IMG/VR virus record: IMGVR_UViG_3300032001_000013 | Span: 1 to 45,046 of that record | Direction: 5' to 3' (one strand) | Source of the DNA: a virus | Lineage: Duplodnaviria > Caudoviricetes | Length of the DNA: 45,046 nt | Notes under the pieces: generated by a model | Seen by the model: only the letters and a program-made list of their open reading frames with translations | What the model was told of the DNA's origin: nothing | The model's database searches: none | Made by a program: the position numbers and the translations under genes | Shown: one piece after another, positions 1 to 45,046 of the stretch | Layout: every line of letters begins with the position of its first letter | How positions within the stretch are numbered: the first letter of the stretch is position 1

Positions 1-1
1 C

Positions 2-52
2 GCGAATTACGCCGTCGGCGACACGGACGACTCGGACCTGTTCGTCGATTAA
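2..52 (+). CDS. 3' end of upstream gene (partial; ...ANYAVGDTDDSDLFVD*)
   Basis: GC3-rich open frame ending at TAA 50-52; acidic C-terminus. Confidence 0.55.
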   Translation, partial: ANYAVGDTDDSDLFVD

Positions 53-69
53 TGGTTCACTGAACCATT
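49..69. promoter_or_regulatory. Palindrome AATGGTTCA-C-TGAACCATT
   Basis: Perfect AT-rich inverted repeat; identical 21-mer in reverse complement at 33106-33126; both copies are associated with GGY-NN arrays. Confidence 0.7.
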
Positions 70-111
70 GACAAGCGAGGGAGGCGGCCCCCGACGTTGA
101 TCGCCTCCCCC

Positions 112-550
112 GCCTGCCGAGCCGGGCATTGCCCACCCGTGCCGATCCGTGCCCTTGCCTGCGCTGCCGCGCGATGCCCCGCCGAGCTGCGCCTTGACGT
201 GCTGAGCGATTCCTGCCCCGACTTGCCGAGCCGTGCGGTGCGATCCGTGCCGACCGAACGGCGCCCAGCCGAGCCTTGGGCTGCCTCTGCCTGCCTCACA
301 ATGGCATGCCTCGCCCCGCCTTGGAACGCCTCGCCATGCTTTTCCGGCCGAGCCGGGCCGGGCTGCGCTAGGCCCTCGAAGCCACGCCTAGCCTTTCCTG
401 CCTCGCCCAGTGCCGCATCGCCGTCCACGCCGTGCAGCGGGGTGCCACGACGGCCGCACCTTGCCTTGCCCTGCATTCCGCGCAGAGCCGAGCTGTCCGG
501 ACGGTGCCGGGCCAAGCCACGCGATCCGATCCCGTGCCGGGCCCTGACGT
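112..550 (-). repeat. GGY-NN pentamer array 1 (about 7 units; putative non-contiguous guide RNA)
   Basis: 5-nt periodic GCC-NN on + strand (GGC-NN on -), units separated by GGCAGG/GGCCGTC-type spacers; promoter-like TATCTT-CC-TTGATA at 563-550 on -; hairpin at about 79-110 downstream. Confidence 0.9.
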
Positions 551-590
551 ATCAAGGAAGATAGCACATCGCAGAGCATGAGGAGGGCCG

Positions 591-782
591 ATGCCCTGGA
601 GCGTGACGATCAAGACCGGGCTGAAGGACGTGGTGCTGCCCAACGGGCTGCGCTACCAGGCCGGCGACATCGTGGTGCTGAGCGACGACCAGATCCAGCT
701 GATCTCCAAGACGGCGATCGCCAACCTGTTCACCGCTGCCCCCACCGCGGTCTCGGCCACCTGGCCAGCCGGGGCCTCGTGA
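591..782 (+). CDS. Hypothetical protein, 63 aa (possibly virion-associated)
   Basis: RBS GAGGAGG, GC3-biased codons, stop overlaps next start. Confidence 0.75.
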   Translation: MPWSVTIKTGLKDVVLPNGLRYQAGDIVVLSDDQIQLISKTAIANLFTAAPTAVSATWPAGAS

Positions 783-958
783 CAGGGCCCGAGCGCGACT
801 GGGGCAAGGTCTGCTACGAGGCCTACGTCAACGACATCAGTGAGGCCGAGGCCGTCCTGCACGACCGGCTGCGGCTGGCCTGGGAGGTCCTGACCGCCAC
901 CGAGCAGGCCCACTGGCGGGCCGCGGCCCGGGAAGTGCTGGACCTCAGGGAGGCGTGA
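779..958 (+). CDS. Hypothetical protein
   Basis: GTGA overlap with upstream stop; 3' part of ORF 578..958. Confidence 0.7.
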   Translation: MTGPERDWGKVCYEAYVNDISEAEAVLHDRLRLAWEVLTATEQAHWRAAAREVLDLREA

Positions 959-1401
959 TGGCGGACTTCTCGTTCGTGACGGAGCGGCTGGCGACCGGCG
1001 CGGCCATCACCGGGCCCGCTGACGTGACGGCGCTGCATGCCGCCGGGATCACGCACATCATCGACTGCCGTGCCGAGTTCAGCGACGCCCCGCTGCTGGC
1101 CACCTCGGGGATGGCCTACCTGTGGAACGGCACCGAGGACGACGGGCAGCCCAAGCCGCCTGCCTGGTTCGCGGCCAGCCTGGTGTTCGCGCTGCCCGCG
1201 CTGGCCACCGCCGGGGCGAAGGTGTACGCGCACTGCGCGGCCGGGGTGAACCGGGGCCCGTCGACCGCGTACGCGATCCTGCGGGCCTTCGGGCTGCTGC
1301 CCGCCGCCGCCGAGGCCATGATCCGCGCGGCCCGCCCCCAGGTGGGGCTGGCGTACAAGGCCGACGCCGACTCCGCCGTCACGGCGCTCGGCTACGACTG
1401 A
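955..1401 (+). CDS. Dual-specificity/tyrosine protein phosphatase family protein
   Basis: HCAAGVNRG = CX5R catalytic loop; GITHIIDC and upstream acid loop (EDDG). Confidence 0.9.
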   Translation: MMADFSFVTERLATGAAITGPADVTALHAAGITHIIDCRAEFSDAPLLATSGMAYLWNGTEDDGQPKPPAWFAASLVFALPALATAGAKVYAHCAAGVNRGPSTAYAILRAFGLLPAAAEAMIRAARPQVGLAYKADADSAVTALGYD

Positions 1402-1689
1402 CCGGTGCACTCGCCTTCGCACCAGGGGCACCAGCTGTCGTCATCGACCGCCAGGCTCAGGCCGACCAGCTCCAGCAGGAAGATGCGCCATTCTCGTTCT
1501 TCGTCCATGCATGAGAGGTCCCTGAGCGCCTTCTGGCGTGAGCAGGCGCGCGTTCGCTCACGGAGAAGTCTCAACCTCTGCTTGAACCTCCCCCCAGAAG
1601 TAGCAGAGGACTGCATCTGGCTAAGCGCCAGCCCCGGAAGAGGCAGGACGAGGCGAAGGAGGTGACCAGTGAGCGGACGCTATGCGGAT

Positions 1690-2241
1690 TCAGCGGCGAG
1701 CTGCTTCCTGGACGCCGCCTGCTTCCTCCAGCAGCTTGATGATGGCGCTGAGCTGGTCGCGAGAAGGCTTCAGGTAGATGATGCCCTGGGCGAGCCGCAC
1801 TGGATCTTCGCCGGCGGCCCCGATCATGGTGTTGCAGTCCCGGTCGGCGTACCCGCGGATCCTCTTGGTTACGTGGTCGTGCTCGACGCACAGGGCCAGT
1901 CCGTTGGGGCCGTTGCCGCTGGGAATTTCGCCGCAGATGTCGCAGCGTCCCGAGCGCCCGGCGACTTCAGCTCGGTACTCCTCGATGGTGATGCCGTAGA
2001 GGCGCTGAAGCTGATAGCTGCGCAGGCGGTCCTTGTTGGCCTCGCGCCAGGCTTTATGCGCCTTGCTGACCTCCTCCTTGTGACCTTGCCGGTGCAGGCC
2101 TGCGTCCTCGCGTGCCTTGACCGCGCAGGTCCAGCCTTTGCTCCTGGCGGCATTCCTGTTGACCTGAACCGTTTCGCCGCAGCCCGAGCAGTAGGCCGTC
2201 CGGTTCGTTTCGTCGATCCGGCTGATGTAGTGCTGGCCCAT
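1690..2241 (-). CDS. Endonuclease VII-like (His-Me finger) nuclease, likely free-standing homing endonuclease
   Basis: YGIT..EY, CDICG, VEHDH..RIRG..CN motifs; N-terminal CxxC. Confidence 0.85.
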   Translation of the reverse strand: MGQHYISRIDETNRTAYCSGCGETVQVNRNAARSKGWTCAVKAREDAGLHRQGHKEEVSKAHKAWREANKDRLRSYQLQRLYGITIEEYRAEVAGRSGRCDICGEIPSGNGPNGLALCVEHDHVTKRIRGYADRDCNTMIGAAGEDPVRLAQGIIYLKPSRDQLSAIIKLLEEAGGVQEAARR

Positions 2242-2303
2242 TCCGACAGCCTAGGGCGGTCAGGAATCAAACGAAGTATCGAACAGGGTGAGGAGAGAGT
2301 GCG

Positions 2304-2990
2304 ATGATTCGTACCTATCTTTCAAACGATTACATCAAGCGCACGATCCGGCCCCTGTTCGCCTGGACCCAGGCGACGCCCAAGCCGGTGTTCCTGGACC
2401 CGAACTGGACCAGGGCCGTGCCGGTCTGGCCGGGCATGGGCTTCATCCGCACGGGCGGCGACCTGGTGACCCTGGCGGGCGCCAACAGCACCCAGATGAA
2501 CGGCGCCACCATGCAGGGCACCGCGGGCACCTCGAACAACGGCTCGTCCTACCTGGTGGCCACGCAGACGCTGCCCATCTACGGGCTCGGCGCGCTGTAC
2601 GTCGGCGGCGACGGCATCGACGAGCTGCTGTACGCGGGCATCAACGCCTTCGCGGTCTGGGTGCTGACCCCCGACGCCGAGTTCGAGATCCTTGCCCCGG
2701 CTTTCGACCCGACGGCCACCTGGGCCGACCCGACTGACGGCTCCGGCTCGGTGCTGGTGGGCTGCTGCACCCAGAACGCCTCCGGCGCTGCCGGCTCGGT
2801 GGGCGGCGGCACCGGGGCCCTCCAGGGGCAGCTGGTGCCCTGGTCCAGCTCCGTGTCGATCTCCGCCCCGGTGGCCCGGCTGCTGAAGGTCAACTCCAGC
2901 ACCAAGATCACGATCGGCGGCCTGGAGCCGTACAGCGCGGCCCTGCTCGCCTCCACCTCTGCCAGCTTCGCAGCCGTCGGCCGCGACTGA
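2304..2990 (+). CDS. Capsid decoration/minor capsid protein
   Basis: Directly upstream of MCP; KRTIRPLFA..QATP...FLDP resembles the gene preceding MCP in Bxz1-like phages (recalled). Confidence 0.7.
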   Translation: MIRTYLSNDYIKRTIRPLFAWTQATPKPVFLDPNWTRAVPVWPGMGFIRTGGDLVTLAGANSTQMNGATMQGTAGTSNNGSSYLVATQTLPIYGLGALYVGGDGIDELLYAGINAFAVWVLTPDAEFEILAPAFDPTATWADPTDGSGSVLVGCCTQNASGAAGSVGGGTGALQGQLVPWSSSVSISAPVARLLKVNSSTKITIGGLEPYSAALLASTSASFAAVGRD

Positions 2991-3020
2991 CCTCACAGGG
3001 ACGCAGGAAAGGACACTCAG

Positions 3021-4040
3021 ATGACCGAGCTTGCCACCGTTGCGAACGGGCAGCTGGCGCCGGCGGCACCGCTGGGCGGCCTGCGTCCCCGCGTTGCCTC
3101 GCGCAAGAGCGACGACTACGTTGCCCAGATCGAGGCCCGCCGGGCGCGCTCGGCTCCGCTGACCCGCGAGGCCAAGGTGCGCAAGATGGCCTTGATCCTC
3201 TCCGACGAGCTGCACGGCTTCCGCCGCCTGGGCGTCGGCATGGTGGGCCCGATCCAGCTGAAGCTGAGGTACCAGGGCATCGTCCGCAACGTGCTCGTCG
3301 AGGACCCGGTGACGCCGGGCACCCCGGTCGAGTACGACGTGTGGGACGACCTGGGCCAGGCCTACATCCTGAGCGGCACCGAGGGCGAGGTCCGGGTCAC
3401 GCCCTTTGAAGGCAAGCGCATCCCGGTGCGGTTCTTCCGCATCGCCAGCCGCCCGGCGATCCGCAAGGAGGACCTGTTCTACCTCCGGATCAACGCGGTC
3501 GAGCAGGCCCAGGACGAGACCAAGCAGGCCATCCTGAAGCAGGAGGACGCCCGCCTGCTGGTTATCCTCCAGGCCGCGGTGACGGACTACGCCACCCGCC
3601 CGGACCACGTGGTCACGCCGAACCACAACATCACCGAGGCCTCGGGCTATCTCACCCCGGGCAGCCTCTACTCGGCTGTCGCGATGACGGACCTGCACGA
3701 GCTGCCGTCCGCCCGGCTCATGATCAACCCGTTCGACTTCCGCGACATGTACCGCTGGGACATCAACCAGACGGGCTGGGCCTTCAAGGACCGCGTGGTC
3801 GCCGGCGAGACGATCACCAGCTTCGGCGAGTTCCAGATCCAGCGTTCCATCATCGTGCCGCAGGCCAAGATCTTCCTGACCCCCGAGCCCAACTTCCTCG
3901 GCGTCTTCCCGGTCCTCTACTCGCTCGACGTCGAGGAGAACCACATGGTCGAGGCCTTCTGGAAGGGCTGGGTGTTCGACGAGATGGTGGCTATGTCCAT
4001 TTTGAATCCAAGGGGAATAGCCACGATCACCAAGAGCTGA
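3021..4040 (+). CDS. Major capsid protein
   Basis: GPIQLKLRYQGIVRNVL, YRWDINQTGWAFKD, YSLDVEEN...KGWVFDE closely resemble Bxz1/cluster C MCP; strong RBS. Confidence 0.93.
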   Translation: MTELATVANGQLAPAAPLGGLRPRVASRKSDDYVAQIEARRARSAPLTREAKVRKMALILSDELHGFRRLGVGMVGPIQLKLRYQGIVRNVLVEDPVTPGTPVEYDVWDDLGQAYILSGTEGEVRVTPFEGKRIPVRFFRIASRPAIRKEDLFYLRINAVEQAQDETKQAILKQEDARLLVILQAAVTDYATRPDHVVTPNHNITEASGYLTPGSLYSAVAMTDLHELPSARLMINPFDFRDMYRWDINQTGWAFKDRVVAGETITSFGEFQIQRSIIVPQAKIFLTPEPNFLGVFPVLYSLDVEENHMVEAFWKGWVFDEMVAMSILNPRGIATITKS

Positions 4041-4075
4041 CGAGGGTAGTTGACTACTCTTCTCGCGCAGATAGC

Positions 4076-4113
4076 ACAGGAGCGGGCCCCTTCGGCTGGG
4101 GGCCCGCTCCTGT
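4076..4113 (+). terminator. Intrinsic terminator-like hairpin after MCP
   Basis: 15-bp stem ACAGGAGCGGGCCCC / GGGGCCCGCTCCTGT. Confidence 0.75.
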
Positions 4114-4158
4114 CGTGTCCGACGCGTCGAACAGGTATTGCCGGCTGGTCACGCGCAG

Positions 4159-4344
4159 TCACATCTGCTTGTACTTGCGGCGGAACCTCTTGCGCTTGAT
4201 CCCGGGCACCGCGGGCAGCAGCACGTGCTTGGCACGGTGCTCCCCGGTGTTGCCGTCGTAGTCGGCCCGGTGCTTGCCCTTGGGCTTCTCCCTGCGGTAC
4301 TTGGCCTTCAGCGGGATCTCGCGGGGCCCGCTGGCCCCGTCCAT
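4159..4344 (-). CDS. Small basic hypothetical protein
   Basis: RBS GAGGAGG upstream on -; K/R-rich. Confidence 0.65.
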   Translation of the reverse strand: MDGASGPREIPLKAKYRREKPKGKHRADYDGNTGEHRAKHVLLPAVPGIKRKRFRRKYKQM

Positions 4345-4497
4345 GATTCACCTCCTCACCTCACTCGGCGGGGCGGGCGGCCACGGACGGCATGGCGTAC
4401 GACCTCCTGATCGCGGTACCGCAGGGCGCCCGGGGCTTCGGGACACCCGGGCGTTCGCTTGCCCGGCCAGGGTACCAGTGATTAGGGTTCATTGATT

Positions 4498-4773
4498 ATG
4501 GCGAGACTCCCCGGTGAGCAGTTCCTCATCCAGCAGATGGACGGCGTGGTCATCCTGTTCGAGGAGGGCAGCGAGCGCGAGATCGTGCGCATCCCGCTGT
4601 CCGTCCCGGTCGACCCGCACGACCCCGAGAAGGGCACCAGGCTCAACGCCGACGGGTTCGCGAAGGCCCAGAAGACGATCCACGACTCCGAGCTGAGCGA
4701 CGAGGACAAGTGCTTCGCGCATTTCTGGTGCGGTTATTTCTGGGCGCACGCCGGCGGGCTCCTGGAGGCCTGA
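4498..4773 (+). CDS. Hypothetical protein (likely leaderless)
   Basis: ATG directly after promoter motif TAGGGT-TCA-TTGATT; GC3-biased codons. Confidence 0.75.
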   Translation: MARLPGEQFLIQQMDGVVILFEEGSEREIVRIPLSVPVDPHDPEKGTRLNADGFAKAQKTIHDSELSDEDKCFAHFWCGYFWAHAGGLLEA

Positions 4774-4774
4774 C

Positions 4775-4912
4775 GTGGCGGCCGTTTCCGAGACCTGCGG
4801 CGACCGGGACTGCGTGATCTGCTACCCGCTGGTCACCAAGACCGGGCACGTCGTCACGCCCGAGGAGCTGGAGCTGTGGGCTGAGGAGGCCAGGGCCGGG
4901 TATGAGTTGTAA
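4775..4912 (+). CDS. Small hypothetical protein, 45 aa
   Basis: GTG...TAA read by eye; coupled to both neighbours. Confidence 0.55.
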   Translation: MAAVSETCGDRDCVICYPLVTKTGHVVTPEELELWAEEARAGYEL

Positions 4913-5022
4913 TGCTGATCCGGTGCCCGCAGTGCAACGCCGACCCGAAGCTCATGCCGGACTGCGGCAAGTGCAGCGGCTCCGGCACCATCAACGTGAA
5001 GGATCCGCCGAAGAAGAGATGA
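4912..5022 (+). CDS. Mini zinc-finger protein, 36 aa (DnaJ-type CxxC..CxxCxGxG)
   Basis: MLIRCPQC...CGKCSGSG; TAATG overlap with upstream stop. Confidence 0.65.
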   Translation: MLIRCPQCNADPKLMPDCGKCSGSGTINVKDPPKKR

Positions 5023-5040
5023 CGCCCTATAATCCTTGAT

Positions 5041-5682
5041 ATGCCTAAAGCGACTGCCGTATTCCACCTTGCCCAGTACCTGCCGTACGGCCGGGAAGAC
5101 AAGCCGGGGAACTGGGCGGACCTGTCCCGTTGGGGCACCCCCGAGGATGCCTGGGAACGGATTGACGTCTTCCGCCAGGCCTACGACGATCATCCTGAGG
5201 CCCTCCAGCCGGCGGGCTACCGGGTGGTCAGGCGCACCATCATCGACGAGGTGGTTCCCGACCTGCGGCCGAAGCCCGAGGAGGAAGCCGATGCAGTGGC
5301 GACCGGGTTACCTGGCTATCCGGGCCCTGGGCCGCGCCCGGTGGATGCTGGCTGCCGTCCCGGCCTCGGCCTACATCGCCTTCGCCACCCTGGGCCTGGC
5401 GTTCATCCCGCTGGCCGGCAAGACCTGGGCGCCGCTGTCCGCCTTCGCCAGCTTCACGCTGGGCGCCTGGAGCATCTGCCGCATGATCCGCCGCCAGCGG
5501 GCCCTGTCCTGGCAGGCCTGGAAGCCGTGACCCTCAAGCAGCTCGGCACGTACGCGGCGGTCGCCTTCGTCATCTGGCTGATCATCGTCGAGCCCGTGAC
5601 CGCGGCCAAGGTCGTGCACGGCATCGGCAACCTGCTGTCCGAGTTCGCCCACGGGGTGACAGCGTTCATCACCGCGCTGTGA
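5041..5682 (+). CDS. Hypothetical protein(s); N-terminal about 85 aa and C-terminal membrane peptide (GTG 5527) look like separate genes
   Basis: Leaderless ATG after TATAAT-CC-TTGAT; middle part overlaps 5291..5530 in another frame. Confidence 0.5.
   Translation: MPKATAVFHLAQYLPYGREDKPGNWADLSRWGTPEDAWERIDVFRQAYDDHPEALQPAGYRVVRRTIIDEVVPDLRPKPEEEADAVATGLPGYPGPGPRPVDAGCRPGLGLHRLRHPGPGVHPAGRQDLGAAVRLRQLHAGRLEHLPHDPPPAGPVLAGLEAVTLKQLGTYAAVAFVIWLIIVEPVTAAKVVHGIGNLLSEFAHGVTAFITAL
5291..5530 (+). CDS. Small membrane protein
   Basis: RBS GAGGAGG; two hydrophobic segments; stop overlaps GTG 5527. Confidence 0.6.
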   Translation: MQWRPGYLAIRALGRARWMLAAVPASAYIAFATLGLAFIPLAGKTWAPLSAFASFTLGAWSICRMIRRQRALSWQAWKP

Positions 5683-5697
5683 CCCCCGGAAGGGGTG

Positions 5698-5916
5698 ATG
5701 GCTGCCCCGCTCCCCCTGTCCGAGATCTGCCAGGCCGCAGCCGACCTGGGCAGCCAGACCCCCTACTGCGATCGCGAGCTGGCCGTGATCCTGTCTGCCT
5801 GGCTGGCCTCGGTGTCGGGCCGGGCCGAGGCCGGAGACGACCTGGGCGCCCTGGACTGGGAGGCGGCGCTGGCGGTGGCCCGCTGGTCGGCCCGCCGTCA
5901 TAGCGTATTTGCCTAA
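5698..5916 (+). CDS. Hypothetical protein
   Basis: ORF preceded by CCCCGGAAG motif. Confidence 0.6.
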   Translation: MAAPLPLSEICQAAADLGSQTPYCDRELAVILSAWLASVSGRAEAGDDLGALDWEAALAVARWSARRHSVFA

Positions 5917-5997
5917 TCTAGATTTATTGATATCCTCGTCCTCGGAGTCCCTCCTCCAGCGCCCGGAACGCGGGCCGGGAGGGGCCTGAGGAGCAAC

Positions 5998-6624
5998 ATG
6001 CGAATCCGTACCATCCTCGCCGCCGCGGCGGTGCCCGCCGCCCTGGCGGTCACGCTGCTCGGCGCGACCTCGGCCTCGGCTTCCGCCAAGCCGGCGGCCT
6101 ACAGCGCCAACGCGCACGAGTCCGGCGTGTCCGACACGACCAACGTGTCCGGCAACGCCACCCAGGACAGCCCCGGCGGGCCGGTCTGGGCGCTCGACAA
6201 CCTGGAGCGCAAGCTCACCGCGACGCAGAACGCGGACGGCACCTGGGCCGTGCAGATCTCATCCCAGGGCTCGTTCAGCGCGTTCGCCAGCCCGATCGAC
6301 GGCAACACGTGGCCTGGCGTCGGCGCATCAGCTAGCGACAACACCGGCTCGGTCAAGGGGTTCGTCAACTACACGGTGGTCTCGGCCACCCCGCCGAGCA
6401 ACGCCAACCTGCCGTCGCAGCTGCCGAACACGCTGCACTCCGCCGACATCGCGGCCCTGTGGTTCGGCGTGCCTTCGTCCGCGGTGACCGGGGCGTCGCC
6501 CGGCGGCATCAACTACTCGTTCGACTACAGCCCGGTCCCCGTTCCCTCTGACGCCGGCACGCCTGCTGCCGGGATCAGCTGGGGCCAGGGCCCGAACGGC
6601 CTGCACTACGTGCAAGCCGGCTGA
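5998..6624 (+). CDS. Secreted protein
   Basis: Signal peptide MRIRTILAAAAVPAALAVTLLGATSASA; own promoter at 5919. Confidence 0.85.
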   Translation: MRIRTILAAAAVPAALAVTLLGATSASASAKPAAYSANAHESGVSDTTNVSGNATQDSPGGPVWALDNLERKLTATQNADGTWAVQISSQGSFSAFASPIDGNTWPGVGASASDNTGSVKGFVNYTVVSATPPSNANLPSQLPNTLHSADIAALWFGVPSSAVTGASPGGINYSFDYSPVPVPSDAGTPAAGISWGQGPNGLHYVQAG

Positions 6625-6704
6625 CAAGCCCCGGGGGCCCGCTGACCAAGCCCGGCGGGCTCCCGGCTGCCACTAAGGTTTATTGACTGAGGAAGGACCA
6701 CATC

Positions 6705-6968
6705 ATGACCAGGCGCTATCTCGGCCGCGAGGAGACCTACAGCACCACCCAGGTCGCCCGCTACCTGACCGACAACTACACGCACGAGGACGGCAGCCCG
6801 GTCACCGAGGCCGAGGCCCAGAACGCGGTGCAGGATCACAAGCAGGCCGTCACCGACGCCATCAGGAAGACGTCGTACGCGTACTACCCCGGCGACCGGA
6901 TCGCCGAGGCCATGGGCTGGACCGAGCTGCCCGAGCCGGACGAAGAGGAGGACGAGGACGATGAGTGA
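6705..6968 (+). CDS. Hypothetical protein with acidic tail
   Basis: RBS; promoter motif at 6674. Confidence 0.8.
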   Translation: MTRRYLGREETYSTTQVARYLTDNYTHEDGSPVTEAEAQNAVQDHKQAVTDAIRKTSYAYYPGDRIAEAMGWTELPEPDEEEDEDDE

Positions 6969-7296
6969 CGCGGGCACCCCGCTGCTCTGCCCGGAGTGCT
7001 CCCGCCCGCGCGGCGGGACATGCCGCTGCAACTGGAACACGCAGGAAGGAACGGCGATGATTGACCCGACCGAGGCCGTCCGCCGGCAGATGGTCGAGGC
7101 CGGCCAGCCGGCCGCCGACCTGGCCGCCGCCCCGGGCCAGAAGTGGACGGCCCAGACGCTCGGCGAGGATTTCACGGTGGTGGGCTTCGCGGCCCCCTTC
7201 GTGGTCGTGATCCGCAAGTCAGACAACGTGACGGGCACGCTGGAGTTCACCCACAGCCCGCGGGTTTACTTCTCGTTCAGGGAGCACCAGGAATGA
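6961..7296 (+). CDS. Hypothetical protein (alternative start 7057)
   Basis: DFTVVGFAAPFVVV.RKSD...GTLEFTHSPRVYF; typical small phage protein. Confidence 0.75.
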   Translation: MSDAGTPLLCPECSRPRGGTCRCNWNTQEGTAMIDPTEAVRRQMVEAGQPAADLAAAPGQKWTAQTLGEDFTVVGFAAPFVVVIRKSDNVTGTLEFTHSPRVYFSFREHQE

Positions 7297-7550
7297 GCCG
7301 GCCAAGCACCCGGGCAGGAGATGCCCTCGGCTCCGCCATGCGCGGCGCCGCCTGGGTCTTCGACTACGCGCTGCCGCTGGCCGCCGTGAGCGCCTACCGG
7401 CTGATCCCCGACGAGCGCCGCGGCAAGATGTTCGGCGGCCCGTCCGCCAGCCTGGCTGCGGTGGCGCAGCTGCGCAGGGCCGGCGGCGGCGGCTGGCAGA
7501 TCATCCGCATCGCGGCCAGCAACCACCCGGACAGGCCGAGGCTGCCGTGA
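7293..7550 (+). CDS. Hypothetical protein
   Basis: ATGA overlap with upstream stop. Confidence 0.6.
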   Translation: MSRPSTRAGDALGSAMRGAAWVFDYALPLAAVSAYRLIPDERRGKMFGGPSASLAAVAQLRRAGGGGWQIIRIAASNHPDRPRLP

Positions 7551-7732
7551 AGCGGCCCGTGTGCGCTGGCTGCGGCGCGGAGATCGCGGACGGCCAGCAG
7601 GTCGGCGTCACCGTCGAGTCCGGGCGGCATGTCATCACGGTCCCCGCGCACGATGAGCACCGGGATGCCGCCTGGGCGAACACGATGGCGCGCACCGACT
7701 GGAAGCGCGACCAGTCGCACTACGCCGGATAA
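7547..7732 (+). CDS. Small CxxC protein
   Basis: GTGA overlap; CAGCG. Confidence 0.65.
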   Translation: MKRPVCAGCGAEIADGQQVGVTVESGRHVITVPAHDEHRDAAWANTMARTDWKRDQSHYAG

Positions 7733-7950
7733 CTGAAGACGAGCCGGGCGCTTAGGCTCTTTCCGCCCGGTATGGTCCCCGGGCTGCGCGAGCAGCTGAG
7801 GGGGACCAGGCGCCCAGGCGCGTCGAGCACGCGGGCTGTCGGTGGACCGCGGCCGTCTCCGCGCCTGGGCGCTTCGATTTGGCATAACTAGGGTTTATTG
7901 ATATCTTGGTCCTAGACACCGCACGAGAGACCAGCACCGAGGAGCACCTG

Positions 7951-8361
7951 ATGACCGACACCGACATCCGCCACCCGGACGGCTACGACGCCGATCCGGA
8001 GTACGGCCTGCCCGCCGACACCGCCCCGTGCGGCGTCCTGTGCGGCAACCACCCCCGCGACCTGGAGCTGCGGATCCGGCACGAGAACGCCGCCGCGATC
8101 CGGGCCTGCTACGCGATCGGCCGCCAGCTGGCCGCTGAGAGCTATGCCGAGTGCCATGCCGAAGCCATGATGTCCTGGATCTGCGGCGGCGGCGACCAGG
8201 CCGGCGCCTACCGCTATGCTCACGTGGTCGCCTCCGGCGGCACCTGGGACGGCGGCATCAGCCGCGAGGAGTTCAGCGGCAAGCTGTGTGACCACGGCAT
8301 GGCCCTGGAGCTGTGCGAGGGCCCGCAGCACTACCCGCTCGACGACCCGGCAGACTTCTGA
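7951..8361 (+). CDS. Cys/His-rich hypothetical protein
   Basis: RBS GAGGAG; promoter at 7889; C-terminal CDHGM...LC.GP.HYP. Confidence 0.8.
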   Translation: MTDTDIRHPDGYDADPEYGLPADTAPCGVLCGNHPRDLELRIRHENAAAIRACYAIGRQLAAESYAECHAEAMMSWICGGGDQAGAYRYAHVVASGGTWDGGISREEFSGKLCDHGMALELCEGPQHYPLDDPADF

Positions 8362-8495
8362 AGGATCACTGCGACGTCAGCGAGGCGCCCTGGCTTTCTG
8401 GCCAAGGCGCTTCCGCGTCTCTAGGATCTTTGATAGTGTCCTCCCCGTCCGGCCCGCAGAGCCGCGGGCCTCACTTCAAGCGGGAGGGTTTCACC

Positions 8496-8933
8496 ATGCG
8501 ATTCCGCACGATCCTTGCTGCCCTGGCAGCGCCAGCTCTCATCGCGGGAGCAATGCTCACCGCTACCGCGGGCCCGGCGCTCGCGAGCGACACCGCCAAC
8601 GGCGCAGGCATTTTCGCCAACAACTTCCAGTGCAACGGCGCCAGCAACCTGGCCACCCAGACCGGCTTCGTCAACTTCCACCAGGACGGCGGCACGGTCA
8701 CGGCCATCGTCCACCTGAAGGACGCGCCGCCCAACAACACCATCAACGTGTGGGGCTACAGCGGCTTCTGCACCTTCGTCGCCTTCCTGGGCACGGTCAC
8801 GACGAACAGCAACGGCGTGGGCAACGCCACCTTCAGCTACGCCAGCCCGGCTGGCGCTCAGGTGTTCGTCATCGGGTATGACATCGCCCCGTACACCGGG
8901 TACGTCTTCGACTCAGCGGCGGTCACGCCGTGA
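8496..8933 (+). CDS. Secreted protein
   Basis: Signal peptide MRFRTILAALAAPALIAG...ALA; promoter at 8422. Confidence 0.85.
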   Translation: MRFRTILAALAAPALIAGAMLTATAGPALASDTANGAGIFANNFQCNGASNLATQTGFVNFHQDGGTVTAIVHLKDAPPNNTINVWGYSGFCTFVAFLGTVTTNSNGVGNATFSYASPAGAQVFVIGYDIAPYTGYVFDSAAVTP

Positions 8934-9370
8934 GCCTCAAGACCCTGCTCGGGCTCGTCCTGGCGGCGTTCCTGGCCATCGGCGGCTCGCTGCTCGCCGC
9001 GGGGTCCGCCAGCGCGTCCCAGGTCAGCAACCCGGCGGACAACACGCACTTCGCCCTGAAGTATGACGCGGGCACGTCGGTGCCCGGTCACGTGGTGCAC
9101 TGGGACTGCGCGGGCGAGCGCATCAACAACAACGGCCAGGGCATCCGCGACGTCGAGGAGTGCACCCTGACCGGCAACACCGGGGACTACGTGCCCGGCC
9201 GTTACGGCAGCCTGGGCCTGCCGCCGAACCCGAACTTCGGCCCGTTCCCCGGCTTCCCGGGGAACAACAGCTTCTTCTGGTTCAGCGACTTCGACGGCAA
9301 GATCGCCGTTACCTGGAGCGTCGTGATCAACGGCGCATCCAGCCATGCCCATGTCGACGCGACCTACTGA
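8930..9370 (+). CDS. Secreted protein
   Basis: Signal peptide ending SASA; GTGA overlap. Confidence 0.8.
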   Translation: MSLKTLLGLVLAAFLAIGGSLLAAGSASASQVSNPADNTHFALKYDAGTSVPGHVVHWDCAGERINNNGQGIRDVEECTLTGNTGDYVPGRYGSLGLPPNPNFGPFPGFPGNNSFFWFSDFDGKIAVTWSVVINGASSHAHVDATY

Positions 9371-9383
9371 CAAGGAGGCAACG

Positions 9384-9755
9384 ATGCCAGCTCTCATCCA
9401 GCAGAGCTTCGATAAGCCCGAGGAGACGCGGCCCTTCGACCCGCCGCAGTCCGGCCACCTGGACCTGGTGGCAGGCGGCCAGGTGGGCCGGGCCGAGTTC
9501 GCCCCGGGCTGGCGGTGGAGCACCAACGTGCGGCCGATCGCCGGCGGCAACAGCTGCCAGCAGGCGCACGTCGGCTACTTCATCCAGGGCCAGATGACCG
9601 TCCGGGCCGATGACGGCACGGAGGTCACCTACGGGCCCGGCGACTACGCCGAGATGGCCCCCGGGCACAACGCCTGGGTGCCCGAGGACCAGGACGGGCC
9701 CACCGTGGTCATCGACTGGACCGGCTTCACCACCTACGCCCAGCCCCAGGGCTAG
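9384..9755 (+). CDS. Cupin domain protein
   Basis: PGWRWS, CQQAHVG, PGHNAWV cupin motifs; RBS AAGGAGG. Confidence 0.9.
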   Translation: MPALIQQSFDKPEETRPFDPPQSGHLDLVAGGQVGRAEFAPGWRWSTNVRPIAGGNSCQQAHVGYFIQGQMTVRADDGTEVTYGPGDYAEMAPGHNAWVPEDQDGPTVVIDWTGFTTYAQPQG

Positions 9756-9767
9756 GCACCCGAGAGC

Positions 9768-9799
9768 GAGCGCCCCGGTCACCCGCAACCGGGGCGCTC
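9768..9799 (+). terminator. Hairpin/terminator
   Basis: 12-bp stem GAGCGCCCCGGT / ACCGGGGCGCTC. Confidence 0.6.
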
Positions 9800-9852
9800 C
9801 GCCATGTCCGGACAGATTCCCCGTGATCTCCCCGTGACTTGACATGCAGTGC

Positions 9853-9867
9853 TAGGTTTATTGATAT
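9853..9867 (+). promoter_or_regulatory. Phage promoter motif TANNNT-N2-3-TTGAYA (representative copy)
   Basis: Copies at 4483, 5028, 5919, 6674, 7889, 8422, 9853, 11252, 15090, 16881, 24481, 32752, 34492 (+) and 563, 26910, 30033, 37478 (-). Confidence 0.8.
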
Positions 9868-9890
9868 TGACCGACCAAGCGGGAGAACGG

Positions 9891-11249
9891 ATGAGAACCG
9901 AGACGGAGATCGTTGCCGCCATGAGAGCGGCGGCGCAGCCAGGACGGCTGCGCCTGAGCAGGCAGGTCACCGCGCAGCTGCGGGGCCTGACCGATGAGCT
10001 GGCGGCAGCCCGGCCGGCCTCGGCGCAGGAGTACGCGCGGTTCCTGGCCATCGGCCGCCGCGGCATGGTCCTGCCCGAGGCGGAGCTGGCCGGCCGGATC
10101 CGGCATGCCACCATCCTGGTGACCGGCGGGACCGGCTGCATCGGCACTGAGCTGATCCGCCAGCTGGCTGAGCGGCGGTCGGGCCTGGGCTGCCTGGTCA
10201 GCGTCAGCCGCGGCATCACCAGCGGCTACCCGCGTCACCCTGAAGTCAAGTACCGGCATGCCGACATCTGCGATCGCGCTGCCATGAATGAGCTGATGGC
10301 CGAGATCAGGCCCGATCTGGTCTTCCACGTGGCGGGCCAGCGCGACCCGGGCCTGGCCGAGACCGAGGTGCACCGCACCGTGACCACCAACGTGCTCGGC
10401 ACCCGCGCCGTGCTGGTCGCGGCGGTACGGGCCGGCGTCCCCCAGGTGGTGTGCTGCTCGACCGGCAAGGCACTGCGGCCGTACTCCCCTGACGTGTACA
10501 CGGCATCCAAGCGCGCGGCCGAGTGGGTCGCCTCGGGCGTGGCCGCTGCCACCCCCATGCTGGTCTCGGCCAGCCGGTTCACGCACGTGATGGACAACTC
10601 GATCATCTGCCGGAAGCTGTGGCGCTGGGCGGAGGCCGGCCGTGCCATGCGGCTGCACGACCCCGGTATCGCGTTCTACGTCCAGTCGGCCCGGGAGTCC
10701 GCCCAGCTGCTGCTGCTGGCGGTCCTGGAGGCCCGCCGGGGCGAGTTCCGGGTCAACGCCCTGACCGATCTCGGCTGGCCGGTGAGCCTGCTGGACGTCG
10801 CGCTGGGGACGCGGGCGGCGGCAGGCCCGGAGTCGCCGGTCTACTTCAGCGGCTACGACCGCGGGTACGAGGAGACCCCGTTCCCGGGCCTGTACGACCC
10901 GCTGACCGCGGGCGGGGTGAGCCCGCTGCTGAACATGTTCGAGGCCGCCGCGAAGACGGGCTGGGCCGAGGGCCAGGCCGACACGTTCCGGCTGGGCTTC
11001 GCGCCCGACCGGCAGGCCCTCAAGCGGCTGGCCGTGCTCGCCGAGGTCTGCGGCAGCACCACGAACCCGGGGCTTGCCCGGGGCTGCCTCGATGAGCTGT
11101 CCTGGGCGCTGCTGTCCGCGGCCACGCGGGCGGTCCCGCCCGCGCTGCTGGCCCGCTCGGCCAAGATGGCCCGGCAGCAGGAGCCGCTGAGCGACGTGCA
11201 CCGCCGCGTCCTGGAGGTTATCGAGTCAGCGACCGGTGTATTCGGGTAA
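9891..11249 (+). CDS. CapD-like NAD-dependent nucleotide-sugar epimerase/dehydratase (polysaccharide biosynthesis)
   Basis: ILVTGGTGCIG Rossmann motif, VFHVA, NVLGT, STGKA, YTASK. Confidence 0.85.
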   Translation: MRTETEIVAAMRAAAQPGRLRLSRQVTAQLRGLTDELAAARPASAQEYARFLAIGRRGMVLPEAELAGRIRHATILVTGGTGCIGTELIRQLAERRSGLGCLVSVSRGITSGYPRHPEVKYRHADICDRAAMNELMAEIRPDLVFHVAGQRDPGLAETEVHRTVTTNVLGTRAVLVAAVRAGVPQVVCCSTGKALRPYSPDVYTASKRAAEWVASGVAAATPMLVSASRFTHVMDNSIICRKLWRWAEAGRAMRLHDPGIAFYVQSARESAQLLLLAVLEARRGEFRVNALTDLGWPVSLLDVALGTRAAAGPESPVYFSGYDRGYEETPFPGLYDPLTAGGVSPLLNMFEAAAKTGWAEGQADTFRLGFAPDRQALKRLAVLAEVCGSTTNPGLARGCLDELSWALLSAATRAVPPALLARSAKMARQQEPLSDVHRRVLEVIESATGVFG

Positions 11250-11290
11250 GCTAGGTTCATTGATATTCATTCACCCGAGGGGGACTACTC

Positions 11291-12634
11291 ATGACTGCCG
11301 CGCCGGGGCGACCCTGGGCTGAGGGCGAGCCTGCCCACCAGTTCCAGGTACCCGCGTACCAGCCGCCCGCCCATCTCCTGGGCCCGTTCCGCGTTCCCGA
11401 CGACACCAGCACCCAGGTCATGCCCGCCTGGCGGCCCGAGGAGACCGTCACGGCGCCGCTGCCGCTGGGCCAGCCCGAGCCGGTCCCGGCGCCGCGGCGC
11501 AACCGGATCATCGCCCTGGTGCCCGTGCACAACGGGGAAGCGGACCTGGCCCCGGCCATCGAGGCGCTGCTGGCCCAGACCCGCCCGCTGGACGAGATCA
11601 TCATCATCTCCGACAACTCGACAGACGGCACCGTGGCGGTCGCGAGCCGCTACCCGGTGACGGTGATCGAGTCGGCAGGCAACAGGTACCGCAAGTCCGG
11701 CGCGCTGAACCAGGCCTGGCGCAAGTACGCCCAGGACGCCGACTACGTGGTGTGCATCGACGATGACACCCGGCTGCCGCCGTTTGCGGTGGAGCACTTC
11801 GAGGCCGAGATGACCGAGGATCCCGGGGTAGGTGGCATCTCCTGCCAGGTGGTGATGCGGGGCAGCAGCATCCTGAGCCGGATCCAGCGGGCCGAGTTCG
11901 CGCAGAGCACGGTGCTGAGCCGGAACCGGGGCTGGGTCCGGGTCATCTCGGGCACCGGCTGCATCTTCCGCAACGAGGCGCTGCGCGAGGCCGCCCTGCT
12001 CCCGGGCCAGGAGGGCCCGTGGACCTACCGCAGCGTGGTCGAGGACTACCACCTGACCTTCCAGCTGCGCAAGCTGGGCTGGCTGTGCATCATGAGCAAG
12101 GACGTGTGGTGCGACACCGGCAGCATGCCCTCGGTGAAGGCGCTGTGGCACCAGCGGGTCAAGTGGCAGTCCGGCACGATCGGCGACCTGATCAACTTCG
12201 GCTTCAACCGGATGAACTGGCGCGAGTGGATGCAGCAGTTCTACGGCCTGATCTGCGTGGCCTTCTGGATCCTGTGGATCTCGCTGAACGGGACCGCCTG
12301 GGCCCTGGGCGGGCTGCACCCGAACATCTGGTGGGTCATCTTCCCGGCGATCTTCGCGGGGACCGAGTGCTTCTACGCCTGGCACATCCACGGCCGCGAC
12401 TGGAAGGACATGCTGCTGGCCGTCTCCATGGTCAAGATGATGATCTACACCTTCCTGTGCATGGGCTGGAACCTGGCCAGCTGGTGGATCATCCTGCGCG
12501 GCAAGCAGAAGGACCTGTGGGCTGCCCAGTACGTCGCCGACGGGACAGACAAGGTACTAGGGGAGGGAATGAGCGATGCCGGACCTGCCAGCGAAGAGGA
12601 CCGTCGTCCCGCGCCGCAGGCGCTATGCCGTTAG
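11291..12634 (+). CDS. Processive GT2 glycosyltransferase (cellulose/PNAG synthase-like)
   Basis: PVHN, DNSTD, KSGALN, DDD, VED, QRVKW (QxxRW-like) and C-terminal TM helices. Confidence 0.9.
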   Translation: MTAAPGRPWAEGEPAHQFQVPAYQPPAHLLGPFRVPDDTSTQVMPAWRPEETVTAPLPLGQPEPVPAPRRNRIIALVPVHNGEADLAPAIEALLAQTRPLDEIIIISDNSTDGTVAVASRYPVTVIESAGNRYRKSGALNQAWRKYAQDADYVVCIDDDTRLPPFAVEHFEAEMTEDPGVGGISCQVVMRGSSILSRIQRAEFAQSTVLSRNRGWVRVISGTGCIFRNEALREAALLPGQEGPWTYRSVVEDYHLTFQLRKLGWLCIMSKDVWCDTGSMPSVKALWHQRVKWQSGTIGDLINFGFNRMNWREWMQQFYGLICVAFWILWISLNGTAWALGGLHPNIWWVIFPAIFAGTECFYAWHIHGRDWKDMLLAVSMVKMMIYTFLCMGWNLASWWIILRGKQKDLWAAQYVADGTDKVLGEGMSDAGPASEEDRRPAPQALCR

Positions 12635-13697
12635 CGCGGCCCTGGGGACCGTGGCAGCGGCCGTGCTGGGCCTGGCGCTCTGGTCGATGGCCGGCGTGAC
12701 CGCGGCCTACCGCGGGGTGACCCCGGCCGCCGCGGCAGCGGCAGCGCCCGCGCCCCGGCCGCTGGTGATCTACCACGCGCCGTTCGTCAGGTACGAGAGG
12801 GCCAGGGCCGTGCCGGTGCTGGTCTACCACGAGATGAACAACGGCTGCGCGCCCTCGGCGCCGGTCTGCAAGGCGGCCGACCCGGAGACGGTGAGCACCG
12901 CCCAGTTCCGGGCCGAGATGGCCTACATGTTCAGCCGCGGCTACCACACCGTCACCATGGCGCAGTACCAGGCCTGGCTGGGCAACCGCAAGACGAGGCT
13001 GCCGTCCAGGCCGTTCCTGATCACGGCGGACAACGGCATCTGGAGCTTCCTGTCCGGGGCCCAGCCGGTCCTGGCGGGCTACGGCTACACCGCCGTGGCC
13101 GCGGTCGTGACCGGGTTCGCCGACGGGGCTGGCGGGCACTGCGCGCCGCGGATCGGCGGGGTCAGCGTCCAGCCGGGCTGCCCGCGGGACAACGCCGGCT
13201 GGGATGCCACCTGGGCCCAGCTCCGGTCGCTCGACCCGAGGGTGTGGGAGTTCATCCTGGAGGCCGGGCCGTCCGGCCACTACGTCCAGGATTACGACCC
13301 GCACTGCCGGATGTTCGACGCCTGCCTGCTGCCCGGCGAGACCGTGGCGCAGTACCAGGTCCGCCTGGCGGCCGAGCTGGGCGGCGGCGAGACGGCGCTG
13401 GCTGCCCGCCTGGGCAGCCGCGTGAACCCCGGCGGCTGGGTGGTCCCCTACAGCGACCTGGGCTACCCGCGCTGCGCGCAGGGCGACTGCACGCCGCAGG
13501 ACGCCACGATCCCGCAGGGCTACCTGGTGAATTACGCCGATGCTCACTTCCGGGCCGTCTTCGTCGAGGATGCTTCCCGCAATGCCATCGGCCACGAGCG
13601 GTTCCGGTTCGACGTCAACGGCCCGGACACCGAGGCCTCATTCCAGAGCCAGCTGGCGGCTTTCACCGCCGCGGGCGCATTCGACAGGAGCAGGTAA
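12576..13697 (+). CDS. Polysaccharide deacetylase-like secreted/anchored protein
   Basis: VPVLVYHE, GYHTVT, FLITADNG (TFDDG-like); N-terminal TM. Confidence 0.75.
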   Translation: MPDLPAKRTVVPRRRRYAVSAALGTVAAAVLGLALWSMAGVTAAYRGVTPAAAAAAAPAPRPLVIYHAPFVRYERARAVPVLVYHEMNNGCAPSAPVCKAADPETVSTAQFRAEMAYMFSRGYHTVTMAQYQAWLGNRKTRLPSRPFLITADNGIWSFLSGAQPVLAGYGYTAVAAVVTGFADGAGGHCAPRIGGVSVQPGCPRDNAGWDATWAQLRSLDPRVWEFILEAGPSGHYVQDYDPHCRMFDACLLPGETVAQYQVRLAAELGGGETALAARLGSRVNPGGWVVPYSDLGYPRCAQGDCTPQDATIPQGYLVNYADAHFRAVFVEDASRNAIGHERFRFDVNGPDTEASFQSQLAAFTAAGAFDRSR

Positions 13698-13834
13698 TGC
13701 TGTGGCTGGGCGCGATCATCTCGCAGAAATTGCAGCTGGTCATCACGGTGGTCACCATCGTCATCGTGGTCGGCGCGCTGATCCCCAAGCCCCGCCGCCT
13801 GCGGCGGGACCCGGCCGCCCGGCGCCGTGCTTAG
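13697..13834 (+). CDS. Small membrane protein
   Basis: TAATG overlap; hydrophobic stretch. Confidence 0.6.
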   Translation: MLWLGAIISQKLQLVITVVTIVIVVGALIPKPRRLRRDPAARRRA

Positions 13835-14396
13835 GCGGGCGGTGCCCGCCGTCCTCGTGCTGGCCCTGGCAGGCTGCGCGAGCAGCCAGCTGAGCACGCA
13901 CCCGGCGGCGGCTACTGCCCATCCGGCCGCGCAGGCCAGCCCGCCGTCCATGCAGCTGGCCGCGGAGACCAGCGTGGGCACCGGCCCGCTGGCCCAGCGG
14001 TGGGCGGCGGCCATCCTGGCGGCGCTGCGCGCCCCGGCGGGCAACGCGGTCGACGTCACCTCGATGATCGCCTGGTTCACCGCGGAGGATGACGGCCACC
14101 CCGCCGGGCAGCGGGCCTACGGGGCCGGCGGGAACAACCCGCTCAACCTGACTGCCTACTCCGGTGACCTGCCCGGGGTCACCGGCACCGAGCCCTCGGG
14201 CGCCGGGCCCGGCCACCCGGGCAACCTGGACTTCGACACCCCGGCGCACGGCGTGGCCGCGACTGCCTGGGTGATCATGGTCAAGTACCCGGCGATCGCC
14301 AGGGCCCTGATCTCGGGCCGGGGCCTGCTGGACAATCCTGCCGTCGCCGCGGCGCTGCTGGAGTGGTCTGGACACGGGTATAGCGGTCTGCGCTAG
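13827..14396 (+). CDS. Lipoprotein with putative lysozyme-like domain
   Basis: Lipobox LAGC; W...E...NNPLN domain paralogous to 14407..15018. Confidence 0.7.
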   Translation: MLRRAVPAVLVLALAGCASSQLSTHPAAATAHPAAQASPPSMQLAAETSVGTGPLAQRWAAAILAALRAPAGNAVDVTSMIAWFTAEDDGHPAGQRAYGAGGNNPLNLTAYSGDLPGVTGTEPSGAGPGHPGNLDFDTPAHGVAATAWVIMVKYPAIARALISGRGLLDNPAVAAALLEWSGHGYSGLR

Positions 14397-14406
14397 GATT
14401 TTAGAC

Positions 14407-15018
14407 ATGACGACGCCAATCAGCGGCACCCTCACGATAGGCACCACCACCTACACGCTCAGCGGCACGCTGACCCCGGCGTCGGCACCGGCTCCCGCAC
14501 CGGCTCCCGCGCCTACGCCGACGCCGACGCCGACGCCTGCGCCGGCGCCCGCCGCCCCGCCGTTCCTGCCCGCGCTGACTGCCATCGGCACGGGGACCCA
14601 GGCTACGGCCTGGGCCCAGGCGATTTTGTCCGTGCTCGGCGCCCCGCTCAACACTCCCAATGTCAACTCGCTGATCTCCTGGTTCGCCCACGAGGACAAC
14701 AACGGGGCGTGGGGCGCTCCTGCTGACGGCGCGGGCCAGAACAACCCGCTCAACGTCACCTCGTACTCCGGCTCGTTCCCCGGCGTCACCGGCTCGGAGC
14801 CGTCCGGCGCAGGTCCCGGCCACCCGGGCAACTACAACTTCGACACGCCTGCCCACGGCGTCTCGGCCATGACCACGGTGATCAAGAACTACGGAGCCAT
14901 CCACGGCGCGCTGATGTCCGGCGTCGGCCTGATCGGCAACCCCGCGGTCTCGGCCAACCTGAGCACCTGGTCCGGCGGCGGGTACTCGTCCCTGGACTGG
15001 CCGCCCACGGCGCCCTAG
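14407..15018 (+). CDS. Putative lysozyme-like protein with PA/PT linker
   Basis: (PA)n(PT)n linker, then paralog of the preceding domain. Confidence 0.75.
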   Translation: MTTPISGTLTIGTTTYTLSGTLTPASAPAPAPAPAPTPTPTPTPAPAPAAPPFLPALTAIGTGTQATAWAQAILSVLGAPLNTPNVNSLISWFAHEDNNGAWGAPADGAGQNNPLNVTSYSGSFPGVTGSEPSGAGPGHPGNYNFDTPAHGVSAMTTVIKNYGAIHGALMSGVGLIGNPAVSANLSTWSGGGYSSLDWPPTAP

Positions 15019-15048
15019 ATGTGACGGCCGCATGCGAGCCGCCGTTAA

Positions 15049-15082
15049 CAACCGTCCCGGGACCGACGCCCCGGGACGGTTG
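15049..15082 (+). terminator. Hairpin/terminator
   Basis: 13-bp stem CAACCGTCCCGGG / CCCGGGACGGTTG. Confidence 0.6.
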
Positions 15083-15247
15083 CATGTTCTAGCATCATTG
15101 ATATGAGCGTAGACCGACGGCTCCCTCACGGTGAGCGACGACGACCGGCAGACGGCAAGCATGAGCCACGGCACGCAGGCGAGCCGCCCTGGTGGCTGAG
15201 ATGGTTCCCGAGGCCCCAGGCCCGGAAGGCCCGCAGGAGGGCCGCAG

Positions 15248-15502
15248 ATGAGCGCTGAGAGCCCCGGAGAGCCTTTCCAGGGCCTGGGCATCCCCGACAC
15301 GGTGCCGCCGCCCTGGGCCTTCACAGAGCGCTGGCGCGAGGCGATTGCCGGGATCCTGCGGCCGATGGCCGACAAGGGCGTGATCGAGCCCGACTGGGAG
15401 GTGTCAGGCCGGTGGGACGAGGCCACCCGGAGCCATCAGATGGTCATCAGGATCCGGGTGATCATCGCCCCGCCGGATGACCCTAGCCCAGCAGGTAGCT
15501 GA
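15248..15502 (+). CDS. Hypothetical protein
   Basis: RBS AGGAGG. Confidence 0.65.
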   Translation: MSAESPGEPFQGLGIPDTVPPPWAFTERWREAIAGILRPMADKGVIEPDWEVSGRWDEATRSHQMVIRIRVIIAPPDDPSPAGS

Positions 15503-16238
15503 AGACCGGCCCGGCGACGGACACGCGCCCGGCCTCGGCCCGGTTGGCGCGGACCCGGGCCTGGTGCACCGCGCCGATCAGCCTCTCGCACCGCTCGATC
15601 AGCGCGAGCTTGTCCTCGCGGGACAGCGCGCCGGAGAACCGGGTGATCTCCCACACGCCCGTGCGCTTCTCGTCGGGCACGGCCTGGGCCTGGCCGGCCT
15701 GGTACTGGGTCGGCTCGATCAGCACCAGGGACTTCAGCCCCTTCTCGACCCGCAGCCGCTGCTCGGGGTGGCGGCTGCGGAAGGAGCCGTCGTCCTCGTC
15801 CCAGTCCCACAGCTCGGACGGGTCGCGCACCTGGAGGGCCCGGAAGAAGCCCAGGACCTGGCCCAGCTGGTGCTCCAGCGGCAGCAGGTAGGTGACCGGC
15901 ACGTCGCGCAGCAGCGGCACCTGGTCCTCCTCGTCGAGCACGACGTCCGCGGTGGCCGCGGTGTTCGCGTACTCCTTGGCCGCGGACAGGTCCAGGGCAG
16001 GGGTCAGCACCCGGGCCAGCTCGGCCAGGATCTCCGGGGTGCGCTCCTGGAGCACCTCGGTCTTCTCCGGCTGGCTGTGCAGGCCCTCCGGGTCGTGCTG
16101 GTCATGCTTGTAGACCTGGCTGAAGCCGGCGAACAGCTCCTTGCGCTGGACGCGCCTGAGCAGCTCCTCGCGCTGCTTGTCAGCACTCTGGCGGGCCGTC
16201 TTCTCGACGGCGACGACCTCGCCCAGGGTCTGGGTCAT
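15483..16238 (-). CDS. Conserved actinobacterial/phage protein (DUF7873-like)
   Basis: L.EVVAVEK, AN..A.ADV, VPVTYLL.LE.QL, G.W....FSGAL, AV..AR..AN, VF.YL pattern recalled for this family; RBS GAGGAGG. Confidence 0.75.
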   Translation of the reverse strand: MTQTLGEVVAVEKTARQSADKQREELLRRVQRKELFAGFSQVYKHDQHDPEGLHSQPEKTEVLQERTPEILAELARVLTPALDLSAAKEYANTAATADVVLDEEDQVPLLRDVPVTYLLPLEHQLGQVLGFFRALQVRDPSELWDWDEDDGSFRSRHPEQRLRVEKGLKSLVLIEPTQYQAGQAQAVPDEKRTGVWEITRFSGALSREDKLALIERCERLIGAVHQARVRANRAEAGRVSVAGPVFSYLLG

Positions 16239-16260
16239 GAATGCCTCCTCGGGGCACAGG

Positions 16261-16632
16261 GAGGACCCGGCACTTCTCCATGTGCCGGGCCCTCGGGTTT
16301 TTGTAGACCTACTCCACAGGTAGGTGCCTTATGAAGGGCGTCTACGCAGAACCTGTCAGCTGCCAGCCGCATCCACGGGCGCACTTCATCCTGAAGCCGG
16401 GCCGACTTCTCGTTGGTCCACCGCGGCACGCGGAGCCGCGGGCGGGAATCAAACCCGCATCTGCCCGAGCGGTGCGCGCCCCATCGACTATGCAGCGCGG
16501 GCTCAAGTCTCGGCTTGTGAGCAGAACAGCCTTCGCCTGACCGCGCGCCGGGCACCCGGGGCTCCCGCCCCTGGTATCCCGCCTTTGTGCGCGCATGTCC
16601 ATCTGATCCTCAGCCTTAGCTTGTGCTCGCCT
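16261..16632 (-). ncRNA. Structured ncRNA with circularly permuted tRNA-like domain (YrlA/Y-RNA-like)
   Basis: On -: T-arm GCGGG-TTTGATT-CCCGC (16458-16442), loop-closed 7-bp acceptor stem CCGCGGC/GCCGCGG, D-arm GAC..GTC, extended anticodon-type stem; extended -10 TGGTAAATT at about 16640; terminal 13-bp hairpin 16261-16294. Confidence 0.7.
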
Positions 16633-17228
16633 GAAATTTACCACGGACGGCCTACGGCGCCTACGGATTATTGATAACGTCGGGGCTCGTCGGGAGCACG
16701 AGCGGCTGCGCAGGCGCGGCGTGTGACCGGACGACAGCGGGCCGGCCCTGGCGCCGCGGAGGACACCGGGCCCCGAAGTCCCGGGCCCAAGGACCTGCCA
16801 GGCGTCCGGCCCGCTGCCGTGCCCGCCGGGCCTCCCGGTGAGACTCTCACTGAGACTCTCGCAAATCCCCTTTCATGTTCTAGCTTCCTTGATAAACTCT
16901 TGCGTGCCGGGCAAATCTGCCAGGTGGCAGATCGCCACGGGCAGATTGCCGGCCAGCCGGGGCCCCTGGTATGAGCCTGGGCCCCGGTTGTCCATGTCCC
17001 TCAGGGAAGGACCCCGATGCACAACCCGAATGGCGCGTCCAACGGCATGGTGTTCTTCGGCACGGAACTGGCAGACCTCCGCCGGAACAGCTGCATAGGC
17101 GGTGTCGTCATGAGCACGATGACCGCGGACCCGATGCCGCGCCAGTTCTGACCTGCTGACGGAGAAGGCCCGGCCGCCCGGCCGGGCCTGATCCTTGCCT
17201 GCCCCCGGAAGCATGGAGGAGGCAGGCC

Positions 17229-17672
17229 GTGTCGTTTCCAGTGATCCCGCCCGACACCCGGGCTCCCGGGTACACGGGCCACATCAGTGACCACAACGCG
17301 ATCAGCGACTCGCTGAGCGCGCACCAGTCGGCTCTCACCAACCTCCAGGCGTCGGTGCTCGCCGGCATCCTGCCCTCCTCGCAGCAGACCGTGAGCTACA
17401 CGCTGTCGCTGACCGACCTGGGCACCGTGGTCGAGATGAACTCGGGCGCCGCCGTCTCGGTCATCATCCCGCCCTCATCCCAGACGGGGTTCCCGGTCGG
17501 CGCCATCATCTGGGTCTGCGCGACCGGCACCGGCACCGTGACGGTCGCTGCCGGGACCGGGGTCACCCTGCTGTCGGCCGGCGGGCACGTGAACATCTCG
17601 GCCCAGTACGCCGAGGCCAGGCTGCGCCAGCGGATCCTGAACACCTGGATCCTGACGGGGAGCCTCGCATGA
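17229..17672 (+). CDS. Virion structural protein (tail/head fibre-associated)
   Basis: YTL..TD.G, FPVG..I, G.V.V.AG.GVTL, W.L.G.L pattern common in phage structural proteins. Confidence 0.7.
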   Translation: MSFPVIPPDTRAPGYTGHISDHNAISDSLSAHQSALTNLQASVLAGILPSSQQTVSYTLSLTDLGTVVEMNSGAAVSVIIPPSSQTGFPVGAIIWVCATGTGTVTVAAGTGVTLLSAGGHVNISAQYAEARLRQRILNTWILTGSLA

Positions 17673-18487
17673 CCACGCCCGTCCTCCCGCCCGCGAACCC
17701 GGCGATCGGCGCCTCCGGGCACACCGCCGACCACGCCACGATCACCCAGATGCTGGCCTGGCTGGAGCAGCAGGTCCAGGGCCTGGAGGGCACGGGCGCG
17801 GCCTTCCTGCTGGCCGGCGGCAACGTCAGCGCCATCCCGGGCACCGCGACGAACCTGGCCACGGTCACCGTCCAGGCCGGGAACCGGGACGGCTCGCCGG
17901 ACATCCTGGACTTCTACTACGGGTCCCAGAAGATCTACAGCCTGAACAGCTACGGCGAGCCGCGGATCACCGCCGCCGCGCTGGGCCACGTGGCCATGAT
18001 CATCTACGCCCTGTCCGGACAGACCGCGGACTGCTGGCAGGTCCTGTCCTCCGCGCTGGCCGTCCTGGCCCGGGTCGGCCCCGACGGGTCCGCGAGCTTC
18101 GCCGGGCCGGTCTCCCGCCAGCTGGCCACCGGGCCCGCCCAGTGGGTGCACCCGGCGCTCCAGTCGGGCTGGGTGAACTACGCCGGCCGCACCCTGGCGA
18201 TGAAGCTGACCAATGACAACATGGTCGTCGTCACCGGCCAGATCGTGCCCGGCCAGACCTCCGACGGCACGCCCGTGGCCGCGCTGCCGTCCGGGTACGC
18301 CCCGCTGTACCGGCCAGAGGCCATCCAGGTCAGCCAGACCAAGGTCATGTCGGCCGGCTCGTACAACGGCACGTACCTGGAGGCCGAGCCCGGCGGCAAT
18401 CTCCAGCTGTACTCCTACGGGACGCTGCTCGGCCAGAGCGGCGGGCACGTGGTGGTCAGCGGCCGGTACCCGCTGGACGCGCAGTGA
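17669..18487 (+). CDS. Putative tail fibre/minor tail protein
   Basis: C-terminal L.SGW, LPSGYAP fibre-tip-like motifs; shares the GH..DH..I N-terminal motif with the upstream gene. Confidence 0.7.
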   Translation: MTTPVLPPANPAIGASGHTADHATITQMLAWLEQQVQGLEGTGAAFLLAGGNVSAIPGTATNLATVTVQAGNRDGSPDILDFYYGSQKIYSLNSYGEPRITAAALGHVAMIIYALSGQTADCWQVLSSALAVLARVGPDGSASFAGPVSRQLATGPAQWVHPALQSGWVNYAGRTLAMKLTNDNMVVVTGQIVPGQTSDGTPVAALPSGYAPLYRPEAIQVSQTKVMSAGSYNGTYLEAEPGGNLQLYSYGTLLGQSGGHVVVSGRYPLDAQ

Positions 18488-18607
18488 TGCCCTGCGAGTA
18501 CTGCGGCTGGCCGTTCGACCCGGTTGCCACCCGCTGGCTGTGCCCGCGGTGCGGGCGCAAGCACGACTGCTGCGAGGGGTCGGCCTCAGAAGGGTTAGGA
18601 GGCCTCC

Positions 18608-19132
18608 ATGACGATCGACCAGCAGATGATGTACGCCCAGCCGCTGACCACGGTCATCGTGCAGAACATGACCGCCTCGGTGCTGGTGATCGCCAGCGAC
18701 CCGCGGCGCACCCACGAGGTGACCTTCGAGGGCAAGGGGTCGCCCTCGGGCGGCGACTTCCAGCACATGCCGCCGGAGATCGTCCGCACCCCCGCCTTCG
18801 CCCGGCAGCTGTCCCTGGGCACGCTGAAGGTCGTCCAGGGAGAGGATGACCCGGCCGTCAAGGCGGCACTCCAGCATCAGTCCGACGCGTTCTGGAAGCG
18901 CGCCGAGGAGGACCGGGCCGCCGCGCTGTCCACCCTGGACGAGGTGGCCGACAACGATTACGTGGTGTTGCAATGCGTAGGACCGGGCACCAGGCCGGAT
19001 GCCCCGTGCGGGGAGAACATCCCGCGCAAGAACGCCGAGGCGATGGCGAGGCCGCCGCTGTGCGACCGGCATATAGGCCTCACCGACAAGTGCGTCCGCC
19101 GCGGCGACGGGCCCTGGGTCCTGGAGCAGTGA
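18608..19132 (+). CDS. Conserved phage protein with C-terminal Cys/His cluster
   Basis: RBS AGGAGG; C..PG....C....PPLC..H. Confidence 0.85.
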   Translation: MTIDQQMMYAQPLTTVIVQNMTASVLVIASDPRRTHEVTFEGKGSPSGGDFQHMPPEIVRTPAFARQLSLGTLKVVQGEDDPAVKAALQHQSDAFWKRAEEDRAAALSTLDEVADNDYVVLQCVGPGTRPDAPCGENIPRKNAEAMARPPLCDRHIGLTDKCVRRGDGPWVLEQ

Positions 19133-19147
19133 TTACTATGGTTCCTA

Positions 19148-19273
19148 GCCAAGGTGAGGCTAGGCATCGCGTGTCCTGGCACGGATGGGCATGGCGGGGC
19201 CCGGCAGGAGTGGCTCGGCTTGGGGTGGCTCGTCTAGGAGTTGCCCGGCGTGGCTGGGCAGGTACGGCAAGGA
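19148..19273 (+). repeat. GGY-NN pentamer array 2 (2 units)
   Basis: Strict 5-nt register with GGCAGG separators; units match the flanking genes when decoded. Confidence 0.9.
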
Positions 19274-19297
19274 AGTCACGCCAGAGCGGAGTCTGCC

Positions 19298-19720
19298 ATG
19301 CCCTTCAGGCCTGACCCGGCCGCGATGTCCGGCGTCTACGAGACCACCGAGACCTCGGGCCCGACCGCCAACTTCACCGACATCCGGCACACAGCGCCGA
19401 TCTTCGGCATCGCGGTCGCCACCGACCTGGCCTGGGCGCTGCGCGCGATGGACGCCAGCGACGAGGACGTGCCGCCCAACCTGGTGCAGACCAGCCCCGG
19501 CCTGACCGTCAACCGCGGCGACCCGGAAGACGACCGCCGCCGGATCATCGCCGCCGCCGAGCGCAACCGGCACCACCTGGACCGCCTGGGCTACACCTAC
19601 GACGAGCACGGCATCCCCGTCCCGCCCCCGGCCAACCCGGCGCAGTCCTGGATGCACCAGGCCTCCTCGCTCGGCCCCATGACGAACGTCCCGCACGAGC
19701 CCGCCGGCCCGGCCGGGTAG
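19298..19720 (+). CDS. Hypothetical phage protein
   Basis: ATG with GGAG RBS; GC3-biased codons. Confidence 0.8.
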   Translation: MPFRPDPAAMSGVYETTETSGPTANFTDIRHTAPIFGIAVATDLAWALRAMDASDEDVPPNLVQTSPGLTVNRGDPEDDRRRIIAAAERNRHHLDRLGYTYDEHGIPVPPPANPAQSWMHQASSLGPMTNVPHEPAGPAG

Positions 19721-19722
19721 CA

Positions 19723-20043
19723 GTGCCGAATGCCCACCCCGATGAGAGCCCGGTCACCTGGGGCCGGTGGAACGAGGCGCATCAGGGCGTGCTGCACCGC
19801 CTGGACGCCCTGGAGCATGACACCGCCGAGCAGTACCTGCGGATCGAGGCGAACGAGCGGCTGGTCGCCACGGCCGAGGAGAACCGCCGCACCCTGGCTA
19901 CCAGGGTCACCGAGATGGCCGCTCAGGTCGAGTCGCGGAGGAGCCACGTGTGGACCCTGGCCACGCTAGTCCTGACCAGCCTGGTACTCCCGATCCTGGT
20001 GGTGCTCCTGACAGTGTGGCTGCACCTGAACCGCGCGCACTAG
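19723..20043 (+). CDS. Coiled-coil protein with C-terminal TM helix
   Basis: Heptad-like region followed by hydrophobic helix. Confidence 0.75.
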   Translation: MPNAHPDESPVTWGRWNEAHQGVLHRLDALEHDTAEQYLRIEANERLVATAEENRRTLATRVTEMAAQVESRRSHVWTLATLVLTSLVLPILVVLLTVWLHLNRAH

Positions 20044-20297
20044 CCGGGACGCCGTGGTGGTTCACCGCCATCTCCGTCATCGCCGCGCTCGCCGTCGGCG
20101 TCACGCTGGCCGTCCAGCTGCTCTACATCAGCGACCTGAGGAATACGGTCGGCCACCTGGAGAACCAGGTCACCGACCTCCAGGCTGAGGTGTGCAGCTA
20201 CCAGCAGGTCGCGCAGACCATCAACCGGGCGCTCGCGGTAGCCGGCCGCCCGTCGATCAAGCTGCCGCCGCCGAGGCAGTGCCCGCCGCCGCCCTGA
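19950..20297 (+). CDS. Membrane protein with coiled coil (start uncertain, perhaps 20016)
   Basis: TM segment then coiled coil. Confidence 0.6.
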   Translation: MDPGHASPDQPGTPDPGGAPDSVAAPEPRALAGTPWWFTAISVIAALAVGVTLAVQLLYISDLRNTVGHLENQVTDLQAEVCSYQQVAQTINRALAVAGRPSIKLPPPRQCPPPP

Positions 20298-20339
20298 GGC
20301 AGCCCCCGGAAGGAGGGAGAGACAGCCCAGGGAGGCATC

Positions 20340-22889
20340 ATGCCCGATGCGCAGGCCGGCCCGGCCCCGGCAGCGGCCACCGTCGACACCGAAGGCATCA
20401 ATCCTCCGCTCGGCACGGCCCCCGGATCCCCCGGCACGATCATCCAGACCGGGCGGGCCAGCGTCCAGGACACCACCGGCACCGCGGTGGCGGGCATCGG
20501 CGCGGCCATGCCCGGCGGCTCCGTCCTGGACGTCATCCCCTGGGCCGGAGCGGGCCAGGCGGGCAGCGGGACCGGGCAGCCGCCGCAGTCCGATTACGCG
20601 GTCAGGCCGGTCACCGAGGGCCAGTACGGCTTCCCCCAGGGCGCACCGGACACCGCCGAGGTCCTCGGCGGCCCGAGGGGGACCGCCGTGGTCACCCCGG
20701 CCAGCCCGTACCCCTGGCTGCCGAGCAGCACCGCGTTCACCGGAGTGCTGGACACCCAGGTCGGCGGCGGCTCGGCGCTGATCTCCGGGCTCGGCACCCC
20801 GCCCGCCTACCGGGCCCCGTCCGCGGGCGTGGCCGCCTCGGTCAAGGACACCTCGCTGACCGACATCATGGGCAACCAGGTCACCGCCATGCCGCTGACG
20901 TCGAGCGCCTACTCCGCGTTCAACGTGGACACCTCCTACGTCGGGGCGCCCTCGGCGCCGGTCTCGCTGAGCACCCAGGTCGACACGTTCACCGGCACGG
21001 CAGCCAGCCCGACCCGGTACTACGCCAGCCAGCAGGGCGCGGTGCCCTCCTCGCTGGTGGTCCGCGACACCACCAGCAGCCAGACGCTGGTCTCGGGCAC
21101 TGACTACACCGTGACCTCGGCCGGCAACGGGCCGAAGACCAGCCTGTACATCACGTTCACGCACGTGGTCAACTGGACCGCCGGCGATGCGGTGACGCTG
21201 ACCTACTCCTACGGCACGCCCGCGTACTTCGACTCGAACCTGCCCGCGCCGGCGTCGCAGTCCAACGTCGACACCTTCGCCCTGTCCGAGCTGCCGGTGC
21301 AGCTGTCGTCCTGGTCCATCACCACCGCGGCGAACGCCCTGACCGTCTTCGACGTCACCCAGAACGCGGCCCTGGTCTACAACACCGACTACACGGTCAG
21401 CACGGTGCAGGGCCCGTACACCCCGGGCGGCACGTACAACGAGCCGGTGCCCGCCACGTTCGCGGTCACCTGGAAGCCGACCTCGGCGACGGCGAAGCTC
21501 GGCGACACGGTGACGGTCACTTACAACTTCACCACCTCGGTCCCGGCCGCGCCCGGCATCGGCGCCACCACGGTCTACACCGACAACATCGCCACGATCA
21601 CCGCGACGCCGCAGGCGCTGGCCCACGCGGGCGTGGTCACGCCGCCGGGCTCCGTCCGGGTGGTTGACAACCAGGCCGGGGCCAACTTCGGCAAGGTCCT
21701 GGTGCTCAACGTCGACTACGCGCTGACCGTCACCGGCACCGGGGCGACGTTCAACTACTCGATCGCCCGCCTGGCGGGCAGCACGAACAGCGCGCTGAAC
21801 GACAACGTGCGGGTGACCTACGCGGCGGGCAGCTCGGCGTTCTTCGCCACCGGGCCCGTCTACTCCGTCGACAAGGGCGTGTTCGTGCCCTGGGCGCCGC
21901 CCTCGGGCTCGGTCCAGGTGGACTACTACCTGATCCAGTCCAGCGACCTGGGCACCATGTACGTGCCGGTGTCCGGCCAGCCGGAGTTCTACGGCCAGAT
22001 GTCCCCCTCGGGCGGCCCCAGCTCGGGCCAGCCGGTCTACCAGACCGACACCGGGACCATCTCCACCGGCACCCCGTTCAACCTGGCCAGGACCGGCGTG
22101 ATCACGCCGCCGGAGCAGCTGATCGTGCGGGACACCACCCGGGTCGGGCAGGACCCGATGCAGCCGACCGGCACCGTGCTGGAGCTGAACTACGACTACA
22201 CGGTGACCACTACCGGGCAGGGGCCCTGGAAGACCTACTCGATCACCCGGCTGGCCTCCTCGGTCAACAGCGTCAACGGCGATGCCATCACGGTCTCGTA
22301 CTGGTATGACCAGATGGGCGCCTTCCCGCTGACCCAGGTCGCCGACGCGATCACCCTCGTGGCGGGCGCGGCGCAGCTGCACAACCAGGACATCGCCACC
22401 CCGGCGTCCGGGCTGATCGTCTACGACACCACGGTCTCCAAGGCGCTGGCCTACGGCCTGGACTACACCGTCAGCCAGGTGGGCACCGGCCCGGCCCAGG
22501 CGATGACGATCACCCGCGTGGCGGGCGGCCCGGCCAACGTCGGCGCCACCGACGCGCTGACCGTCTACTACGGCTACGGCGTCGTGCTGTCCGCGGTGTT
22601 CCGGCAGGGCCTGGTGCCCAACCAGGTGCCGATCTACACCCCCTCGGGCAGCCAGCGGGCCACCCCGACCGGCGGCTACCAGATCTCGATCGCCGCGGGC
22701 AACCGGGCGGGCCTGGGCCCGTTCTCGGCCTGGTCCGATTACGTGGTGCCGCTGAACTACTCTGCGCCGCAGCCCGGGGCCCAGGGCACTACCACGGCCG
22801 GGACAGGAACTTTGGATGCGCGAAATTCAATTAATCCTATTTACCGGCCGGATGGGTCGGTAAAGGCCGGCACCGGCCAGGGCATGTAA
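20340..22889 (+). CDS. Large virion structural protein with repeated beta-rich domains
   Basis: Five L...DY(T/A)(V/L) repeats; FN3-like elements (W..P, AGN..G.GPFSAWS); T/S/G-rich. Confidence 0.8.
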   Translation: MPDAQAGPAPAAATVDTEGINPPLGTAPGSPGTIIQTGRASVQDTTGTAVAGIGAAMPGGSVLDVIPWAGAGQAGSGTGQPPQSDYAVRPVTEGQYGFPQGAPDTAEVLGGPRGTAVVTPASPYPWLPSSTAFTGVLDTQVGGGSALISGLGTPPAYRAPSAGVAASVKDTSLTDIMGNQVTAMPLTSSAYSAFNVDTSYVGAPSAPVSLSTQVDTFTGTAASPTRYYASQQGAVPSSLVVRDTTSSQTLVSGTDYTVTSAGNGPKTSLYITFTHVVNWTAGDAVTLTYSYGTPAYFDSNLPAPASQSNVDTFALSELPVQLSSWSITTAANALTVFDVTQNAALVYNTDYTVSTVQGPYTPGGTYNEPVPATFAVTWKPTSATAKLGDTVTVTYNFTTSVPAAPGIGATTVYTDNIATITATPQALAHAGVVTPPGSVRVVDNQAGANFGKVLVLNVDYALTVTGTGATFNYSIARLAGSTNSALNDNVRVTYAAGSSAFFATGPVYSVDKGVFVPWAPPSGSVQVDYYLIQSSDLGTMYVPVSGQPEFYGQMSPSGGPSSGQPVYQTDTGTISTGTPFNLARTGVITPPEQLIVRDTTRVGQDPMQPTGTVLELNYDYTVTTTGQGPWKTYSITRLASSVNSVNGDAITVSYWYDQMGAFPLTQVADAITLVAGAAQLHNQDIATPASGLIVYDTTVSKALAYGLDYTVSQVGTGPAQAMTITRVAGGPANVGATDALTVYYGYGVVLSAVFRQGLVPNQVPIYTPSGSQRATPTGGYQISIAAGNRAGLGPFSAWSDYVVPLNYSAPQPGAQGTTTAGTGTLDARNSINPIYRPDGSVKAGTGQGM

Positions 22890-22918
22890 CCGGAGCCCGG
22901 ATAGGAGAGGCGGGCTGA

Positions 22919-23581
22919 GTGGCAACTTACAGCACCTATTTGGGTCTGAAGCTCAACAGCGCCACCGATCCGTTCTTGCTTTCGGATTTCATCGGCAACT
23001 GGACCATCCTGGACGGCTCGCCCGGCGTGTTCGTCTGCACGTCCTCCTCGCGCCCCAGCTGGACCGCCGCCCAGGCGGGCCGGCTGATCTTCATGACCGA
23101 CTGGAAGGCCCTGAGCTACTGGACCGGCACCGCCTGGCTGGACTGCCGGGACGCCGCCCCGGTGTTCGCCGGGGGCGTCTACCTGAACACCGCGATCGCC
23201 CGGGGCACCACCGGCACGTTCACCGTCATCAACCTGACCTGCCCGCGGACCTGCTCGCTGGCGATCGCGCTGACCGGGACCTACCTGGTGGCGGCCAGCC
23301 AGAACCAGGACGTCTGGCAGCGGGTCCTGGTCGACGGGGTGGGCAGCACCGCCAACCAGCTCGGCGGCTACCGCGAGCAGCTGCGGTTCATCGCCAGCCC
23401 CGGCGTGTCCGACAACGCGGGCATGACCGCGACCAGCCTCCAGGTGGTCTCCGGCATCACCGCCGGGGCGCATACCGTCGGCGTGGCCGCTGACATCGGG
23501 ACCTACAGCGCGCCCGCCACGATCATCGGGGTCAAGGCGCTGGCCTGGATCGCGGCCACGGCCGTGGGGAACTCGCTGTGA
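22919..23581 (+). CDS. Virion structural protein
   Basis: T.LGL......D N-terminus and GR.I..TD....YW.G..W motif typical of phage tail proteins. Confidence 0.75.
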   Translation: MATYSTYLGLKLNSATDPFLLSDFIGNWTILDGSPGVFVCTSSSRPSWTAAQAGRLIFMTDWKALSYWTGTAWLDCRDAAPVFAGGVYLNTAIARGTTGTFTVINLTCPRTCSLAIALTGTYLVAASQNQDVWQRVLVDGVGSTANQLGGYREQLRFIASPGVSDNAGMTATSLQVVSGITAGAHTVGVAADIGTYSAPATIIGVKALAWIAATAVGNSL

Positions 23582-24483
23582 CCGTCATCAGCCCCGACCT
23601 GATCGACTGGCGCGAGCGGCAGTACGTCAGCCAGTACAGCATGCCGGACCTGAACCTCCAGGTCTACGTGGCCGGCCAGCCCGCCGACCCGGACAGCAGC
23701 TCGGTGACCGCCCAGCTGGCGCTCCAGAACCCGGACGGCACCGTGGTCCCGGGGTCCAGCTTCACTGCGGCCCGGCAGGGCCCCGGGGCCTACCAGGTGG
23801 TGCTCAGCTCCAACGACACCGCGAGCCCGTCCAACGCCGAGCTGGTCTGGCGGTACCTGATCGGCGGCGCCGCCCAGCAGTACGCCTCGCTGATCGTCAT
23901 CGGGCCCGCCAATCAGTGGTACGACAACCTGGGCGACCCGATGAAGGAGCTGGTCGAGTTCTGCTGGATCCGGTTCGCCGACCTGTGCGACTCCCCCGCC
24001 GGCGGGCCGAACATCATCGCCACGCCGTACTTCCAGGCGCACTGGTCCCGCGGCCGGGCCGCGCAGCTGATGATGATCGCGCTCCAGAAGCTGAACGGCA
24101 TCAGCCAGCCCTGGTCCAACTACACGGCCGACGGCCAGGGCGGCCCGCTGTTCCCGGTGCAGCTGTGGGGCGGCCTGCTCGGCCAGTACACCTACGTCGA
24201 GATGGTCAAGCACCTGATCCGGTCCTACACCGAGCAGCCCGCGATCATGGGCTCGGGCTCGATCACCCGGCTGGAGCGCCGGGACTACGCCGACCGCTGG
24301 CGCCTGGTGCTGCGCGATGAGGAAGCCGAGCTGAAATCGCTGCTGGACATGTTCAAGATCCGGCACATGATGCTGGGCAACCCGCGGGTGCTGGTCTCCG
24401 GCGGGACCTACGGCCGCTACGCCCCCACCAGGATCGCGGGCTCGGTCGCCGCCCGGCCGCGGATGTGGGCAAGATGGTACTAG
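23578..24483 (+). CDS. Putative head-tail connector/neck protein
   Basis: Position in virion module; conserved-looking RRDY.DRW, LVSGG.YG. Confidence 0.65.
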   Translation: MTVISPDLIDWRERQYVSQYSMPDLNLQVYVAGQPADPDSSSVTAQLALQNPDGTVVPGSSFTAARQGPGAYQVVLSSNDTASPSNAELVWRYLIGGAAQQYASLIVIGPANQWYDNLGDPMKELVEFCWIRFADLCDSPAGGPNIIATPYFQAHWSRGRAAQLMMIALQKLNGISQPWSNYTADGQGGPLFPVQLWGGLLGQYTYVEMVKHLIRSYTEQPAIMGSGSITRLERRDYADRWRLVLRDEEAELKSLLDMFKIRHMMLGNPRVLVSGGTYGRYAPTRIAGSVAARPRMWARWY

Positions 24484-24517
24484 GTTTATTGATATTTACC
24501 CGGTCCCCGGAAGGTAT

Positions 24518-24886
24518 GTGATCCTGGCAAGCGGCCCCGGACTGGCGGGCTTCCTGTTTGACTGGCCGACCGGGCAGTTCTGGTCGGGCGGGTTCAGCAC
24601 GGTCGAGTTCGTGGTACTCGTCTCCACCCTGTCCCTGCTCTTCCGCGCGCCGCTGCGCAGGTGGCTGCGCGATCACCGGCTGGCCACCCAGTCGCACCTG
24701 AGCAGGGAGCTGAACGCGCTGGAGGAGTTCGTGGAGAACCTGCTGAACGGCAGCGGCGTGCTGGAGCGCCACCACGACCGGCTCAGGGAGCACGTGAGCG
24801 CCGAGATCGCCCGGCTGGAGCTTCTCATCAACCAGGCCGTCCCGGCCCTCCAGGAGGCTCCAGGGCCCCCGGAGGAGCCTGATTGA
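24518..24886 (+). CDS. Membrane protein
   Basis: TM plus coiled coil. Confidence 0.7.
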   Translation: MILASGPGLAGFLFDWPTGQFWSGGFSTVEFVVLVSTLSLLFRAPLRRWLRDHRLATQSHLSRELNALEEFVENLLNGSGVLERHHDRLREHVSAEIARLELLINQAVPALQEAPGPPEEPD

Positions 24887-25065
24887 TGGATGCCCGGGAG
24901 CGGCTGTCCCGGGTCAGCGAGAAGGTCATCGCGCTGAGCCTGAAGATCGCCGATCATCCCGAGATGCTGGAACCGCCGCTGGCCCTGGGCACCCTGGTCC
25001 AGCTGGAGTGCGTGCGGGCCGAGCTGGCCCAGGTCAGGGACATGCTGCAAGAACCTGATAACTAA
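24886..25065 (+). CDS. Small hypothetical protein
   Basis: Overlaps upstream stop; RBS GGAGGAG. Confidence 0.65.
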   Translation: MDARERLSRVSEKVIALSLKIADHPEMLEPPLALGTLVQLECVRAELAQVRDMLQEPDN

Positions 25066-25214
25066 GTTTATAGAAAACTCTGGATCTGCTGAGAATCCCT
25101 GGTCTACGCTGTTCGGTCATGGGCGGAACCGGTGGGGTTCAAGTCGCCGGCTCCGCCAGGCCGAACAGCGGGGGGCGCTGAAGCCTCCCCGGACCCGGAA
25201 GGCGGGATCCATCA

Positions 25215-25769
25215 ATGAGACGCATCACGGCAGGCCGGCGGTTCCTGGCAATCCTGGCAGGTATCGCAGGCATCGGCACGGCACTGGCGCTGGCCGCCCC
25301 GACGGCAGGCGCGAGCACCAGGGATGATCACGGGTTGCGGCCCGAGGCGTTCAACATCACGATCTCAAGCCAGTTCCCTCAGGGGCTCGCGGATGCCTTC
25401 GGGCCCATCCACTTCCAGAACTGGACTGACCCGCAGCCGCCGCCGAGCGGCACCCTGGACAGGCTCGTCTCCCCCGGCGGGTTCAACTCGATCAGGGTGT
25501 TCCACACCAACGTCGACAACGTGGTCCCGGTGATCAACGACGAGTTCTGCACCGCCACGGCGGACGGCACCGGGAACTGGAGGATCCGCGGCGGCACCGG
25601 CCGGTTCCGCGAGGCCTTCGGCTTCGGCCAGTTCAACTTCAGCATCGTTCTCGTCCTGGCGCGCAGCGTGGACGGGGCCTGCGATACCAACATGAACGAC
25701 CAGCCGCTCTTCTTCCGCATCTTCGTCCATGCCTGGGGGCAGGCGACCCAGGGCTTCGAGCGGCGCTGA
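25215..25769 (+). CDS. Secreted protein (possible Tat signal)
   Basis: RRFL plus hydrophobic signal; GGTGRF..A.G.G beta-barrel-like motif. Confidence 0.8.
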   Translation: MRRITAGRRFLAILAGIAGIGTALALAAPTAGASTRDDHGLRPEAFNITISSQFPQGLADAFGPIHFQNWTDPQPPPSGTLDRLVSPGGFNSIRVFHTNVDNVVPVINDEFCTATADGTGNWRIRGGTGRFREAFGFGQFNFSIVLVLARSVDGACDTNMNDQPLFFRIFVHAWGQATQGFERR

Positions 25770-26065
25770 CCTGCTGATCCGCGAGACGGCGGCCGGGCTC
25801 CCCGGCCGCCGTTCCCGTGCCCCCGGAAGTGGTAGACGAGAGAGCTATCCCCGGGGAGGACGACGTGTCAGCGCGGGTCGACCAGGCGATGAAGCACCCG
25901 AAGACGCTGTGGGCCCTGATCCTGGAAGATGAGCAGGAGCACAACGCCGACGAGCTAGGCGAGATCGCCGAGCGGCTGTACGTGCACGACCAGGAGGAGC
26001 ACCACCGGGTCGTCCGGCTGGAGGCCCAGGTGCACTCGCTGGCCCACCAGTCGCACCGGCAGCCG

Positions 26066-26476
26066 TTAGGTCGTCGGGAACCAGTCCGGCAGCTCCCTGA
26101 CCCGGCCGCCGCGGCCGTAGTCCTCTTTCCAGCCCAGCTGCGGGCCCATGTGCGGGCTGACCCAGGCCGGGAGCATCCAGAACGGCCCGCCGGTCCACCA
26201 GCCGGAGTCGCCCTCGGGCCCCCACGGCACCCAGTCTTTCGCCGTCCCAGGCACGGCGAAGCGCCAGAACGCCCGCCAGCCGAACCCGGCCAGGATCAGC
26301 CCCAGCGCCAGGTGCGAGGTGGAGTGATGGCTCTTCATGCCCCACAGCCGCCTCAGCCGGGGCGGCAGCAGCGTGCGGTACAGCCAGGTGATCAGCGCGG
26401 GCGGCCCGACCCACCACAGCCAGCGCAGGCTGAGCGGCGCCCTGGGCCCGTCAGGGACGGGCAGGTTCCGGGTCAT
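26066..26476 (-). CDS. Trp-rich membrane protein
   Basis: ATGA coupling with upstream - gene. Confidence 0.6.
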   Translation of the reverse strand: MTRNLPVPDGPRAPLSLRWLWWVGPPALITWLYRTLLPPRLRRLWGMKSHHSTSHLALGLILAGFGWRAFWRFAVPGTAKDWVPWGPEGDSGWWTGGPFWMLPAWVSPHMGPQLGWKEDYGRGGRVRELPDWFPTT

Positions 26477-26883
26477 GATTCCAGGACCAGCTCGGTCCTG
26501 CCCCGGGTGGCCCGGTAGGACTCATTGCCCGGGTAGATCCCGGCCCAGTTGCCCTGGCCGAAGATGGCGGTCATCTCCCGGCGGGCATCCTCCTCGGCGC
26601 CGCGGATGACGACATACCGGCCGTGCAGCGGGTGGTCCAGGCCGAAGGTGAACAGCCAGGTGCCGCCGGGATAGGTGATCAGCGGGTTCGGCGAGCCGGC
26701 GAAGCCCAGGTCCCCGGCCGCCCTGAGCCTGCCCGGCGGGAGGACGAGGGGCGGGGCGAGCGTGGTCCTCCTGACCCCGCACTCGGAGCAGTTGACGGCG
26801 CCGTCGCCGTACAGGCGGAAGGTGGTGGCACCGCACCTGTGGCAGGGCAGTGCCTCGTCTGGATGCTGCTGCGGATCGCTCAT
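26473..26883 (-). CDS. Zn-ribbon hypothetical protein
   Basis: CHRCG...CSECG; promoter motif at 26910-26895 on -. Confidence 0.7.
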   Translation of the reverse strand: MSDPQQHPDEALPCHRCGATTFRLYGDGAVNCSECGVRRTTLAPPLVLPPGRLRAAGDLGFAGSPNPLITYPGGTWLFTFGLDHPLHGRYVVIRGAEEDARREMTAIFGQGNWAGIYPGNESYRATRGRTELVLES

Positions 26884-26935
26884 GAGGACAGAACCTATCA
26901 ATAAACCCTAGATCCTGGTAGGGTCTGGGCACCGG

Positions 26936-26982
26936 CAGGGGCCCCGGGAAGGATCTTTCGCTCTCCTCACCCGGGGCCCCTG
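26936..26982. terminator. Inverted repeat/terminator
   Basis: CAGGGGCCCCGGG / CCCGGGGCCCCTG. Confidence 0.55.
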
Positions 26983-26987
26983 ACCGG

Positions 26988-27938
26988 TCACTTGGACAGC
27001 TGGAGCCCGCTGGCCTGGCCGGGGAAGCATCCCATCGGCGAGGTCTTGTTCTCCCGCGAGTCCTGGAGGCACTGGGCCACCAGCTGGTTGAGGTTCGGCG
27101 TGCCCAGCTGGGCGAAGGCCAGCGCGTTCTGGTGGTTGACCTTCACGTTCTCGCTCGCGATCGCGTAGTTGGCGTACGCCTGCTGGATCTGCTGGAGCTT
27201 GCCCTCGACCTGCGCGCTGTAGCCCATGTAGGGGAACAGCACGCTCTTGACGATGATCTGGTTGCCGATGTCGGCCTGCATCGTCTTGAGGATCTCCGGG
27301 CCGAACGCGGTGAACTGGCTGTTCTGGCTGCTGGTGCCCACCACGCTCTGGTAGTCGGTGATCGGGTCGTAGTCCCCGACCTGCTGGTTGACTACCAGCT
27401 CCAGTTCCCTGATGACCAGGGCGTTCTCGATGGTGGTCATGAGGTCGCCCTGGTTGGCGTAGTCGCTGAACAGCGTGGCCGCCGCGTCAGGGCGCACCTG
27501 CCACTGGATGGTGATCTTGGCGCAGGCCTGCTGCTGGCCGCCGATCCGCACCGGCAGCGCGCCGCTGCACTGGCCCGTCCCGGGCAGCTGGCCCTGGGCC
27601 GGGGTGCCGCCCACCTGGAACGTGGTGGTCTGGATGGTCTCGTTGATGATGGCCAGGTGCAGGAACGGGTTCCAGGTCTCGTGCGCCCCGGAGGTGTAGT
27701 ACCCGGTGCCTACGTGCCCCAGGCTGACCGGGACCCCGATGGACTTGGGCGGCACCGACTTGACCCCGCTCCAGGCGAACGCCCCGAACCCGAGCAGGCC
27801 GCACAGGACGGCGACGCCGGCCCATCCGGCCGGGCCCAGGCCCGTGCTCCGGTCCCGGCCCCGTTCGCCCCGGGCGGCCAGCGTCGCGACGATCGCGACG
27901 AGCATGACCACCCACAAGATGATCGCTACGAAGAACAT
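26988..27938 (-). CDS. SPFH/Band 7 domain membrane protein
   Basis: Two N-terminal TMs, then V....GV....G SPFH start and C-terminal coiled coil. Confidence 0.75.
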   Translation of the reverse strand: MFFVAIILWVVMLVAIVATLAARGERGRDRSTGLGPAGWAGVAVLCGLLGFGAFAWSGVKSVPPKSIGVPVSLGHVGTGYYTSGAHETWNPFLHLAIINETIQTTTFQVGGTPAQGQLPGTGQCSGALPVRIGGQQQACAKITIQWQVRPDAAATLFSDYANQGDLMTTIENALVIRELELVVNQQVGDYDPITDYQSVVGTSSQNSQFTAFGPEILKTMQADIGNQIIVKSVLFPYMGYSAQVEGKLQQIQQAYANYAIASENVKVNHQNALAFAQLGTPNLNQLVAQCLQDSRENKTSPMGCFPGQASGLQLSK

Positions 27939-28162
27939 CAGTCGTCTTCCTTCTTCTCGTCCAGGCGATTCAGGTCGTCATCCGACGTCGCCTGGTCGAC
28001 CCGGCGGATGAAGTCTTCGAGGTCCTCGGGGCTGCGCAGCTCGTGCCGCTCGCGCTCGGCCAGCCGGCGGGCCTGGGCCCGCGGCAGGATCGTGCTGGCG
28101 ACGGCGATGACCAGGGCAGCCCCGAGGAGGGCGAGCAGGATGCTGACCGCCAGGTACGTCAC
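27938..28162 (-). CDS. Small membrane protein
   Basis: N-terminal TM; operon coupling. Confidence 0.7.
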   Translation of the reverse strand: MTYLAVSILLALLGAALVIAVASTILPRAQARRLAERERHELRSPEDLEDFIRRVDQATSDDDLNRLDEKKEDD

Positions 28163-28169
28163 GGCCTGC

Positions 28170-29204
28170 CTACCAGGGCAGCCAGAACCCGTGGCTGATG
28201 CCGTACTTGCGCAGGTACACGCCCCACAGGCCGATGGCGAGGGCGATCAGCAGGCCGAGCCCGAACACCCACTTCGACCACCGGCTGTAGTGGCGCACCT
28301 TGGCCCTGGTGGACAGCAGGTAGTCATACATCCGCCGGTAGGAGACCGGGTACCACAGCGACGGGTCGGCCCGCCGCATCCTGGTCAGCTTGTCTCGTGC
28401 GTCGTCAGGCGAGATCTGCGGGGGCACGGCCAGCAGGGAGGCGATGATCGCGTCGGCCGCGTAGGTGACGGCCAGCCGCTTGCCGATGAAGTACCGGTTG
28501 ATGTCGGCCCCGGCCTTGACCGCGGGGCGGTGCCCGGCGAACCGGCCGCCGGCGATGCCGATGACCGGCGAGACCCAGGGCGACGTCGGCTCCAGCCACG
28601 GCGAGTGGTAGCCGCGGCCGTGGGCGAGCGCGATGCCGCCGAAGATGATCACGCTGATGATCGCCTCGCCGGGGATCGCGGTCAGCAGCATCGACGGCAG
28701 CAGGAAGATGAACTGGAGCGGGCTGGTGTCCGCGCGGCGCCGCTGCCCCTTGTGCGGCCCGTGCCGGTAGTCGAACCGGCCCTGGTAGATCGAGGGGATG
28801 TGCAGCTTGACGAACTGGCGGTCCAGCCAGGGCGTCTTGGCTTTCTCCTTGCTGGCCAGGAGCGTGATGATCATGGCCACGACGGCGTAGGCCAGGATGG
28901 CCTCGGGCGCGTCGCGCAGGAAGATGTGCCGGGCGATGTCGTAGTGGGCCGACAGCCAGCTGCCGATTAGCGGGATCCCGTGGAAGTGCCACAGCACGTT
29001 CAGGTGGTCCCAGTCGTACTTCAGCGACTTGCCGAAGTAATGCGCCTGGAGGACCAGGACGTAGATGCCGGACCAGAGCCCGACAGCCCACTGCCCGGCG
29101 ATGACCGAGTAGATGACGGACTGGGCCTTGTCCCAGAACGGGACCTTGGCGGCCAGGCTCTCCGCCCCGCTCTGCGGGACGTCGACAGCTTCGGCGGCGG
29201 TCAT
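28170..29204 (-). CDS. Multi-pass membrane protein
   Basis: Several hydrophobic helices; GC3-biased codons. Confidence 0.8.
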   Translation of the reverse strand: MTAAEAVDVPQSGAESLAAKVPFWDKAQSVIYSVIAGQWAVGLWSGIYVLVLQAHYFGKSLKYDWDHLNVLWHFHGIPLIGSWLSAHYDIARHIFLRDAPEAILAYAVVAMIITLLASKEKAKTPWLDRQFVKLHIPSIYQGRFDYRHGPHKGQRRRADTSPLQFIFLLPSMLLTAIPGEAIISVIIFGGIALAHGRGYHSPWLEPTSPWVSPVIGIAGGRFAGHRPAVKAGADINRYFIGKRLAVTYAADAIIASLLAVPPQISPDDARDKLTRMRRADPSLWYPVSYRRMYDYLLSTRAKVRHYSRWSKWVFGLGLLIALAIGLWGVYLRKYGISHGFWLPW

Positions 29205-29488
29205 GATGACCTCTCCTCGTCGCTGGCCGGGGCTCCCCCGGCCTTCTCGGCTGCGGTGACCCGCGGGCGGCGGTAGCCGGGCGGCTTGGGGTCGGTGTCG
29301 GCGAGGAGCTTGCGGATCGCCCGCGCGTATTCCTCCCTGGACGCCCAGCCGAAGCCGATCAGGGCGTGATGCAGCTGTACCCAGGCCGGCGTCGCCGCTC
29401 CCAGCTTCATCTCAAGTGAGACAGGCACGGCCATTCCGGCTATCAGCGCGGCGGTGGCCTCGATGAACTCCTCGCGTTCCATGGTCAT
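29201..29488 (-). CDS. Hypothetical protein
   Basis: ATGA coupling at both ends. Confidence 0.65.
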   Translation of the reverse strand: MTMEREEFIEATAALIAGMAVPVSLEMKLGAATPAWVQLHHALIGFGWASREEYARAIRKLLADTDPKPPGYRRPRVTAAEKAGGAPASDEERSS

Positions 29489-29973
29489 GGCGTGCTCGAT
29501 GACGGCGAGGGCTGGAGGCCGGGGATGCTCGCCTGGCCGGAGCTGGGCAGCGCGGGCGGCGTGGTGCTGGCCGGGGCGCCGGCGCCCTGGCTCTCGGCGT
29601 AGGCCACGACGCCCTGAAGCCACGTGTCCCGGGCCGAGCCCGGACCACTGGTGTGCAGCACGGAGATCGTGAACGTCTGGACGGCGTATTTGCTGATCTT
29701 GGCGGTGTTGCCCTTGGGGAAGGTCAGCTGGACGGCGGTTTCCACCGACTTGACCGGGTGGGCGGGCTGGAAGTTGCGCTGGAGGTTGCTCAGCAGCTCC
29801 TGCTCGACCACGTTGAGGTCGTTGCTGACCGTCGGGTTGGCCAGCGCCGAGCTGGCTGCGCCGCTGGCGTGCGCCTTGGCGCTTGATGAGCTGGAGCCGC
29901 AGGCGGTGACGGACAGGGCCGCGGCGAGCGCCAGTACGGCGAGCGCCAGGGGCCCGTGTTTGATGGTAGGCAT
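29485..29973 (-). CDS. Lipoprotein
   Basis: Lipobox VTAC; RBS AAGGAG; promoter motif at 30033-30018 on -. Confidence 0.8.
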   Translation of the reverse strand: MPTIKHGPLALAVLALAAALSVTACGSSSSSAKAHASGAASSALANPTVSNDLNVVEQELLSNLQRNFQPAHPVKSVETAVQLTFPKGNTAKISKYAVQTFTISVLHTSGPGSARDTWLQGVVAYAESQGAGAPASTTPPALPSSGQASIPGLQPSPSSSTP

Positions 29974-30075
29974 CGGGTGTCTCCTTGATGTCCGGGGATG
30001 CTCTCCTCGGCGAGAAGATATCAATAAACCTTGGTACTCGCAAACTGCCCTGGGAAGGGTGGAGAGGAGGACCGC

Positions 30076-30894
30076 GTGACGACTCCCTGGCCGCCCCCGC
30101 CGCCTCAGCCGCTGCCCGCCTGGGGCAGGGACATCGAGGGCTGGGCGATCGCCCGGGAGCTTCAGACTCACGCCCAGGCGCTGTGGCAGTACGGCGAGCT
30201 GGCCTACTTCGCGCTGATGTGGCACATCCAGGACTTCACCGCCGGGCTGGTGTCGCGCTGCTACCGCTGCTGGCAGGGAGACAACGACCTGGCCGGCGCG
30301 CAGAGCCCCGAGCAGCAGATCGCCGCCGCCTACGGCCAGGGCAACCAGTACGCCTGCCCGGTCTGCTACAACAGCACGTTCGCGGCGCCGCAGGGCAGCT
30401 CCCCGGTCCCCGGCGTGCGGGCCCTGATCGTCCGGCCCGGCATCTTCGACGACTTCGACCGGGACCAGCACCGCACCTCCCGCGGCGTGTTCGGCCAGGC
30501 GGCGATCGGCGTCGAGTCGACCCCGGACTTCCGGGTGCGCAACGGCGACTACTGCTTCCGCGGCGACGGCAACCGGTTCCAGCTCCAGGTGCCGCGGCGG
30601 ATCACGCTGCGCACCGGCTTCGCGCTGCCCTGGCAGGGCGCCGCGGCGATCACCTACAACTTCGCCCGGATGAGCCTGGAGGACCCGCTGACCGCGGCGT
30701 ACCTGATCCCGCCGGACGAGGCGCACCTGGCGCAGCTGCTCGGCACCTACACCCGGGTCCCGGCGAACTACGACTGGGCCGAGGTGGTCAACGGGCCGCT
30801 GATCCCCGAGGAGCCGCCCCCGGCCGCCGCCGGGCAGCCGCAGGGCCCGGTGCACTTCCCGCTGGCCGGCTTCCCGCCGCAGGCGGCGCCGTGA
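30076..30894 (+). CDS. Putative head-closure/head-to-tail adaptor protein
   Basis: RCYRC...CPVCY.. pattern, GDY.FR.DG.R.Q; RBS GAGGAGG; virion context. Confidence 0.65.
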   Translation: MTTPWPPPPPQPLPAWGRDIEGWAIARELQTHAQALWQYGELAYFALMWHIQDFTAGLVSRCYRCWQGDNDLAGAQSPEQQIAAAYGQGNQYACPVCYNSTFAAPQGSSPVPGVRALIVRPGIFDDFDRDQHRTSRGVFGQAAIGVESTPDFRVRNGDYCFRGDGNRFQLQVPRRITLRTGFALPWQGAAAITYNFARMSLEDPLTAAYLIPPDEAHLAQLLGTYTRVPANYDWAEVVNGPLIPEEPPPAAAGQPQGPVHFPLAGFPPQAAP

Positions 30895-31766
30895 GCTACC
30901 TGTGGATGGACGCCGCCGCTGCGCAGCGCACCGCCGGGTGGTGGAACGACCGCGCCGAGTTCGAGCACGAGCGCGGCGAGTACTCCGTGCGCAACCCGGC
31001 CGAGAAGCTGCGGGCCCGGCGCAACCGCTACGTCAGCCAGATCGTCGACCGGCACAACGTCACCCGCACCGCTGCCCGCGAGGCCATGATGCACGTGGCG
31101 GGGCACCTGGAGGACAACTACGCCACCCACCACCCGACCGAGTACGGCTTTGCCTCGGCGCCCCCGTTCGCCCGGGACCACTACAGCCACGAGATGACCG
31201 GGCGGCTGATGGACCCCGAGACCTGGCGGCACCGGCCGGTCGAGCAGGTCCCCACCGACGAGATCCACGCCAGCCAGCACTTCATCCGGCCGCACTCGGT
31301 GGCGCACAACCTGTTCTGGCCCGGCCACCGGCAGCCCATCTCAGAGGAGGAGACCGGCGACCCGGACATCGAGCCCGAGCCCGAAGAGCCTGACATCGAG
31401 GACGACTACGAGTACGAGAGCGCCGACGAGCGCGAGCTGCACCGCAACGCCAAGTTCCTGGAGCGCGCCAACGGCCGGATCGAATGCGTGGACGGACATC
31501 ACCGGGCCGCCGCGGACATGATCCTGGGCAAGAAGACCACGCCCGGCCAGCTCATCACCGAGCGCGAGCTGATGCGCCCGAAGGGCTACAAGCCGCATCC
31601 CTGGCCGATGACCAAGGAGAAGATGACGGCTCACCTGGCTGAGCATCACGGCTGGGATCCGGAGACCCTGAACCGCAGCTGGCGCGATAACTTCCGCGTC
31701 CAGGACCAGATTCACGACCGCGAGCACCTGAACTTCCAGCGCCAGTTGGAGCATGATCACGAATGA
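30891..31766 (+). CDS. ParB/Srx-like domain protein
   Basis: VP...I.ASQ and VDGHHRAAA motifs. Confidence 0.7.
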   Translation: MSYLWMDAAAAQRTAGWWNDRAEFEHERGEYSVRNPAEKLRARRNRYVSQIVDRHNVTRTAAREAMMHVAGHLEDNYATHHPTEYGFASAPPFARDHYSHEMTGRLMDPETWRHRPVEQVPTDEIHASQHFIRPHSVAHNLFWPGHRQPISEEETGDPDIEPEPEEPDIEDDYEYESADERELHRNAKFLERANGRIECVDGHHRAAADMILGKKTTPGQLITERELMRPKGYKPHPWPMTKEKMTAHLAEHHGWDPETLNRSWRDNFRVQDQIHDREHLNFQRQLEHDHE

Positions 31767-32029
31767 GCACGCTGTGGGCCCGGATCCCGAAGACCGCCGC
31801 GGGCGTCTGCCCGTCCTGCGGGTACAACCTGCCCTATCACGAGACCCGCTGCCCTGAGCGCGGGCTCAGCCCGCTCCAGATCCGGCTGGAGATCGCCAAC
31901 ATGTCCGACGCCCAGTCAAATGAGCGGTGCGTCAGCTGCGGCCACCGGATCGGCGGCGGCGGCGCGGTCATCAGGGGCGAGGGCCTGGCGCACAAGTTCG
32001 ACTGCACCGCCCCGGGCGTGTGGGGCTGA
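31763..32029 (+). CDS. Small zinc-finger protein
   Basis: CPSCG, CVSCG; coupled overlaps. Confidence 0.7.
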   Translation: MSTLWARIPKTAAGVCPSCGYNLPYHETRCPERGLSPLQIRLEIANMSDAQSNERCVSCGHRIGGGGAVIRGEGLAHKFDCTAPGVWG

Positions 32030-32742
32030 TGCCCCCGTCCGTCGCCACCGTCTCCGGCGAGACCGCTGAGTTCGTCATCAGCGGCGACCCCGACCGGATG
32101 ATCATGCTGGTGCCCAGGCTGAACGGCAACCGGGCCCGGAACCTGGCCAACGCCGCGGTGCGCGAGGCCCGCAGGATCATGCCCAAGCTGACCGGCCGGG
32201 CCGCCCAGCGCCTGGTGCCGGTCTACGGCTACGGGTTCTTCGGCATCCACTGGGCCGACGCGTACGTGTACTTCCAGGAGAAGGGCATCCGGCCGTTCAC
32301 GATGACCCACCTGGCCGGCAAGACGATCCCGATGTGGGTCGACGACCCGACCGGCACCGAGAAGCAGCGCAACCCGAGGGCGCAGACCCGCACCACGATC
32401 TCGGGCAAGCCGCAGGTGCTGATCTTCCGCCGGGCCGCGCAGATCGGGGCGACCAGGACGATCCGGACCAAGGTCGCCGGGCAGTGGGAGGTCAGGACGG
32501 TGCCCGCGTCCTACCCGGGCGCCCCGGGCCGGATCGGCCGACGCGAGGCCGCCATCCCCTGGACGACCGCGGGCCGCCAGGGCGGCCAGATCGCCCAGGC
32601 CAACATCGGCGTCCGCTGGCGCCACCCCGGCCTGGCCCCGCGATTGTTCATGAACCGGGCGATCACCTTGGCCGCTCAGCAGGGCGGCATCCTGCCGACG
32701 CGGATCTACGTCGCTGACAGATTCTGGAGATCGCATTTCTGA
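32029..32742 (+). CDS. Putative neck/tail-completion protein
   Basis: MPKLTG, Q..G..PFTM, WRHPG..PR.FM motifs typical of gp10-like neck proteins. Confidence 0.65.
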   Translation: MPPSVATVSGETAEFVISGDPDRMIMLVPRLNGNRARNLANAAVREARRIMPKLTGRAAQRLVPVYGYGFFGIHWADAYVYFQEKGIRPFTMTHLAGKTIPMWVDDPTGTEKQRNPRAQTRTTISGKPQVLIFRRAAQIGATRTIRTKVAGQWEVRTVPASYPGAPGRIGRREAAIPWTTAGRQGGQIAQANIGVRWRHPGLAPRLFMNRAITLAAQQGGILPTRIYVADRFWRSHF

Positions 32743-32766
32743 TTTTCCTGATAAGGTTCATTGATA

Positions 32767-33770
32767 GGCCTGGCCGGGCCAGGCGAAGCCTTGACAGCGC
32801 GTCAAGGCATCGCGTGGCAGGAAAGGCTAGGCGTGGTGCCGATCGCCCGGCGTCGCTCTGCTAGGCAGTCGAGGCGCAGCCCGGCGCGGATGGCCGGGCC
32901 GGGTAGCGCCAGGCAGAGCAGGGCAGGGCAGGATGGGCCCCGCTCGGATGGCTGGGCATGGCAGCGCAGGAAAGGAATGTCTTGGCCTGGCCAGGCGAGG
33001 CCCGGCGGGGCAGTCATGGCTCGTCTAGGCATTGCGGGCCAGGGCGAGGCGAGGCAGGCGATTGCTCGGCGGGCCGTGGCGCCGCAGGGCAGGTCTAGGC
33101 AGGCTAATGGTTCAGTGAACCATTAAGGCAGCCAAGGCATGCCGGGGCGAGGCTCCGCGGGGCATCGCCGGGTATCGCAAGGCCGTCATCGCGGGGCACC
33201 GCCCGTCCTGGATGGGCATGGCGCCGCGCGGCGCTGCCAGGCAGGATTGGCGAGGCTTGGCCCAGGCATTGCCGGTCGTGGCACCGCCCGGCAAGGCAGG
33301 AGAGTCTGGGCTAGGCGGGGCATCGCTCAGCGCGGCGAGGCACAGTGCCGCGAGGCCGGGCGGGGCTAGGCAGTCCAGGCATCGCTCGTCGCGGCCAGGC
33401 ATGGCCCGGCGAGGCGCAGCGAGGCAGTCCCGGTATCGCTCGGATGGCTTGGCCAGGCAAGGCCAGGCAGGGCCGTCGAGGCGTGGCCTTGCGCCGCCTG
33501 GACCGCAACGCATCGCAAGGCTGGGCAAGGCAGGTGCAGCCTGGCAAGGCAGTGCCTGGCGGCGCAACGCGCAGCCTGGCCAGGCGAGGCAGTCAGGTCG
33601 TGGCGAGCCTTGGCCCGGCAGTGCCCGGCCCGGCAGCGCCCGGCACGGCATGGCAGGAGATGCTAGTCAGGGCCAGGCTCGGCTCGGATCGCGCGGCTCG
33701 GCGCGGCAGGAGCAGCTTGGCATGGCGGGGAGAGGCTGAGCCCGGCTAGCGGGGCAAGGCGCGGCAGGTA
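32767..33770 (+). repeat. GGY-NN pentamer array 3 (about 18 units)
   Basis: Starts right after promoter TAAGGT-TCA-TTGATA (32752); internal palindrome at 33105-33125. Confidence 0.92.
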
Positions 33771-33789
33771 CGGGGCCCCGGGAAGCAGT

Positions 33790-34494
33790 GTGACTACTCC
33801 TCAGCCGTTCGTCCCGGCGTATCCGGCCGGCTTCTTGCGCGTCATCAAGGCCGGCTCGGTCGACGCGCTGAACCAGGCCTTCGCGATCGCCTACCCCGAG
33901 CAGGATGCGGCCGGCGGGATCCAGGCGCCGTACATCAGCATCGACTACCCGGTGAGCCAGGGCGCCTACCCGGGCATCTGGGTGGACTTCGAGGTGGCCA
34001 TGCTGCGCACCGCGGGCATCGACCACATCGAGATGCTGGATGACGGCACGGTGCTGGCCCGCTGGCGGTTCCAGGGCTACGCGGTGTTCACCACCGTGGC
34101 GCTGAACAGCAACGAGTGCGACGGGATCTACGACCAGCTGGTGGCGCTGACCGCGTTCGCCGCTCAGTCCGAGGTGCCCTCGGTCTTCCGCGATGTCATC
34201 GACTCCAACGGCCTGGTGAGCACCACCTGGAGCTACGACACGGTGGAGGCCCGCGGCCAGTCCGCGGCGCCGGGCACGCCCTGGGGCACCACCGAGATCA
34301 TCTACGAGCGCGGCATCGCGCTGAAGGTGATCGGCGAGTTCGTCACCAACCCGGCCTCGGCCGTCTACGAGCTGGTGCCGCTGAGCAAGATCATCATCAC
34401 CGGCCAGATGCAGATCGACGACGTGAACGCCGGCGACCCGTTCATCCTGACCATCCCGCCGGAGACCCCGCCGTTCACCCCGCTTCCCGGCTAA
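33790..34494 (+). CDS. Putative tail terminator protein
   Basis: SIDYP...YPGIWV motif; position before sheath. Confidence 0.65.
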   Translation: MTTPQPFVPAYPAGFLRVIKAGSVDALNQAFAIAYPEQDAAGGIQAPYISIDYPVSQGAYPGIWVDFEVAMLRTAGIDHIEMLDDGTVLARWRFQGYAVFTTVALNSNECDGIYDQLVALTAFAAQSEVPSVFRDVIDSNGLVSTTWSYDTVEARGQSAAPGTPWGTTEIIYERGIALKVIGEFVTNPASAVYELVPLSKIIITGQMQIDDVNAGDPFILTIPPETPPFTPLPG

Positions 34495-34505
34495 GGTTCT
34501 TTGAT

Positions 34506-35324
34506 AGCATGGTGGTCCTGGGCTGGGCGTCGGTGGCACATCACGTCCAGGCCGGGCGTGGCCGTCCAGGCGCGGATAGCCAGGACGGCGCGTCCAGGCG
34601 CTGCCGCGCTCGGCAGTCCTGGTGTCGCGAGGCGGGGCAGTGCGTCGCTGGTCGCGGCAAGGCAAGGCCCGGCTCGGCCGTCGCGGTTAGTCTGCGCGTG
34701 TCGGTGCTGGGCCCGGAGCGCTAGGCTTCGCTGGGCCGTCGGCGCATCGCTATGCGTGGCCCGGCTTGGCGTGGCAAGGCCTCGCATCGCAAGGCAAGGC
34801 CGTCGAGGCTTAGCTGGTCTGGGCACGGGATGCCAGGCACGGCGGGGCGCGGCCGTCCAGGCTGGTCTAGGACATCCCGTCGAGGACTGGCGTGGCCGTC
34901 AAGGCCTGGCGGGTCCGGGCCCGGTACCGCATGGCACAACTCGGCGCGGCCGGAGATGCTGGGCTAGGCGAGGCATCGCGGGGCGCGGCGAGGCTAGGCC
35001 GTCTGCGCGGGGCTCGGCAAGGGTCGCTCCGCTCGGCAGGGCACGGCGAGGCCGGGTTGGCAAGGGTCGCCCGGGTGGCGTTGCATCGCTTGGCCGTCCT
35101 GGTATAGCCCGGCGTCGCATTGCGAAGCGGCGCGGGGCATGGCCTGGCTGTCGAGGCTGAGCTTGGCGCTGCGTCGCTTGGCGCTGCGAGGCTGGGCGCG
35201 GCCGTCCTGGCCCGGCCCGGAGGCGCAACGCGGGTCCAGGCGAGGCAGGGCTAGGCCGTCTAGGCACGTCCCGGCGGGTCGGGGCTGAGCTAGTCGCCGC
35301 CTGGCAAGGTGTGGTGAGGCAGGA
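34506..35324 (+). repeat. GGY-NN pentamer array 4 (about 15 units)
   Basis: Follows promoter TAAGGT-TCT-TTGATA (34492); GGCCGTC separators. Confidence 0.92.
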
Positions 35325-35377
35325 GGTTCTCCGGCCCGGGAAGACGTGAGGATGTCTTCCCGGGAGGAGAGCCCACG

Positions 35378-36931
35378 GTGACGGTTCCGACTTTTTCGTC
35401 TTATCAGCCTCCTGGCGTCTACGTCTCCGACGTCACCGGGCCCATCGTCACCACGACCGGGGTCTTCCCGCAGATCCTGACGCTGGTCGGGCCGGGGCTC
35501 GGCTACCGCACCGCGGTCCAGACCTTCCAGATCTTCGCGGGCACGGGCGCCATCCTGAACTTCACCGGGGTCTTCACCACCGCCCAGGCCGGGCCCCCGG
35601 CGATCGCCGCGCCCGTGATGACGGTCACCGGCTCCAGCACCATCCTGGCCCAGGGCACCGACTACAGCTTCACCGTGACCCCGGACCCCTCGGGCAACGC
35701 CGCGCTGGCGGTCACCTCGGTCTTCCGGGTCGGCACCTCGACCAGCATCGCCGACGGCGCCCAGGTGACGATCACCTACAACTACGCCGACGTCACGTAC
35801 TACCAGCCGCAGCTGTTCACCAACTTCCCCGCGGTCACCAACGCCTACGGCCAGCCCCTGGTGGCCGCCGCGCCGACCCAGGCCAACGTCAGCCAGGTGG
35901 CCAACCCGCTGAGCTACGCCGCGCAGACCGCATTCGGCGCCGGGGCCAACCAGGTCATCGCGTGCGCCTGCAACCCGGCGGACGGCACCCTGGAGCAGCA
36001 GCTGCTCGCCGCGTACACCAAGCTGGCTGCCGTCTACGACTCGACCCTGGTGGTCCCGGTCTTCCCCGACTACCTGGGCGGCTTCGCGGGCGGCTCCGGC
36101 GTGTCCCAGTACGCCCTGACGCTGGCCACCGACCTGGACGGCGCGATGCAGGGCGCCAGCGTCAACGGCTACCCTCGGATCGGCTTCTTCGGGCTGCCGG
36201 TGGACTACTCCGAGTCGGCGCTGCCGGTGCCGAGCTTCTCCGCCTCGATCGCCGACAAGCGGCTGGTGCTGGCCTACCCCAAGGCCCTCCAGGCCTACAA
36301 CCCGCTGACCCGGCAGACGTTCAGCGCCTCGGGCTGCTACCTGGCGGTCGCGCTGGCCGCGGTGCTGTCGGCGCTGCCGGTGAACACCGGGCTGACCGGC
36401 CAGGCGGTGCCCGGCTTCGCGGGGCTGACCGCGGCCGAGCTTCAGGCGATGACCCCGGCGTTCATGAACAGCCTGGCCCAGGCCGGGACCACGGTGGTCT
36501 ACCAGAGCCGCAACGGCGGGCTGACCTGCCGGCATGGCCTGACCACCAACATGAGCGCGCTGAACACCCGGGAGATCTCACTGGTCCGCCAGGCCGATGC
36601 CCTGCTGGTGTCCCTCCAGGCCGGGATGGAGAACTCCGGGCTGATCGGCACGCCGATCACCGCGAACACGGTGGCCACGGTGCAGGGCGCGATCGTCTCG
36701 ATCCTCCAGCAGGACATCGCCCAGGGCATCATCGCCAGCTACACGAACCTGGTGGTCGCCCAGCAGCAGTACCCGGGCGGCGACCCGACGGTGATCACCG
36801 CGACCTTCTCCTATGTCCCGAGCGTCCCGCTGAACTACATCGAGGTCACGTTCAGCATCGACCTCAGTGCTGGCCTGGTGTCCCAGCAGTCACAGCAGAA
36901 CGCGGCAGCTCCCACCGTCTCCGTGACCTGA
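35378..36931 (+). CDS. Contractile tail sheath protein
   Basis: Y..PGVYV N-terminus; RHGLTT, REISLVR..D, P..PLNYI.V.F C-terminus. Confidence 0.92.
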   Translation: MTVPTFSSYQPPGVYVSDVTGPIVTTTGVFPQILTLVGPGLGYRTAVQTFQIFAGTGAILNFTGVFTTAQAGPPAIAAPVMTVTGSSTILAQGTDYSFTVTPDPSGNAALAVTSVFRVGTSTSIADGAQVTITYNYADVTYYQPQLFTNFPAVTNAYGQPLVAAAPTQANVSQVANPLSYAAQTAFGAGANQVIACACNPADGTLEQQLLAAYTKLAAVYDSTLVVPVFPDYLGGFAGGSGVSQYALTLATDLDGAMQGASVNGYPRIGFFGLPVDYSESALPVPSFSASIADKRLVLAYPKALQAYNPLTRQTFSASGCYLAVALAAVLSALPVNTGLTGQAVPGFAGLTAAELQAMTPAFMNSLAQAGTTVVYQSRNGGLTCRHGLTTNMSALNTREISLVRQADALLVSLQAGMENSGLIGTPITANTVATVQGAIVSILQQDIAQGIIASYTNLVVAQQQYPGGDPTVITATFSYVPSVPLNYIEVTFSIDLSAGLVSQQSQQNAAAPTVSVT

Positions 36932-36933
36932 TT

Positions 36934-37458
36934 GCCTGCCCTACCCTGCACAGCTAAGCGCTCCAAGCCAAGACGAGCGCAGACGGCCATGCCCTGCCAA
37001 GCGTTCCGTGCCCGGCCTCGCCTTGACGGCCATGCCCAGCTCCGCGAGCCCGCGCCTAGCCAGGCCTCTCCGGCCGAGCGCTCCACGCCAAGCCCTGCCA
37101 AGCACGGCCTAGTCGTGCCATGCCGCTCCGGCCTCGCCACGCTCAGCGACGCCAGTCCTCGCCGAGCCAAGCGACTCCTGCCGAGCCGAGCGCGGACATC
37201 CCGGGCCGCGCCAATCCCGGCCAGGCCGCGACTGCCCGGCCCTGCCTAGCCAGGACTAGCCGCCCTGGCCCCGCGGTGCGTTTCCGGCCCCGCCAAGCCC
37301 CGCCGTGCCTAGCCACGCGACGCCCAGCAATGCGCTGACGGCCGTGCCGGGCACAGCGGCCCATGCCGGTCCAAGCGCAGCAACACCTGGACGGCCTCGC
37401 CTCAGCGTGCCCTGGCAAGCCATCTAAGCCAGGCCCGGATGTGCGGCGCCAAGACTGC
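36934..37458 (-). repeat. GGY-NN pentamer array 5 (about 10 units)
   Basis: GCC-NN register on +; promoter TAGAAT-CA-TTGACA at 37478-37465 on -. Confidence 0.92.
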
Positions 37459-37531
37459 TCTGGCTGTCAATGATTCTAGTGCATCTTCGGCAGCCCCGGG
37501 AAGAAGCGACGGATAGACCCGGGAGGCTGCG

Positions 37532-38065
37532 GTGCCCAATACTCACGTCCGTGTAGTCGGCTCCGGCTATACCGTTTTGAGCTACAACAACAAGCCCATC
37601 GCTTTCTGCGAGGGCTGGGAAGACTCCGGCCAGCGCGCCTTCTCCGATGCCGGGCAGCCGTTCCAGTTCATCCAGCCGATCGGGTACAGCCACCCCATCG
37701 AGATCGCCACGTCCCGCGTGCTGGCCGGCGGCACCCTGATGCTGACCATCCGCGAGCTGTGGAACCAGCCGGTCTGGTGGCAGCTGGCCGGCCTGGCGGG
37801 CACCTGGTCCATCGTCGACATCTTCGCCGCGCTGGCCGCCAACCCGAACTACGTGACCGCCTCGCTGATCATCAAGCCGCCGGGCACCGCGCATCAGCCG
37901 GGCAGCTGGCGCGGCAAGCTGTACCAGAACGTGGTGGTGGTGGACATCAATGATGGCGACACGGTGACCGTCGGGGCGCTGGCCGTGACCAAGGGCATCA
38001 CCGCGGCCTACACGCACTACATCCCGCTGAACTCCAACCAGTACAGCCCGCTGACCGGCCAGTAG
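37532..38065 (+). CDS. Tail tube protein
   Basis: Follows sheath; 177 aa; RVVGSG, HPIEI.T, GTL.L...ELWN. Confidence 0.8.
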   Translation: MPNTHVRVVGSGYTVLSYNNKPIAFCEGWEDSGQRAFSDAGQPFQFIQPIGYSHPIEIATSRVLAGGTLMLTIRELWNQPVWWQLAGLAGTWSIVDIFAALAANPNYVTASLIIKPPGTAHQPGSWRGKLYQNVVVVDINDGDTVTVGALAVTKGITAAYTHYIPLNSNQYSPLTGQ

Positions 38066-38581
38066 CTCAGGGCAGGTTGCCCTCCCGCTGGAAGGCGGCC
38101 CGGGGACCGCCCGCGAGCAGCCAGGCGATCAGGTTGAGCGCGCCGCGCCCGCCGAGACTGCCCGCGCACTCACCGATGCAGGATTCGGTAGCGCCGATGC
38201 TAGACGCGCTGCTGCCGTGCATCAGAAGTCCCACCAGTGACAGAGCCGCAGCGGGTCACCGCTCATCTTGTCCACGGCGGCCGGGTTTAGCCGGGTGCCG
38301 TCCGGGCCGTTGCTCTCCGTGCCGTTGCCGGCGCTTGCCCCGTTGCCGATGCTGTCGCCTCGCTCGCTCATGATGACCCTCCGGTCAGGTCGGGGTTACC
38401 TTCTGGTTATCCGTGACGTCAGGGAGAGGCGGCCCGCTGACCCTGATCCTGGCCACGTCCCGGCCGCCCGCCGGCCTGTCCAGGCCCGGGACGAGCGGCA
38501 GCTCAAATCCCTCGCCAGGGCCCGCCGTGAACCGGTGCATTTCGTACAGGCCGTCGGCATACCAGATCTCCAGGGTGGTGA

Positions 38582-39229
38582 TCAGTTCGGGCTCCCGATC
38601 ACCGGGATGATCACGACGTGGCTGTCCTTGTCGTCGGCGGAGATGCTCATCAGGGTACTGACCAGCGCGTGCACCATCTCGTGCGGGCCCTCGAAGCCGT
38701 GCTGCATGACCGCGAGGCTGCCGTCTGCGGTGATGAGCAGGACGACGGCCTTGACCTCGTTCACGGCCAGGTTGGCCTCGATCGAGGCCTTGACGGCCTT
38801 GATCACCACCGGGATCTGCGGATCAGGATACGTGTGGGTGATGGTCAGCAGGGCCCGCGGCTGGCCCGGGTCGCTTTCCTCCAGCCGGGGTTCCAGGACC
38901 GGCGTGCCCGGCTCGGGCTCGGGCAGCGGCTCGCCGGGGTCGTGGATGAACCGCACGTCCATCCGGACGCCGGAGGCCGTGAACAGCATCGAGCTGAACC
39001 TGATGAAGTCGCCGACCAGCTTGTAGCTGGCCTCGCTGTCGTACCCGAATGCGCTGGCGCCGGCGCCGCCCCGGCCGTCGTGCAGCACGAAGATGCCGTG
39101 CAGGTCCTCGCCGGGCTCGGCCTTCTTCTCGTTCCACTCGCTCAGCGCCTCGGTCACCGCGGCGAGCATGCTGGTGATCCGGTCGCCCGGCTCCTCGTCC
39201 CAGCGCATGTCATCGGTCATCGGGATCAC
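38582..39229 (-). CDS. Hypothetical protein
   Basis: RBS GAGAGG; -10 TAAAAT at about 39253 on -. Confidence 0.75.
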   Translation of the reverse strand: MIPMTDDMRWDEEPGDRITSMLAAVTEALSEWNEKKAEPGEDLHGIFVLHDGRGGAGASAFGYDSEASYKLVGDFIRFSSMLFTASGVRMDVRFIHDPGEPLPEPEPGTPVLEPRLEESDPGQPRALLTITHTYPDPQIPVVIKAVKASIEANLAVNEVKAVVLLITADGSLAVMQHGFEGPHEMVHALVSTLMSISADDKDSHVVIIPVIGSPN

Positions 39230-39324
39230 CTCTCTATATTCCTTGCTATTTTACCAGGCGTCTACGCCTGGCCCCCGGAAGGTAAGAGAGCTTCTGCTGC
39301 CACCTTCCCCCAGGAGGATCCCGC

Positions 39325-39660
39325 ATGACGACACCAGCCCCCGCGGCCGTGACGCTGAACGTGGCCACCGACAAGCCGGCCTACAACGTCGGTGACACGA
39401 TCACGGTAACCGTGACCTACTCCGACGCCAACACCACCACGTCCACGATGACCATCACCGTGACCGGCACCGACGGCGCGGGCAACACCGCGAACGCCAC
39501 CGCCCAGGTCCAGGTCAACCAGAGCGCGTCGGGCCCGGTCACGGTCGCCGTCACTGACAGCTTCGGCGACACCTACACCGAGACGAGCAACGACGGCACC
39601 AGCACGTCCGTGCAGACCGCCGTCATCGGCACCCCGCCCGCGCCCGCCCCAGCGGCCTGA
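39325..39660 (+). CDS. Ig-like virion protein
   Basis: TDKPAY.VGDTI.VTV; Thr-rich beta protein; RBS AGGAGG. Confidence 0.8.
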   Translation: MTTPAPAAVTLNVATDKPAYNVGDTITVTVTYSDANTTTSTMTITVTGTDGAGNTANATAQVQVNQSASGPVTVAVTDSFGDTYTETSNDGTSTSVQTAVIGTPPAPAPAA

Positions 39661-40088
39661 TGACCATCCTCCAGATCGACGTCACCGGCACGGACGCTGA
39701 CGGCAACGTCGCGACCGCGACGGTCGAGGTCGAAGTCGGCGCCCCGCTCGTGCCGGGGTCGCCGAGCCCCCCGGTGGCGGCCCCGGCGAGCCCGGCGAGT
39801 CCGGCTCCGCCGGGACTGCCGGGCGGCCAGACGGGGCAGGCCCCGCACCCGCACGGCGAGGGTGCCGCCCGCGCCTCCTCAGGAGAGGAAGGCATGCCCG
39901 CGGAGGCCAGGGCTGAGGCGGCCGAGCCCGAGGCGAGGGTCATGGCCGCCCAGCAGGTGCAGATCCCCGGCCTCGGCAACGCGACCGGGCACAAGACCAC
40001 GGACCTCACGAACGCGCCCAGGCCGCCCGTGGTCACCCAGGCTGTCCGCTCGACAACCTTGTTCAGAAGTACCGGAGGTTTCCGATGA
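39660..40088 (+). CDS. Hypothetical protein
   Basis: Coupled; N-terminus resembles the preceding Ig-like strand. Confidence 0.6.
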   Translation: MTILQIDVTGTDADGNVATATVEVEVGAPLVPGSPSPPVAAPASPASPAPPGLPGGQTGQAPHPHGEGAARASSGEEGMPAEARAEAAEPEARVMAAQQVQIPGLGNATGHKTTDLTNAPRPPVVTQAVRSTTLFRSTGGFR

Positions 40089-40288
40089 GCACGCCCACGA
40101 ATCCGCTCTCGGGCGTCAGCGGCTCCGCGGGCGTCACCCTGAGCGCGAGCGTCAAGGTGGACCTGGAGGTCATGCCGCAGGCCAACAGCGACATCGAGTG
40201 CCACCTGAGCTGCAACGGCCAGCAGTGCAAGGTGATCTACCGGGCGACCGGCGAACTCGATTTCGACGTTTACCCGTACAGTTCGTGA
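40085..40288 (+). CDS. Small hypothetical protein
   Basis: RBS GGAGG; ATGA overlap. Confidence 0.7.
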   Translation: MSTPTNPLSGVSGSAGVTLSASVKVDLEVMPQANSDIECHLSCNGQQCKVIYRATGELDFDVYPYSS

Positions 40289-40872
40289 CCTTCCCTCCTG
40301 ACCCGCCTGACGAGGAGTTCGGCCCGCCCCTGCCGGGCCCGGTGACGCCCGCGGCCGATGAGTCGGTCCCGGGCCCGGGGCAGGAGATGGAGTTCGAGGA
40401 CCCCGATCCCCGCTGGCACGCGGACTTCCACGGGCTGCTGTACCTGGGCGCGCTGCGCGGGCGGTTCGCCTGGCTGGGCCACGTGTTCCGGATCCGCACC
40501 CTGCGCAGCGACGAGGAGCTGATCGTCGCCGAGCTGGGCAAGATGTGGCAGGACACGATGGGCGGCGCCCGCGCGCACGCCATCGCGATGGTGGCGCTGA
40601 GCATCGAGTCGGTCGACGGGCACCCGCTGCCGTCCCCGATCGGCGAGCACGACGGCTCGATCGGCTGGGCCGAGGAGCGCTTCCGGTACGCCGGGCGCTG
40701 GTACTCCTACACCATCGACCACGTGTTCAGCCGCTACCTGGAGCTGGAGGCCCGGGTCCGGGTGGTCATGGACGAGCTGGGAAAAGGATCGGCCCCGATG
40801 GAGCCGGGGCTCGCCTCGACCTCGACATCGACCTCGCCTGGCGGCGAGGGCTCCTCGCCGGCCCTTCCCTGA
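40285..40872 (+). CDS. Tail assembly chaperone (short form)
   Basis: Between tube and tape measure; contains slippery G-GGA-AAA. Confidence 0.8.
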   Translation: MTFPPDPPDEEFGPPLPGPVTPAADESVPGPGQEMEFEDPDPRWHADFHGLLYLGALRGRFAWLGHVFRIRTLRSDEELIVAELGKMWQDTMGGARAHAIAMVALSIESVDGHPLPSPIGEHDGSIGWAEERFRYAGRWYSYTIDHVFSRYLELEARVRVVMDELGKGSAPMEPGLASTSTSTSPGGEGSSPALP

Positions 40873-41258
40873 GCGCGGTCCAGGAGCTGTGCCTGTCGGT
40901 GCTGATCTTCCGCGAGAACCGGCGGCGCCAGGAGGACCGGCTCCAGGCGGCGCTGTGCGCCGTGGTGGCTTCCGGCAAGGGCGACCCGGCGAAGGCCTGG
41001 CCGGAGTACTTCGGCGAGGCCCAGGCCGACGACGAGGAGTCCTTCCCCGAGACCGGCGCCGACATGAGCCAGTTCACCTGGGAGCAGCCGGACCAGGAGC
41101 GGATTCAGGACGAGCTGGAGATGCTGATGCGCGGCGCGCGGGTCACCCTGCGCGACGGCGAGCCCGCGGAGCCGCCCGAGCCGCCGCCCCAGGCCGCGCT
41201 GCGCCCGATGGTCTCCAGGATGGGCCCGGCCACGGCAGAAGAACTGGAATGGTCCTGA
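40779..41258 (+). CDS. Tail assembly chaperone -1 frameshift extension
   Basis: GGGAAAA at 40779-40785 in X XXY YYZ phase; -1 frame open to 41258. Confidence 0.75.
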   Translation, partial: GKRIGPDGAGARLDLDIDLAWRRGLLAGPSLSAVQELCLSVLIFRENRRRQEDRLQAALCAVVASGKGDPAKAWPEYFGEAQADDEESFPETGADMSQFTWEQPDQERIQDELEMLMRGARVTLRDGEPAEPPEPPPQAALRPMVSRMGPATAEELEWS

Positions 41259-41261
41259 TCT

Positions 41262-41665
41262 GCCTGCCTTGCCCTGCCACGCCTATCTATGCTGCTCCGA
41301 GCCCTTGCCTGCCTTGCCCCGCCTTGCCGTGCCAGGCTTCGCCGTCCGAGCCGCTCCTGCCTAGCCTCGCCATACTGCGCCTGTCCTCGCTATGCTGCGA
41401 CTCGCCGCGCCTCGCCAGGACTGCCCTGCCGCACCGTGCCTCGCCCAGCTGTGATCGCCCTGCCCAGCAGCGCCTTGACTGCCTTGCCCGGCATTGCCCA
41501 GCGGCCCTTGCCGGGACAGGCCCGGACATGCCAGGACTGCCTCGCCTCGCCCCGCCCTGCCCAGCCAAGACTGGCCATGCCGTCCCTTGACGGCCGCGCC
41601 CTGCTGAGCCTTGCGGAGCCGGGCCCCGCCTACCCGGGCCCTGCCGTGCCTTCGTCTCCTGCCTG
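41262..41665 (-). repeat. GGY-NN pentamer array 6 (about 7 units)
   Basis: GCC-NN register on + with GACTGCC separators; downstream of - gene 41808..42347. Confidence 0.88.
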
Positions 41666-41797
41666 GCCGCTGCCGGGCAGCGGCATCGCGAGCCAGCGCT
41701 TCCTGTCCGGCTTGCCGTGGCACTGGCTGCACCCGCAGTGGGTCTCATGCGTGCCCGGGGCCGAGCAGTGCGGCCCGCAGTCCGGTGTGCTGCCCAT
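41630..41797 (-). CDS. Possible small Cys/His-rich protein, 55 aa
   Basis: MGSTPDCGPHC...HCGCSQCHG; runs into array 6. Confidence 0.4.
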   Translation of the reverse strand: MGSTPDCGPHCSAPGTHETHCGCSQCHGKPDRKRWLAMPLPGSGQAGDEGTAGPG

Positions 41798-41807
41798 CCC
41801 CCGGAGC

Positions 41808-42347
41808 TTACGCCCCGTGGCTGAACTGCACTCCCGGGACCTCGTTCTGCCCGTCGGGGCCGTGCACGATGACTTCGAGGTCCTGATCGGTCACCACCGG
41901 GTCGCCGAACTTGTCGACTTCCTCCCGGCCGACATCGTGGCTGCCGCAGCTGTGGCAGGTGGACCGCCAGTGCCGGCCGCGCAGTGCCCGGCCGTGCGTG
42001 ACCGGGTGCAGGTCGTTCTGGAGCCGCCAGATCGTGTCGATGTTGAACGTCTCCAGCTGCTCGGCGGCCTCCAGGGCCAGCTCGGGCCGCTGGTAGGCGG
42101 CGTAGAGCCGCCGGTACCGGTACAGGGTGCCGATGCTCAGGTCCATCGCGTCGGCCAGCTGGATCAGGGTGTAGGCATCGGTGAAGCTGTCGACGCACTG
42201 CCCGAACCGCCAGGCGGCGCGTACCGAGTCCTGGCCCGCCTTGACGAGTCCCGCGTAGGACAGCTCCAGCGTGTTGAGGGTGCCCGCGTCTACGCGGCGT
42301 CCTGGCGTGGTGGTCCTCCGGCTGCCCGGTGTGTCGGCGTTATTCAT
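41808..42347 (-). CDS. HTH plus Zn-ribbon protein upstream of array 6
   Basis: LADAMDLSIGTLYRY HTH-like; CHSCGS; RBS GAAGGA; promoter-like TATTTT-CC-TTAGTA at about 42387. Confidence 0.75.
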   Translation of the reverse strand: MNNADTPGSRRTTTPGRRVDAGTLNTLELSYAGLVKAGQDSVRAAWRFGQCVDSFTDAYTLIQLADAMDLSIGTLYRYRRLYAAYQRPELALEAAEQLETFNIDTIWRLQNDLHPVTHGRALRGRHWRSTCHSCGSHDVGREEVDKFGDPVVTDQDLEVIVHGPDGQNEVPGVQFSHGA

Positions 42348-42401
42348 GTTTCGTCCTTCGTAGTATCGCTCGTTACTAAGGAAAATAGCACATGCCCTGA
42401 G

Positions 42402-42410
42402 CCCCGGAAG
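42402..42410 (+). promoter_or_regulatory. Putative late-promoter motif CCC(C/G)GGAAG (representative copy)
   Basis: Copies shortly upstream of genes at 5684, 17203, 20304, 24505, 30048, 33776, 35335, 37494, 39273, 42402. Confidence 0.65.
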
Positions 42411-42435
42411 CAGAGAAGGCTGCGAGAGGAAGATT

Positions 42436-45046
42436 GTGGCTGGTCGCCTAGACACTGAGCCCGGCGGCGTGACTGACGCCTTCCAGGTGCTGGTCGACAA
42501 CATCCCGGCCATGGTGGAGGTGATGAAGAAGCAGTCTGATGACATCGCGAAGATGCTCGACCTCCAGGAGCGGTACCAGGTGACCGGCCCCGGCGGCGGC
42601 GGCGAGGCGGCGGGCCACATCGCCCTGGCCCAGCAGTACCAGCCCCGCATGAGGGAGGACCTGCTCCGCCAGCTGACCCGGCAGGGCGCGATCCCGGCCG
42701 ACGCCACCATGGGCATCACCAAGATGACCGGCATGGGCGCGACGACCTCGCTCCAGAACCTCCAGGCCTACGCGGCTCAGCGGCTCGGCCAGCTCATCGG
42801 CCGCCGGTTCGGCCCGGACCCGGACTGGAAGCTGTACCCCGAGCACGAGGACCTGGTGAGGGAGGCCGAGGCGCAGCGGCAGCAGCACGGCGGCGCGCAG
42901 CCGGGCGGGTCCCAGGCCACCCCGGGCGGCGACCTGCGCCCGCCGGCCCAGGCGATCATGGACCGCTGGGCCCCGGCGGGCCCCGGGGGCGGCGGCGCCA
43001 TGATCCTGACCCCGGAAGGCCAGCAGGCCAGGGACCAGAAAACCACCCTGAGGCTGCTCCAGGAGACCGCTGCCGCCACGCAGAGTACCGCCAGGTCCGC
43101 GGAGGGGACCGAGGAGGAGCTGGCCGCCGGAGGCCGTCTCAGCGCCACGGCCCAGGCGGCTGCCGGGGCGGCCGGGGCGAGGATGACTCCTGAAAGGGAG
43201 CACGTCCCGCTGCCTGCCGACCTGGTGGGCCAGACGACGCCCGCGCCACCGGGAGCAGCCCCCTCCCCATCGGGCGGTCCCCAGGCCGGAGGCGGGGCTC
43301 CCGGCGGTCCCGGTCCTGGCGGTCCAGGAGGCGGGGCAGGCACCGGGGGCCCGCCTGGCGCTGGCGGCGGCGTCACGCCTCAGCAGCGGGCCAGCTGGGC
43401 CCAGCAGTTCGGCGCCCGGGTGGCGATGACCGGCGGCACCCCCAGGGGCATCGCCGAGATGCTCCGCAAGATCCCCGGGGTCGGCCTGGTCGAGGACATC
43501 GCCGGGGCCTATCAGGCGCAGCGCGAGGCCGGCCGGGCCTACCAGGAGGTCGAGGGCGGCACCAACCTCGGCGCGCAGACTGAGCGGGCGCACCGGACGG
43601 CCTACGAGATCTCGATGTTCGGCCGGGTCCCCGAGGGCGTGGCCGCGGATATGTTCAACCAGGTTACTGCCCTCGGCTTCAGCCAGCGGGCGGTCGGCCA
43701 GGGCCAGCAGGCCCAGAACCGGCAGAGCGCGCTGAACTTCCTGTACCACCAGTACAACGCCACCGGCATGGACATTGAGCAGGGCGCGCAGATCCTGGCC
43801 ACCGCCACCCAGAATGCCACGGTCAGCCTGTCCACGGTCTCCGACGCGATCAGCTCGCTGTCTGACGTCGCGGGCAAGGCCGGCGTCAACGCCGAGGAGG
43901 CCAGGAACAACTTCAACGCCTACTTCAACACGGTCCTCCAGGGCACCGGGGCCGGCCCCCAGGCGGCCACCGCGGCCGGGGCCATCGCCGCCCAGCAGGC
44001 GGGCATGGGCCAGGCGTTTGCCGGGGCGAACTTCGCCGGGGAGGCCAGCACGCGGATGATGTACATGGTGTCCGGCATGGCCGGGATCAGCCCGAACCGG
44101 GCCCAGTACCTCCAGCGGACCAACATCGCCGAGTACAACCGGCTGGTGACCGGGGTCCAGGGCCAGTTCCTCCAGAACCTGCCCGGCCTCCAGGCGCACC
44201 TGGCCGCGCTCCGGCAGATGATTCAGGCGGCAGGCGGCGGCGCCCAGGTCAAGGCCCAGCCCGCGATCGCGGCGCAGATCGCCCAGCAGTTCCTCGACCA
44301 GTTCCAGGCCCAGGACCCCAACCTGAACATGGACGTCTGGGCCCAGGTCGTCACCGCCACGATGGGCGTCCAGGGGATCAACGCGGGCAACGTCATGCAG
44401 TGGGTGGTCGACCAGGTGGCCGGGCAGACCCTGGCCGCGGCGACTCCGGGCGGAGGTACCCCTGGCGGGGCCCCGGGCGGCGGCGGGGGCGCCGTATCGG
44501 CGGGCGGCGCCGCGGCTGCGGTCAGAGCGGGCACGGCAGCCAGCGGCCAGTACGGGCTCGCGACCGGCACGCCGACGGTGCCGGGCACCGGGGCGGCCGG
44601 GGCCAGGGTCGGCCCGCAGCAGGTCGGCCAGACCTGGCAGCAGCAGCTGCTGGGCGGCGCCATCCCCAACGTGGCCAAGACCTACCTGGGGATGGAGCAG
44701 AAGACCGGCAAGCGCAGCCCGGTGCTGGAGGCGATCCTCCAGAACGCCAAGCCGGGCACCTCGGTTGCCGTCAGGACCGCCTCGGGCACCCGCGTGATGG
44801 ACATCAACGACGCGATCAGGTACTACCCGGCCGAAGTCGAGGCCGGCCAGGTCGAGTTCTACAACGCCGCCGGGCAGAACGTCGGCGCCAGCACCCTGAC
44901 CGGCGGCCACACCGACCCGACCGCCGCGGCTGCCGCTGCCGCCGAGGCCTCGCAGAAGGGCCCGGGAGCCCAGGCCGGGGTCACCATCTCGCAGTGGCAG
45001 AAGAAGACGGGCCGCACCGGCACCGCCCAGGGCGGGGACGCCACGC
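42436..45046 (+). CDS. Tape measure protein (5' part, runs off window)
   Basis: GTG with GAGAGGA RBS; open frame to window end; A/G/Q-rich; follows tail chaperone. Confidence 0.85.
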   Translation, partial: MAGRLDTEPGGVTDAFQVLVDNIPAMVEVMKKQSDDIAKMLDLQERYQVTGPGGGGEAAGHIALAQQYQPRMREDLLRQLTRQGAIPADATMGITKMTGMGATTSLQNLQAYAAQRLGQLIGRRFGPDPDWKLYPEHEDLVREAEAQRQQHGGAQPGGSQATPGGDLRPPAQAIMDRWAPAGPGGGGAMILTPEGQQARDQKTTLRLLQETAAATQSTARSAEGTEEELAAGGRLSATAQAAAGAAGARMTPEREHVPLPADLVGQTTPAPPGAAPSPSGGPQAGGGAPGGPGPGGPGGGAGTGGPPGAGGGVTPQQRASWAQQFGARVAMTGGTPRGIAEMLRKIPGVGLVEDIAGAYQAQREAGRAYQEVEGGTNLGAQTERAHRTAYEISMFGRVPEGVAADMFNQVTALGFSQRAVGQGQQAQNRQSALNFLYHQYNATGMDIEQGAQILATATQNATVSLSTVSDAISSLSDVAGKAGVNAEEARNNFNAYFNTVLQGTGAGPQAATAAGAIAAQQAGMGQAFAGANFAGEASTRMMYMVSGMAGISPNRAQYLQRTNIAEYNRLVTGVQGQFLQNLPGLQAHLAALRQMIQAAGGGAQVKAQPAIAAQIAQQFLDQFQAQDPNLNMDVWAQVVTATMGVQGINAGNVMQWVVDQVAGQTLAAATPGGGTPGGAPGGGGGAVSAGGAAAAVRAGTAASGQYGLATGTPTVPGTGAAGARVGPQQVGQTWQQQLLGGAIPNVAKTYLGMEQKTGKRSPVLEAILQNAKPGTSVAVRTASGTRVMDINDAIRYYPAEVEAGQVEFYNAAGQNVGASTLTGGHTDPTAAAAAAAEASQKGPGAQAGVTISQWQKKTGRTGTAQGGDAT

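Follow-up and report, generated by a model that had tools for sequence, protein, structure and literature searches.

What does a phage gain from an intergenic tract of five-base repeats whose dinucleotides, read with one base skipped after each pair, spell motif I of SNF2 helicases? The tract lies near the left end of a virus record of 45,046 bases, which was analyzed as a whole and is called the window here. The record is 28% complete (complete relatives have genomes of 147 to 166 kb) and covers the structural region of a contractile-tailed actinophage from soil. The unit at positions 456 to 548 spells SNF2 motif I and is likely a VIPR guide RNA that would steer a phage Vipr filament to host anti-phage helicase genes of the Hma/BREX-related, ARMADA-I, and DISARM/BREX types, where it would likely dampen transcription during infection.

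The contig and its repeat arrays

Two structural genes give the context of the contig.

Major capsid gene: 3021-4040, plus strand; capsid about 60% identical to those of cluster-C mycobacteriophages
Tail sheath gene: 35378-36931, plus strand; gives the context of a contractile-tailed actinophage

Seven intergenic arrays of five-base GGY/NN repeats were located by lag-5 periodicity and parsing.

Array 1: about 62-555, minus strand; lag-5 periodicity
Array 2: 19140-19300, plus strand; about 3 units
Array 3: 32760-33100, plus strand; 5 units
Array 3b: 33125-33770, plus strand; 11 units
Array 4: 34505-35325, plus strand; about 14 units
Array 5: 36925-37425, minus strand; about 10 units
Array 6: 41255-41690, minus strand; about 6 units

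At one-base slips of the form GGCA or GGCC, the arrays split into about 51 units of at least 7 repeats, most of which have 8 to 12. GGY accounts for 309 of the 606 three-base scaffolds, the remainder being mostly CGC, GTC, TGC, AGC, and GGA, and for 9 of the 18 scaffolds in unit 456-548. The parts of array 1, in the direction of its guide strand, are as follows.

Promoter-like TTGATA box at the array start: 549-565, minus strand; related copies, AAGGTT[CT]xTTGAT, lie before arrays 3 and 4 and before several genes of the phage
Guide unit A1.1: 456-548, minus strand; 19 five-base repeats, two with 2-nt scaffolds; antisense decoding gives SNF2 motif I
Register-slip junction between units (GGCC): 452-455, minus strand; other junctions at 399-402 (GGCA), 346-349 (GGCC), and 214-217 (GGCA)
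Unit A1.2: 403-451, minus strand; 10 repeats; a similar unit reading VT[DE]G[CW][DE] occurs in relatives L008 and L011
Unit A1.3: 350-398, minus strand; 10 repeats; a similar unit reading [KN]YV..LAPPS occurs in relatives
Unit A1.4a: 296-345, minus strand; sense reading [KN][IM][DE]V[KN]G
Unit A1.4b: 218-275, minus strand; antisense P[FL][DE]VV[IM]V[DE][DE]A[HQ][DE], that is, SF2 helicase motif II; 15/16 in 33 helicase loci
Unit(s) A1.5: 119-213, minus strand; delimited by parsing and comparison with relatives
Long hairpin closing the array: 71-118, minus strand; similar hairpins end the homologous arrays in L003, L004, L008, and L011
Palindrome: 51-70, no strand assigned; a second copy lies between arrays 3 and 3b (near 33105-33125)

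The box at 549-565 is a putative promoter. A box of the form AGG/AAGGTT[CT]ATTGAT was also seen before phage genes or arrays at 4481, 5916, 6672, 7887, 26909, 30032, 32753, and 34493, and it is probably a phage promoter or operator. A scan for sigma-70 promoters and terminators returned no match, and folding of the whole array was no better than that of shuffled sequences (z = -1.4). The sense reading of unit A1.4a, for which a natural match was looked for and none was found, presumably resembles a PD-(D/E)xK nuclease motif. Units 350-398 of array 1 and 32820-32863 of array 3 have identical opening repeats, which, together with the recurring palindrome, suggests duplication between arrays.

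Two open reading frames overlapping the unit (57-515 and 97-564) were rejected, as both failed a third-position GC filter that real genes pass. The first 1,000 bases of the window recur whole in two other soil assemblies, one of which may be the source, with 0 and 3 differences, none of them in unit 456-548.

Decoding of unit 456-548

The initial annotation had read SNF2 motif I from twenty dinucleotides, which lie at 456, 461, 466, 471, 476, 480, 485, 490, 495, 499, 504, 509, 514, 519, 524, 529, 534, 539, 544, and 549. Decoding with a one-base skip confirmed both the positions and the reading, and yielded A[FL][FL]L[FL]A[DE][DE]VGVG[KN]T[IM][IM]VGL(V). Nineteen of the dinucleotides belong to the unit; the twentieth (549-550) falls in the TTGATA box, which also opens other arrays, so that the unit probably has 19 repeats. 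The two 2-nt scaffolds that the reading assumes are indeed needed, and they are not ad hoc, because GG+NN steps recur throughout the arrays in addition to the GGCA/GGCC junctions and because relatives slip at the homologous place. Under a second parse (parse B, GGA-AT-GC-AG in place of GG-AA-TGC-AG), repeat 5 changes from F/L to I/M and gives L-I-A-D as in relatives L003 and L004; parse B fits natural genes better than parse A. The view that the guide is the minus strand, complementary to the coding strand, was likewise supported.

A 19.5-base core pattern returned 120 loci from IMG/VR (about 130 were estimated), and 118 of them lie in an SNF2 motif-I context, reading hydrophobic-hydrophobic-A-D-[DE]-V-G-[LV]-G-K-T. 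Against 4.3 Mb of phage control DNA, the unit guide scored 26/38 at best and 40 shuffled guides scored 24 to 26/38, compared with 30 to 31/38 in SNF2 genes; a binomial estimate for scores of at least 30/38 is about 0.002 per 10-Mb genome. These results bear out the earlier judgment that a chance origin is very unlikely.

Fit of the unit to natural genes

An SNF2 gene matching the whole unit nearly perfectly through the gapped code had been expected, and none was found. Exact scans for 13 to 14 codons of the unit gave no match in 185,579 GTDB genomes (two scans) or in a metagenome collection (one scan), and the best natural score was 31/38, so that the unit taken singly is only partly vindicated against that expectation. 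The pattern search and defence-model scan proposed at the time did lead to defence helicase loci, none of them with a near-perfect full-length match. The best full-length score among the 120 core matches was 30/38 under parse A and 31/38 under parse B, and the best among 128 HmaA-type genes was 31/38. Seven actinobacterial plasmid genes reached 28 to 30/38, which is below the identity of 0.8 used in one figure of the preprint on the SUSP1-satellite conflict (bioRxiv 10.64898/2026.10.15.759431).

The unit fits two helicase families in overlapping parts. Its 5' part scores 15/16 on the GKTIMAGL of SNF2-NOV_C helicases (HmaA). On LIADxVGVGKTI, the central 12 repeats score 24/24 under parse B in 3 of the 120 loci (L105, L168, and L191) and 23/24 under parse A; a Nocardioides locus, L412, scores 23/24 over the same repeats. 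The guide's valine dinucleotide at positions 9, 11, or 17 occurs in none of 118 HmaA-type genes, though the search pattern allowed all three. Against the best HmaA variant, five of seven mismatches put a guide A opposite a target C, which may reflect either drift or a tolerated mismatch. Since the SNF2 loci, like the Argonaute loci considered below, were retrieved with guide-derived patterns, their match scores are partly circular.

At about twice the usual guide length, the unit likely acts as a generalist or a fused guide. Fusion is plausible in that its two parts resemble separate guides of L011 and L003, both of which contain GT-TT-CC repeats. The anti-defence reading draws on the perfect 12-repeat subwindow under one parse, on sibling guides in relatives, and on other guides of the window.

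Defence context of the matched helicases

Forty-six core-match proteins, out of 80 loci with flanks and chosen mostly for being GC rich, were scanned with PADLOC, and 40 had DrmD, DrmA, BrxH, DpdE, or PLD-helicase as the top hit (E<=2e-54). Six of the 46 are short SNF2 proteins that are probably viral, one of which (L128) scores 23/24 under parse A. PADLOC holds defence models only, and housekeeping helicases cannot show up in it; top hits by themselves therefore prove little, and gene context is the better evidence.

All 10 matches of the unit's 5' half are SNF2 helicases with FLLADD[PA]GAGKTIMAGL. NOV_C was found in all eight scanned proteins of this GKTIMAGL family, two of which are called HmaA by PADLOC. 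Among 22 long metagenome loci, 16 have DUF1156 or DUF499 downstream of the helicase (45 of the 66 frames there were scanned), and the order helicase, DUF1156, DUF499/Swt1-HEPN was found in all six actinobacterial plasmid loci read out of 65 records. The gene order is thus that of an SNF2 helicase with a C-terminal nuclease followed by a DUF1156 methylase and a DUF499 ATPase, and these operons are Hma or type-1 BREX-related systems, which are described as comprising SNF2-NOV_C, DUF1156 methylase, and DUF499 ATPase (PMC12839542, PMC11232893), HmaA being reported there as antiphage (PMC11232893). In the six actinobacterial operons, the motif-I site lies 285 to 435 bp into the first gene. Loci L105 and L412 show the order YprA, SNF2, methylase, detected through the PADLOC surrogates DruE, DpdE/DrmD, and DrmMI; ARMADA type I is described as a YprA helicase, a BrxHII-like SNF2 protein, and a PglX-like methylase in that order (bioRxiv 10.1101/2025.09.15.676423).

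SNF2 helicases had been noted as occurring in DISARM (DrmD), Zorya (ZorD), and BREX variants. The best matches are of the DrmD/BrxH type, HmaA in DUF1156/DUF499 operons, and the ARMADA-I type. ZorD is not a likely target, being the top hit only for short, weakly matching SNF2 proteins (495 to 593 amino acids). Hits confined to housekeeping loci had been considered fatal to the anti-defence reading; none of the seven actinobacterial plasmid loci is of that kind, although they were picked by likeness to defence helicases.

The Vipr effector in related phages

The 28%-complete contig contains no vipr gene. In its relative G001, whose capsid protein is 99% identical, vipr and a partner gene are next to an array of 37 units; vipr lies about 40 kb upstream of the capsid gene, in the region beyond the left end of the window. 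A small partner gene follows vipr in both G001 and L066, and the name Vap is given to it by position only. A profile of the family, built from 39 sequences, matches the Vipr of SUSP1 (E=4.9e-11), and a structural model of Vipr (pLDDT 87) matches Cas7-type chains. Published Vipr proteins are characterized by a RAMP fold with a G-loop. Arrays and vipr co-occur: among 28 records, 4 of whose 7 vipr-positive members were chosen for having vipr, all 7 with vipr carried 3 to 53 junction motifs, and 20 of the 21 without it carried none, the remaining one having a single match.

A single-sequence search for the cognate vipr gave no match, and an alignment search gave 75 relatives, none above 57% identity except G001 itself. 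Vipr homologues at 47 to 50% identity, annotated as hypothetical, were also noted in 27 Mycobacterium and 5 Gordonia phage records (H1 to H32), which are culturable phages.

Guides in relatives and other guides of the window

Relatives have arrays at the homologous locus, too; the sequence is different, yet the units spell the same motifs. The motif-I guides of these relatives score 20/20 in L003 and L004, 19/20 in L011, 18/20 in L008, and 20/22 in L227, a more distant Vipr phage, and motif-II guides score 22/24, 18/22, and 18/22. In L003 and L004, the motif-I guide is the first unit behind the promoter box, as it is in the window. Seven of 136 guides other than motif-I guides match at least three defence-enriched loci at skip 1, compared with 0, 0, and 1 in controls at skips 0, 2, and 3 and with 1, 0, and 2 in shuffles. 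Six of the seven fall on helicase motif II (SF2/SF1). The seventh, window unit 119-213, was counted as chance, because its 15/16 match in HmaA genes is off the wobble phase and at a level equalled by shuffles. Guide-target matches fall on codon positions 1 and 2, with the skip on the wobble position.

Three further guides of the window were examined individually.

Argonaute guide: 33475-33528, plus strand; short prokaryotic Argonaute, C-terminal PIWI motif; 22/22 in sense reading
P-loop/Rossmann-like guide: 33592-33651, plus strand; glycine-rich [IM]VGLGGLG[KN]STL
ThiF/E1 guide: 35096-35145, plus strand; gene in a multiubiquitin operon on a Rhodococcus plasmid; 18/20 (18/18 over the first nine repeats), sense

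The score of the Argonaute guide includes two repeats outside the search pattern and comes from one of three pattern matches, the other two of which lie in short closed frames and were counted as chance. Exact IMG/VR scans with the P-loop-like guide and with the ThiF guide gave no match.

The least circular result concerns locus L415, which was retrieved for its HmaA only and also holds a ThiF gene in a multiubiquitin operon. This gene is matched by guides of three phages, at 18/20 by the window, at 18/18 on the opposite strand by L227, and at 25/26 by L274. That one ThiF motif is read in sense by one phage and in antisense by another is as expected for DNA targeting. The operon is taken here to be a defence system (Bil/Bub-like), and PADLOC gave only a weak E1-E2 hit on it. 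Across the seven actinobacterial loci, 5 of 522 guides reach 16/16, compared with none in three shuffles. A census of known motifs over 557 guides, designed after the guides had been seen, gave counts far above those of 300 shuffles.

Within the window, 47 of 51 guides have no assigned target. The sense readings at 37032-37071, 33533-33587, and 32762-32815 resemble kinase subdomain IX, a TPR repeat, and the phospholipase-D HKD motif, respectively. The 51 guides showed no excess of matches over shuffles in 4.4 Mb of phage DNA. Self-targeting was considered and rejected, no motif-I site with up to 3 mismatches being present in five relatives.

Large arrays were also noted elsewhere. In two large actinophages, vrRNA arrays of about 60 to 70 units lie directly behind vipr (L217:8685-12658 and L274:8723-12203), and several of their units decode to ThiF Rossmann and HExxH motifs. 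G001 carries arrays of 28 and 37 units (G001:C1:27400-28930 and 43500-45480; L082 and L083) with motif II, Walker A, and kinase HRDLKP-like readings.

Proposed mode of action

What was observed is the code, its matches in natural genes, the defence setting of those genes, and vipr next to such arrays in related phages; published VIPR biochemistry adds a route by which the guide may act. Transcription would start from the minus-strand box, and the array RNA would be cut into units at the GGCA/GGCC slips. One Vipr would then bind per repeat and a filament would assemble, each NN pairing with codon positions 1 and 2 of the target in a gapped R-loop. The bound filament would act as a transcription roadblock able to repress from either strand. 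With the site 285 to 435 bp into the first gene of Hma operons, such a roadblock would likely have a polar effect on the genes for the methylase and the ATPase.

Comparison with known systems

The arrays resemble VIPR, the systems of Vipr, vap, and vrRNA that include type II of phage SUSP1 and staggered arrays, in what the available text of the preprints describes (bioRxiv 10.64898/2026.04.26.720920, 10.64898/2026.04.26.720927). Shared features are the five-base GGY/NN repeats, the one-base skip on the wobble position, targets on either strand, the one-base slip joining units, and a homologous Vipr with its partner gene, found here in relatives rather than in the contig. VIPR guides have 9 to 16 repeats, which most of the window's units approach with 8 to 12; unit 456-548, with 19, may be two fused guides. 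VIPR units have a structured 3' tail (type II) or overlap (staggered), whereas the units of the window lack individual tails and are joined by GGCA/GGCC slips with one closing hairpin per array, a layout that fits the staggered form by description. The window differs in that about half of its scaffolds are not GGY, in the dispersal of its seven arrays among structural genes, a long way from vipr, in carrying more than 50 guides in 28% of a phage genome, and in its assigned targets, which are bacterial immune genes as opposed to satellites, prophages, and other VIPRs.

In the consulted parts of the preprints (bioRxiv 10.64898/2026.04.26.720920, 10.64898/2026.10.15.759431, 10.64898/2026.04.26.720927, 10.64898/2026.10.21.760802), the VIPR targets named are satellites, prophages, other VIPRs, and REP decoys, and the term SNF2 is absent from the text of the first. 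A literature search returned no paper on VIPR aimed at defence genes; target tables of the preprints, which lay outside the search, could hold such cases. Since the published targets are phages, satellites, and REP decoys, silencing of host immunity would be a new use. The SUSP1-satellite conflict with its solo vrRNAs offers the closest parallel in guide design, as a guide there also reads a conserved catalytic motif, in which escape mutations would damage the protein, and natural targets are matched at about 89% of read bases; however, its sole host target is the REP repeat, the satellites' decoy, and its main text names no host defence gene (bioRxiv 10.64898/2026.10.15.759431). RNA anti-CRISPRs (PMC10651486) and viral single-guide RNAs (bioRxiv 10.64898/2026.06.01.729453) are likewise described as phage-encoded small RNAs acting against bacterial immunity, but they use host Cas proteins and act on CRISPR only, whereas the phage of the window would supply the effector itself and reach unrelated systems through their gene sequences. 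The Hma/BREX-related systems (PMC12839542, PMC11232893) and ARMADA I (10.1101/2025.09.15.676423) are predicted targets and are not encoded in the window; the parts of those papers that were consulted describe no RNA-guided inhibitor.

Alternative readings of the unit

The alternative deserving most weight, although unlikely, is that the unit is a VIPR guide directed against a rival mobile element (phage, prophage, or other) through its SNF2 gene and that the defence matches are by-products of a shared motif. Phages and satellites are the published natural targets, short and probably viral SNF2 proteins carry the motif (including L128), and many of the defence operons matched are plasmid-borne or part of viral contigs. 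Other Vipr phages, in addition, have guides that decode to an HExxH peptidase motif, presumably as in prophage antirepressors. However, in the scans made here the HmaA family is the only one that fits the IMAGL half of the unit and the sibling guide in L011, and Argonaute and ThiF-ubiquitin genes are not phage replication or structural genes. The 4.4 Mb of phage DNA with no excess of matches and the five relatives with no motif-I site also argue against a target in other phages.

Also unlikely, and next in weight, is a decayed or chimeric guide that recombined from two motif-I guides at shared GT-TT-CC repeats, has since mutated, and silences nothing. The length of 19 repeats, the likeness of its halves to separate guides of L011 and L003, the A-opposite-C mismatches (5/7), which look like transition drift, and the absence of the whole string from any natural gene in exact scans are all as such a history would leave them. 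On the other hand, one parse gives the central 12 repeats a perfect match in natural genes, the unit is first behind the promoter box in the position of the L003 and L004 motif-I guides, and it is unchanged in the two other soil assemblies, one of them possibly the source.

That the guide targets a housekeeping SNF2 or DEAH helicase, remodelling host DNA metabolism and not immunity, is improbable. Motifs I and II are common to all SF2 helicases, DEAH-type guides could suit a housekeeping enzyme such as DinG, and PADLOC has no means of naming housekeeping genes. Yet every motif-I guide that reaches the position (window, L003/L004, L008, and L227) specifies V after the acidic pair, where the common actinobacterial SNF2 has M, and all seven actinobacterial loci are defence-type operons, albeit ones chosen by likeness to defence helicases. 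Finally, a chance reading of a GC-rich repeat, aided by two freely placed 2-nt scaffolds, some freedom of parsing, and about 51 units readable in two directions, is refuted by the independent guides spelling motif I in four related phage lineages, by the core-pattern loci (118/120 in SNF2 motif I), and by control DNA, in which shuffles never exceeded 26/38.

A proposed guide repertoire against host immunity

Unit 456-548 belongs to a set of more than 50 guides, which together likely address several immune systems. Phage counter-defences known so far are mostly one protein blocking one system. It is probable, with somewhat less confidence than is attached to the unit itself, that in one clade of soil actinophages VIPR has become a broad anti-immunity system that is programmable. 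Each genome would carry tens to more than 100 guides, aimed at catalytic motifs that are invariant within otherwise unrelated defence families: SNF2 helicases (of Hma, ARMADA, DISARM, and BREX), short Argonautes, E1 enzymes of the ubiquitin-like kind, and probably kinases and P-loop NTPases. A single guide would then suffice to silence an entire family in different hosts, and guides without an assigned target would amount to a list, written by the phage, of defence genes yet to be recognized. If so, the arrays would be an updatable, virus-kept memory of host immunity, a mirror image of CRISPR, and they would make it possible to ask directly whether a phage is rescued when defence genes are silenced at infection. 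Undecoded guides could point to undiscovered defence systems in soil actinobacteria.

Other features of the window

Three further features of the contig were noted. An endonuclease VII (HNH-like) gene at 1693-2241 on the minus strand is inserted before the cement-protein gene, and no such frame is listed there in the near-identical L002. A sugar epimerase and a glycosyltransferase, both identified by Pfam, and a possible polysaccharide deacetylase are encoded consecutively at 9849-13697 and are possibly involved in surface or DNA glycosylation. Directly upstream of array 6 and on the same strand, positions 41811-42347 (minus) hold a gene for a 179-amino-acid protein of no family.

Follow-up and report, generated by a model that had tools for sequence, protein, structure and literature searches.

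In VIPR, GGY/NN guides pair with DNA but leave out each third base, usually that at the wobble position, and transcription is repressed from either strand (bioRxiv 10.64898/2026.04.26.720920). For SUSP1 Vipr, the accessible part of the corresponding report describes a bound filament with one subunit per repeat that blocks transcription (10.64898/2026.04.26.720927). VIPR itself, staggered arrays, and wobble-aligned targeting of active sites have already been published (bioRxiv 10.64898/2026.04.26.720920; 10.64898/2026.10.15.759431), and the targets named in the accessible parts of this literature are satellites, prophages, vipr loci, vrRNAs, and REP decoys, with viruses as the targets of host-borne types (10.64898/2026.04.26.720920; 10.64898/2026.10.15.759431; 10.64898/2026.10.21.760802). 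Thus far, VIPR has been described as a weapon between viruses. Also relevant here is DarHTG, which the available portion of its description presents as a tested anti-phage system whose helicase is needed for defense (PMC13069673).

The viral DNA analyzed here (the window, meaning the whole 45,046-bp stretch) is a linear record that is ~28% complete and has a GC content of ~70%. It contains six GGC/NN arrays with ~55–60 segments (61 by the parser, partial ends included):

101–548, minus strand: array 1, GGC/NN pentamers in ~7 segments parted by 4-nt GGC(A/C) phase shifts
70–118, minus strand: stable hairpin at the 3′ end of array 1 (z −4.7 for 45–125)
218–277, minus strand: 13-unit guide segment of array 1, a predicted vrRNA whose reading falls on the Walker B (DEAQD) of accessory helicases
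19153–19275, plus strand: array 2, 2–3 segments
32767–33767, plus strand: array 3, 19 segments with a palindrome in the middle
34535–35326, plus strand: array 4, 15 segments followed by a 3′ hairpin
36932–37455, minus strand: array 5, 11 segments
41260–41650, minus strand: array 6, 7 segments
41808–42350, minus strand: small ORF directly upstream of array 6, opposite to the virion-gene direction

Parser scores for the six arrays ranged from 49 to 329, as compared to at most 15.7 in five triplet-shuffled windows, and the arrays are therefore not attributable to chance. Together they comprise 581 units of five bases, 34 units whose scaffold is 2 nt long, and 55 GGC(A/C) phase shifts of four bases; the phase shifts would correspond to guide boundaries in a staggered architecture. 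GGC accounts for 300 of the 596 3-nt scaffolds, and the remainder are degenerate. A 21–22-bp palindrome that ends array 1 (49–70, or 51–69 as the stretch following the hairpin) recurs at ~33105–33127, where it splits array 3, and a GGTTC(A/T)TTGATA motif lies ahead of arrays 3 and 4 as well as two genes; either element is a possible operator or promoter. The small ORF upstream of array 6 was without a Pfam match and is possibly an accessory gene.

With respect to the identity of the phage, the window encodes a major capsid protein, a tail sheath, and further virion genes:

3021–4040, plus strand: major capsid protein (phrog_2522, E 8e-98)
35378–36931: tail sheath
9849–13697, plus strand: sugar epimerase/dehydratase and glycosyltransferase genes within the virion region
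1690–2241, minus strand: Endonuclease VII-family gene

The capsid protein is 57–60% identical to those of Gordonia and Mycobacterium myoviruses, 78% identical to that of a 154-kb Streptomyces plasmid record, and 99% identical to that of an 85-kb relative (G001). By its capsid sequence the contig thus belongs with the large actinophage myoviruses, and the identities to the Gordonia and Mycobacterium myoviruses and the Streptomyces record make an actinomycete host likely. The Endonuclease VII-family gene is shared with L004 and absent from L005 and L040, a distribution that marks it as a mobile insertion ahead of the capsid module. All 24 runs listed for the first 4.1 kb of the window are soil metagenomes. 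Array 1 lies inside single contigs in three of four soil runs checked (one of which is possibly the source of the window) and is also present in the IMG/VR loci L004, L005, and L040, and hence it is not an assembly artifact. Strain differences in array 1 were seen at three positions, all within scaffolds, a number too small for a test.

The segment at 218–277 was read by the published VIPR one-base-skip rule, and matches were scored at that skip. Its repeat consists of GGC/NN pentamers on the minus strand, and on the plus strand positions 215–277 read gcc-CC gac-TT gcc-GA gcc-GT gcg-GT gcg-AT cc-GT gcc-GA cc-GA acg-GC gcc-CA gcc-GA gcc-TT. A predicted boundary lies at 214–217 (GGCA|GGA); the 5′ boundary, near 278–297, is irregular, and the parser joined the segment to its neighbor. 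Taking two bases per codon, the degenerate reading is P-[FL]-[DE]-V-V-[IM]-V-[DE]-[DE]-A-[QH]-[DE]-[FL]. The original prediction had proposed these 13 dinucleotides as a helicase motif II/Walker B, and the same parse was recovered exactly. It had also assumed two 2-nt scaffolds, which fall at 245–246 and 254–255 and belong to a class that makes up 34 of the 615 NN-bearing 4- and 5-nt units in the window. Full 5-nt units occupy both of these positions in the relatives L006, L011, and L014 and one of them in L007, and the orthologous segments of all four carry the same IVDEAQ core, which argues that the short scaffolds keep the frame, as had been assumed. The segments of these relatives and of the unrelated L141 read [WC]DL[YIR]IVDEAQ[DG]F or KIAIVDEA[QH]xS.

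Could this reading be an accident of freely parsing a degenerate repeat? The parse does need two short scaffolds, and this segment, like that at 456–548, was picked because its motif was recognizable. Against this, the same core is read in relatives whose scaffolds are full length, reversed controls gave no matches, and the motifs exceed shuffled expectation. Specifically, Walker B readings ([VILF]DEA[QH]) number 7 among 822 distinct segments from 80 records (shuffle mean 0.06, maximum 1), with five of the six records concerned being close kin, and Walker A readings number 8 in the same set (shuffle mean 0.17, maximum 2). An accidental parse is accordingly extremely improbable and already largely refuted. 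No self-target was found for the segment at ≥80%, the best being 17/26 in both the window and G001.

The exact pattern had no match in genomes (one genome per species) and three in metagenomes, all three in frame on a UvrD-like motif II; these sole exact matches are phage-like contigs with a GC content of 38–43%. When the first unit was dropped, the relaxed scan returned 28 genome loci, 28/28 in frame on Walker B. A relaxed search of viral contigs gave 50 matches, 50/50 in frame (control 0). The gapped search suggested in the original prediction, which would have failed had no in-frame helicase risen above background, thus placed every match examined on helicase motif II. One helicase family of ~480 residues, nearly all actinobacterial, accounts for 21 of the 28 genome loci. 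Of 12 loci tested for DarT, 11 have it next to the helicase gene, and all five tested for an ADP-ribosylglycohydrolase have one nearby, with the complete set of three genes present in L107, L102, and L108; an Actinomadura locus of this type also adjoins Wadjet JetC. The family therefore has the layout of DarHTG, an assignment made by domain layout. At L134, DarT was seen with no glycohydrolase among the ORFs scanned, and this pair sits beside an integrase, Prim-Pol, and DUF3631, marking a mobile element. The remaining seven loci include four NERD-helicases, two Chloroflexota UvrD-like proteins, and one protein at 25/26, L112 (Fimbriimonas, 771 aa), that resembles an ordinary UvrD/Rep. Both 25/26 chromosomal matches are non-actinobacterial, and the best actinobacterial match is 24/26.

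Because the 28-locus scan was relaxed, genomes were also sampled with the full pattern at ≤3 mismatches. Streptosporangiales, the order of Actinomadura, served as a proxy for the phage's own host; the unpublished genomes G007 and G016 count only in the order-sample denominators and as two of the seven matches of the 350–398 search described below. Matches were found in 5 of 401 genomes of the order (control 0), each in a defense context: two DarH-like genes (24/26), DrmD, a NERD-UvrD beside DrmA/DrmB, and a UvrD-like gene beside a kinase-FtsK gene and DrmA. In the class sample, 7 of 301 genomes matched (control 0), yielding six new hits that are all NERD-UvrD fusions. Two of them lie near restriction-like genes; the other four have housekeeping neighbors, and these orphan fusions are only candidate defense genes. 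One hit is the SF2 protein DrmD, and the target site is thus not strictly SF1-specific.

These frequencies bear on the idea that the guide represses a housekeeping repair helicase of the UvrD/PcrA type and thereby frees phage replication. The motif is common to UvrD/Rep, L112 matches at 25/26, and another segment may read onto a sigma-like regulator found once among housekeeping genes. A core gene, however, would match most genomes rather than 5/401 and 7/301, and judged by their domains the 11 distinct hits include no core repair helicase, leaving this explanation very improbable. Of the defense-or-repair context originally envisaged, the neighborhoods of the matched genes point to the former and these counts disfavor the latter. 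Gabija GajB, offered then as an example, is not the matched gene: the actinobacterial hits are DarH-like proteins (beside DarT), NERD-UvrD fusions, one UvrD-like protein beside DrmA, and one DrmD, and no GajA was present among the neighbors scanned at L107, L134–L137, and L224–L229, other loci having been scanned in part.

The viral matches raise a different possibility, namely that the guide silences the helicase of a competing phage, satellite, or plasmid in the canonical VIPR role, and that the defense matches are by-products of a shared motif. Natural targets in the accessible parts of the published work are mobile elements, vipr loci, or REP decoys; the helicases hit by the 3 exact matches and the 50 relaxed viral ones are carried by phage-like or viral contigs; the DarH-DarT hit at L134 is on a mobile element; and an array-4 segment resembles a tail-sheath start. 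The relaxed viral matches, however, have a GC content of 31–57% (median 35%), 49 of 50 end in DEAQDL, and a version of the core in high-GC codons matched 0 viral contigs. A companion guide also argues against this role:

456–548, minus strand: array 1, first segment, whose reading falls on the SNF2 Walker A (L[LI]AD[DE]VG[LIV]GKTI) of DISARM DrmD and Dpd DpdE

This segment matched 63 of 201 genomes within 2 of 24 positions (control 0), and among 30 loci fetched the best PADLOC model was DrmD in 22, DpdE in 7, and none in 1, such that 29/30 are DrmD/DpdE; re-parsed to 16 units, it matches at 28/32. On balance we regard the canonical role as unlikely, albeit credible. Its distinction from a defense-directed guide is blurred because mobile elements carry defense cargo, as in L134.

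The remaining segments gave weaker results. Five others from the window gave 0/151, 0/151, 1/151, and 0/121 and, for the fifth, 7 matches versus 13 in the control. Across 50 window segments, comparison of 20 DISARM/Dpd islands with 20 control regions revealed no general excess (4 wins and 5 losses by ≥2 positions), whereas relatives' segments scored 13 versus 0, partly via selection on the SNF2 motif. The fifth segment is as follows:

350–398, minus strand: segment tentatively reading onto an ECF-sigma-like family (EGGASLPTYF)

Together with segments from L011 and G001, it may read onto EGGASLPTYFMGAC of an actinobacterial ECF-sigma-like family, matching 18/20 on L354 (22/24 and 22/28 for the relatives' segments), and the gene stands among housekeeping genes in one case. 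Given these weak results and a possible sigma-like target, the guide library looks mixed, with few targets assigned.

Several further readings deserve mention. The last segment of array 4 (35258–35317, plus strand) matches, at 20/24 and thus one above shuffles, the beginning of the tail-sheath gene that this phage itself carries 70 bases further on, and had no exact viral match; it is perhaps aimed at the sheath of a relative or of a contractile system, or at self-regulation. Segment 33299–33368 (plus strand) matches, in sense, a WYG.SADTA.RG motif of uncharacterized proteins (23/28 on L106; also L350), and guides thus point at both strands. An LIPVIDGGI reading occurs in sense in the window (35096–35145, plus strand) and antisense in the distant phage L176, and its target was not found. 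Across Vipr loci in viral contigs (L138–L217), an AHELG[HQ]-like reading, which we take to be an ImmA/IrrE-type peptidase motif, is present in 12 segments from 11 records (shuffle maximum 0). Many other readings there resemble restriction, DISARM, or kinase motifs. NB-ARC, ThiF, HExxH peptidase, and metallo-beta-lactamase motifs are candidate assignments for further readings. An array in L171 (7178–7680) contains a long run of one two-unit pair (YVYVYV), which suggests slippage during guide change.

In terms of the effector, a profile search detected no vipr gene in the 45,046-bp window, which represents ~28% of the genome. G001, the closest long relative, has an array at the same place as the window's, ahead of the capsid module, with guides orthologous to those of the window. 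It also carries, ~41 kb upstream of the capsid gene, a vipr homolog, after which come a small ORF and an array of 2 kb. The only hit of this gene against PDB sequences was SUSP1 Vipr (E 0.0055), its family profile matches SUSP1 Vipr with an E of 1.9e-12 (hhalign 96%), and its AlphaFold model (pLDDT 85) matches Cas7-type RAMPs (E 3e-6), identifying it by sequence and predicted structure as a Vipr homolog. The ORF that follows was without a Pfam match and is named vap by position. Vipr-like contigs also occur in the same runs as array 1, at depths of 16.6, 9.8, and 6.5–7.0 versus 23, 9.6, and 7.8 for the array, a co-occurrence rather than linkage. The vipr gene is thus predicted to lie beyond the ends of this contig, probably at another site of the same genome.

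Were the phage instead to lack vipr, its RNAs would be orphan guides acting only with, or as decoys for, the Vipr of another element. Such a scenario draws on the lack of vipr in the window, on solo vrRNAs as presented in the accessible part of their report (bioRxiv 10.64898/2026.10.15.759431), and on a search that gave no vipr hit in six more distant relatives, five of them near-complete. The vipr of G001, however, lies at a distance beyond the span of a 28%-complete contig, vipr-like contigs reach similar depth in the same runs, and G004, the single distant relative whose entire sequence was scanned for arrays, lacks arrays as well as vipr. We accordingly judge orphan guides improbable. Two other capsid relatives, L067 (17858–18523) and L054 (4803–5267), encode a Vipr far closer to that of SUSP1 (E 6e-41), from which it appears that this phage group acquired VIPR more than once.

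Taken together, the array as observed and read, its in-frame matches and the kinds of gene matched, and the order of vipr, putative vap, and array in G001 lead us to favor, with reasonable though limited confidence, a model in which 218–277 is a VIPR guide that silences host anti-phage helicase genes. Minus-strand transcription of array 1 would be followed by cleavage at the GGC(A/C) phase shifts, after which one Vipr subunit per repeat would assemble into a filament, by analogy to SUSP1. The NN pairs would bind the helicase gene's coding strand and skip each wobble base, and a filament on the Walker B codons might then block transcription, as in SUSP1. In the darH-darT-darG3 arrangement the helicase gene comes first, and for that reason the block would be polar. 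As motif II is nearly fixed at codon positions 1 and 2 and common to defense helicases, one guide could cover several systems, here DarHTG-like, NERD-UvrD, and DISARM at 23–24 of 26 positions (88–92%), and a target would have to alter its ATPase site to escape. If this model is correct, VIPR is also a form of RNA-programmed counter-defense: through a single invariant motif it reaches many immune systems, and it resists escape by synonymous changes. The guides without an explanation would then supply a list of candidate host genes that limit these phages. A broader proposal, which we hold tentatively and which could well prove wrong, is that large actinophages use VIPR as an anti-defense library directed at catalytic-motif codons shared by unrelated systems. 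Dozens of dispersed guides would then silence DarHTG, DISARM, Dpd, NERD-helicases, and restriction helicases, and if so, decoded guides would list known and unknown defense genes.

Comparison with described systems reveals both shared and distinct features. Similar to SUSP1 type II VIPR, the arrays consist of GGY/NN pentamers, and the 13 units of this guide fall within the 9–16 of that type. The one-base skip likewise lies on the wobble position, with a wobble-aligned coding-DNA match of ≥80%, and the system is phage-borne, with a vipr homolog and a putative vap in a close relative and segment 218–277 without a self-target. Unlike the satellites or prophages matched in VIPR as described, the best matches here are anti-phage genes of bacteria. 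The ~55–60 segments also form six arrays that are dispersed among virion genes away from vipr, and scaffolds are degenerate (CGC, GTC, GGA, AGC, TGC, and a 2-nt GG). Whereas SUSP1 type II guides are each followed by a conserved ~40-nt tail, the segments here have none and abut via 4-nt phase shifts, with a hairpin at array ends in place of the per-guide tail; such tail-less abutting segments fit the staggered arrays of fig. S18 (bioRxiv 10.64898/2026.04.26.720920). Solo vrRNAs, in the accessible part of their report, likewise form arrays without an adjacent vipr and direct guides to active-site codons, but their targets, in enterobacterial phages, are REP decoys, vipr, vrRNAs, or satellites and not defense helicases, and vipr in the present case is probably elsewhere in the same genome (bioRxiv 10.64898/2026.10.15.759431). 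The matched operons, by domain layout, resemble DarHTG as presented in the available portion of PMC13069673, combining a UvrD-like helicase, DarT, and an ADP-ribosylglycohydrolase.

We found no publication on VIPR guides against host defense genes, although supplementary target tables or subscription journals may hold one, and the matches to host anti-phage genes are therefore likely to be what is new relative to published VIPR. RNA-based anti-CRISPRs and protein anti-defense factors are also phage-encoded, and they block one system at the protein or RNP level. The 218–277 guide would differ from both in providing programmable silencing across unrelated systems.

Follow-up and report, generated by a model that had tools for sequence, protein, structure and literature searches.

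Array 2, a two-unit guide cassette in a soil phage, carries guides that resemble the genes on both of its sides. The array can be said to aim at both neighbours because its second unit (A2.2) matches the start of the downstream gene, in addition to the match of its first unit (A2.1) within the upstream gene. Both guides fit the orthologous genes of relatives better than the copies beside the array, the junction is empty in these relatives, and the own copy has changed inside the footprint. We lean towards the view that array 2 is a linked weapon-plus-immunity cassette, which would silence the orthologs of both flanking genes in sister phages while its own alleles escape. Neighbour targeting by array 2 is a new variant of VIPR use.

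Phage and Guide Arrays

The window is the whole stretch of 45,046 nt that was analysed. It is a 45-kb fragment with 70% G+C from a large tailed phage (major head phrog_2522, sheath phrog_2839), with an estimated completeness of 28%; the relatives have sizes of 147–166 kb. The description of VIPR dates from 2026 and presents it as a weapon that acts on satellites and prophages; its vrRNA is an alternation of GGY and a guide dinucleotide (NN), read with a 1-nt skip (available text of 10.64898/2026.04.26.720920). Six arrays of GGC-type 5-nt repeats were found in the window, and judged by their repeat code they fit VIPR vrRNAs:

112..548, minus strand: array 1, same repeat type as array 2
19148–19259, plus strand: array 2 cassette, two GGY/NN units, VIPR-type vrRNA
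32767..33765, plus strand: array 3, GGC-type 5-nt repeats
34506..35320, plus strand: array 4, GGC-type 5-nt repeats
36938..37455, minus strand: array 5, GGC-type 5-nt repeats
41266..41650, minus strand: array 6, GGC-type 5-nt repeats

The arrays stand singly, scattered among conserved genes. Under the 1-nt skip, 10 of 151 guides had a match at E < 0.05, compared with 1, 0 and 3 under other skips. Among the 31 window guides with at least 8 NN, five matched at this level when 3.8 Mb of relatives were searched, and three of these matches were on flanking genes; the other 26 had no such match. No targets were found for arrays 1, 3, 5 and 6 in the window and the DNA of relatives.

A 4-nt unit, consisting of GGA or GGG and one further base, often interrupts the guides, as in arrays 1 and 3–6 of the window and in G017, L154, L197 and L205; no reading rule could be fixed for these units. 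In 73 kb of the relative G017 (L276–L279), we parsed about 147 sub-units, which form at least six arrays; this is far above published VIPR loci, and targets were found for almost none of them. In the close relative G034 (L293:4362-4666; 87% over the capsid region), an array stands at the site of array 1, and their first units are partly alike.

The Array 2 Cassette and Its Junction

The array 2 cassette occupies a 165-nt gap at a gene junction, with the following features:

18608..19132, plus strand: upstream gene, 174 aa, virion module, conserved; target family of unit A2.1
18953..18985, plus strand: own A2.1 footprint, 17/22; mismatches at NN 4, 6, 7 and 9; rare codons GAT, TTG, CAA, GTA and GGA
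19134..19139, plus strand: −10-like hexamer TACTAT, predicted promoter, about 8 nt ahead of the first repeat
19148..19205, plus strand: vrRNA unit A2.1, 11 NN; directed against the upstream gene family in sense, skipping the wobble base
19207..19259, plus strand: vrRNA unit A2.2, 10 NN; directed against the start of the downstream gene family in antisense, skipping the wobble base
19260..19297, plus strand: array end and short 3′ region, GGCAGGTAC motif common to array 3 and L021
19298..19720, plus strand: downstream gene, 140 aa; target family of unit A2.2
19324..19353, minus strand: own A2.2 footprint, 14/20; MSGVYETTET versus the common MTGTYDT[T/S]DT

The repeats of A2.1 and A2.2 are mostly GGC trimers, with degenerate ones among them, and both units have the length of a VIPR pentamer guide (about 9–16 units). 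Their 1-nt skip falls on the wobble base and serves either strand, as in VIPR. The two units abut with a 1-nt offset, like staggered arrays. The region after the array folds no better than its shuffles, so that a structured 3′ tail of the type II, SUSP1-like kind was not found there. Motifs of the form TAnnnT, similar to TACTAT, also stand ahead of other arrays, and a sigma-70 scan near array 2 gave no full promoter. Array 2 may be transcribed from the predicted −10-like motif at 19134.

No Pfam or PHROG family was found for the upstream gene or for the downstream gene. A protein search with the upstream product returned its own cluster and 52 homologs; no relative of this gene was found in GTDB genomes, and a single-protein query of IMG/VR was also negative. 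We collected 47 non-self DNA loci, which reduced to 32 distinct ones (L051 was omitted as a partial match). The array was absent from the junction in 32 of 32 distinct relatives. The stop codon directly touches the next start in L021 and L023, and four other relatives have small ORFs there. As with a free-standing homing element, relatives without the array carry the target in a conserved gene beside the empty site.

An L021-like allele was present at similar depth in the same sequencing runs, with the alignment ending at 19133 (X21 record 15, X5 record 21). The contigs of these runs, which may be the window's own source, indicate presence only, and the differences were matched to L021 by eye. 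This co-occurrence of a sensitive relative agrees with the proposal of the earlier note that a related phage is the target.

Matches of the Two Guides in the Window and in Relatives

The NN series of A2.1 at 19151–19202 is AA GA TA AT GT CT AC TG AT GG CC, as first read. The codons at 18953–18985 are AAC GAT TAC GTG GTG TTG CAA TGC GTA GGA CCG, in frame, and the match of 17/22 was reproduced. This is the best site in the window at a 1-nt skip; skips of 0, 2 and 3 gave 14, 15 and 14. Of 2000 order-shuffled guides, 10 reached 17 anywhere and none did so at a distance of up to 700 nt from the array; the local E value was 9e-5.

We then scored A2.1 against the 32 relative loci. The score was 18–19/22 in six, 17 in eight and lower in 18; that is, 26 of 32 did not exceed 17, most of these being distant. 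The DNA match was 19/22 in L021, L023, G004 and G006. The only close relatives are L021/22 (83–85% aa) and L023-25 (75%), and both score 19. Among the 26 closest proteins, 17 score at least 18 regardless of codons. The best protein-derived scores were 20–21 for P0012 and 20 for P0013, and no homologous peptide scored can reach 22. The suggestion that the guide targets homologs of the adjacent gene is borne out by these scores: relatives reach 19/22 in DNA and 20–21/22 in protein against 17/22 for the own copy, the opposite of the outcome named beforehand as fatal, that no homolog beats the self copy. The perfect gapped match that had been expected in array-free relatives was not found, with 0 matches in IMG/VR (20-base gapped pattern) and 0 in GTDB genomes (22-base pattern).

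The four 3′ NNs of A2.1 (C-I-G-P) are fully matched in 29 of 32 relatives, and those of the own copy are not. None of the 52 homologous proteins shares V124 of the own copy (47 have Ile and 5 have Phe there); Val was seen in one distant DNA locus, G001. Cryo-EM has shown that the 3′ subunits of Vipr contact DNA first (available text of 10.64898/2026.04.26.720927). Because these subunits engage first, the V124 mismatch is plausibly the important one for escape from A2.1.

The aim of A2.2 at the downstream gene was absent from the earlier note. A2.2 scores 14/20 at its own site and 16–17/20 in 24 of 32 relatives; downstream DNA was lacking for three of these 32. We took the cut-off of 80% match from the available text of 10.64898/2026.04.26.720920. 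The own sites of A2.1 (77%) and A2.2 (70%) fall short of it and the better-matching relatives pass, while the own site of unit A4.21 of array 4 reaches 83%.

Codon Usage in the A2.1 Footprint

The atypical AT-rich codons noticed earlier in the footprint are real. Codings of the footprint peptide that are equally rare occurred in 3 of 200,000 simulations. Codons ending in A or T make up 4/11 of the footprint versus 7/134 in the rest of the compared stretch (p = 0.005), and 0–1/11 in ten homologs. In 37 genes, CAA is used for 2 of 403 Gln, TTG for 14 of 684 Leu and GTA for 14 of 678 Val, and one of the two CAA codons sits in the footprint. By rarity, the footprint ranks 47 among 8323 eleven-codon windows, and other patches are rarer.

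Compared with L021 and L023, changes private to the window occupy 6 of 33 footprint bases versus 23 of 420 bases elsewhere (p = 0.013); L021 and L023 have one private change each in the footprint. Five of the six are wobble bases, which are skipped under the published rule. Relative to the nearest peptide, P0002, the match is reduced by two changes alone, the Leu codon TTG and the first-base change from Ile to Val. The reading of the patch as escape from the guide is therefore only partly right. TTG is present as claimed; that it replaced a CTN codon is deduced from CTC in L023 and CT in the guide, and the codon of the ancestor itself was not observed.

Because most changes fall on skipped wobble bases, codon rarity is not explained by escape alone. 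The rest of the patch would need a raised local mutation rate, another agent that reads contiguously, or a role for the skipped bases. The additional changes at wobble bases are probably not a result of escape but a scar left by a locally higher mutation rate, with the guide binding weakly to its own site. No second guide in another register was found over 18953. The footprints of A2.2 and of the L174 guide have ordinary codons, and that of the solo guide of L021 has mostly ordinary codons.

Neighbour Matches of Other Guides

The last unit of array 4 also points to an adjacent gene:

35258..35320, plus strand: unit A4.21, last of array 4, 12 NN; directed against the tail sheath gene next to it, at its start
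35386..35421, minus strand: own A4.21 footprint, 20/24, in the sheath gene 35378–36931; mismatches all in the 3′ half of the guide

The local E value was 3e-6. No relative was found to beat the own match in DNA, and three proteins that share the peptide could score as much as 22/24. Codon rarity at this site was rejected as evidence, since rare codons at gene starts (2307, 22922, 35381, 37535) are common to relatives.

Similar cases were found in the family. The last unit of a small array in G017 matches the next gene at 19/24. The last unit of L174 scores 15/24 in its own neighbour and 19/24 in the G003 ortholog. The solo guide of L021, at the preceding junction, has its best own site at 17/24, which begins 20 nt off, and the window ortholog scores 16/24. 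We compared terminal and internal guides for near-matches at most 700 nt away (E < 0.02). In the family, such matches were found for four terminal guides out of 24 and three internal ones out of 169 (p = 0.005, or p = 0.024 if the index case is dropped); the same test in 22 unrelated VIPR loci gave 0 of 47 terminal and 3 of 127 internal guides.

Two further high-GC phages have a neighbour match: G031 at 22/30 and G032 at 19/24, with 20/24 in the relative G033 of the latter. In G032 (L327:2000-2560) and G033 (L328), the solo array unit faces an adjacent HNH-like gene (PF01844, E 0.02, below the cut-off), and the gene at which this guide is aimed is a possible homing nuclease. In unrelated VIPR loci, near-matches of internal guides to nearby genes were seen at L198:5190 (21/28) and L151:3783 (14/16). 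Unit 27 of L174 (15/16 in its own portal gene) was set aside, unexplained, as it is not wobble-aligned.

Source of Vipr

The vipr gene is absent from the window contig, which is 28% complete, and also from nine array-free relatives. The family members G017 and G028 carry vipr, a vap of 152–162 aa and long arrays. A profile of the G017 protein and 57 homologs matched SUSP1 Vipr (PDB 36pp) with E 2e-7. No Pfam match was found for the family vap, and a single-sequence model of Vipr was unusable (pLDDT 34). The longest contigs of the Vipr homologs P0093 and P0100 have the same lengths as those of the close target homologs P0084 and P0080, which is a hint only. The array 2 cassette encodes no nuclease, and most of the genome lies outside the window.

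Possible Explanations

In the explanation that we prefer, A2.1 and A2.2 would be loaded into Vipr supplied in trans, either from elsewhere in this genome or from a co-infecting relative. The complex would bind and silence the two orthologous genes of a rival co-infecting sister phage, and the own alleles would likely escape via mismatches near the 3′ ends of the guides. Adjacency could then be of use: recombination would rarely separate a guide from the immune allele beside it, and the pair would be over-inherited in mixed infections. Several results sit poorly with this. No perfect target was found, the own match of A4.21 exceeds the 80% cut-off, and the L021 guide fits the window ortholog worse than its own. 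Most own-copy changes are at skipped positions, G001 also has Val, and the window has no vipr. The many relatives at or below 17 for A2.1 and the 26 of 31 guides without a match weigh in the same direction. Moreover, a silenced virion-module gene of the rival might be rescued in trans, so that the fitness gain is not obvious.

Homing-like spread, also proposed in the earlier note, is an unlikely alternative, though the strongest of them. It says that Vipr–guide complexes flank the empty junction and cause a break or a stalled fork, and that repair then copies the cassette with its immune alleles, an RNA-guided form of intronless homing. The geometry is right: the targets of the guides lie on both sides of the insertion site and no more than 200 nt from it, none of the 32 relatives has an array at the junction, and the arrays are scattered singly between conserved genes. 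Free-standing endonucleases of T4 likewise cut neighbouring genes hundreds of bases off and exclude rival markers (available text of PMC2988022). However, where published VIPRs have DNA-binding vaps, they act by repression and not by cleavage (available text of 10.64898/2026.04.26.720920), and the family vap has no Pfam match. In addition to the lack of a nuclease at the cassette, trees of the N- and C-terminal halves of the gene, which were poorly resolved, gave no supported switch of neighbours and thus no signal of co-conversion. Array 2 was not seen in any other lineage among the 32 relatives.

A third explanation, which we think improbable, is that guides arise from adjoining DNA as self-targets and the allele beside them then mutates. 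The better match of relatives would be the ancestral state and of little use against rivals. The concentration of private changes in the footprint, mostly at wobble bases, would follow from this, and the enrichment at array ends fits polarised acquisition. On the other hand, each close allele disagrees with the guide at NN 4, NN 7 or both, so that the guide was not copied from a near ancestor of the present allele. The mostly ordinary codons in the footprints of A2.2, L174 and L021 are not expected either, and the available VIPR literature describes no acquisition mechanism.

It is quite improbable that the partial self-matches are functional targets by which the phage tunes its neighbouring late genes. 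Such autoregulation would suit A4.21 at the start of its own sheath gene (20/24), the last unit of G017 at its neighbour (19/24), and the position of several footprints at gene starts. However, the own alleles of A2.1, A2.2 and L174 match worse than those of relatives and depart from the family consensus inside the footprint, and the available text of 10.64898/2026.04.26.720920 reports surveys without self matches of at least 80%. An accidental resemblance, by chance or with an unrelated true target, would agree with the missing perfect match and the many guides without an assigned target, and is already largely refuted by the local E values of A2.1 and A4.21 and by wobble-aligned matches at the same orthologous site in many relatives.

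We also considered a more general idea, that actinophage VIPR cassettes are RNA-programmed selfish elements. They would be inserted between conserved genes, with guides at both flanking orthologs and immune flanking alleles, and would spread by nuclease-free homing or by marker exclusion via a trans Vipr filament, as a gene drive that leaves a mutation scar in its own footprint. We regard this idea as doubtful.

Comparison with Known Systems

The arrays share with VIPR the GGY/NN 5-nt repeats, guides of 9–16 units, the 1-nt wobble skip, targets on either strand, staggered arrays with 1-nt offsets, and vipr with a small vap in family members (available text of 10.64898/2026.04.26.720920 and 10.64898/2026.04.26.720927). 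The targets given there are satellites, prophage switches and other VIPR loci, whereas those of array 2 are core genes of sister phages that adjoin the array. Here, in addition, the own copy is a near-miss, the trimers are more degenerate (CGC, GTC, GGA), and the arrays are scattered far from vipr.

Solo or orphan vrRNAs of SUSP1-family phages and F5 satellites are also guides without an adjacent vipr (available text of 10.64898/2026.10.15.759431). The same text already reports, for vrRNA-targeting guides, a lower self-match than match to other phages. Their targets are vipr, vrRNAs, satellites and host REP elements, in contrast to orthologs of flanking genes here; the available text describes no case in which a guide targets a flanking-gene ortholog and the phage's own allele is altered.

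The T4-like free-standing homing endonucleases SegF, SegG and MobE resemble array 2 in being intergenic inserts with a target in a neighbouring conserved gene, in targeting relatives without the insert, in sparing the own allele, and in the marker exclusion predicted for array 2 (available text of PMC2988022). Unlike them, array 2 has its specificity in an RNA code and no nuclease at the site, and over-inheritance and co-conversion are only hypothetical for it. If silencing is true, array 2 would by analogy be a guide-RNA version of the neighbour targeting known from phage homing enzymes; if over-inheritance is true, it would be an RNA-guided analogue of intronless homing.

The available text of four VIPR-related preprints (10.64898/2026.04.26.720920, 10.64898/2026.04.26.720927, 10.64898/2026.10.15.759431 and 10.64898/2026.10.21.760802) does not mention homing. 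No 2026 paper was found that joins VIPR, homing, RNA-guided and phage; supplementary target tables of the preprints could include neighbour-targeting cases.

At this locus, the guides point at the nearest relatives and, within them, at the genes that flank the array, of which the phage itself has near-miss alleles. Such natural matched sets of guide, own allele and co-occurring rival allele make the mismatch tolerance of VIPR and its self/non-self discrimination measurable. The locus also makes testable how new vrRNA guides originate and whether guide arrays spread as selfish elements.

Other Features of the Window

Other patches of rare codons were observed. At 22803–22841, near the end of the 849-aa gene 20340–22889, 12 of 13 codons are rare, and 19 orthologous rows have mostly ordinary codons. 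This footprint-sized patch looks like a scar of attack by some guide or nuclease. The end of the capsid gene (3984–4028) is rich in rare codons, also in most relatives, with swaps between the Leu, Arg and Ser codon families; it is a family-wide synonymous hot spot. No guides were found for the patches at 22803 and 3984. In L021:10001-10140, the start of the homologous gene beside the solo guide is rich in rare codons, and no guide could be matched to it.

A very stable hairpin (z −6.5) lies at 35315–35380, between array 4 and the sheath gene. Upstream of array 6 on the same strand is a 179-aa ORF (41811–42347, minus strand), for which no known family and no homolog among the fetched relatives was found. 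An Endonuclease VII-like ORF (1690–2241, minus strand; PF02945, E 2e-13) is inserted upstream of the capsid cement gene and is likely a free-standing homing endonuclease in this genome. A sugar epimerase-like gene, a glycosyltransferase gene and a further uncharacterized gene stand in a row at 9849–13697, possibly as a surface-modification module.

Follow-up and report, generated by a model that had tools for sequence, protein, structure and literature searches.

One unit of a five-base-period repeat array in a fragment of a tailed phage is almost certainly a guide aimed at the genes of short prokaryotic Argonautes (pAgos). Because its spaced base pairs match conserved short-pAgo codons, the unit is likely a VIPR guide, and we consider it probable that it belongs to the phage's own VIPR system and silences the short-pAgo defence of the host, mostly SPARDA. 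This reading draws on direct observation of the array grammar, of an exact wobble-aligned match, of the identity of the target and of its nuclease partner, and of vipr genes in related phages.

In the texts of the VIPR preprints, the system consists of Vipr, a vrRNA and Vap, and is described for SUSP1 and P. fulva type II (bioRxiv 10.64898/2026.04.26.720920, 10.64898/2026.04.26.720927). The guides have 9-16 repeats, whose NN dinucleotides pair with double-stranded DNA, every third base being skipped (bioRxiv 10.64898/2026.04.26.720920, 10.64898/2026.04.26.720927, 10.64898/2026.10.15.759431, 10.64898/2026.10.21.760802). Repression works on either strand and needs no PAM, and the methods of the same text give a relaxed repeat form, YNNNG (bioRxiv 10.64898/2026.04.26.720920); the SUSP1 Vipr reads a GGY scaffold (bioRxiv 10.64898/2026.04.26.720927). 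The natural targets described in these texts are satellites, prophages, vipr genes, other guides and REP decoys (bioRxiv 10.64898/2026.04.26.720920, 10.64898/2026.10.15.759431), and solo vrRNAs are known from F5 satellites and vipr-null phages (bioRxiv 10.64898/2026.10.15.759431).

Six arrays among the structural genes of a phage fragment

The stretch of DNA that we analysed, hereafter the window, is a linear IMG/VR record of 45,046 nucleotides with an estimated completeness of 28% and a G+C content of about 70%. Pfam and PHROGs, applied to 53 of its 224 ORFs, identified structural genes and glycosyltransferases, the former including the head and tail genes of a myovirus (major head, tail sheath and tail chaperone in PHROGs); ORFs overlapping the arrays were taken as by-products of the repeats. 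In its capsid protein, the phage shares 57-60% identity with Gordonia phages and mycobacteriophages, e.g., ScottMcG and Myrna. We take the phage to be mycobacteriophage-cluster-C-like, and its host is probably an actinomycete. The listed sequencing runs that contain the region are all soil metagenomes (24 out of 24) and may include the source data. The list includes no RNA dataset, which speaks neither for nor against expression of the arrays. An assembly artefact was rejected given that the contig of one run, possibly the source itself, shows zero differences from the window between 32700 and 35361. A search for relatives through the gene at 33790 returned none. The structural region also holds epimerase/dehydratase and GT2 glycosyltransferase genes (9849-13697), and elsewhere we observed a DUF7873 protein (15486-16238, minus strand) and a protein resembling dual-specificity phosphatases (955-1401).

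The window contains six arrays with a five-base period, all of them intergenic and scattered among the structural genes, with more than 50 guides in total:

55-545, minus strand: array 1, from the five-base-period parse
32794-33104, plus strand: array 2, immediately upstream of array 3 and with a grammar identical in kind
33106-33124, no strand assigned: 19-nt palindrome that separates arrays 2 and 3; array 1 has a near-identical copy at its end (51-69)
33125-33769, plus strand: array 3, about 11 guide units, flanked by two genes of the structural region
34527-35324, plus strand: array 4, upstream of the tail sheath gene
36934-37447, minus strand: array 5, separating the sheath gene from the next structural gene
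41262-41696, minus strand: array 6, from the five-base-period parse

Parsing by dynamic programming gave 60 segments, a few of which are merged double units; 53 have at least 8 dinucleotides. Units end in a 7-nt delimiter of the form GGC(A/C/T)G followed by two bases. The 486 three-base scaffolds are mostly GGC (264), followed by CGC (73), GTC (31), TGC (30), AGC (29) and GGT (13), and are consistent with the relaxed YNNNG form. An internal scaffold of 2 nt occurs in 27 of the 53 units with at least 8 dinucleotides, and GG accounts for 30 of these 36 short scaffolds. The two palindromes resemble operator or processing sites. We found no sigma-70 promoter or terminator near array 3, and no Rfam family matched the array region. 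Immediately upstream of array 6 lies a 179-aa orphan gene, antisense to the structural genes (41808-42347, minus strand), which has no Pfam or PHROG match and no homologue in five related records; it is a candidate accessory gene.

These arrays resemble VIPR in their five-base period, in the combination of a fixed scaffold with variable NN, in a guide length of about 9-13 NN, in the wobble-aligned one-base skip, and in being carried by a phage. They differ from published VIPR in their relaxed scaffold (C-NN-x-G), in the frequent 2-nt GG scaffolds, in a delimiter of 7 nt that takes the place of the pseudoknot tail, in the dispersal of more than 50 guides over six arrays among structural genes, and in having a bacterial immunity gene as a target. 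Type II systems (SUSP1-like) carry a conserved pseudoknot 3' tail on each tract, whereas the tracts of the window are separated only by the 7-nt delimiter, with no structured tail, and we therefore did not assign its arrays to this type. They are possibly the 'staggered' arrays that appear in Fig. S18 of the VIPR preprint, as far as the available text describes them. Like the solo vrRNAs of F5 satellites and vipr-null phages, the guides of the window have no adjacent vipr and target conserved codons in wobble alignment. However, the host chromosomal sites of solo vrRNAs (REP elements) are decoys, whereas our guide matches a motif conserved in the coding sequence of a defence gene.

A predicted guide that matches the PIWI motif of short Argonautes

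The unit lies in array 3:

33471-33477, plus strand: 7-nt delimiter preceding the guide, of the family GGC(A/C/T)G plus 2 nt
33478-33528, plus strand: predicted vrRNA guide tract with 11 NN, directed against short pAgo genes at their C-terminal PIWI codons
33529-33535, plus strand: 7-nt delimiter after the guide, without a long conserved 3' tail

It is parsed as GA.ggc.GT.ggc.CT.tgc.GC.cgc.CT.[gg].AC.cgc.AA.cgc.AT.cgc.AA.ggc.TG.ggc.AA. An earlier note on this DNA had read the same 11 dinucleotides, which our parse reproduces exactly, and had started the unit at 33475; the unit proper spans 33478-33528, and positions 33475-33477 belong to the preceding delimiter. The single 2-nt scaffold assumed there is not ad hoc, since such scaffolds recur in about half of the units with at least 8 dinucleotides (see above). 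An alternative parse, with CC instead of AC, fits the targets less well (21/22 vs 22/22). Counted against our best reading, only 4 of the 10 scaffolds of the unit are canonical GGY, and one has 2 nt. No structured 3' tail follows the unit (fold z-score -0.26). The guide has no match to the window fragment itself at ≤3 mismatches, the VIPR criterion being the lack of a self-target at ≥80%.

We searched for the 11 dinucleotides using the published one-base-skip rule of VIPR and found 55 exact matches in GTDB species genomes and one in IMG/VR. All 56 are in frame, 49-60 codons upstream of the stop, and the skipped base is the wobble position, which varies freely. The matched peptide is EVLALTKMNWN in 48 cases, with I for M in 7 and D for E in 1. 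The best PADLOC match of every matched ORF, some of them partial, is pAgo_I. The proposal that the unit spells the PIWI motif of pAgos is thus borne out by 56 exact matches in pAgo genes and none elsewhere, even if these matches are not independent: many are from Streptomyces, and the loci L007 and L061 are almost identical. The search of actinobacterial pAgo genes suggested by the earlier note also yielded exact fits, as 22 of the 55 GTDB matches come from records whose titles point to Actinomycetota.

An upstream ORF was found at 46 of the loci, of which 44 were scanned (L023 and L056 were left out as non-adjacent or partial). These partners were mostly DUF4365 proteins (34), with a few TIR (4), SIR2 (1), DUF4062 (1) and transposase (1) matches and 3 ORFs without a match; among the actinobacterial partners scanned, 16 out of 17 had DUF4365. 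In the accessible parts of the sources, SPARDA is a short pAgo accompanied by a DREN/DUF4365-APAZ protein (bioRxiv 10.1101/2023.06.08.544223; PMC12774872), in which DUF4365 is the DREN nuclease, and its protection operates through cell death or dormancy (bioRxiv 10.1101/2023.06.08.544223). The targets of the guide are short pAgos (about 480 aa, MID-PIWI), mostly of SPARDA, a class assigned here by DUF4365. SPARDA is thus the target system, and the guide also fits short pAgos linked to TIR (4) and SIR2 (1). Among the 10 target loci whose neighbours we inspected, L033 has a MobF relaxase and L061, the IMG/VR locus, a tyrosine recombinase, L012, L030 and L052 have restriction-modification-like genes, and L016 and L042 have housekeeping genes. 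Of the earlier proposal of a phage guide against a host Argonaute gene, the Argonaute part stands on the 56 matches; that the gene belongs to the host is something we infer, because some target loci adjoin mobile-element genes.

The number of exact GTDB matches expected by chance is 0.001-0.15 (for 70-40% GC), against 55 observed. We drew 4,000 random guides of 11 dinucleotides from the arrays' own pool and compared them in both orientations with 120 pAgo proteins: none matched at ≤1 mismatch, and 2 did at ≤2. The next best real unit of the window has 3 mismatches in 8 codons of these proteins, and among the 49 units compared with the loci, only the pAgo unit and a unit fitting the tail sheath gene (see below) exceed their 5 shuffles. 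When 0, 2 or 3 bases are skipped, the best score on 59 pAgo loci is 16/22, a weak control because these loci were chosen by the one-skip pattern. The pAgo site is single at ≤3 mismatches in all five target genomes searched, with 0 matches for the reversed pattern. Within 331 genomes of Actinomycetes, including a centre genome chosen for its match, 7 have a match at ≤3 mismatches, and the reversed control again gave 0. The five matches at ≤2 mismatches are all in the pAgo motif, 50 codons from the stop (PADLOC confirmed three of them and that of the centre genome, and one was identified by context); the two at 3 mismatches are not in pAgos and were rejected.

Exact targets are rare, which counts against our reading: 55 stretches in 185,579 genomes, and 1 out of 330 Actinomycetes besides the centre genome. 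Tolerance of a few mismatches widens the range. We compared the guide with the 120 best homologues of one target: 17 are compatible without any mismatch, 72 with 1 mismatch, 17 with 2 and 12 with 3, and the motif is absent in 2; the 106 that are compatible at ≤2 mismatches are a lower bound at the protein level, in a set that leans towards the query. For coverage with one fixed guide, the chosen stretch ranks 9 out of 473. We found no second anti-pAgo guide, with 0 matches to the guide form in IMG/VR and none at ≤2 mismatches among 519 units of other phages.

Vipr in related phages and other guides of the window

No vipr was detected in the window, whose ORFs include no G-loop candidate and no profile match, and the 53 of 224 ORFs scanned by Pfam and PHROGs include no RAMP protein. 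A search with the delimiter pattern retrieved 23 IMG/VR loci with similar arrays, 12 of which carry a common protein cluster. The profile of this cluster (12 of 13 members aligned) has a sole PDB match, the Vipr of SUSP1 (PDB 36pp, E-value 1.2e-10). Two phages of the group of the window with the same array grammar, G002 and G003, encode vipr, such that relatives pair Vipr homologues with the same arrays, as in VIPR. In G003, whose capsid is 74% identical to that of the window, vipr adjoins the array. In G002, a 162-aa gene stands between vipr (L089:3215-4159, minus strand) and an array, and further arrays are scattered far from vipr. By eye, the 162-aa gene resembles a cluster found near other arrays; a vap-like gene was not identified in the window. 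G002 shares none of the 12 window proteins compared and covers a part of the genome that is absent from the window. It is linked to the group by a large protein that is 68% identical to one of G001, which in turn is related to the window by its sheath (62% identity) and the next structural protein (81%). G001 is complete and has neither arrays nor vipr. Since arrays and vipr co-occur in the relatives seen, a vipr gene is likely present in the missing 72% of the genome of the window phage.

Homologues of the G002 vipr are annotated as hypothetical proteins in 34 GenBank records of cultured phages (41-52% identity among the matches listed), including the Gordonia phages UmaThurman, Pipp, Ecliptus and ODay and the Mycobacterium phages Saal, Mattes and others. 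One further locus, L078, from another phage, has two vipr-like genes, and its guides at 11404 and 12868 (minus strand) decode to a helix-turn-helix, which we presume to be of the excisionase type.

Three other guides of the window are the following:

35261-35324, plus strand: sheath guide; read in reverse, it fits the first codons of the group's tail sheath gene
449-545, minus strand: 19-NN unit; best match found (31/38) in the Walker A region of a DrmD-like SNF2 helicase
343-395, minus strand: guide common to G002 (9/10 NN), with 0 IMG/VR matches for its target

The sheath guide scores 20/24 on the phage's own copy (4 of 24 bases differ) and on G001, against 17 for five shuffles. The contig end of a co-occurring relative fits its codons F-S-A-Y exactly, where the phage itself has S-S for S-A and other first bases. 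The target has 0 exact matches in IMG/VR. This guide is likely directed against a relative, i.e., the sheath gene of a rival phage. The 19-NN unit may be aimed at the DrmD-like helicase, as judged from sequence, with weaker support than for the sheath guide: its core matches 1 of 331 genomes at 3 mismatches (control 0) and has 0 exact matches in IMG/VR, and the best of 120 homologues shows 7 mismatches in 38. This match, although inexact, continues in frame over an internal GG scaffold and is a second case for the 2-nt rule.

The unit at 34741, which we took to be CD-NTase-like, found no support as such a guide (0 exact metagenome matches, 0 of 261 genomes at 3 mismatches, 13-14/24 on 4 SMODS loci). 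The unit at 33595, presumably similar to the Walker A of NB-ARC, had 0 exact metagenome matches and 0 among 201 genomes at 2 mismatches. To our eyes, the units at 33247, 278, 33536 and 37068 recall a HerA-type Walker A, a helicase Walker B, a TPR helix and a Ser/Thr kinase motif, respectively. The units at 33302-33375 and 34955-35003 have 6 dinucleotides in common, and a co-occurring related phage contig has stretches similar to those at 33304-33361 and 34942-35000, suggesting a guide kept across phages. Because the units at 34741 and 33595 and the guide at 343-395 gave no target, a wider anti-defence battery is a lead and not a result. We give an even chance to such a battery, in which VIPR would serve these phages as a programmable means against immunity: dozens of wobble-blind guides would be directed at the most conserved codons in genes of host defence (short Argonautes/SPARDA, DISARM-like helicases and others) and of rival phages. 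It would amount to an RNA-guided counter-defence acting on an RNA-guided immune system, and to a direct answer of phages to prokaryotic Argonautes.

Mode of action, alternatives and implications

By analogy with the systems of the VIPR preprints, the array would be transcribed and then cut into single guides at the delimiters. One Vipr subunit per repeat would assemble into a filament, and the complex would open double-stranded DNA and block transcription. The 11 NN agree with the first two bases in each of 11 successive conserved codons, which lie towards the end of the pAgo gene. Because the guide carries the sense sequence, it would pair with template-strand DNA and not with mRNA, a mode of pairing that is ruled out, and the Vipr filament would bind the template strand of the pAgo gene. 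If transcription were blocked in the last gene of the operon, about 50 codons ahead of its stop, the pAgo mRNA would be shortened and lack a stop, and less new SPARDA would be made, which would spare the phage the abortive activation of the nuclease. Skipping the wobble base would allow one guide to cover many host alleles. Against this scheme, repression would leave in place any SPARDA already synthesized when infection begins, and the promoter is distant from the site.

The match could in principle be a coincidence between a degenerate repeat and a chosen parse. The search had wide freedom (53 units, two orientations, a 2-nt scaffold), one shuffled guide reached 21/22 among the loci compared, and the pAgo family had been named ahead of the search. 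However, none of the 4,000 random guides came within one mismatch of the 120 pAgos, all 56 matches fall in one gene family and in codon register, and other gapped patterns gave 0 exact matches in metagenome or viral collections. We regard this explanation as largely refuted and very improbable.

Two other accounts accept the guide and question its purpose or its machinery. Since some targets adjoin relaxase or recombinase genes, the aim may be a competing mobile element (prophage or integrative/conjugative element) that carries SPARDA as cargo. Such genes were found at 2 of the 10 loci inspected, the role of VIPR in the available preprint texts is conflict between elements, with satellites, prophages and vipr genes as targets, and the sheath guide is of this inter-element kind. 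Yet the pAgo guide addresses the defence gene itself rather than a gene for excision or regulation, the neighbours at other loci are restriction-modification-like or housekeeping genes, and silencing a pAgo profits the phage only through the lifted defence, wherever the gene sits, which leaves this account improbable. We also think it unlikely that the phage lacks a vipr of its own, in which case its arrays would borrow the Vipr of co-infecting phages or serve as decoys, and the pAgo guide would be occasional or a relic. The six arrays in 45 kb without a vipr are in line with this, as are the solo vrRNAs published for vipr-null phages, according to the available text (bioRxiv 10.64898/2026.10.15.759431). 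But the window is only 28% complete, G002 also has arrays far from its vipr and covers a genome part that the window lacks, and a match of 22/22 speaks against long decay. A guide of the phage's own VIPR system against the short-pAgo defence of its host thus remains our preferred reading.

The VIPR system itself is known; the class of target, a bacterial immunity gene, is new to print as far as we found. The VIPR preprint texts yielded no guide against such a gene, and their supplementary target tables may hold some. We found no literature linking vrRNA to Argonaute, a word absent from the available text of bioRxiv 10.64898/2026.10.15.759431, and no published phage counter-defence against pAgos or Argonaute inhibitor. 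If our reading is true, phages can act on the DNA itself to repress host immunity, using a reprogrammable module of 58 nt from which synonymous mutation offers no escape. The cultured phages with vipr homologues could serve as laboratory models for VIPR in actinophages, and the decoding of such arrays could provide a list of the defence genes that are relevant to a phage and aid host prediction. A phage guide directed at SPARDA would also provide evidence from nature that large actinophages in soil are restricted by short pAgos.

What the first reader, a model, noticed from the sequence alone, without database searches (positions are those of the whole stretch)
33592..33651. Array 3 unit spells a STAND/NB-ARC P-loop
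In perfect 5-nt register, the reverse-complemented NNs at gt gg ct gg gg ct gg aa tc ac ct read I/M-V-G-L-G-G-L-G-K-S-T-L. This is the GxGGxGK(S/T) Walker A of NB-ARC/NLR-like ATPases, which include antiphage sensors.
Basis: partly seen in the sequence, partly recalled or inferred. Interest (0 to 1): 0.85.

Follow-up and report, generated by a model that had tools for sequence, protein, structure and literature searches.

The report
Phage guide RNA spells STAND P-loop
A soil phage carries a repeat unit with the layout of a VIPR guide RNA whose variable letters spell, codon by codon, the ATP-binding motif found in bacterial NLR-like (STAND) proteins, so it likely switches off such a host gene, possibly an immune sensor, although no exactly matching target gene was found.

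Summary
Observation confirmed. Window 33592-33651 is 12 unbroken xxC-NN pentamers, one unit of a staggered VIPR-type array in a 45-kb fragment of an actinobacterial myovirus. Under the published one-base-skip rule it reads (I/M)VGLGGLG(K/N)STL; chance expectation for GxGGxGK[ST] among the window's 43 guides is about 7e-5. No exact target turned up in GTDB, JGI metagenomes or IMG/VR. Near matches (21-22 of 24 bases) in actinobacterial genomes: 24 STAND/NB-ARC genes, 6 ABC transporters, 2 without a family, against 0 for the control pattern. The closest fits are an EAD1-NB-ARC protein, AfsR-type regulators and an AAA_25 primase-helicase (22 of 24 each), so the NTPase family is likely, not shown. 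Two other guides in the window match motifs I and II of DrmD-like SNF2 helicases in defence-island-like loci, and NTPase motifs are enriched across guides of related phages. No vipr gene lies on this contig; a relative with 99% capsid identity has one. Verdict: real VIPR guide aimed at a Walker A; STAND of any kind about 0.6, immune-type STAND about 0.4, mobile-element helicase about 0.2. Host-defence targets are not in the parts of three VIPR papers that I read or searched.

The parts
33592..33656 (+). Focal guide (predicted vrRNA): 12 NN units plus terminal GGCAG; first G shared with the previous unit (staggered array); decodes to (I/M)VGLGGLG(K/N)STL
32767..33767 (+). Array 3: staggered VIPR-type array, units of mostly 8-12 NN ending in GGCAG/GGCCG and starting tcNN or gaNN
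   Evidence: tails: GGCAG 22, GGCCG 20, CGCAG 1 of 43 window guides; heads tc 22, ga 15
32753..32766 (+). Promoter-like phage motif (TAnnnT-nn-TTGAYA, one mismatch) directly before array 3; fixes the likely transcribed strand
   Evidence: (10 exact copies, 0.00 expected)
33105..33125 (.). Near-perfect palindrome inside array 3, second copy at 51-69 behind the first array; unexplained
34535..35322 (+). Second staggered array, with promoter-like motif at 34493-34506
36984..37455 (-). Staggered array behind the tail sheath gene, with promoter-like motif at 37478-37465
41264..41658 (-). Staggered array; no promoter motif found
114..548 (-). Staggered array, with promoter-like motif at 563-550
451..543 (-). 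Guide decoding to ..A(D/E)(D/E)VGVGKT(I/M)(I/M)VG: SNF2 motif I; 20/20 over its best 10 NN and 25/28 to a DrmD-like gene (G510)
213..344 (-). Run (probably two guides) whose 3' part decodes to ..V(I/M)V(D/E)(D/E)A(H/Q): SNF2 motif II; 19/20 to a DrmD-like gene beside BREX genes (G010)
19148..19207 (+). Short solo guide-like run of 11 NN
31927..32742 (+). Upstream gene, phrog_2819 (unknown function; virion module of this phage group); not Vipr
33790..34494 (+). Downstream gene, phrog_2748; not Vipr
35378..36931 (+). Tail sheath gene (myovirus), flanked by arrays
   Evidence: phrog_2839, E 2e-46

Best explanation
The unit has the layout of one VIPR guide RNA, and its twelve variable dinucleotides spell a Walker A motif; it likely leads a phage Vipr filament to the P-loop codons of a host NB-ARC/STAND gene of the immune or conflict type and is predicted to block that gene's transcription during infection. 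Steps: (1) shown: staggered pentamer array with a phage promoter-like motif in front, 12-NN unit, Walker A reading; (2) from the papers: Vipr binds the scaffold triplets, each NN pairs with two target bases, the third (wobble) base is skipped, binding inside a gene represses it on either strand; (3) inferred: the array is transcribed from the + strand and cut at the GGCAG junctions, so the RNA pairs with the coding strand of the target; (4) inferred: the Vipr is encoded elsewhere in this phage's genome; (5) inferred from near matches: the target is a STAND (any kind, about 0.62), of the TIR/EAD1/CHAT/TPR conflict type rather than an AfsR-type regulator (about 0.42); aiming at positions 1-2 of invariant P-loop codons would leave the host no silent escape and may cover several paralogues.
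For: Array anatomy equals the staggered arrays of bioRxiv 10.64898/2026.04.26.720920 fig. S18 legend. Chance expectation about 7e-5. Gapped search with up to 3 mismatches: 9 of 401, 3 of 151, 14 of 151 and 3 of 5 genomes, reversed-pattern control 0 in each; 24 of the 32 distinct matches are STAND Walker A codons in frame, and the 6 ABC matches all lack the second glycine of the GG pair. Exact 10-NN core in metagenomes: 8 of 8 in-frame Walker A, 7 STAND-like (5 distinct; TIR-CHAT-AAA_16-TPR, AAA_16-TPR, TIR-NB-ARC-TPR and two fragments without a Pfam hit). An actinobacterial EAD1/TIR-NB-ARC subfamily has the guide's unusual V-before-G plus KSTL in 17 of 55 members, best match 22/24. Small profiles favour NB-ARC over AAA_25 five- to eight-fold. 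Context: across 135 guide clusters of the phage clade GxGK[TS] occurs in 4 (0.034 expected) and DEA[HQ] in 3 (0.029); 7 of 116 guides match 200 kb of DrmD-centred loci with 2 or fewer mismatches against 0 of 232 shuffles, control DNA 1 of 116 against 1 of 232; those loci hold PglX, BrxL, DruE-like, TmtA-like and methylase genes. Vipr in a relative with 99% capsid identity and an 83%-identical vipr in 3 of 4 runs that hold the window's DNA.
Against: No 24/24 target in 185,579 GTDB genomes, JGI metagenomes or IMG/VR (10-NN core); the GTDB core search gave 1 hit, antisense and out of any P-loop. No match in 18, 6, 5, 5 and 1 further genomes. The host family was not sampled on purpose: I could not find a centre for it. 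AAA_25 ties for best match (22/24, L129) and GLGGLGKS occurs in 2 phage AAA_25 genes and no phage STAND among 19 viral hits. About half of the STAND near matches are BTAD or HTH regulators; none of the 12 STAND proteins scanned hit a PADLOC STAND/Avs model. Leu at motif positions 4 and 7 was seen in 0 of 55 of the EAD1 subfamily and Leu-4 in 0 of 24 other NB-ARC. A P-loop-shaped pattern finds P-loop genes by construction, so the genome hits say which family fits, not that one is targeted. The EAD1 set and locus L158 were picked through the guides themselves (3 of the 7 island matches are circular); motifs were chosen after looking. No vipr on the contig; only 6 of 40 related records, 2 of 12 complete ones, have one. 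5 of 13 scaffold triplets are not GGY. No second guide hit the 260 kb of STAND loci above shuffles, and no orthologous GxGGxGK guide was found in IMG/VR. Published natural targets are mobile elements.
Confidence: 0.42

Rival explanations
1. The guide is aimed at the Walker A of an AAA_25 (RepA-like) primase-helicase of a satellite, integrative element or competing phage: the ordinary, published VIPR role.
For: L129 AAA_25 matches 22/24; phage AAA_25 genes L198 (21/24, 67% GC) and L193 carry GLGGLGKS; Ser after GK in 12 of 14 AAA_25 against 2 of 24 NB-ARC motifs; published targets are satellites and prophages.
Against: All three AAA_25 hits read LAG, not IVG; only 3 of 14 actinobacterial AAA_25 motifs keep the glycine at position 6 and 5 of 14 at position 5; 0 AAA_25 among 32 genome near matches; guides do not match 1.56 Mb of related phage DNA above shuffles (109 guides); sibling guides match defence-island helicases.
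Confidence: 0.2
2. The target is a STAND, but an AfsR/SARP-type or HTH transcription regulator, silenced to steer host metabolism or chemical defence, not an immune sensor.
For: Three orthologous BTAD-NB-ARC genes match 22/24; BTAD or HTH domains in about half of STAND near matches; defence and non-defence STAND clades are interspersed (PMC13581612, passages).
Against: Those 22/24 hits read GKTTL and GP, whereas KSTL with V-before-G is typical of the EAD1/TIR-NB-ARC set; exact-core metagenome hits with a Pfam call are TIR/CHAT/TPR proteins, none BTAD.
Confidence: 0.2
3. The target is another P-loop NTPase (ABC transporter, VirE/VapE, kinase or a defence ATPase not sampled), or the guide is a stale copy whose target has drifted.
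For: 6 ABC matches at 21/24; VapE hit at 19/24; no exact target anywhere.
Against: All 6 ABC matches have Ser where the guide has the first Gly of GG; ABC genes are very numerous, so a few near matches are expected.
Confidence: 0.1
4. The array is a VIPR array but this reading is chance; the true target is unrelated DNA in another frame or strand.
For: Post hoc motif spotting; no exact target; most of the 43 window guides give no recognisable motif.
Against: Expectation 7e-5; independent NTPase motifs in sibling guides, with 19-20/20 matches to real genes in codon register.
Confidence: 0.05
5. The region is a low-complexity protein gene or a plain tandem repeat.
For: Open frames overlap it (33112-33651 -, 33212-33739 +, 33345-33749 +); TRF reports a 15-nt repeat at 33612-33650.
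Against: None passes the high-GC codon filter; register shifts by 4-nt units; fixed tails and heads, promoter-like leader and neighbouring vipr genes in relatives.
Confidence: 0.01

Closest known systems
VIPR systems with staggered vrRNA arrays (bioRxiv 10.64898/2026.04.26.720920, fig. S18; SUSP1 Vipr, PDB 36pp)
   Same: Pentamer scaffold/NN units, 9-16 units per guide, 1-nt overlap between guides, skip at the wobble base; relative's Vipr matches SUSP1 Vipr and folds like Csm3/Cas7.
   Different: No vipr or vap on this contig; five arrays with 43 or more guides scattered through the virion module; degenerate scaffolds and internal 4-nt units that still count as a step; no long structured tail; decoded targets look like host NTPases, not prophage or satellite genes.
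SUSP1 anti-satellite VIPR and orphan vrRNAs (bioRxiv 10.64898/2026.10.15.759431)
   Same: Guide sits on catalytic codons with the skip on the wobble base; arrays away from a vipr gene exist.
   Different: Their four target classes are vipr, satellites, vrRNAs and unassigned, plus host REP decoys; no host protein gene in the parts read.
Phage crRNA-like regulatory RNAs that silence bacterial immune genes (bioRxiv 10.1101/2024.10.29.618823; search listing and start of abstract only)
   Same: Phage RNA guides that repress host immunity at the level of transcription.
   Different: They borrow host Cas proteins and pair contiguously; here the effector would be a phage Vipr and the code is gapped.
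Bacterial NB-ARC/AP-ATPase STANDs: EAD1/TIR-linked conflict effectors (PMC7159879, passages), Avs and bNACHT sensors (PMC13581612 passages; listings), AfsR regulators
   Same: Walker A hhGxGGxGK[ST]xL fits the decoded guide at 21-22 of 24 bases.
   Different: The EAD1/TIR-NB-ARC proteins are predicted conflict effectors, not tested antiphage sensors in what I read; no member found matches all 12 positions.

Membership tests
VIPR vrRNA array | Tandem pentamers, fixed GGY-like triplet with variable NN, 9-16 units per guide | tested here: met
   12 units; 8 of 13 triplets GGC, 13 of 13 end in C; 30 of 43 window guides have 9-12 NN
VIPR vrRNA array | Staggered layout, guides overlapping by 1 nt (one published architecture) | tested here: met
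   GGCAG|tcNN junctions on both sides of the unit; legend of fig. S18
VIPR system | vipr gene (RAMP fold, G-loop) in the same element | tested here: inconclusive
   Absent from the 45-kb contig; present in G402, 99% capsid identity; 83%-identical copy in 3 of 4 runs holding the window, linkage not shown
VIPR system | vap accessory gene | tested here: inconclusive
   None on the contig; a 158-aa Vap1-like ORF follows vipr in G402, judged by eye
VIPR system | 1-nt skip code, skip on the wobble base of a natural target | tested here: met
   Met for sibling guides (20/20 and 19/20 in frame to DrmD-like genes); for the focal guide only near matches; other skip lengths were not tested
VIPR system | Small RNA expressed, processed and bound by Vipr; repression | not testable with these tools
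   No RNA holder listed
VIPR type II (SUSP1) | Invariant structured 3' tail of tens of bases after each guide | tested here: not met
   Units end in a 5-nt GGCAG/GGCCG and the next unit follows at once; no folding was run
Target = STAND/NB-ARC | Walker A hhGxGGxGK[ST]xL | tested here: met
   Decoded motif; 24 of 32 genome near matches and 7 of 8 metagenome core matches are STAND-like
Target = STAND/NB-ARC | An actual gene with the site and a full NB-ARC domain | tested here: inconclusive
   Best 22/24; exact searches empty; host lineage not sampled
Target = antiphage STAND (Avs, bNACHT) | Match to a described antiphage STAND model or shown defence | tested here: inconclusive
   12 near-match STAND proteins hit no PADLOC STAND model; TIR and TPR models only; these are stand-ins, not the target
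Target = AAA_25 primase-helicase | Walker A with GKS in a RepA-like domain | tested here: inconclusive
   22/24 and 21/24 matches exist; profile odds 5-8 to 1 against on 13-14 motifs

The most novel reading that the evidence does not exclude
This clade of soil actinophages carries a VIPR guide library aimed at host immunity: dozens of guides sit on the invariant catalytic codons of NLR-like STAND sensors, DrmD-like SNF2 helicases and UvrD-type defence helicases, so one small Vipr silences whole families of defence genes that cannot escape by silent mutation. It would be an RNA-programmed, multiplex anti-defence system.
Probability: 0.35. Interest if true: 0.85.

Novelty: new variant of a known kind. 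Interest (0 to 1): 0.62.

Why it matters
VIPR is described as a weapon between viruses and, in types III and V, as host defence. A phage guide on the P-loop of a host NLR-like gene would turn it into anti-defence by transcriptional silencing, and would be a route by which phages counter STAND sensors, which detect essential phage proteins that cannot easily change. Decoded guides would also point at which of the many uncharacterised NB-ARC and SNF2 genes of soil actinobacteria matter against phage. The claim is directly testable with the published reporter assay.

Tried and rejected
Exact 12-NN pattern: 0 in GTDB and metagenomes; 10-NN core: 1 chance antisense hit in GTDB, 0 in IMG/VR. SNF2 guide in IMG/VR: 0. 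Orthologous GxGGxGK guide in IMG/VR: 3 hits, all simple repeats. Relatives of the downstream gene: none. Vipr/Vap profiles on the window: nothing. Guides against related phage DNA: same as shuffles. Other guides against STAND loci: same as shuffles. Host centre by cupin and glycosyltransferase: best genomes only 60-63% identical, so the family samples are probably not the host; the only taxon-named hit among 92 glycosyltransferase relatives is a Streptosporangiaceae MAG, a weak hint. PglX search to gather more islands: 0 of 131. No RNA holder listed; no evidence either way. No tRNA genes. Earlier findings by place and by first word set: none. Rows dropped: 6 of 30 AAA_25 and 3 of 30 NB-ARC loci without a regex Walker A, duplicates collapsed to 14 and 24, 4 of 59 proteins. 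My parser merges some neighbouring guides and missed a few short ones, so guide counts are approximate. No complex prediction was run.

Full report
Setting. The window is a whole 45,046-base virus record, 66-74% GC. Capsid, tail sheath and neighbouring genes match PHROGs of a myovirus group; the capsid is 57-60% identical to Mycobacterium and Gordonia phages (the label 'Bxz1-like, cluster C' is recalled). The host is an actinobacterium by inference; one Streptosporangiaceae MAG is the only taxon-named hit among 92 relatives of the phage glycosyltransferase.

Observation. Five such arrays lie in the window, parsed into 43 guides of 6 or more NN; 42 of 43 end in GGCAG or GGCCG and 37 of 43 start tcNN or gaNN. 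A phage motif TAnnnT-nn-TTGAYA occurs 10 times exactly (0.00 expected) and, with at most one mismatch, directly before 4 of the 5 arrays on the GGC strand, array 3 included. I read it as a promoter; that is inference.

What it is. This is the anatomy of VIPR vrRNAs. I read parts 1-3 of 6 of bioRxiv 10.64898/2026.04.26.720920 and term passages, searched its supplement PDF (data files S1-S4 not held), read parts 1 and 3 of 8 and passages of 10.64898/2026.10.15.759431, passages of 10.64898/2026.04.26.720927 and of 10.64898/2026.10.21.760802. They give the one-base skip, its alignment with the wobble base, repression from either strand, staggered arrays that overlap by 1 nt, and targets in satellites, prophages, vipr genes, vrRNAs and host REP repeats. 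No vipr or vap lies on our contig. Among 40 related viral records, 6 have a Vipr match; G402 (capsid 99% identical) has vipr and a Vap1-like gene beside long staggered arrays. A nine-row profile holding it hits SUSP1 Vipr at E 2e-24 (alone E 0.002) and its model matches Csm3/Cas7 folds. Three of 4 runs that hold the window's DNA carry a contig about 83% identical to that vipr, in X17 at depth 10.9 against 13.1 for the array contig; linkage is not shown.

Is the P-loop reading chance? Expected GxGGxGK[ST] in the window's guides: 2.1e-5 plus 5.1e-5 for the other orientation. Across 135 guide clusters from the window and relatives, GxGK[TS] appears in 4 (shuffle mean 0.034), DEA[HQ] in 3 (0.029), hhDE in 4 (0.93); DFG was not enriched (1 against 0.50), and the forward decode gave GK[TS] 5 times but GxGK[TS] once. 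Motifs were chosen after looking. The window's guide at 543-451 matched 1 of 301 Actinomycetes genomes at 25/28, control 0: motif I of a DrmD-like SNF2 between DruE-like and TmtA-like genes. On 200 kb around five DrmD-profile hits (5 of 201 genomes), 7 of 116 guides had 2 or fewer mismatches in their best 10-NN window against 0 of 232 shuffles; on 160 kb of control DNA 1 of 116 against 1 of 232. Three of the 7 are circular (locus found with that guide); the motif II guides (window 344-213 at 19/20, L018, L021) and L025 are not, though they stand for only two or three guide lineages. These loci hold PglX, BrxL and methylases. Both window matches run through 4-nt units, so those count as a step of the code.

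Which NTPase? No exact site: GTDB 0, metagenomes 0, viral core 0, GTDB core 1 chance hit. With up to 3 mismatches: 9 of 401, 3 of 151, 14 of 151, 3 of 5, and 0 of 18, 6, 5, 5, 1; controls 0 throughout. Of 32 distinct matches 24 are STAND (two by P-loop plus AAA_16 or TPR only), 6 ABC, 2 without family. Best are 22/24: three orthologous BTAD-NB-ARC genes and one EAD1-NB-ARC gene (G648). The exact core GLGGLGKSTL gave 8 metagenome hits, all in-frame Walker A: 7 STAND-like (5 distinct, 21/24) and 1 AAA_25 (22/24). GLGGLG(K/N)S gave 19 viral hits, 3 in P-loops: two AAA_25, one VapE. Profiles from Walker A motifs gathered by family, not by sequence, give log10 likelihood -7.05 for NB-ARC (24 motifs) and -7.71 or -7.95 for AAA_25 (14 or 13). 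The EAD1/TIR-NB-ARC subfamily shows hVGxxGxGKSTL in 17 of 55 but never Leu at 4 or 7. PMC7159879 (passages) treats EAD1 and AP-ATPase proteins as predicted conflict effectors; PMC13581612 (passages) says defence and non-defence STAND clades are interspersed. PADLOC gave no STAND-system hit for 12 near-match STANDs.

Mechanism. Shown: array, unit, reading, near matches. From papers: code and repression. Inferred: + strand transcription, cutting at GGCAG junctions, a Vipr in trans, pairing with the coding strand of a Walker A, repression of a host STAND. One untested idea: the two positions where the guide departs from the family (4 and 7) both carry AG, the dinucleotide of the constant tail, which keeps the T of a hydrophobic codon; it may be a compromise that covers several paralogues. 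Odds: immune-type STAND 0.42, regulator STAND 0.2, AAA_25 of a mobile element 0.2, other or stale 0.1, chance 0.05.

Novelty. Paper searches list three VIPR papers and one that recovers arrays; term searches in two main texts and one supplement found no ATPase, NB-ARC, SNF2 or host defence-gene target. Their target tables were not visible and may bear on this. An earlier agent report of this scan proposes VIPR guides against CBASS and Bil genes, another found such a claim weak, two found mobile-element targets; none was checked here. Verdict: a new variant of a known system, with the target family likely and the target gene unfound.

Noticed in passing
window 543-451 and 344-213 (-); L018, L020, L021, L025: Guides spell SNF2 motifs I and II and match DrmD-like genes at 19-20 of 20; relatives carry independent versions of both.
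   Followed up: yes
G402 arrays (L104 8193-8149, L105 6256-6197, 5620-5576, 4561-4507): Guides read like (L/F)VDEFQDT (UvrD motif II, label recalled), GAGKT(H/Q)LL, GKTT(I/M)ALL and (I/M)DFG(F/L); targets not searched.
   Followed up: no
window, 13 sites incl. 5028, 5919, 8422, 9853, 11252, 15090, 16881, 24481, 30032: Phage-wide promoter-like motif TAnnnT-nn-TTGAYA before accessory genes and four arrays (10 exact, 0 expected).
   Followed up: partly
window 33105-33125 and 51-69: The same 19-bp palindrome interrupts array 3 and follows the first array; found in 3 of 267 loci, all near-identical phages.
   Followed up: partly
all arrays: About half of the guides hold one internal 4-nt unit (scaffold without its C) that still counts as a step in the two matched guides; scaffold G1/G2 are often changed while the C stays.
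   Followed up: partly
G422, G426, G433 (L100-L102): More distant relatives carry a second, divergent Vipr family with a different accessory gene, so VIPR entered or left this clade more than once; 34 of 40 records have none.
   Followed up: partly
window 9345-13697: Cupin, NAD-dependent epimerase and family 2 glycosyltransferase behind phage promoters: a possible surface or DNA modification cassette.
   Followed up: partly
window 19148-19207 (+): Solo guide-like run between virion genes.
   Followed up: no
L164/L165 (G010) and L166/L167 (G563): DrmD-like SNF2 lies tail to tail with an Hsp70-like ORF (by eye) and near a DUF262-type gene in both loci; a possible recurring module.
   Followed up: no

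Follow-up and report, generated by a model that had tools for sequence, protein, structure and literature searches.

VIPR guide arrays of a soil actinobacterial phage match bacterial antiphage genes and virion genes of related phages

Introduction

Published VIPR guides consist of alternating GGY/NN pentamers with about 9 to 16 repeats (10.64898/2026.04.26.720920). In the same study, Yoon et al. (10.64898/2026.04.26.720920) described GGY/NN guides in staggered arrays with 1-nt overlaps (fig. S18), targets on both strands with the skip mostly at the wobble position (fig. S10), and binding to double-stranded DNA (dsDNA), with silencing from either strand. A structural preprint (10.64898/2026.04.26.720927) presents, in its accessible text, an R-loop triplex on dsDNA, and the accessible parts of these preprints demonstrate dsDNA binding and transcriptional silencing for SUSP1 VIPR. 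The targets predicted by Yoon et al. are satellites, prophages, other VIPR loci, and viruses (types III and V), with no host defense gene named in the text. In the SUSP1 VIPR acting on F5 satellites (Lopez et al., 10.64898/2026.10.15.759431), the guide lies in coding sequence on catalytic residues and, according to the available text, escape requires an amino-acid change because the wobble bases are skipped. As targets of SUSP1 VIPR and of solo vrRNAs, the accessible part of that preprint names a satellite recombinase, REP decoys, vipr genes, and vrRNAs, and it mentions no host immune genes. A paper on archaeal elements states, in the portion available, that no VIPR targets were found.

Phages are known to carry other guide arrays. 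The available text on Cracrs (Liu et al., 10.1101/2024.10.29.618823) describes phage arrays that silence bacterial immune genes transcriptionally; they hijack host Cas proteins, pair contiguously, and have cas and CRISPR-linked toxin genes as their targets. The ICP1 CRISPR-Cas system (PMC11656645) is a phage-encoded RNA-guided system directed against an antiphage element, PLE; as described in the accessible text, it belongs to type I-F, has nuclease activity, acquires spacers, and is aimed at a satellite and not at conserved defense-gene motifs. Known phage antidefense mostly relies on one protein per defense system, and the RNA-based precedents, in the sources as available, borrow host Cas (Cracr) or attack satellites (ICP1).

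The arrays analyzed here closely resemble those of Yoon et al. in their GGY/NN guides, wobble skip, two-strand targets, staggered layout, and carriage by a phage, and a close relative encodes a Vipr with the RAMP fold. They share with the SUSP1 case the placement of guides in coding sequence on catalytic residues with the wobble base skipped. Unlike the arrays of Yoon et al., they comprise about 60 units distributed over six arrays between virion genes, and unlike Cracrs they have a gapped code, a would-be effector that is the phage's own Vipr, and many unrelated defense families among their matches. The either-strand rule, the wobble skip, and dsDNA recognition are thus already known and published, whereas the immune-gene targets are probably a new job for VIPR. 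A search of openly accessible literature text returned no report of VIPR guides against host defense genes.

Results

Phage fragment, relatives, and host

The window, i.e., the whole stretch of DNA analyzed, corresponds to one virus record of 45,046 bases. Its genes include those for a major capsid protein (MCP; 3021-4040), a tail sheath protein (35378-36931), and neighboring virion proteins. The nearest named relatives of the capsid protein are found in large Mycobacterium and Gordonia phages (55 to 60% identity), a group that we take to be Bxz1-like; the source virus is an actinobacterial phage from soil, and the window is a Bxz1-like fragment of it. Soil records in IMG/VR are related much more closely, and those that are complete measure 147 to 166 kb; the window therefore represents about a quarter of a genome of about 160 kb. 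The host pointer was one named homologue, from Streptosporangiaceae (61% identity), and no close host genome was present among the 251 genomes compared. Targets were therefore sought in general samples of Actinomycetes, and none of the matches described below is to the true host. One unpublished genome (G046) was counted in some tallies; no claim depends on it.

Architecture of the guide arrays

Six noncoding tracts with a 5-nt period, containing about 60 units in all, are interspersed among the virion genes: A0 (100-560, minus strand), A1 (19143-19275, plus), A2 (32767-33767, plus), A3 (34506-35326, plus), A4 (36932-37465, minus), and A5 (41260-41716, minus). A4 and A5 have no assigned target. 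A virion-cluster gene (phrog_2748; 33790-34494, plus) sits between A2 and A3, and a palindrome (33106-33125) with a copy at about 50-69 breaks A2. One Logan contig, which may be the source assembly, covers the whole 32767-35326 stretch with 0 differences.

A2 and A3 are staggered VIPR arrays of 18 and 15 GGY/NN units, respectively (33 in total). Each unit starts with G(T/G)(C/A), continues with 7 to 14 xGC-NN steps, and ends in GGC(A/C)G, with a last G that also opens the next unit; this 1-nt overlap recurs throughout both arrays. Several units contain 4-nt slips. The array parser permitted scaffolds of 2 to 4 nt and merged units were separated by hand, and a few decodings may be wrong. Long direct repeats and contiguous spacers, which define CRISPR or Cracr mini-arrays, were replaced here by a 5-nt period and exclusively gapped matches. 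Together with the GGY/NN composition of the guides, their skip of 1 nt at codon position 3, targets on two strands, and staggered overlapping units, these features identify the tracts as VIPR guide arrays.

The guide strand of A2 and A3 is plus: GGY-NN-GGY pairs numbered 54 on the plus strand and 6 on the minus strand in 32767-33767, and 41 and 1, respectively, in 34506-35326. The leader motif TAAGGTTC-TTGAT (32752-32767, plus) precedes A2 and is likely a phage promoter for this array; its counterpart precedes A3 (34492-34507, plus). The shared form, TA(A/G)GGTTC-TTGAT, also occurs on the same strand upstream of ORFs 4492 and 11291. A preliminary description of this DNA had taken the GGY strand as defined by a promoter. 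The shared leader supports that choice of strand, and a consensus scan found no sigma-70 site.

Guides in sense with their targets

Eight gene families were matched by the guides. The preliminary description had listed target labels with no unit named for each; the pairing of units with labels was made in the present analysis. The best-supported targets are host antiphage genes, a point which that description had missed.

The strongest match belongs to unit A2.12a (33475-33533, plus), which is in sense with the short-Argonaute (pAgo) PIWI motif EVLALTKMNWN. All 22 read bases (22/22) matched exactly at 55 GTDB loci (0.001 to 0.15 expected), many of which come from related Streptomyces and do not represent 55 independent events. 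At 55 of 55 loci the match is in frame as (E/D)VLALTK(M/I)NWN, about 50 residues from the stop codon, with the skip at position 3. PADLOC recognized pAgo in 10 of the 10 loci scanned, and the partner genes at actinobacterial loci were of the REase-APAZ type in all 6 scanned. The pattern had one exact match in IMG/VR. The pAgo label was thereby borne out.

Unit A3.2 (34616-34680, plus) is in sense with the CBASS phospholipase motif LVDGGVWANNP. It matched (21/24) a phospholipase gene adjoining a CD-NTase gene, at one locus in 1 of 56 genomes (control, 0); a second match falls in no plausible gene. The phospholipase core was found in 0 of 5 additional genomes, and the exact pattern was absent from IMG/VR.

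Unit A3.10a (35096-35150, plus) is ambiguous. It reads LIPVIDGG in ThiF/E1 genes, and it had 11 matches at 18/20 in 201 genomes (control, 0), with the sense frame the best in all of them. ThiF genes account for 3 of the 11, one of them with JAB and E1-E2 models, and the others are thiolase-like, radical-SAM-like, membrane, or other genes. The ThiF label proposed earlier held in part. The kinase label, assigned to unit A2.7 (33185-33244, plus), corresponds to a weak, possible sense match on a Ser/Thr kinase activation loop: a single 19/22 match, with 0 of 5 genomes in a further search.

Guides antisense to their targets

Unit A3.1 (34564-34616, plus) is antisense to the TIR_2 motif DRAWAEWIAW, which was first noticed in control DNA. 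Among 56 genomes of one order, 19 contained 19/20 matches, which totaled 31; the control had 0, and about 0.1 were expected. The antisense frame was present in 15 of 15 loci fetched and a TIR_2 domain in 9 of 9 scanned, in agreement with the TIR label; the exact pattern had 0 matches in IMG/VR.

The P-loop label was likewise correct. Unit A2.13 (33592-33656, plus) is antisense to Walker A motifs, with its best matches on NB-ARC/STAND NTPases: at 3 or fewer mismatches it had 13 matches in 251 genomes (control, 0), and 12 of the 13 lie on Walker A loops (6 NB-ARC, 2 other STAND-like, 2 ABC, and 2 RsgA, one of the latter by likeness). The best match (22/24) is an EAD1-NB-ARC protein. Several of the matches are BTAD regulators, which makes any link of this target to defense tentative. 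No exact match was found in metagenomes. PADLOC assigned no model to the scanned TIR_2 and NB-ARC targets except one effector domain.

Unit A2.1 (32820-32868, plus) is antisense to the type I HsdM motif YNTGI(A/S)TY; in 56 islands selected for HsdM alone, it had 8 matches of at least 15/18 (best, 17/18), all on this motif. It had 0 matches in 0.8 Mb of control DNA and, at 1 mismatch or fewer, 0 in 131 genomes; exact searches of metagenomes gave 6 unrelated matches, which is chance level. A guide of A0 is antisense to SF2 DEAH motifs, with its best matches, up to 20/22, on HsdR, and had 0 matches in 0.8 Mb of control DNA. Finally, unit A2.8 (33244-33299, plus) is antisense to the Walker A motif (GMTRMGKSN) of HerA/DUF87 ATPases, with 19/20 and 18/20 in two homologues; overall in 56 genomes it had 4 matches, against 2 in the control.

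Matches to phage genes

Unit A3.12 (35258-35326, plus) matches the 5' end of tail-sheath genes in antisense orientation, as the sheath label had implied. An imperfect target lies in the phage's own sheath gene (35386-35421, minus strand), where it scored 20/24, a value reached by 0 of 60 shuffles; it also scored 20/24 on two relatives. Its exact 22-base match was absent from IMG/VR. The first unit of A1, at 19143, scored 18/24 on the gene directly upstream (18950-18984; 1 of 60 shuffles) and 19/24 on the corresponding gene of a relative (G003). This is the unit that the preliminary description had labeled 18953; the match holds, and the unit lies outside 32767-35324, the stretch to which that description referred.

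In the in-window search, 3 of 61 guides had matches reached by at most 1 of 60 shuffles (sheath, 18950, and unit 33299); the match of unit 33299 (20/28) may be due to chance. Matches in virion-cluster genes of related phages were found for three window guides; an A0 guide other than the DEAH one scored 17/20 on a neck gene of such phages.

Skip code and target polarity

Tabulation of strand and phase gave 3 supported units in sense and 5 antisense, and the skipped base is codon position 3 in every supported coding match. With a skip of 1, the HsdM guide had 8 matches and the DEAH guide 10; with skips of 0, 2, or 3, both had 0. These results agree with the preliminary description, which had claimed that guides match genes in both polarities, that the skip always falls on the wobble base, and that simple antisense RNA would not give both polarities. 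Guides carried by the GGY strand match both polarities and, therefore, the arrays point to dsDNA recognition and not to simple antisense pairing with RNA. This reading of the earlier claim is right, and it is already published for VIPR.

That the two polarities result from simple antisense RNA or from arrays transcribed on both strands has a negligible probability. Transcription of the late operon could extend across A4, a minus-strand array; in A2 and A3, however, the plus strand carries the GGY scaffold, the leader motif, and the flanking genes alike. Gapped pairing of 2 bases in 3 requires a protein scaffold, and published work, in the text accessible, reports dsDNA binding and a loss of silencing upon GGY changes.

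Scope of the target searches

All 33 units of A2 and A3 were scanned on local DNA, and 16 of the 33, many of them chosen for a motif-like look, were searched individually; of these 16, 8 were supported, 2 had single matches, and 6 were negative or off-label. About 23 of the 33 units have no assigned target. A best-hit test of all window guides gave no enrichment in islands (7/68 versus 5/68 in the control). A convergence test flagged 3 of 66 guides (control, 1 of 66), with pAgo one of the three by construction, and 2 of 121 guides of the relative G002 (control, 1 of 121). Some matches are housekeeping or regulatory genes (PurU, thiolase, radical SAM, ABC, RsgA, and BTAD regulators).

Several candidate assignments were discarded. 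Unit 33533, the candidate for the label NTase-helix, matched in 0 of 56 genomes and had 6 control matches. The candidate for the NodB label, unit 33709, had 3 matches at 19/22, all of them to PurU and in the sense frame. No unit between 32767 and 35324 could be assigned to the SNF2 or SF1 label. Unit 34952, considered as a second TIR-like guide, gave 0 of 5, and units 34898 and 34506 each had a single match, in a frame other than that of the likely real gene. Unit 34738 matched in 0 of 151 genomes. Unit 34680 matches an unannotated 1471-aa gene that was negative in Pfam and PADLOC searches.

The vipr gene and guides of related phages

No ORF with a Vipr G-loop was found in the 45-kb window. 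Arrays were present in 4 of 34 related records, and vipr was present in three relatives (G002, G021, and G026). G002, whose MCP is 99% identical to that of the present phage, has one locus that combines vipr with a small accessory ORF and a long array. Its G-loop protein gene (45967-46959) adjoins the small ORF and an array with an architecture like that of A2 and A3, and is separated by about 40 kb from the capsid gene; the present fragment lacks that side of the genome. The small ORF, between vipr and the array, encodes about 160 aa and has no Pfam match; no such ORF occurs in the window. The G002 protein matches SUSP1 Vipr 36pp (E value, 0.0055), and its predicted structure (pLDDT, 91.6) has its best fold matches among Csm3/Cas7 RAMPs.

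Two relatives (L004 and L005) carry differently spelled guides that retain the DEAH motif, with 9 matches each (shuffles, 1 or fewer). One G002 guide matches two Gabija GajB genes at 15/16, and another matches a short-Argonaute segment at 16/20 only, mostly at related Streptomyces loci.

Discussion

We consider it reasonably probable that the guides, which match bacterial antiphage genes and virion genes of related phages, serve a Vipr encoded outside the fragment that silences these genes. In such a process, the arrays would be transcribed from the shared leader, and the transcript would be cut at the GGC(A/C)G junctions into units of about 45 to 75 nt, which would be loaded onto the phage's own Vipr. 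By analogy with published VIPR work, a Vipr filament on the GGY scaffold would form an R-loop triplex on dsDNA with no need for a PAM. Vipr might then block transcription inside defense genes, lowering host immunity, and virion genes of rival phages could be silenced likewise. The matches suggest that switching off host immunity is the likely use to which the phage puts its guides. Because only codon positions 1 and 2 of near-invariant motifs are read, a single guide would suffice for an entire defense family across strains, and such a choice of motif would fit the logic reported for the satellite recombinase targeted by SUSP1. The main doubt concerns timing: silencing leaves intact any defense protein made before infection.

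A broader proposal is that the VIPR of this phage lineage is a broad-spectrum anti-immunity weapon, with about 60 guides, many of them on invariant motifs of unrelated host defense families (short Argonaute, TIR, type I restriction-modification, CBASS, HerA, Gabija, and STAND) from which synonymous escape is impossible. We regard the arguments for and against this proposal as evenly balanced.

The guides might instead wage the ordinary warfare of VIPR between elements, being aimed at related phages and at rival prophages, integrative elements, and plasmids that happen to carry defense genes. Defense genes are often carried by mobile elements. Natural VIPR targets in the published texts, as far as accessible, are satellites and prophages, and the three window guides on virion-cluster genes of related phages point the same way. 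The guides, however, lie on motifs of defense proteins and not on the integrases or lysogeny regulators of the published cases, and the pAgo site occurs 55 times in cellular genomes but once in IMG/VR, where the exact TIR pattern is missing altogether; we judge this explanation unlikely, while giving it more credit than the remaining ones. Somewhat less probable still is that the libraries are orphaned or decaying, either without a working Vipr or with matches too imperfect or too late to alter infection. The window holds no vipr, several units have slipped by 4 nt, most have no assigned target, and the available text of Lopez et al. (10.64898/2026.10.15.759431) reports orphan vrRNAs on vipr-null phages. 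Set against this, the window covers about one fourth of a genome of about 160 kb and G002 has its vipr on the side missing here, one guide is perfect at 22/22, and the meaning of the motif is retained across diverged relatives. It appears very improbable that the arrays serve chiefly as decoys or to tune late genes of the phage itself, with the host matches as by-products. In favor of this reading, both significant in-window matches (sheath and 18950) are within about 200 nt of the guide, but they reach just 83% and 75%, no better than in relatives, and by-products cannot yield 22/22 at 55 Argonaute loci.

If silencing of host immunity by Vipr is true, VIPR would acquire a new role, that of a phage-owned RNA-guided silencer directed against many immune families. 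The guides would then reveal which defenses matter in soil actinobacteria, and VIPR arrays could serve as a discovery tool, in which unassigned guides may mark new defense genes, such as the 1471-aa gene matched by unit 34680.

The accessible text of the two VIPR preprints offers no explanation of how guides are acquired. The idea that the first base of the scaffold preserves the skipped base was not supported on inspection, as the non-G bases of the pAgo guide misfit the target codons. The scaffold base and the preceding NN are correlated (mutual information, 0.132 versus 0.030). Two further observations may provide hints on acquisition: the two significant matches in the phage's own sequence are no more than about 200 nt away from the respective guides, and orthologous and duplicated units differ by NN changes with the motif kept.

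Possible guide turnover and a different Vipr in two relatives

Across all of the guide arrays, the first scaffold base varies with the preceding NN dinucleotide (e.g., AT followed by CGC), with an MI of 0.132 versus 0.030 for the null. When window positions 32308 to 35000 were compared with one relative (run X4, record 25), the flanking genes were approximately 85% alike and most of the array sequence showed little likeness, a divergence consistent with fast guide turnover. The Vipr proteins of two complete relatives, G026 (L142 to L149) and G021 (L150 to L157), are shorter and different, being approximately 23% identical to that of the related phage G002, and each guide in these genomes has its own promoter and hairpin tail. 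These differences from G002 in Vipr and guide layout point to at least two separate acquisitions of VIPR within this group of phages.

Guide targets

Unit 34680 matches (20/22, antisense) a 1,471-aa unannotated gene in bacterial DNA (L343:2328-6740) that adjoins an RmrA-like gene and is a candidate new defense gene. The HerA/DUF87 target (L344:4211-6358) is followed downstream by an uncharacterized ORF and a D12 methyltransferase gene, and its locus adjoins a type I-E cas3. Both guides resembling the phage's own genes lie within approximately 200 nt of the matched site (window positions 35258 to 35421 and 18950 to 19207), hinting at local origin or autoregulation.

Regulatory motifs and other genes

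Two recurrent leader motifs, TA(A/G)GGTTC-TTGAT and TGCTATCTTCCTT, the latter also present in G002, precede ORFs and arrays (positions 4483, 11252, 32752, and 34492 and, on the minus strand, 566) and are likely phage promoters. The palindrome AATGGTTCAGTGAACCATT breaks up array A2 from within (33106 to 33125) and recurs after array A0 (~50 to 69), possibly as an operator or processing site.

An epimerase, a GT2 glycosyltransferase, and a deacetylase-like ORF, the last without a match in a Pfam search, are encoded at 9849 to 13697 and resemble a surface-polysaccharide module; the only organism-named homolog of the epimerase is from Streptosporangiaceae. The fragment also carries a gene for a dual-specificity phosphatase-like protein (955 to 1401), one for an endonuclease VII-like protein (1690 to 2241), and a DUF7873 gene (15483 to 16238).

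Follow-up and report, generated by a model that had tools for sequence, protein, structure and literature searches.

A candidate phage guide RNA unit whose decoded target lies in the N-terminal helix of bacterial TIR_2 genes

A short unit of a repeat array, lying between two genes of a soil phage, raises the question whether it can be read as a guide RNA and, if so, which genes such a guide would silence. The DNA that carries it is a virus record of 45,046 bases with a GC content of about 70%; this whole stretch is called the window here. The original prediction was that the variable dinucleotides (NN) of the unit, when reverse-complemented, spell a helix motif of actinobacterial TIR domains, and that this can be checked by a search of TIR_2 genes for the gapped pattern. 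The coordinates of the unit, of the arrays and of the genes to which we refer are collected in Table 1.

Table 1. Arrays, guide units and reference genes of the window (positions count from its first base)
Feature	Position	Strand	Remarks
Major capsid gene	3021..4040	+	phrog_2522, NF042927; query used to find related phages
Tail sheath gene	35378..36931	+	phrog_2839; downstream neighbour of array A4
Array A1	60..560	-	GGY periodicity and parsing
Array A2	19135..19275	+	GGY periodicity and parsing
Array A3	32755..33775	+	GGY periodicity and parsing
Array A4	34490..35324	+	shared leader, then 16 units by parsing; flanked by a phrog_2748 gene and the tail sheath gene
Array A5	36930..37470	-	GGY periodicity and parsing
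Array A6	41255..41760	-	GGY periodicity and parsing
Focal guide unit (A4)	34567..34611	+	45 bases, 10 NN, two 2-nt GG scaffolds at 34574-34575 and 34583-34584
Upstream separator GGCCGTC	34560..34566	+	1-nt phase shift
Downstream separator GGCAGTC	34612..34618	+	follows the focal unit
First A1 unit	449..558	-	reads SNF2 helicase motif I, DISARM DrmD included; three 2-nt GG scaffolds
Last full A2 unit	19210..19263	+	gene next downstream of A2: 17/20 with its G003 orthologue, 14/20 with the window's copy
A3 unit	33595..33658	+	decodes to a Walker A motif; matches are generic P-loop NTPases
A4 unit	35099..35152	+	reads LIPVI[DE]GGIL in forward sense; best NN match is a ThiF/E1-like gene
Last A4 unit	35261..35324	+	20/24 nt to the first codons of the window's own sheath gene; 20/24 to the best G002 site
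Hairpin closing A4	35325..35373	+	strong, z -7.2; predicted 3' end or terminator

The window is a fragment of a larger phage genome, because the relatives found with the capsid protein include complete records of 154-166 kb. It also holds other virion genes besides those of the capsid and the sheath. Its closest relative is G001, the capsid protein of which is 99% identical, with 84% identity of the DNA there. We infer an actinobacterial host for the phage because of the GC content, the match of the Vipr protein of G001 to proteins of Gordonia and Mycobacterium phages, and two Streptosporangiaceae names among the TIR homologues.

Six intergenic regions of the window carry GGY at a 5-base period, and 57 units of at least 7 NN were parsed from them. 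GGC makes up 352 of the parsed scaffolds, while the NN positions use all 16 types; the tandem pentamers with a conserved GGY-type scaffold and variable NN that characterize a VIPR vrRNA array are thus found here. The separators are words of the GGC[AC]G(TC/GA/GT) type, each shifting the phase by one base, and of the 33 clean units 17 have a length of 5n+4, the others falling short of such a length by one or two bases. The 1-nt offset and the succession of units without spacer, which mark the staggered type, are likewise present. The units abut via the 7-nt separators, and the per-unit structured 3' tail of type II vrRNAs is absent from the window arrays; hairpins are predicted at the ends of arrays A4 and A1. 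A similar leader, recognizable in a weak alignment, stands at the start of A1-A5 and of three G001 arrays. It consists of a TAnnnT box followed by TTGATAG-like letters (34490-34510, 32750-32770, 19135-19150 and, on the minus strand, 560-575 and 37465-37485), and it is possible that it serves as a promoter or start signal. A scan of 32600-37600 for sigma-70 promoters and terminators returned 0 and 0, Rfam gave 0 matches to the DNA, and Tandem Repeats Finder fails to resolve the arrays. Judged by their sequence, the window arrays have the layout of VIPR guide RNAs, staggered form included.

Scaffolds shortened to a 2-nt GG are a regular feature of the window arrays. They occur in 16 of the 33 clean units, and the next base is always a purine (A 11, G 7, counted with a parser that gave a bonus to GG before A); the parser-free count between canonical scaffolds is 14 for GG+A and 6 for GG+G. 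The focal unit, with the letters CA ggc GC gg AT agc CA gg AC ggc GC gtc CA ggc GC tgc CG cgc TC, is two bases short of ten full repeats, as are only 2 of the 33 clean units. Among the 605 parses enumerated for it, 4 contain two short scaffolds while every 3-nt scaffold in them is canonical, and the earlier parse is the only one of these in which both short scaffolds are GG. The assumption of two 2-nt scaffolds, the positions of which rest on the assembly sequence, is therefore borne out as one of the 4 best parses and as the sole one with GG twice, in arrays where short GG is common. Our reverse-complemented NNs are identical to those of the original prediction and give the same reading, D-R-A-W-A-V-W-I-A-W. 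Together with its separator the unit is predicted to fold into a hairpin (z -2.9).

The gapped-pattern search had been set beforehand, with the absence of any match to a TIR gene counting against the prediction, and it returned exact, wobble-aligned matches in 6 distinct TIR_2 genes. In detail, the exact scan of metagenome contigs yielded 12 stretches, of which 4 are non-TIR and 8 lie in frame in TIR genes, where they read DRAWAVWIAW. These 8 matches come from the 6 distinct genes, which have 61-83% DNA identity around the site. The skipped base falls on the wobble position of the codon in all 8 and is variable. PF13676 (TIR_2) was above the gathering score in all 7 ORFs that were scanned; the eighth, that of L010, shows no difference from L005/L009 in the stretch that was compared. 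In L002 and L012 the site lies about 18-30 codons after the likely start. At the TIR site of L013 the contigs of 4 sequencing runs give low-depth coverage that does not include the codon in question. No TIR gene was matched when 185,579 GTDB genomes were scanned for the exact pattern; the single match there is non-TIR and antisense to a helicase-like ORF, and we regard it as chance. A search with two mismatches allowed, in 401 genomes from the phylum to which a Dermatophilaceae MAG belongs, gave 7 new matches, 3 at the TIR motif and 4 elsewhere, against 4 for the reversed control (one of the non-TIR matches came from genome G099, which also supplied one control match in the scan of unit 41534 mentioned below).

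The reading was also compared with the protein family. Of 120 TIR-NB-ARC homologues, 7 are matched 10/10 by the focal guide and 85 reach at least 9/10, whereas of 3000 shuffles of the guide 1 reached 9 and none reached 10 in that set. Because the set was seeded with the exact match L013, the 97 lower-ranked homologues were counted apart, and 68 of them still reach at least 9/10. The analytic bound for a random array-like word to match 10/10 anywhere in the set is 4.7e-7, or about 2e-4 after correction for 114 unit orientations and 4 parses, a figure in which the number of recognisable families is left uncorrected. Six of the ten guide columns are invariant in 116 of 116 aligned proteins. The likeness to DRAWAEWIAW holds in that the helix of TIR_2 is the one matched; the consensus itself gives 9/10, since the guide has V in place of E at one codon. 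This is the sole departure from the consensus, and V is the second commonest residue at that column (20/116). The family is not exclusively actinobacterial, as L006 has a GC content of 0.50. These data support the view that the focal unit is a VIPR-type guide whose decoded target would be the N-terminal helix codons of TIR_2 genes.

The matched genes have several architectures, namely TIR-NB-ARC-DUF7779 (with TPR fused or in the next gene), TIR-WD40, TIR with an unassigned domain, and one fragment. In the original prediction such TIR domains are often fused to NB-ARC-TPR, and 3 of the 6 distinct genes are of NB-ARC type, L006 and L013 by Pfam and L002 by its P-loop and DUF7779, followed by a TPR gene; the others are of the remaining kinds. 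L013, P0031 and P0055 pass the cut-off of NF040586, the FxSxx-COOH system type. PADLOC gave weak or partial TIR-domain matches to the target proteins and none for 4 of 9; a full match to a PADLOC or NCBIfam defence model was not obtained for them, and the TIR_2 targets have neither a complete PADLOC system match nor an assignment to Thoeris, Avs or bNACHT. The FxSxx-COOH type of TIR_2/NB-ARC/TPR protein (NF040586; PMC7159879) is the target family of the focal unit, and its conflict role is, in the part of that work used here, a computational prediction: TIR-AP-ATPase-TPR genes of FxSxx type are placed there in predicted conflict systems (Kaur et al. 2020, PMC7159879). Related STAND (NACHT) proteins are described as antiphage in the portion consulted of 10.1101/2022.07.19.500537, and the TIR-NB-ARC-TPR target family is absent from the covered passages of a TIR survey (10.64898/2025.12.03.692087). 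An immune role is predicted for the TIR-NB-ARC(-TPR) and TIR-WD40 targets.

Several other units of the window and of related phages can be decoded in the same way. The last units of A4 and A2 match the start of the next gene, with mismatches to the window's own copy, and relatives match equally well or better. Against the window's own sheath gene, a skip of 1 gives unit 35261 its 20/24, other skips give 16, 15 and 16, and the shuffle maximum is 17. A unit of L099 reaches 19/20 with skip 1 and 15 and 17 with other skips, so that the 1-nt skip of VIPR vrRNA arrays is seen in both units; a G001 unit matches a gene of G005 at 19/20. Such end-unit matches could reflect exclusion of relatives, self-regulation or a trace of array insertion. 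On the evidence of these alignments the VIPR code is valid in the clade of the window, in a few units. Most units had no match above shuffles in the phage DNA that was searched, which amounts to 3.4 million letters over both strands, and a target can be assigned to only about 5 of the 57 window units.

Outside the TIR family, the first A1 unit gave 6 matches in 5 of 22 genomes, all of them SNF2 motif I, against 0 for the control. Four of the six were scanned: one is DrmD-like with 592 bits (a truncated ORF; the cut-off is 610), and the other three pass no defence-family cut-off. This guide reaches 10/11 in 91 of 120 DrmD homologues, where the maximum of 2000 shuffles is 8. A unit of L017 reaches 10/10 in 96 of 120. 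The guides of L017, L022/L023 and L195 read SNF2 motif I too, and Walker B is read by a guide of L018 in which two scaffolds are short (8/10 in 105 of 120). Guides to SNF2 motif I or II are thus seen across several phages (window 449-558 on the minus strand, L017:2032, L018:2458, L022, L023, L195:1459); a helicase-like gene of phage G002 likewise fits the Walker B guides of L017 (18/22) and L018 (19/24). A further guide that ends in T-[DE]-G-W-[DE] in the forward reading is kept among relatives (window 396-448 on the minus strand, L095:7436, L022:3751, L023:201), and we take it to resemble a helicase motif. We also tested 282 further units, from 29 of the 31 viral loci that were found by their separator pattern. 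None of them matched a TIR domain, and three passed against DrmD (1 of 564 shuffles did), only that of L195 at a motif. One of them, an L191 guide (parse position 2381), reads the Walker B motif of the TIR-NB-ARC family to which the focal unit points, with at least 7/9 in 110 of 120 homologues and 0 of 564 shuffles. Four of the defence-motif guides are decoded via 2-nt GG scaffolds.

Unit 35099 gave 12 matches in 11 of 381 genomes, against 1 in the control; 1 is the ThiF gene, which has weak PADLOC E1-E2 matches, and 7 are presumably thiolase-like (2 mismatches). This unit and a guide at L195:1094 read one site from opposite strands (9/9), which fits DNA targeting, and window 41477-41534 and L200:1961 also share a site on opposite strands (8/9). 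Unit 33595 gave 9 matches in 401 genomes against 0 in the control, mostly ABC-type and AfsR-like NTPases and one not evidently Walker A; read as an NB-ARC guide, it scores 8/12 in the TIR set against a shuffle maximum of 7. Two guesses from motifs seen by eye failed against their controls: unit 33188 as a kinase guide is rejected, with 2 matches against 6 in the control (251 genomes), and unit 41534 as a CD-NTase guide is not supported, with 2 against 4 (391 genomes).

A guide of this kind would need the Vipr protein, and the Vipr profile found no vipr in the 45-kb window, so the arrays may be orphans. A single-sequence Vipr scan of viral contigs gave nothing. The arrays of G001 share the separators of the window, and one of them follows a 330-aa ORF and a 158-aa ORF. 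Below an E-value of 0.01 the 330-aa ORF matches a single PDB sequence, that of SUSP1 Vipr (36pp, with E 0.0055 and a profile E of 0.00022). The 158-aa gene after vipr has a similar gene in L080 and no Pfam match, and its label "vap-like" reflects its position. The vipr and capsid genes of G001 are about 40 kb apart, and vipr lies in the direction that the window does not span. The separator-pattern scan recovered 31 viral loci with a match to the Vipr profile at 20 of them; these loci and G001 imply that such arrays normally travel with vipr. We infer that this phage has a vipr gene outside the fragment. In L073 and L080 vipr stands directly after the capsid gene. Another vrRNA layout is found in the more distant relatives L078, L065, L064 and L073, with separate units of about 8-10 repeats and a hairpin after each; the units of L078 and L065 are preceded by a conserved leader.

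We consider it probable that the focal unit is a VIPR guide which directs the phage's own Vipr to repress predicted immune TIR genes of the host. By analogy with the published SUSP1 system, the array would be transcribed during infection and cut into units at the separators, and Vipr would coat the unit with one protomer per repeat, the repeats that lack the third scaffold base included; in the SUSP1 structure, as described in the consulted part of 10.64898/2026.04.26.720927, each protomer has a pocket for that base. Next, the ten NNs would base-pair with the coding strand of the TIR gene, some 18-30 codons from its start, and thereby block transcription of that gene. Because codon positions 1-2 of a near-invariant helix are read, a single guide would suffice for many paralogues, and synonymous changes would be a poor means of escape. 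A broader proposal, of which we are only half persuaded, is that large staggered VIPR arrays serve this clade of actinobacterial phages as a programmable library of anti-immunity guides, directed at invariant codons of host defence families (TIR, NB-ARC, DrmD-type SNF2, E1-like).

One would argue that the guide is real and that its TIR target is carried by a competing mobile element, such as an integrative element, a satellite or prophage cargo, which would be ordinary VIPR warfare between elements. The published targets of VIPR are satellites, prophages and other VIPRs, other guides of the window and its clade match phage genes, and the TIR gene of L012 lies within 3 kb of an integrase, an HARE-HTH gene and an HTH-TPR gene; the position near the integrase keeps this explanation alive. 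However, the exact target was sought in viral contigs, with E or V allowed at codon 6, and gave 0 matches, a regex for the motif found none in phage records G001-G005, and the TIR genes of L002 and L005 stand amid regulator, methyltransferase and transporter-like ORFs, as judged by eye. We therefore regard a mobile target as rather unlikely, and silencing of a TIR gene would still be counter-defence even if that gene resided on such an element. Chance is a more general objection, as 57 units in two orientations and several parses were confronted with many conserved families, 4 of the 12 exact metagenome matches and the sole GTDB match are non-TIR, and the by-eye motif guesses for units 33188 and 41534 failed. 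Moreover, no homologous TIR guide was found: of the 4 stretches that a pattern scan of viral contigs gave, the 2 inspected are non-array chance matches. Nevertheless the bound for a random word remains small after its correction, the deviation of the guide from the consensus is the commonest variant of the family, and the guide of L191, from an independent phage, aims at the NB-ARC domain of the same family. A chance origin thus appears very unlikely.

It could also be that the arrays are solo guides which load the Vipr of a rival phage and park it on multicopy host sites, so that TIR silencing is incidental. The lack of vipr in the window agrees with such a decoy, and solo and decoy vrRNAs are described in the consulted part of 10.64898/2026.10.15.759431. 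Yet the window is a fragment from a clade with genomes of about 160 kb, the vipr of G001 lies beyond the corresponding span, each of the 21 genomes searched has 0-3 TIR_2 matches and not hundreds, and the wobble alignment points to selection on a coding target. We find little reason to believe in a decoy. Decay of the unit, by which two scaffolds of a former TIR guide would have lost a base, would explain why so few clean units are two bases short and could fit the self-hairpin; however, all 20 NN bases still match real genes exactly, and short GG scaffolds are common, restricted to a following purine and also present in other well-matched guides. We therefore hold a relic to be extremely unlikely and retain the view that the unit is a guide against predicted host immune genes.

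Phages are known to counter host defence by proteins or RNA mimics, as with Tad sponges and RNA anti-CRISPRs, and by phage CRISPR arrays against host genes. The route proposed here shares with them the disabling of host immunity and differs from them as a programmable, family-wide transcriptional silencing by a gapped guide. As far as the passages used of 10.64898/2026.04.26.720920 describe VIPR (SUSP1, the P. fulva type II system and staggered arrays), the window resembles it in the GGY/NN pentamer tracts of about 7-14 repeats, the 1-nt skip on the wobble base, the targeting of both strands and the 1-nt staggered units, and vipr and vap are present in its closest relative G001. In contrast to published VIPR, the units of the window number 57 in six arrays spread among virion genes, the scaffolds are degenerate (CGC, AGC, TGC, GTC) and frequently a 2-nt GG, and no structured tail is seen per unit. 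The targets differ as well. In the consulted parts of 10.64898/2026.04.26.720920 and 10.64898/2026.10.15.759431 the natural targets are satellites, prophages, viral sequences, vipr genes, other vrRNAs and host REP decoys, whereas those decoded from the window include bacterial TIR, NB-ARC and SNF2/DrmD motifs. The solo vrRNAs of F5 satellites and VIPR-null phages in the latter report, in the passages considered, are similar in having guides away from vipr, host-genome targets and early-codon, wobble-aligned sites in conserved residues; their host target is a non-coding REP DNA decoy, and that of the focal unit the coding start of predicted immune genes. The word "TIR" is absent from the main text of both target papers, and our literature search found nothing on VIPR guides against host defence genes, although the supplementary target tables (Data S3) could list host genes; 10.64898/2026.10.21.760802, in the part consulted, treats array detection only. 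Therefore the VIPR system and its staggered layout are already known, and a class of host TIR-gene targets is new relative to the published VIPR targets that we found.

VIPR has so far been described as serving in conflicts among mobile elements or, once bacteria have captured it, as a host defence. If our reading is true, a third use would be counter-defence guided by RNA, directed at an entire gene family and hard to evade by synonymous changes, and the guide would be evidence from the phage side that actinobacterial TIR-NB-ARC-TPR proteins, so far only predicted to be antiviral, are so. The roughly 50 undecoded guides would then form a list of candidate defence genes, including ones not yet known, and the arrays, once decoded, would show which host genes a phage has to silence. 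Working 2-nt scaffolds would extend the VIPR code.

Several other genes of the window can be mentioned. Directly upstream of A6 lies a 174-aa ORF (41808-42332, minus strand) for which no family was found and whose Atlas matches below 0.9 are viral hypothetical proteins. An Endonuclease VII gene (1690-2241, minus strand) is missing from the near-identical contigs L016 and L051, where the alignment has a gap at 1662-2302, and it is likely a mobile insertion. The head module harbors a dual-specificity phosphatase-like gene (955-1401), and a polysaccharide cassette at 9849-13697 consists of an epimerase/dehydratase-like gene, a GT2 glycosyltransferase and a third ORF without a Pfam match.

Follow-up and report, generated by a model that had tools for sequence, protein, structure and literature searches.

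VIPR, only months old as a described system, is a phage-encoded silencing system whose guide RNAs (vrRNAs) are built of GGY/NN repeats that read their targets with a 1-nt skip at the wobble position and silence on either strand, as set out in the available text of 10.64898/2026.04.26.720920 (PMC13142463). According to the same text, the guides target competing phages, targets are called with an 80% cut-off, and no self match reached that cut-off in the clades tested; the legend of its Fig. S18 describes staggered arrays in which units overlap by 1 nt. For the SUSP1 family, the text of 10.64898/2026.10.15.759431 describes solo vrRNAs, reports that vrRNA-targeting guides score self below rivals, and states that escape requires changes at amino-acid-determining positions; sheath targets and serine codon-family swaps are absent from its main text ('sheath' 0 occurrences, 'serine' 1, unrelated). 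In the type II structures, subunits resolve from the RNA 3' end and the filament assembles 3' to 5' (10.64898/2026.04.26.720927), and the main text of that preprint treats neither mismatches nor a seed. In the available texts of the four relevant VIPR preprints, the fourth being 10.64898/2026.10.21.760802, the terms 'serine codon' and 'actinobacteriophage' do not occur.

Pentamer arrays and the unit preceding the tail sheath gene

The window, by which the whole analysed stretch of 45,046 nucleotides is meant, is a 45-kb linear virus record of a soil phage, with a GC content of 70%, that CheckV rates as 28% complete. Besides a major head protein (3021-4040) and a likely tube protein, it encodes further genes of the kind found in large actinobacterial myophages. 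Its tail sheath matches, in tblastn searches, annotated sheaths of Mycobacterium and Gordonia myophages; annotated sheath matches occur in 224 phage records, 209 of which are Mycobacterium phages, at identities of about 26-30%.

Six pentamer arrays, all intergenic, are scattered among the structural genes (Table 1). They display the pentamer grammar of VIPR, a GGY-type triplet plus a variable dinucleotide (NN) repeated 9-16 times per guide, with 490 scaffold triplets made up of GGC (59%), CGC (11%), GTC (6%), AGC (6%), TGC (5%) and GGT (3%), among others. Unit length, joined across internal 4-nt steps, peaks at 10-12 NN (36 of 75 units), and a 4-nt step follows GGCAG or GGCCG at 47 of the 53 junctions listed for units of at least six pentamers. 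Consecutive guides overlap by 1 nt, as in the staggered form known from the published figure legend. Type II is characterized by a structured 3' pseudoknot tail on every guide and a vipr-vap1 operon, and the present arrays depart from it in that their units abut and carry no tail. Additionally, an AT-rich motif heads arrays 1, 3, 4 and 5 and occurs in 14 copies in the window, against a Markov null with a mean of 0.06 and a maximum of 2 in 100 runs; it is a putative phage promoter.

Table 1. Arrays, motif, hairpin and sheath features of the window.
Feature	Position	Strand	Remarks
Array 1	110..563	-	One unit agrees at 19/20 NN bases with one found in the Vipr-bearing record G002
Array 2	19140..19265	+	Two units
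Array 3	32752..33767	+	Same grammar; own promoter-like motif
Array 4	34501..35322	+	Staggered GGY/NN-type pentamers; 4-nt step after GGCAG or GGCCG (1-nt overlap)
Array 5	36935..37478	-	Same grammar; sits between sheath and tube genes, opposite strand
Array 6	41260..41715	-	Pentamer array parsed from sequence
AT-rich promoter-like motif, TA-N3-T-N2-4-TTGA[T/C]A	34492..34506	+	Head of array 4; putative promoter
Terminal unit of array 4 (predicted vrRNA guide)	35258..35322	+	Junction step, 12 variable NN, closing GGCAG pentamer
Strong hairpin	35325..35373	+	Pairs the ribosome-binding site (RBS) 35363-35371; z -6.2, 0/200 shuffles
Tail sheath gene	35378..36931	+	517 aa; phrog_2839, E 2e-46
Own near-target, sheath codons 4-15, PTFSSYQPPGVY	35387..35422	+	20/24 read bases, 1-nt skip

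The last unit of array 4 can be parsed into a 4-nt junction step and 12 pentamers, with variable dinucleotides at 35261-35317 that read, reverse-complemented, tc ac tt ag gc ta ca cc cc gg gt ta. This parse reproduces exactly the decoding given in the first-pass annotation, whose rule is the published VIPR 1-nt-skip rule and whose proposed target, a tail-sheath homolog, is borne out by a unit that points at the sheath N-terminus. The own copy of the target lies 65 bases downstream of the guide, and the skipped base falls on the third codon position. The claimed 20/24 match holds up against order-shuffled guides, none of 1500 reaching that score (maximum 19, twice); the next best site in the window scores 16/24. 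For the window's 10 contiguous guides of at least 11 NN, none of 150 shuffled sets reaches 83%. Skips of 0, 1 and 2 nt give best scores of 17, 22 and 17 of 24, respectively, over the window and related loci (1.95 Mb).

All four self mismatches oppose the guide's five 3' dinucleotides, and the seven 5' dinucleotides are fully matched. Specifically, the guide carries AG against the own TCG at Ser7 (two mismatches), GC, encoding Ala, against TCT at codon 8 (one), and TC against CCG at codon 4 (one). The last dinucleotide of the guide, opposite codon 4, is probably not read, because Pro4 is kept in 114 of 117 aligned sheath proteins; on the 11-NN core, self scores 19/22. The first-pass annotation had attributed the self difference to a Ser codon-family swap, which is correct for Ser7 but accounts for only two of the four mismatches. 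Its AT-rich patch is likewise real but not special: third positions at the site are A/T in 6 of 12 cases, tied second to sixth of 42 genes (maximum 7), and these are the skipped bases, so that the patch adds nothing to the match.

As that annotation also held, this unit provides the best in-window validation of the decoding rule, being the sole clear match in the window. When 70 contiguous units from three phages were scored on 1.95 Mb, four exceeded the best of 12 shuffles, two of them by one base, which is about the chance level; only two sheath guides, those of the window and of the related phage L011, beat their shuffles by at least two bases. Among 54 units interrupted by a 4-nt step, two scored one base above the best of their 10 shuffles, and 161 units compared with the window and records G001, G002 and G003 gave no further trusted match. 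The two sheath guides aside, peptide-level self-matches elsewhere in the phages' own genes are weak. A proposed correspondence between the first scaffold base and the skipped base held at two non-G positions of the window guide and was dropped, as it failed in L011 and contradicts an AGY codon.

Related sheath genes, a counterpart guide and the effector

Arrays at the same positions are found in two other phages only: L011, whose sheath is 73% identical to that of the window, and phage B (L005-L010 and L028), with 75% identity. The three fall within a 16-protein clade (support 0.99) whose DNA sampling is thin, at three phages. In L011, the last unit before the sheath gene decodes to F-S-S-Y-N-P-P-G-V-Y-V, the phage's own peptide, and its match is codon-phased like that of the window. 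The L011 guide agrees with its own gene at 22/22 on the peptide level, where any codon of the residue is allowed, and at 18/22 on DNA; its four mismatches are AG versus TC at both serines. None of 2000 shuffles reaches 18, and 14 of 40 other genes beat self, the best with 20/22.

Over the ten core dinucleotides that they have in common, the guides of the window and of L011 differ at only 3 of 20 bases (17/20 identical), although the sheaths diverge by about 27%. The two guides are offset by one unit and have three of nine scaffold triplets in common, and for this reason common descent and repeated acquisition are indistinguishable. Across phages, seven guide pairs share at least 80% of their NN bases, versus 0 in 60 shuffles, scaffold triplets are equal in 26 of 64, and one unit is identical at 18/18 in all three phages. 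As in VIPR, the information resides in the NN and not in the scaffold, and the guides of the clade look constrained.

Phage B carries arrays and has no sheath guide at the corresponding spot. Its codons 7-8 are AGC GCT, which the window guide reads, and its score against that guide is 20/24. The phage B allele and the window allele both occur in sequencing run X4, which may be a source of the window DNA; this co-occurrence shows a shared soil, not a shared host. The contigs of four runs, a material that drops rare variants, contained no window-type allele with AGY codons, and a look for RNA runs carrying the locus found none. When the comparison is confined to the three phages with arrays, no allele outscores self for either guide (20/20/18 and 18/18/17). 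At residue 10 each guide encodes the amino acid of its owner; within the clade this residue is Q in 1 of 15 proteins and N in 2, compared with 73 and 7, respectively, of 102 proteins outside it. Residue 10 ranks as the eighth most variable of 511 columns in the clade and seventeenth by excess over the outgroup, a pattern that is no more than suggestive of escape-driven diversity.

For the wider comparison, 90 sheath loci were reduced to 60 groups besides the window's own, of which 41 groups plus the window were anchored and 19 dropped. Scored against the window guide, 40 genes (window and L011 set aside) include three that match better than self (L014 and L017 with 22/24, L023 with 21/24), eight that equal it and 29 that are worse. 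Self ties fourth of 41 genes, and the better relatives lead by 1-2 bases. The first-pass annotation had proposed a comparison with relatives and had regarded a lack of any relative better than self as contrary to its reading; since three of the 40 do match better, that contrary outcome did not arise. Among 120 proteins, P0087 (PTFSAYQPPGVY) alone could reach up to 23/24, as judged from the protein, and a quick tree places it as sister to L017, in a group with L017 and L013. A perfect target, searched as a 22-base pattern, gave 0 matches in viral_contigs and metagenome_contigs. A looser pattern covering both guides gave one match in viral_contigs, from the same record as L064 (20/24), and 0 in genome_contigs, where searches for sheath relatives found none. 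Viral_contigs yielded 0 further copies of the guide, and searches for the targets of two guides that phages have in common gave 0 matches each.

Between array 4 and the sheath start lies a hairpin built from an inverted second copy (35335-35343) of a leader motif. The leader motif precedes 25 of 30 sheath genes, the inverted copy is confined to the three array-bearing phages, and the stems of the window and L011 hairpins show paired changes. The hairpin follows only the last unit of array 4 and no other unit, and it probably ends or insulates the array transcript. In phage T4, early-transcript hairpins mask late-gene ribosome-binding sites. The present hairpin resembles these in covering the RBS on a transcript begun upstream, with the conserved leader motif in its 5' arm; unlike in T4, the upstream transcript here would be a guide array, and the promoter roles are putative. 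A search of 32700-37600 against Rfam returned two miRNA hairpin matches, both below threshold and regarded as chance.

Two protein searches and two HMMs detected no vipr gene in the window (best window match E 2; record 28% complete), and none was found in 21.5 kb of L011 or in 15.6 kb of L028. Vipr genes do stand beside the same array grammar in other phage records. G001, whose head protein is 88% identical, has one vipr, encoding a protein that matches SUSP1 Vipr (PDB 36pp, E 4.6e-40), and dispersed guides, and G003 (head 74%, sheath 32%) carries a Vipr-like gene (36pp, E 8.4e-6) ahead of a staggered array. In G002, vipr (E 1.9e-52 to an HMM built without it) sits beside one of several dispersed arrays. 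This record shares no protein with the window at E 1e-8, but it has the window's type of junction, its promoter-like motif in five copies and one of its guides at 19/20 NN identity. Of 38 viral loci found through the junction pattern, 14 have a Vipr match within 6 kb (E<1e-5). The terminal unit thus reads like a vrRNA, and membership in VIPR is likely, although the effector itself was not seen.

Readings of the guide and of its serine mismatches

The terminal unit is rather probably a guide RNA against the sheath gene of related rivals, one that owes its persistence to the mismatches between its 3' half and the linked own allele. The array would be transcribed from the AT-rich motif at 34492 and processed into single guides, each bound by Vipr, which is predicted to be encoded in the unassembled part of the genome. 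The loaded complex would sit on the first codons of a rival sheath gene and repress it, silencing being modelled on the published SUSP1 system, and the four 3'-half mismatches would spare the own copy. Such 3' mismatches may protect self because Vipr subunits resolve from the RNA 3' end, the site of all self mismatches, in keeping with the 3'-to-5' assembly described for the type II structures. The guide-less phage B, which carries the AGC GCT codons read by the guide and co-occurs in run X4, argues for this anti-kin role, as do the match with its shuffle controls, the relatives that outscore self, the apparent constraint on guides of the clade and the competing phages targeted by published guides. 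Against it stand the absence of a perfect target from the contig searches, the lead of just 1-2 bases in the only three relatives that beat self, the equal scores of phage B and self, the rank of self as top or tied among the three array-bearing phages, the window's lack of vipr, and a self-match of 83%, above the 80% target cut-off given in the text of 10.64898/2026.04.26.720920. Moreover, the reading of the owner's residue 10 fits self or very close kin better than distant rivals, and this tracking of residue 10, together with the position beside the gene, is what the anti-kin reading explains least. Close-kin targeting combined with linkage of guide and allele would account for both.

The serine mismatches were viewed against the background of ordinary sheath divergence. 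In 35 sheath genes, most of the 64 Ser columns show codon-family swaps, some of them between genes more than 85% identical, and relatives without a nearby array have such swaps all along the sheath gene. Among relatives the two families are equally frequent at codon 7 (4:4) and at codon 8 (10:10). In favour of an escape, 5 of 12 close pairs differ at codon 8, through roughly two events, and codons 7 and 8 are tied third and fifth of 64 for swaps, with 0.33 and 0.29 per Ser-bearing row (median about 0.17), but the untargeted columns 119, 97, 261 and 393 rank beside them. Deliberate recoding of the own gene is therefore not established, Ser swaps being common in array-less relatives, and active recoding is unsupported in that the swap rates at codons 7-8, although high, are matched by untargeted columns. 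The four TCN codons are in themselves unremarkable, because TCN makes up 60% of the Ser codons in either genome (384 of 645 in window genes, 171 of 287 in L011 genes), and TCG at codon 7, being common to the window and L011, is perhaps ancestral.

The window and L011 together hold three double mismatches, all serine-preserving, which would seldom be expected from random decay; because the guide AG keeps serine, another allele looks like the template of the mismatch. A survivor effect is the best reading of the Ser AG/TC difference: a guide against a conserved essential motif would be kept only where the own allele mismatches it, the codon-family switch being the main silent change at read positions. 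The data fit such an effect as well as recoding, and active recoding may have occurred but is not required. A more ambitious and doubtful extension would make the locus a linked kin-exclusion cassette, with VIPR aimed at the start of an essential gene that the phage also owns and the Ser codon families serving as a self/non-self mark. In such a cassette, the short distance of 65 bases would keep recombination from parting the guide from the immune allele, and the guide would be updated with the own peptide (Q in the window, N in L011). If true, this would be a silent way out of a code that has been described as permitting none, kept up in two phages with 73% sheath identity.

Self-regulation is a tentative and rather unlikely alternative to the anti-rival guide. 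The putative array promoter points into the sheath, and the last guide would be a deliberately weakened self-target that parks Vipr as a roadblock and, with the RBS-masking hairpin, blocks premature sheath expression. In two phages the guide is the last unit before its own match, bears its owner's residue 10 and matches self at 83% and 82%, respectively, and no other unit clearly matches the structural region of relatives. Additionally, the RBS-masking hairpin is confined to the three array-bearing phages of 30, which suggests that read-through needs control. However, phage B has arrays and the hairpin with no such guide, some relatives match better than self, and the double mismatches preserve serine, as though another allele had been their source. 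Moreover, the complexes described in the text of 10.64898/2026.04.26.720920 silence strongly on either strand, so that self-targeting would endanger an essential late gene.

Less probable still is a relic: a guide that once fitted the phage's own lineage or a rival since lost, was left behind as the own gene drifted or escaped, and today would be inactive and in decay. The contig searches found no perfect target, the guide's 3'-most dinucleotide mismatches nearly all sheaths, Ser swaps arise frequently through ordinary divergence, and phage B lacks the unit, all of which would suit decay. Yet the scaffold of the unit is intact, the window and L011 guides agree at 17/20 despite their divergent sheaths, other guides of the clade are conserved at NN positions, and the clade is thinly sampled at the DNA level (three phages).

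It is very improbable that the phage is devoid of its own Vipr and that its arrays redirect the Vipr of a co-infecting phage in the manner of the SUSP1-family solo vrRNAs, so that the sheath guide would direct the effector of a rival against that rival or against some third phage. Six arrays in 45 kb with no vipr, its equal lack in the L011 and L028 stretches, and the solo vrRNAs described in the text of 10.64898/2026.10.15.759431 would agree with such orphan guides. The record is only 28% complete, however, and G002, which shares junctions, motif and a 19/20 guide, has vipr beside one of several dispersed arrays, as G001 too combines one vipr with dispersed guides. Finally, a chance match between a GC-rich repeat and the neighbouring gene, for which about 55 units of at least 8 NN were available to try, is opposed by 0/1500 shuffles, 0/150 shuffled guide sets and the correct codon phase, and is already refuted by the L011 counterpart, whose same-position unit matches the same site (0/2000 shuffles).

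Comparison with described systems

The locus forms a small natural test set at one 36-base site: two guides at homologous positions, the own alleles of both (20/24 and 18/22), a relative that co-occurs, has no guide and carries the codons read by the guide, and relatives that match better than self. It bears on whether the skip code, as claimed, blocks synonymous escape, and on VIPR tool design, and it places VIPR arrays throughout the virion module of large Bxz1-like actinophages. The unit is a real feature of a known system, in a layout that is undescribed in the preprint texts, the supplements of which may already list this clade or such self-matches.

The likeness to VIPR as described in the text of 10.64898/2026.04.26.720920 comprises the pentamers, the units of 10-12 NN with 1-nt overlap, the wobble skip, the phage-encoded arrays and the targets in related phages. 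Unlike in that text, the arrays here are six and dispersed, four of them with an AT-rich promoter-like motif, on a record without vipr; no pseudoknot tail is seen, and the scaffold is looser (GGC 59%). The self-match reaches 83% in contrast to none of at least 80% there, two phages here having such a self-match, and the target is a structural gene homologous to the adjacent gene.

The SUSP1-family guides, as far as the text of 10.64898/2026.10.15.759431 describes them, likewise lie away from vipr, target early codons and, where they are directed at vrRNAs, give self the lower score. Their targets, unlike the sheath gene here, are vipr, satellites, vrRNAs and REP elements in enterobacterial phages, and the Ser AG/TC difference, being silent, departs from the escape rule stated there. 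The cryo-EM system is of type II with a 3' pseudoknot, as described in the text of 10.64898/2026.04.26.720927, and its 3'-to-5' assembly may not extend to staggered arrays. Its 11-12 subunits on 11-12 repeats nevertheless suit the unit length of the present arrays, and the proteins beside related arrays match SUSP1 Vipr (PDB 36pp) with E values of 4.6e-40 and 8.4e-6.

Guide conservation and internal scaffold steps

A guide of nine variable dinucleotides (NNs) is common to three phages, namely the window and the related phage loci L011 and L028, with 18/18 NN bases identical and the scaffold differing. A search of viral_contigs for the target of this guide returned none. An internal 4-nt step, often GG-NN, is present in 24 window units of 9–15 NN, distributed across all six arrays. 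One such unit is 19/20 identical to a unit of G002, a related viral record, that carries a full pentamer at this position; a scaffold step shorter by one base therefore seems to be tolerated within a guide.

Repeated elements around arrays and structural genes

An AT-rich, promoter-like motif occurs in 14 copies in the window, lying upstream of four arrays and of many small genes. It is present too in L011, L028 and G002, and is absent from the vipr-bearing records G001 and G003. A second motif, CCGGGAAG, lies upstream of several structural genes in the window and precedes related sheath genes in 25/30 cases, making it a candidate late promoter or leader element. Additionally, an identical 19-base palindrome occurs twice, within array 3 and just beyond the end of array 1, and was not found in L011 or L028; it may be an operator or a terminator.

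Coordinates of guides, motifs, genes and related loci
Feature	Location	Strand
Shared 9-NN guide	window 34953-35001; L011 8090; L028 1336	
19-base palindrome, array 3 copy	window 33106	+
19-base palindrome, array 1 copy	window 69	-
AT-rich motif	window 5028, 5919, 7889, 8422, 9853, 11252, 15090, 16881, 24481, 32752, 34492	+
AT-rich motif	window 563, 26910, 37478	-
CCGGGAAG motif	window 928, 26944, 33778, 35336, 37496	+
Epimerase/dehydratase and glycosyltransferase genes	window 9849-12634	
Endonuclease VII-type gene	window 1690-2241	-
Long open frame	window 42436-45046	
G001 L075 locus	L075:2172-2750	
G001 arrays	56.0, 71.3, 90.3, 101.6-102.2, 106.7-107.9, 142.7-144.4, 149.2 kb	

Other window genes

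Nucleotide-sugar epimerase/dehydratase and family-2 glycosyltransferase genes, possibly serving virion or DNA glycosylation, lie between the head and tail modules, and a free-standing endonuclease VII-type gene precedes the genes for head decoration and the capsid. The long open frame, which continues past the contig end and matches G001 weakly, probably encodes the tape measure; array 6 lies ~700 bases upstream of it on the opposite strand.

VIPR layouts in other records

At L124/L125, two loci of the record G004, two adjacent Vipr-like reading frames sit beside staggered arrays, with weak HMM matches. The complete Bxz1-like relative G001 carries one vipr gene and single guides scattered through its genome. 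These guides are not staggered; a conserved spacer motif lies between them, along with hairpins. This arrangement is a second VIPR layout within the same phage group as the window.
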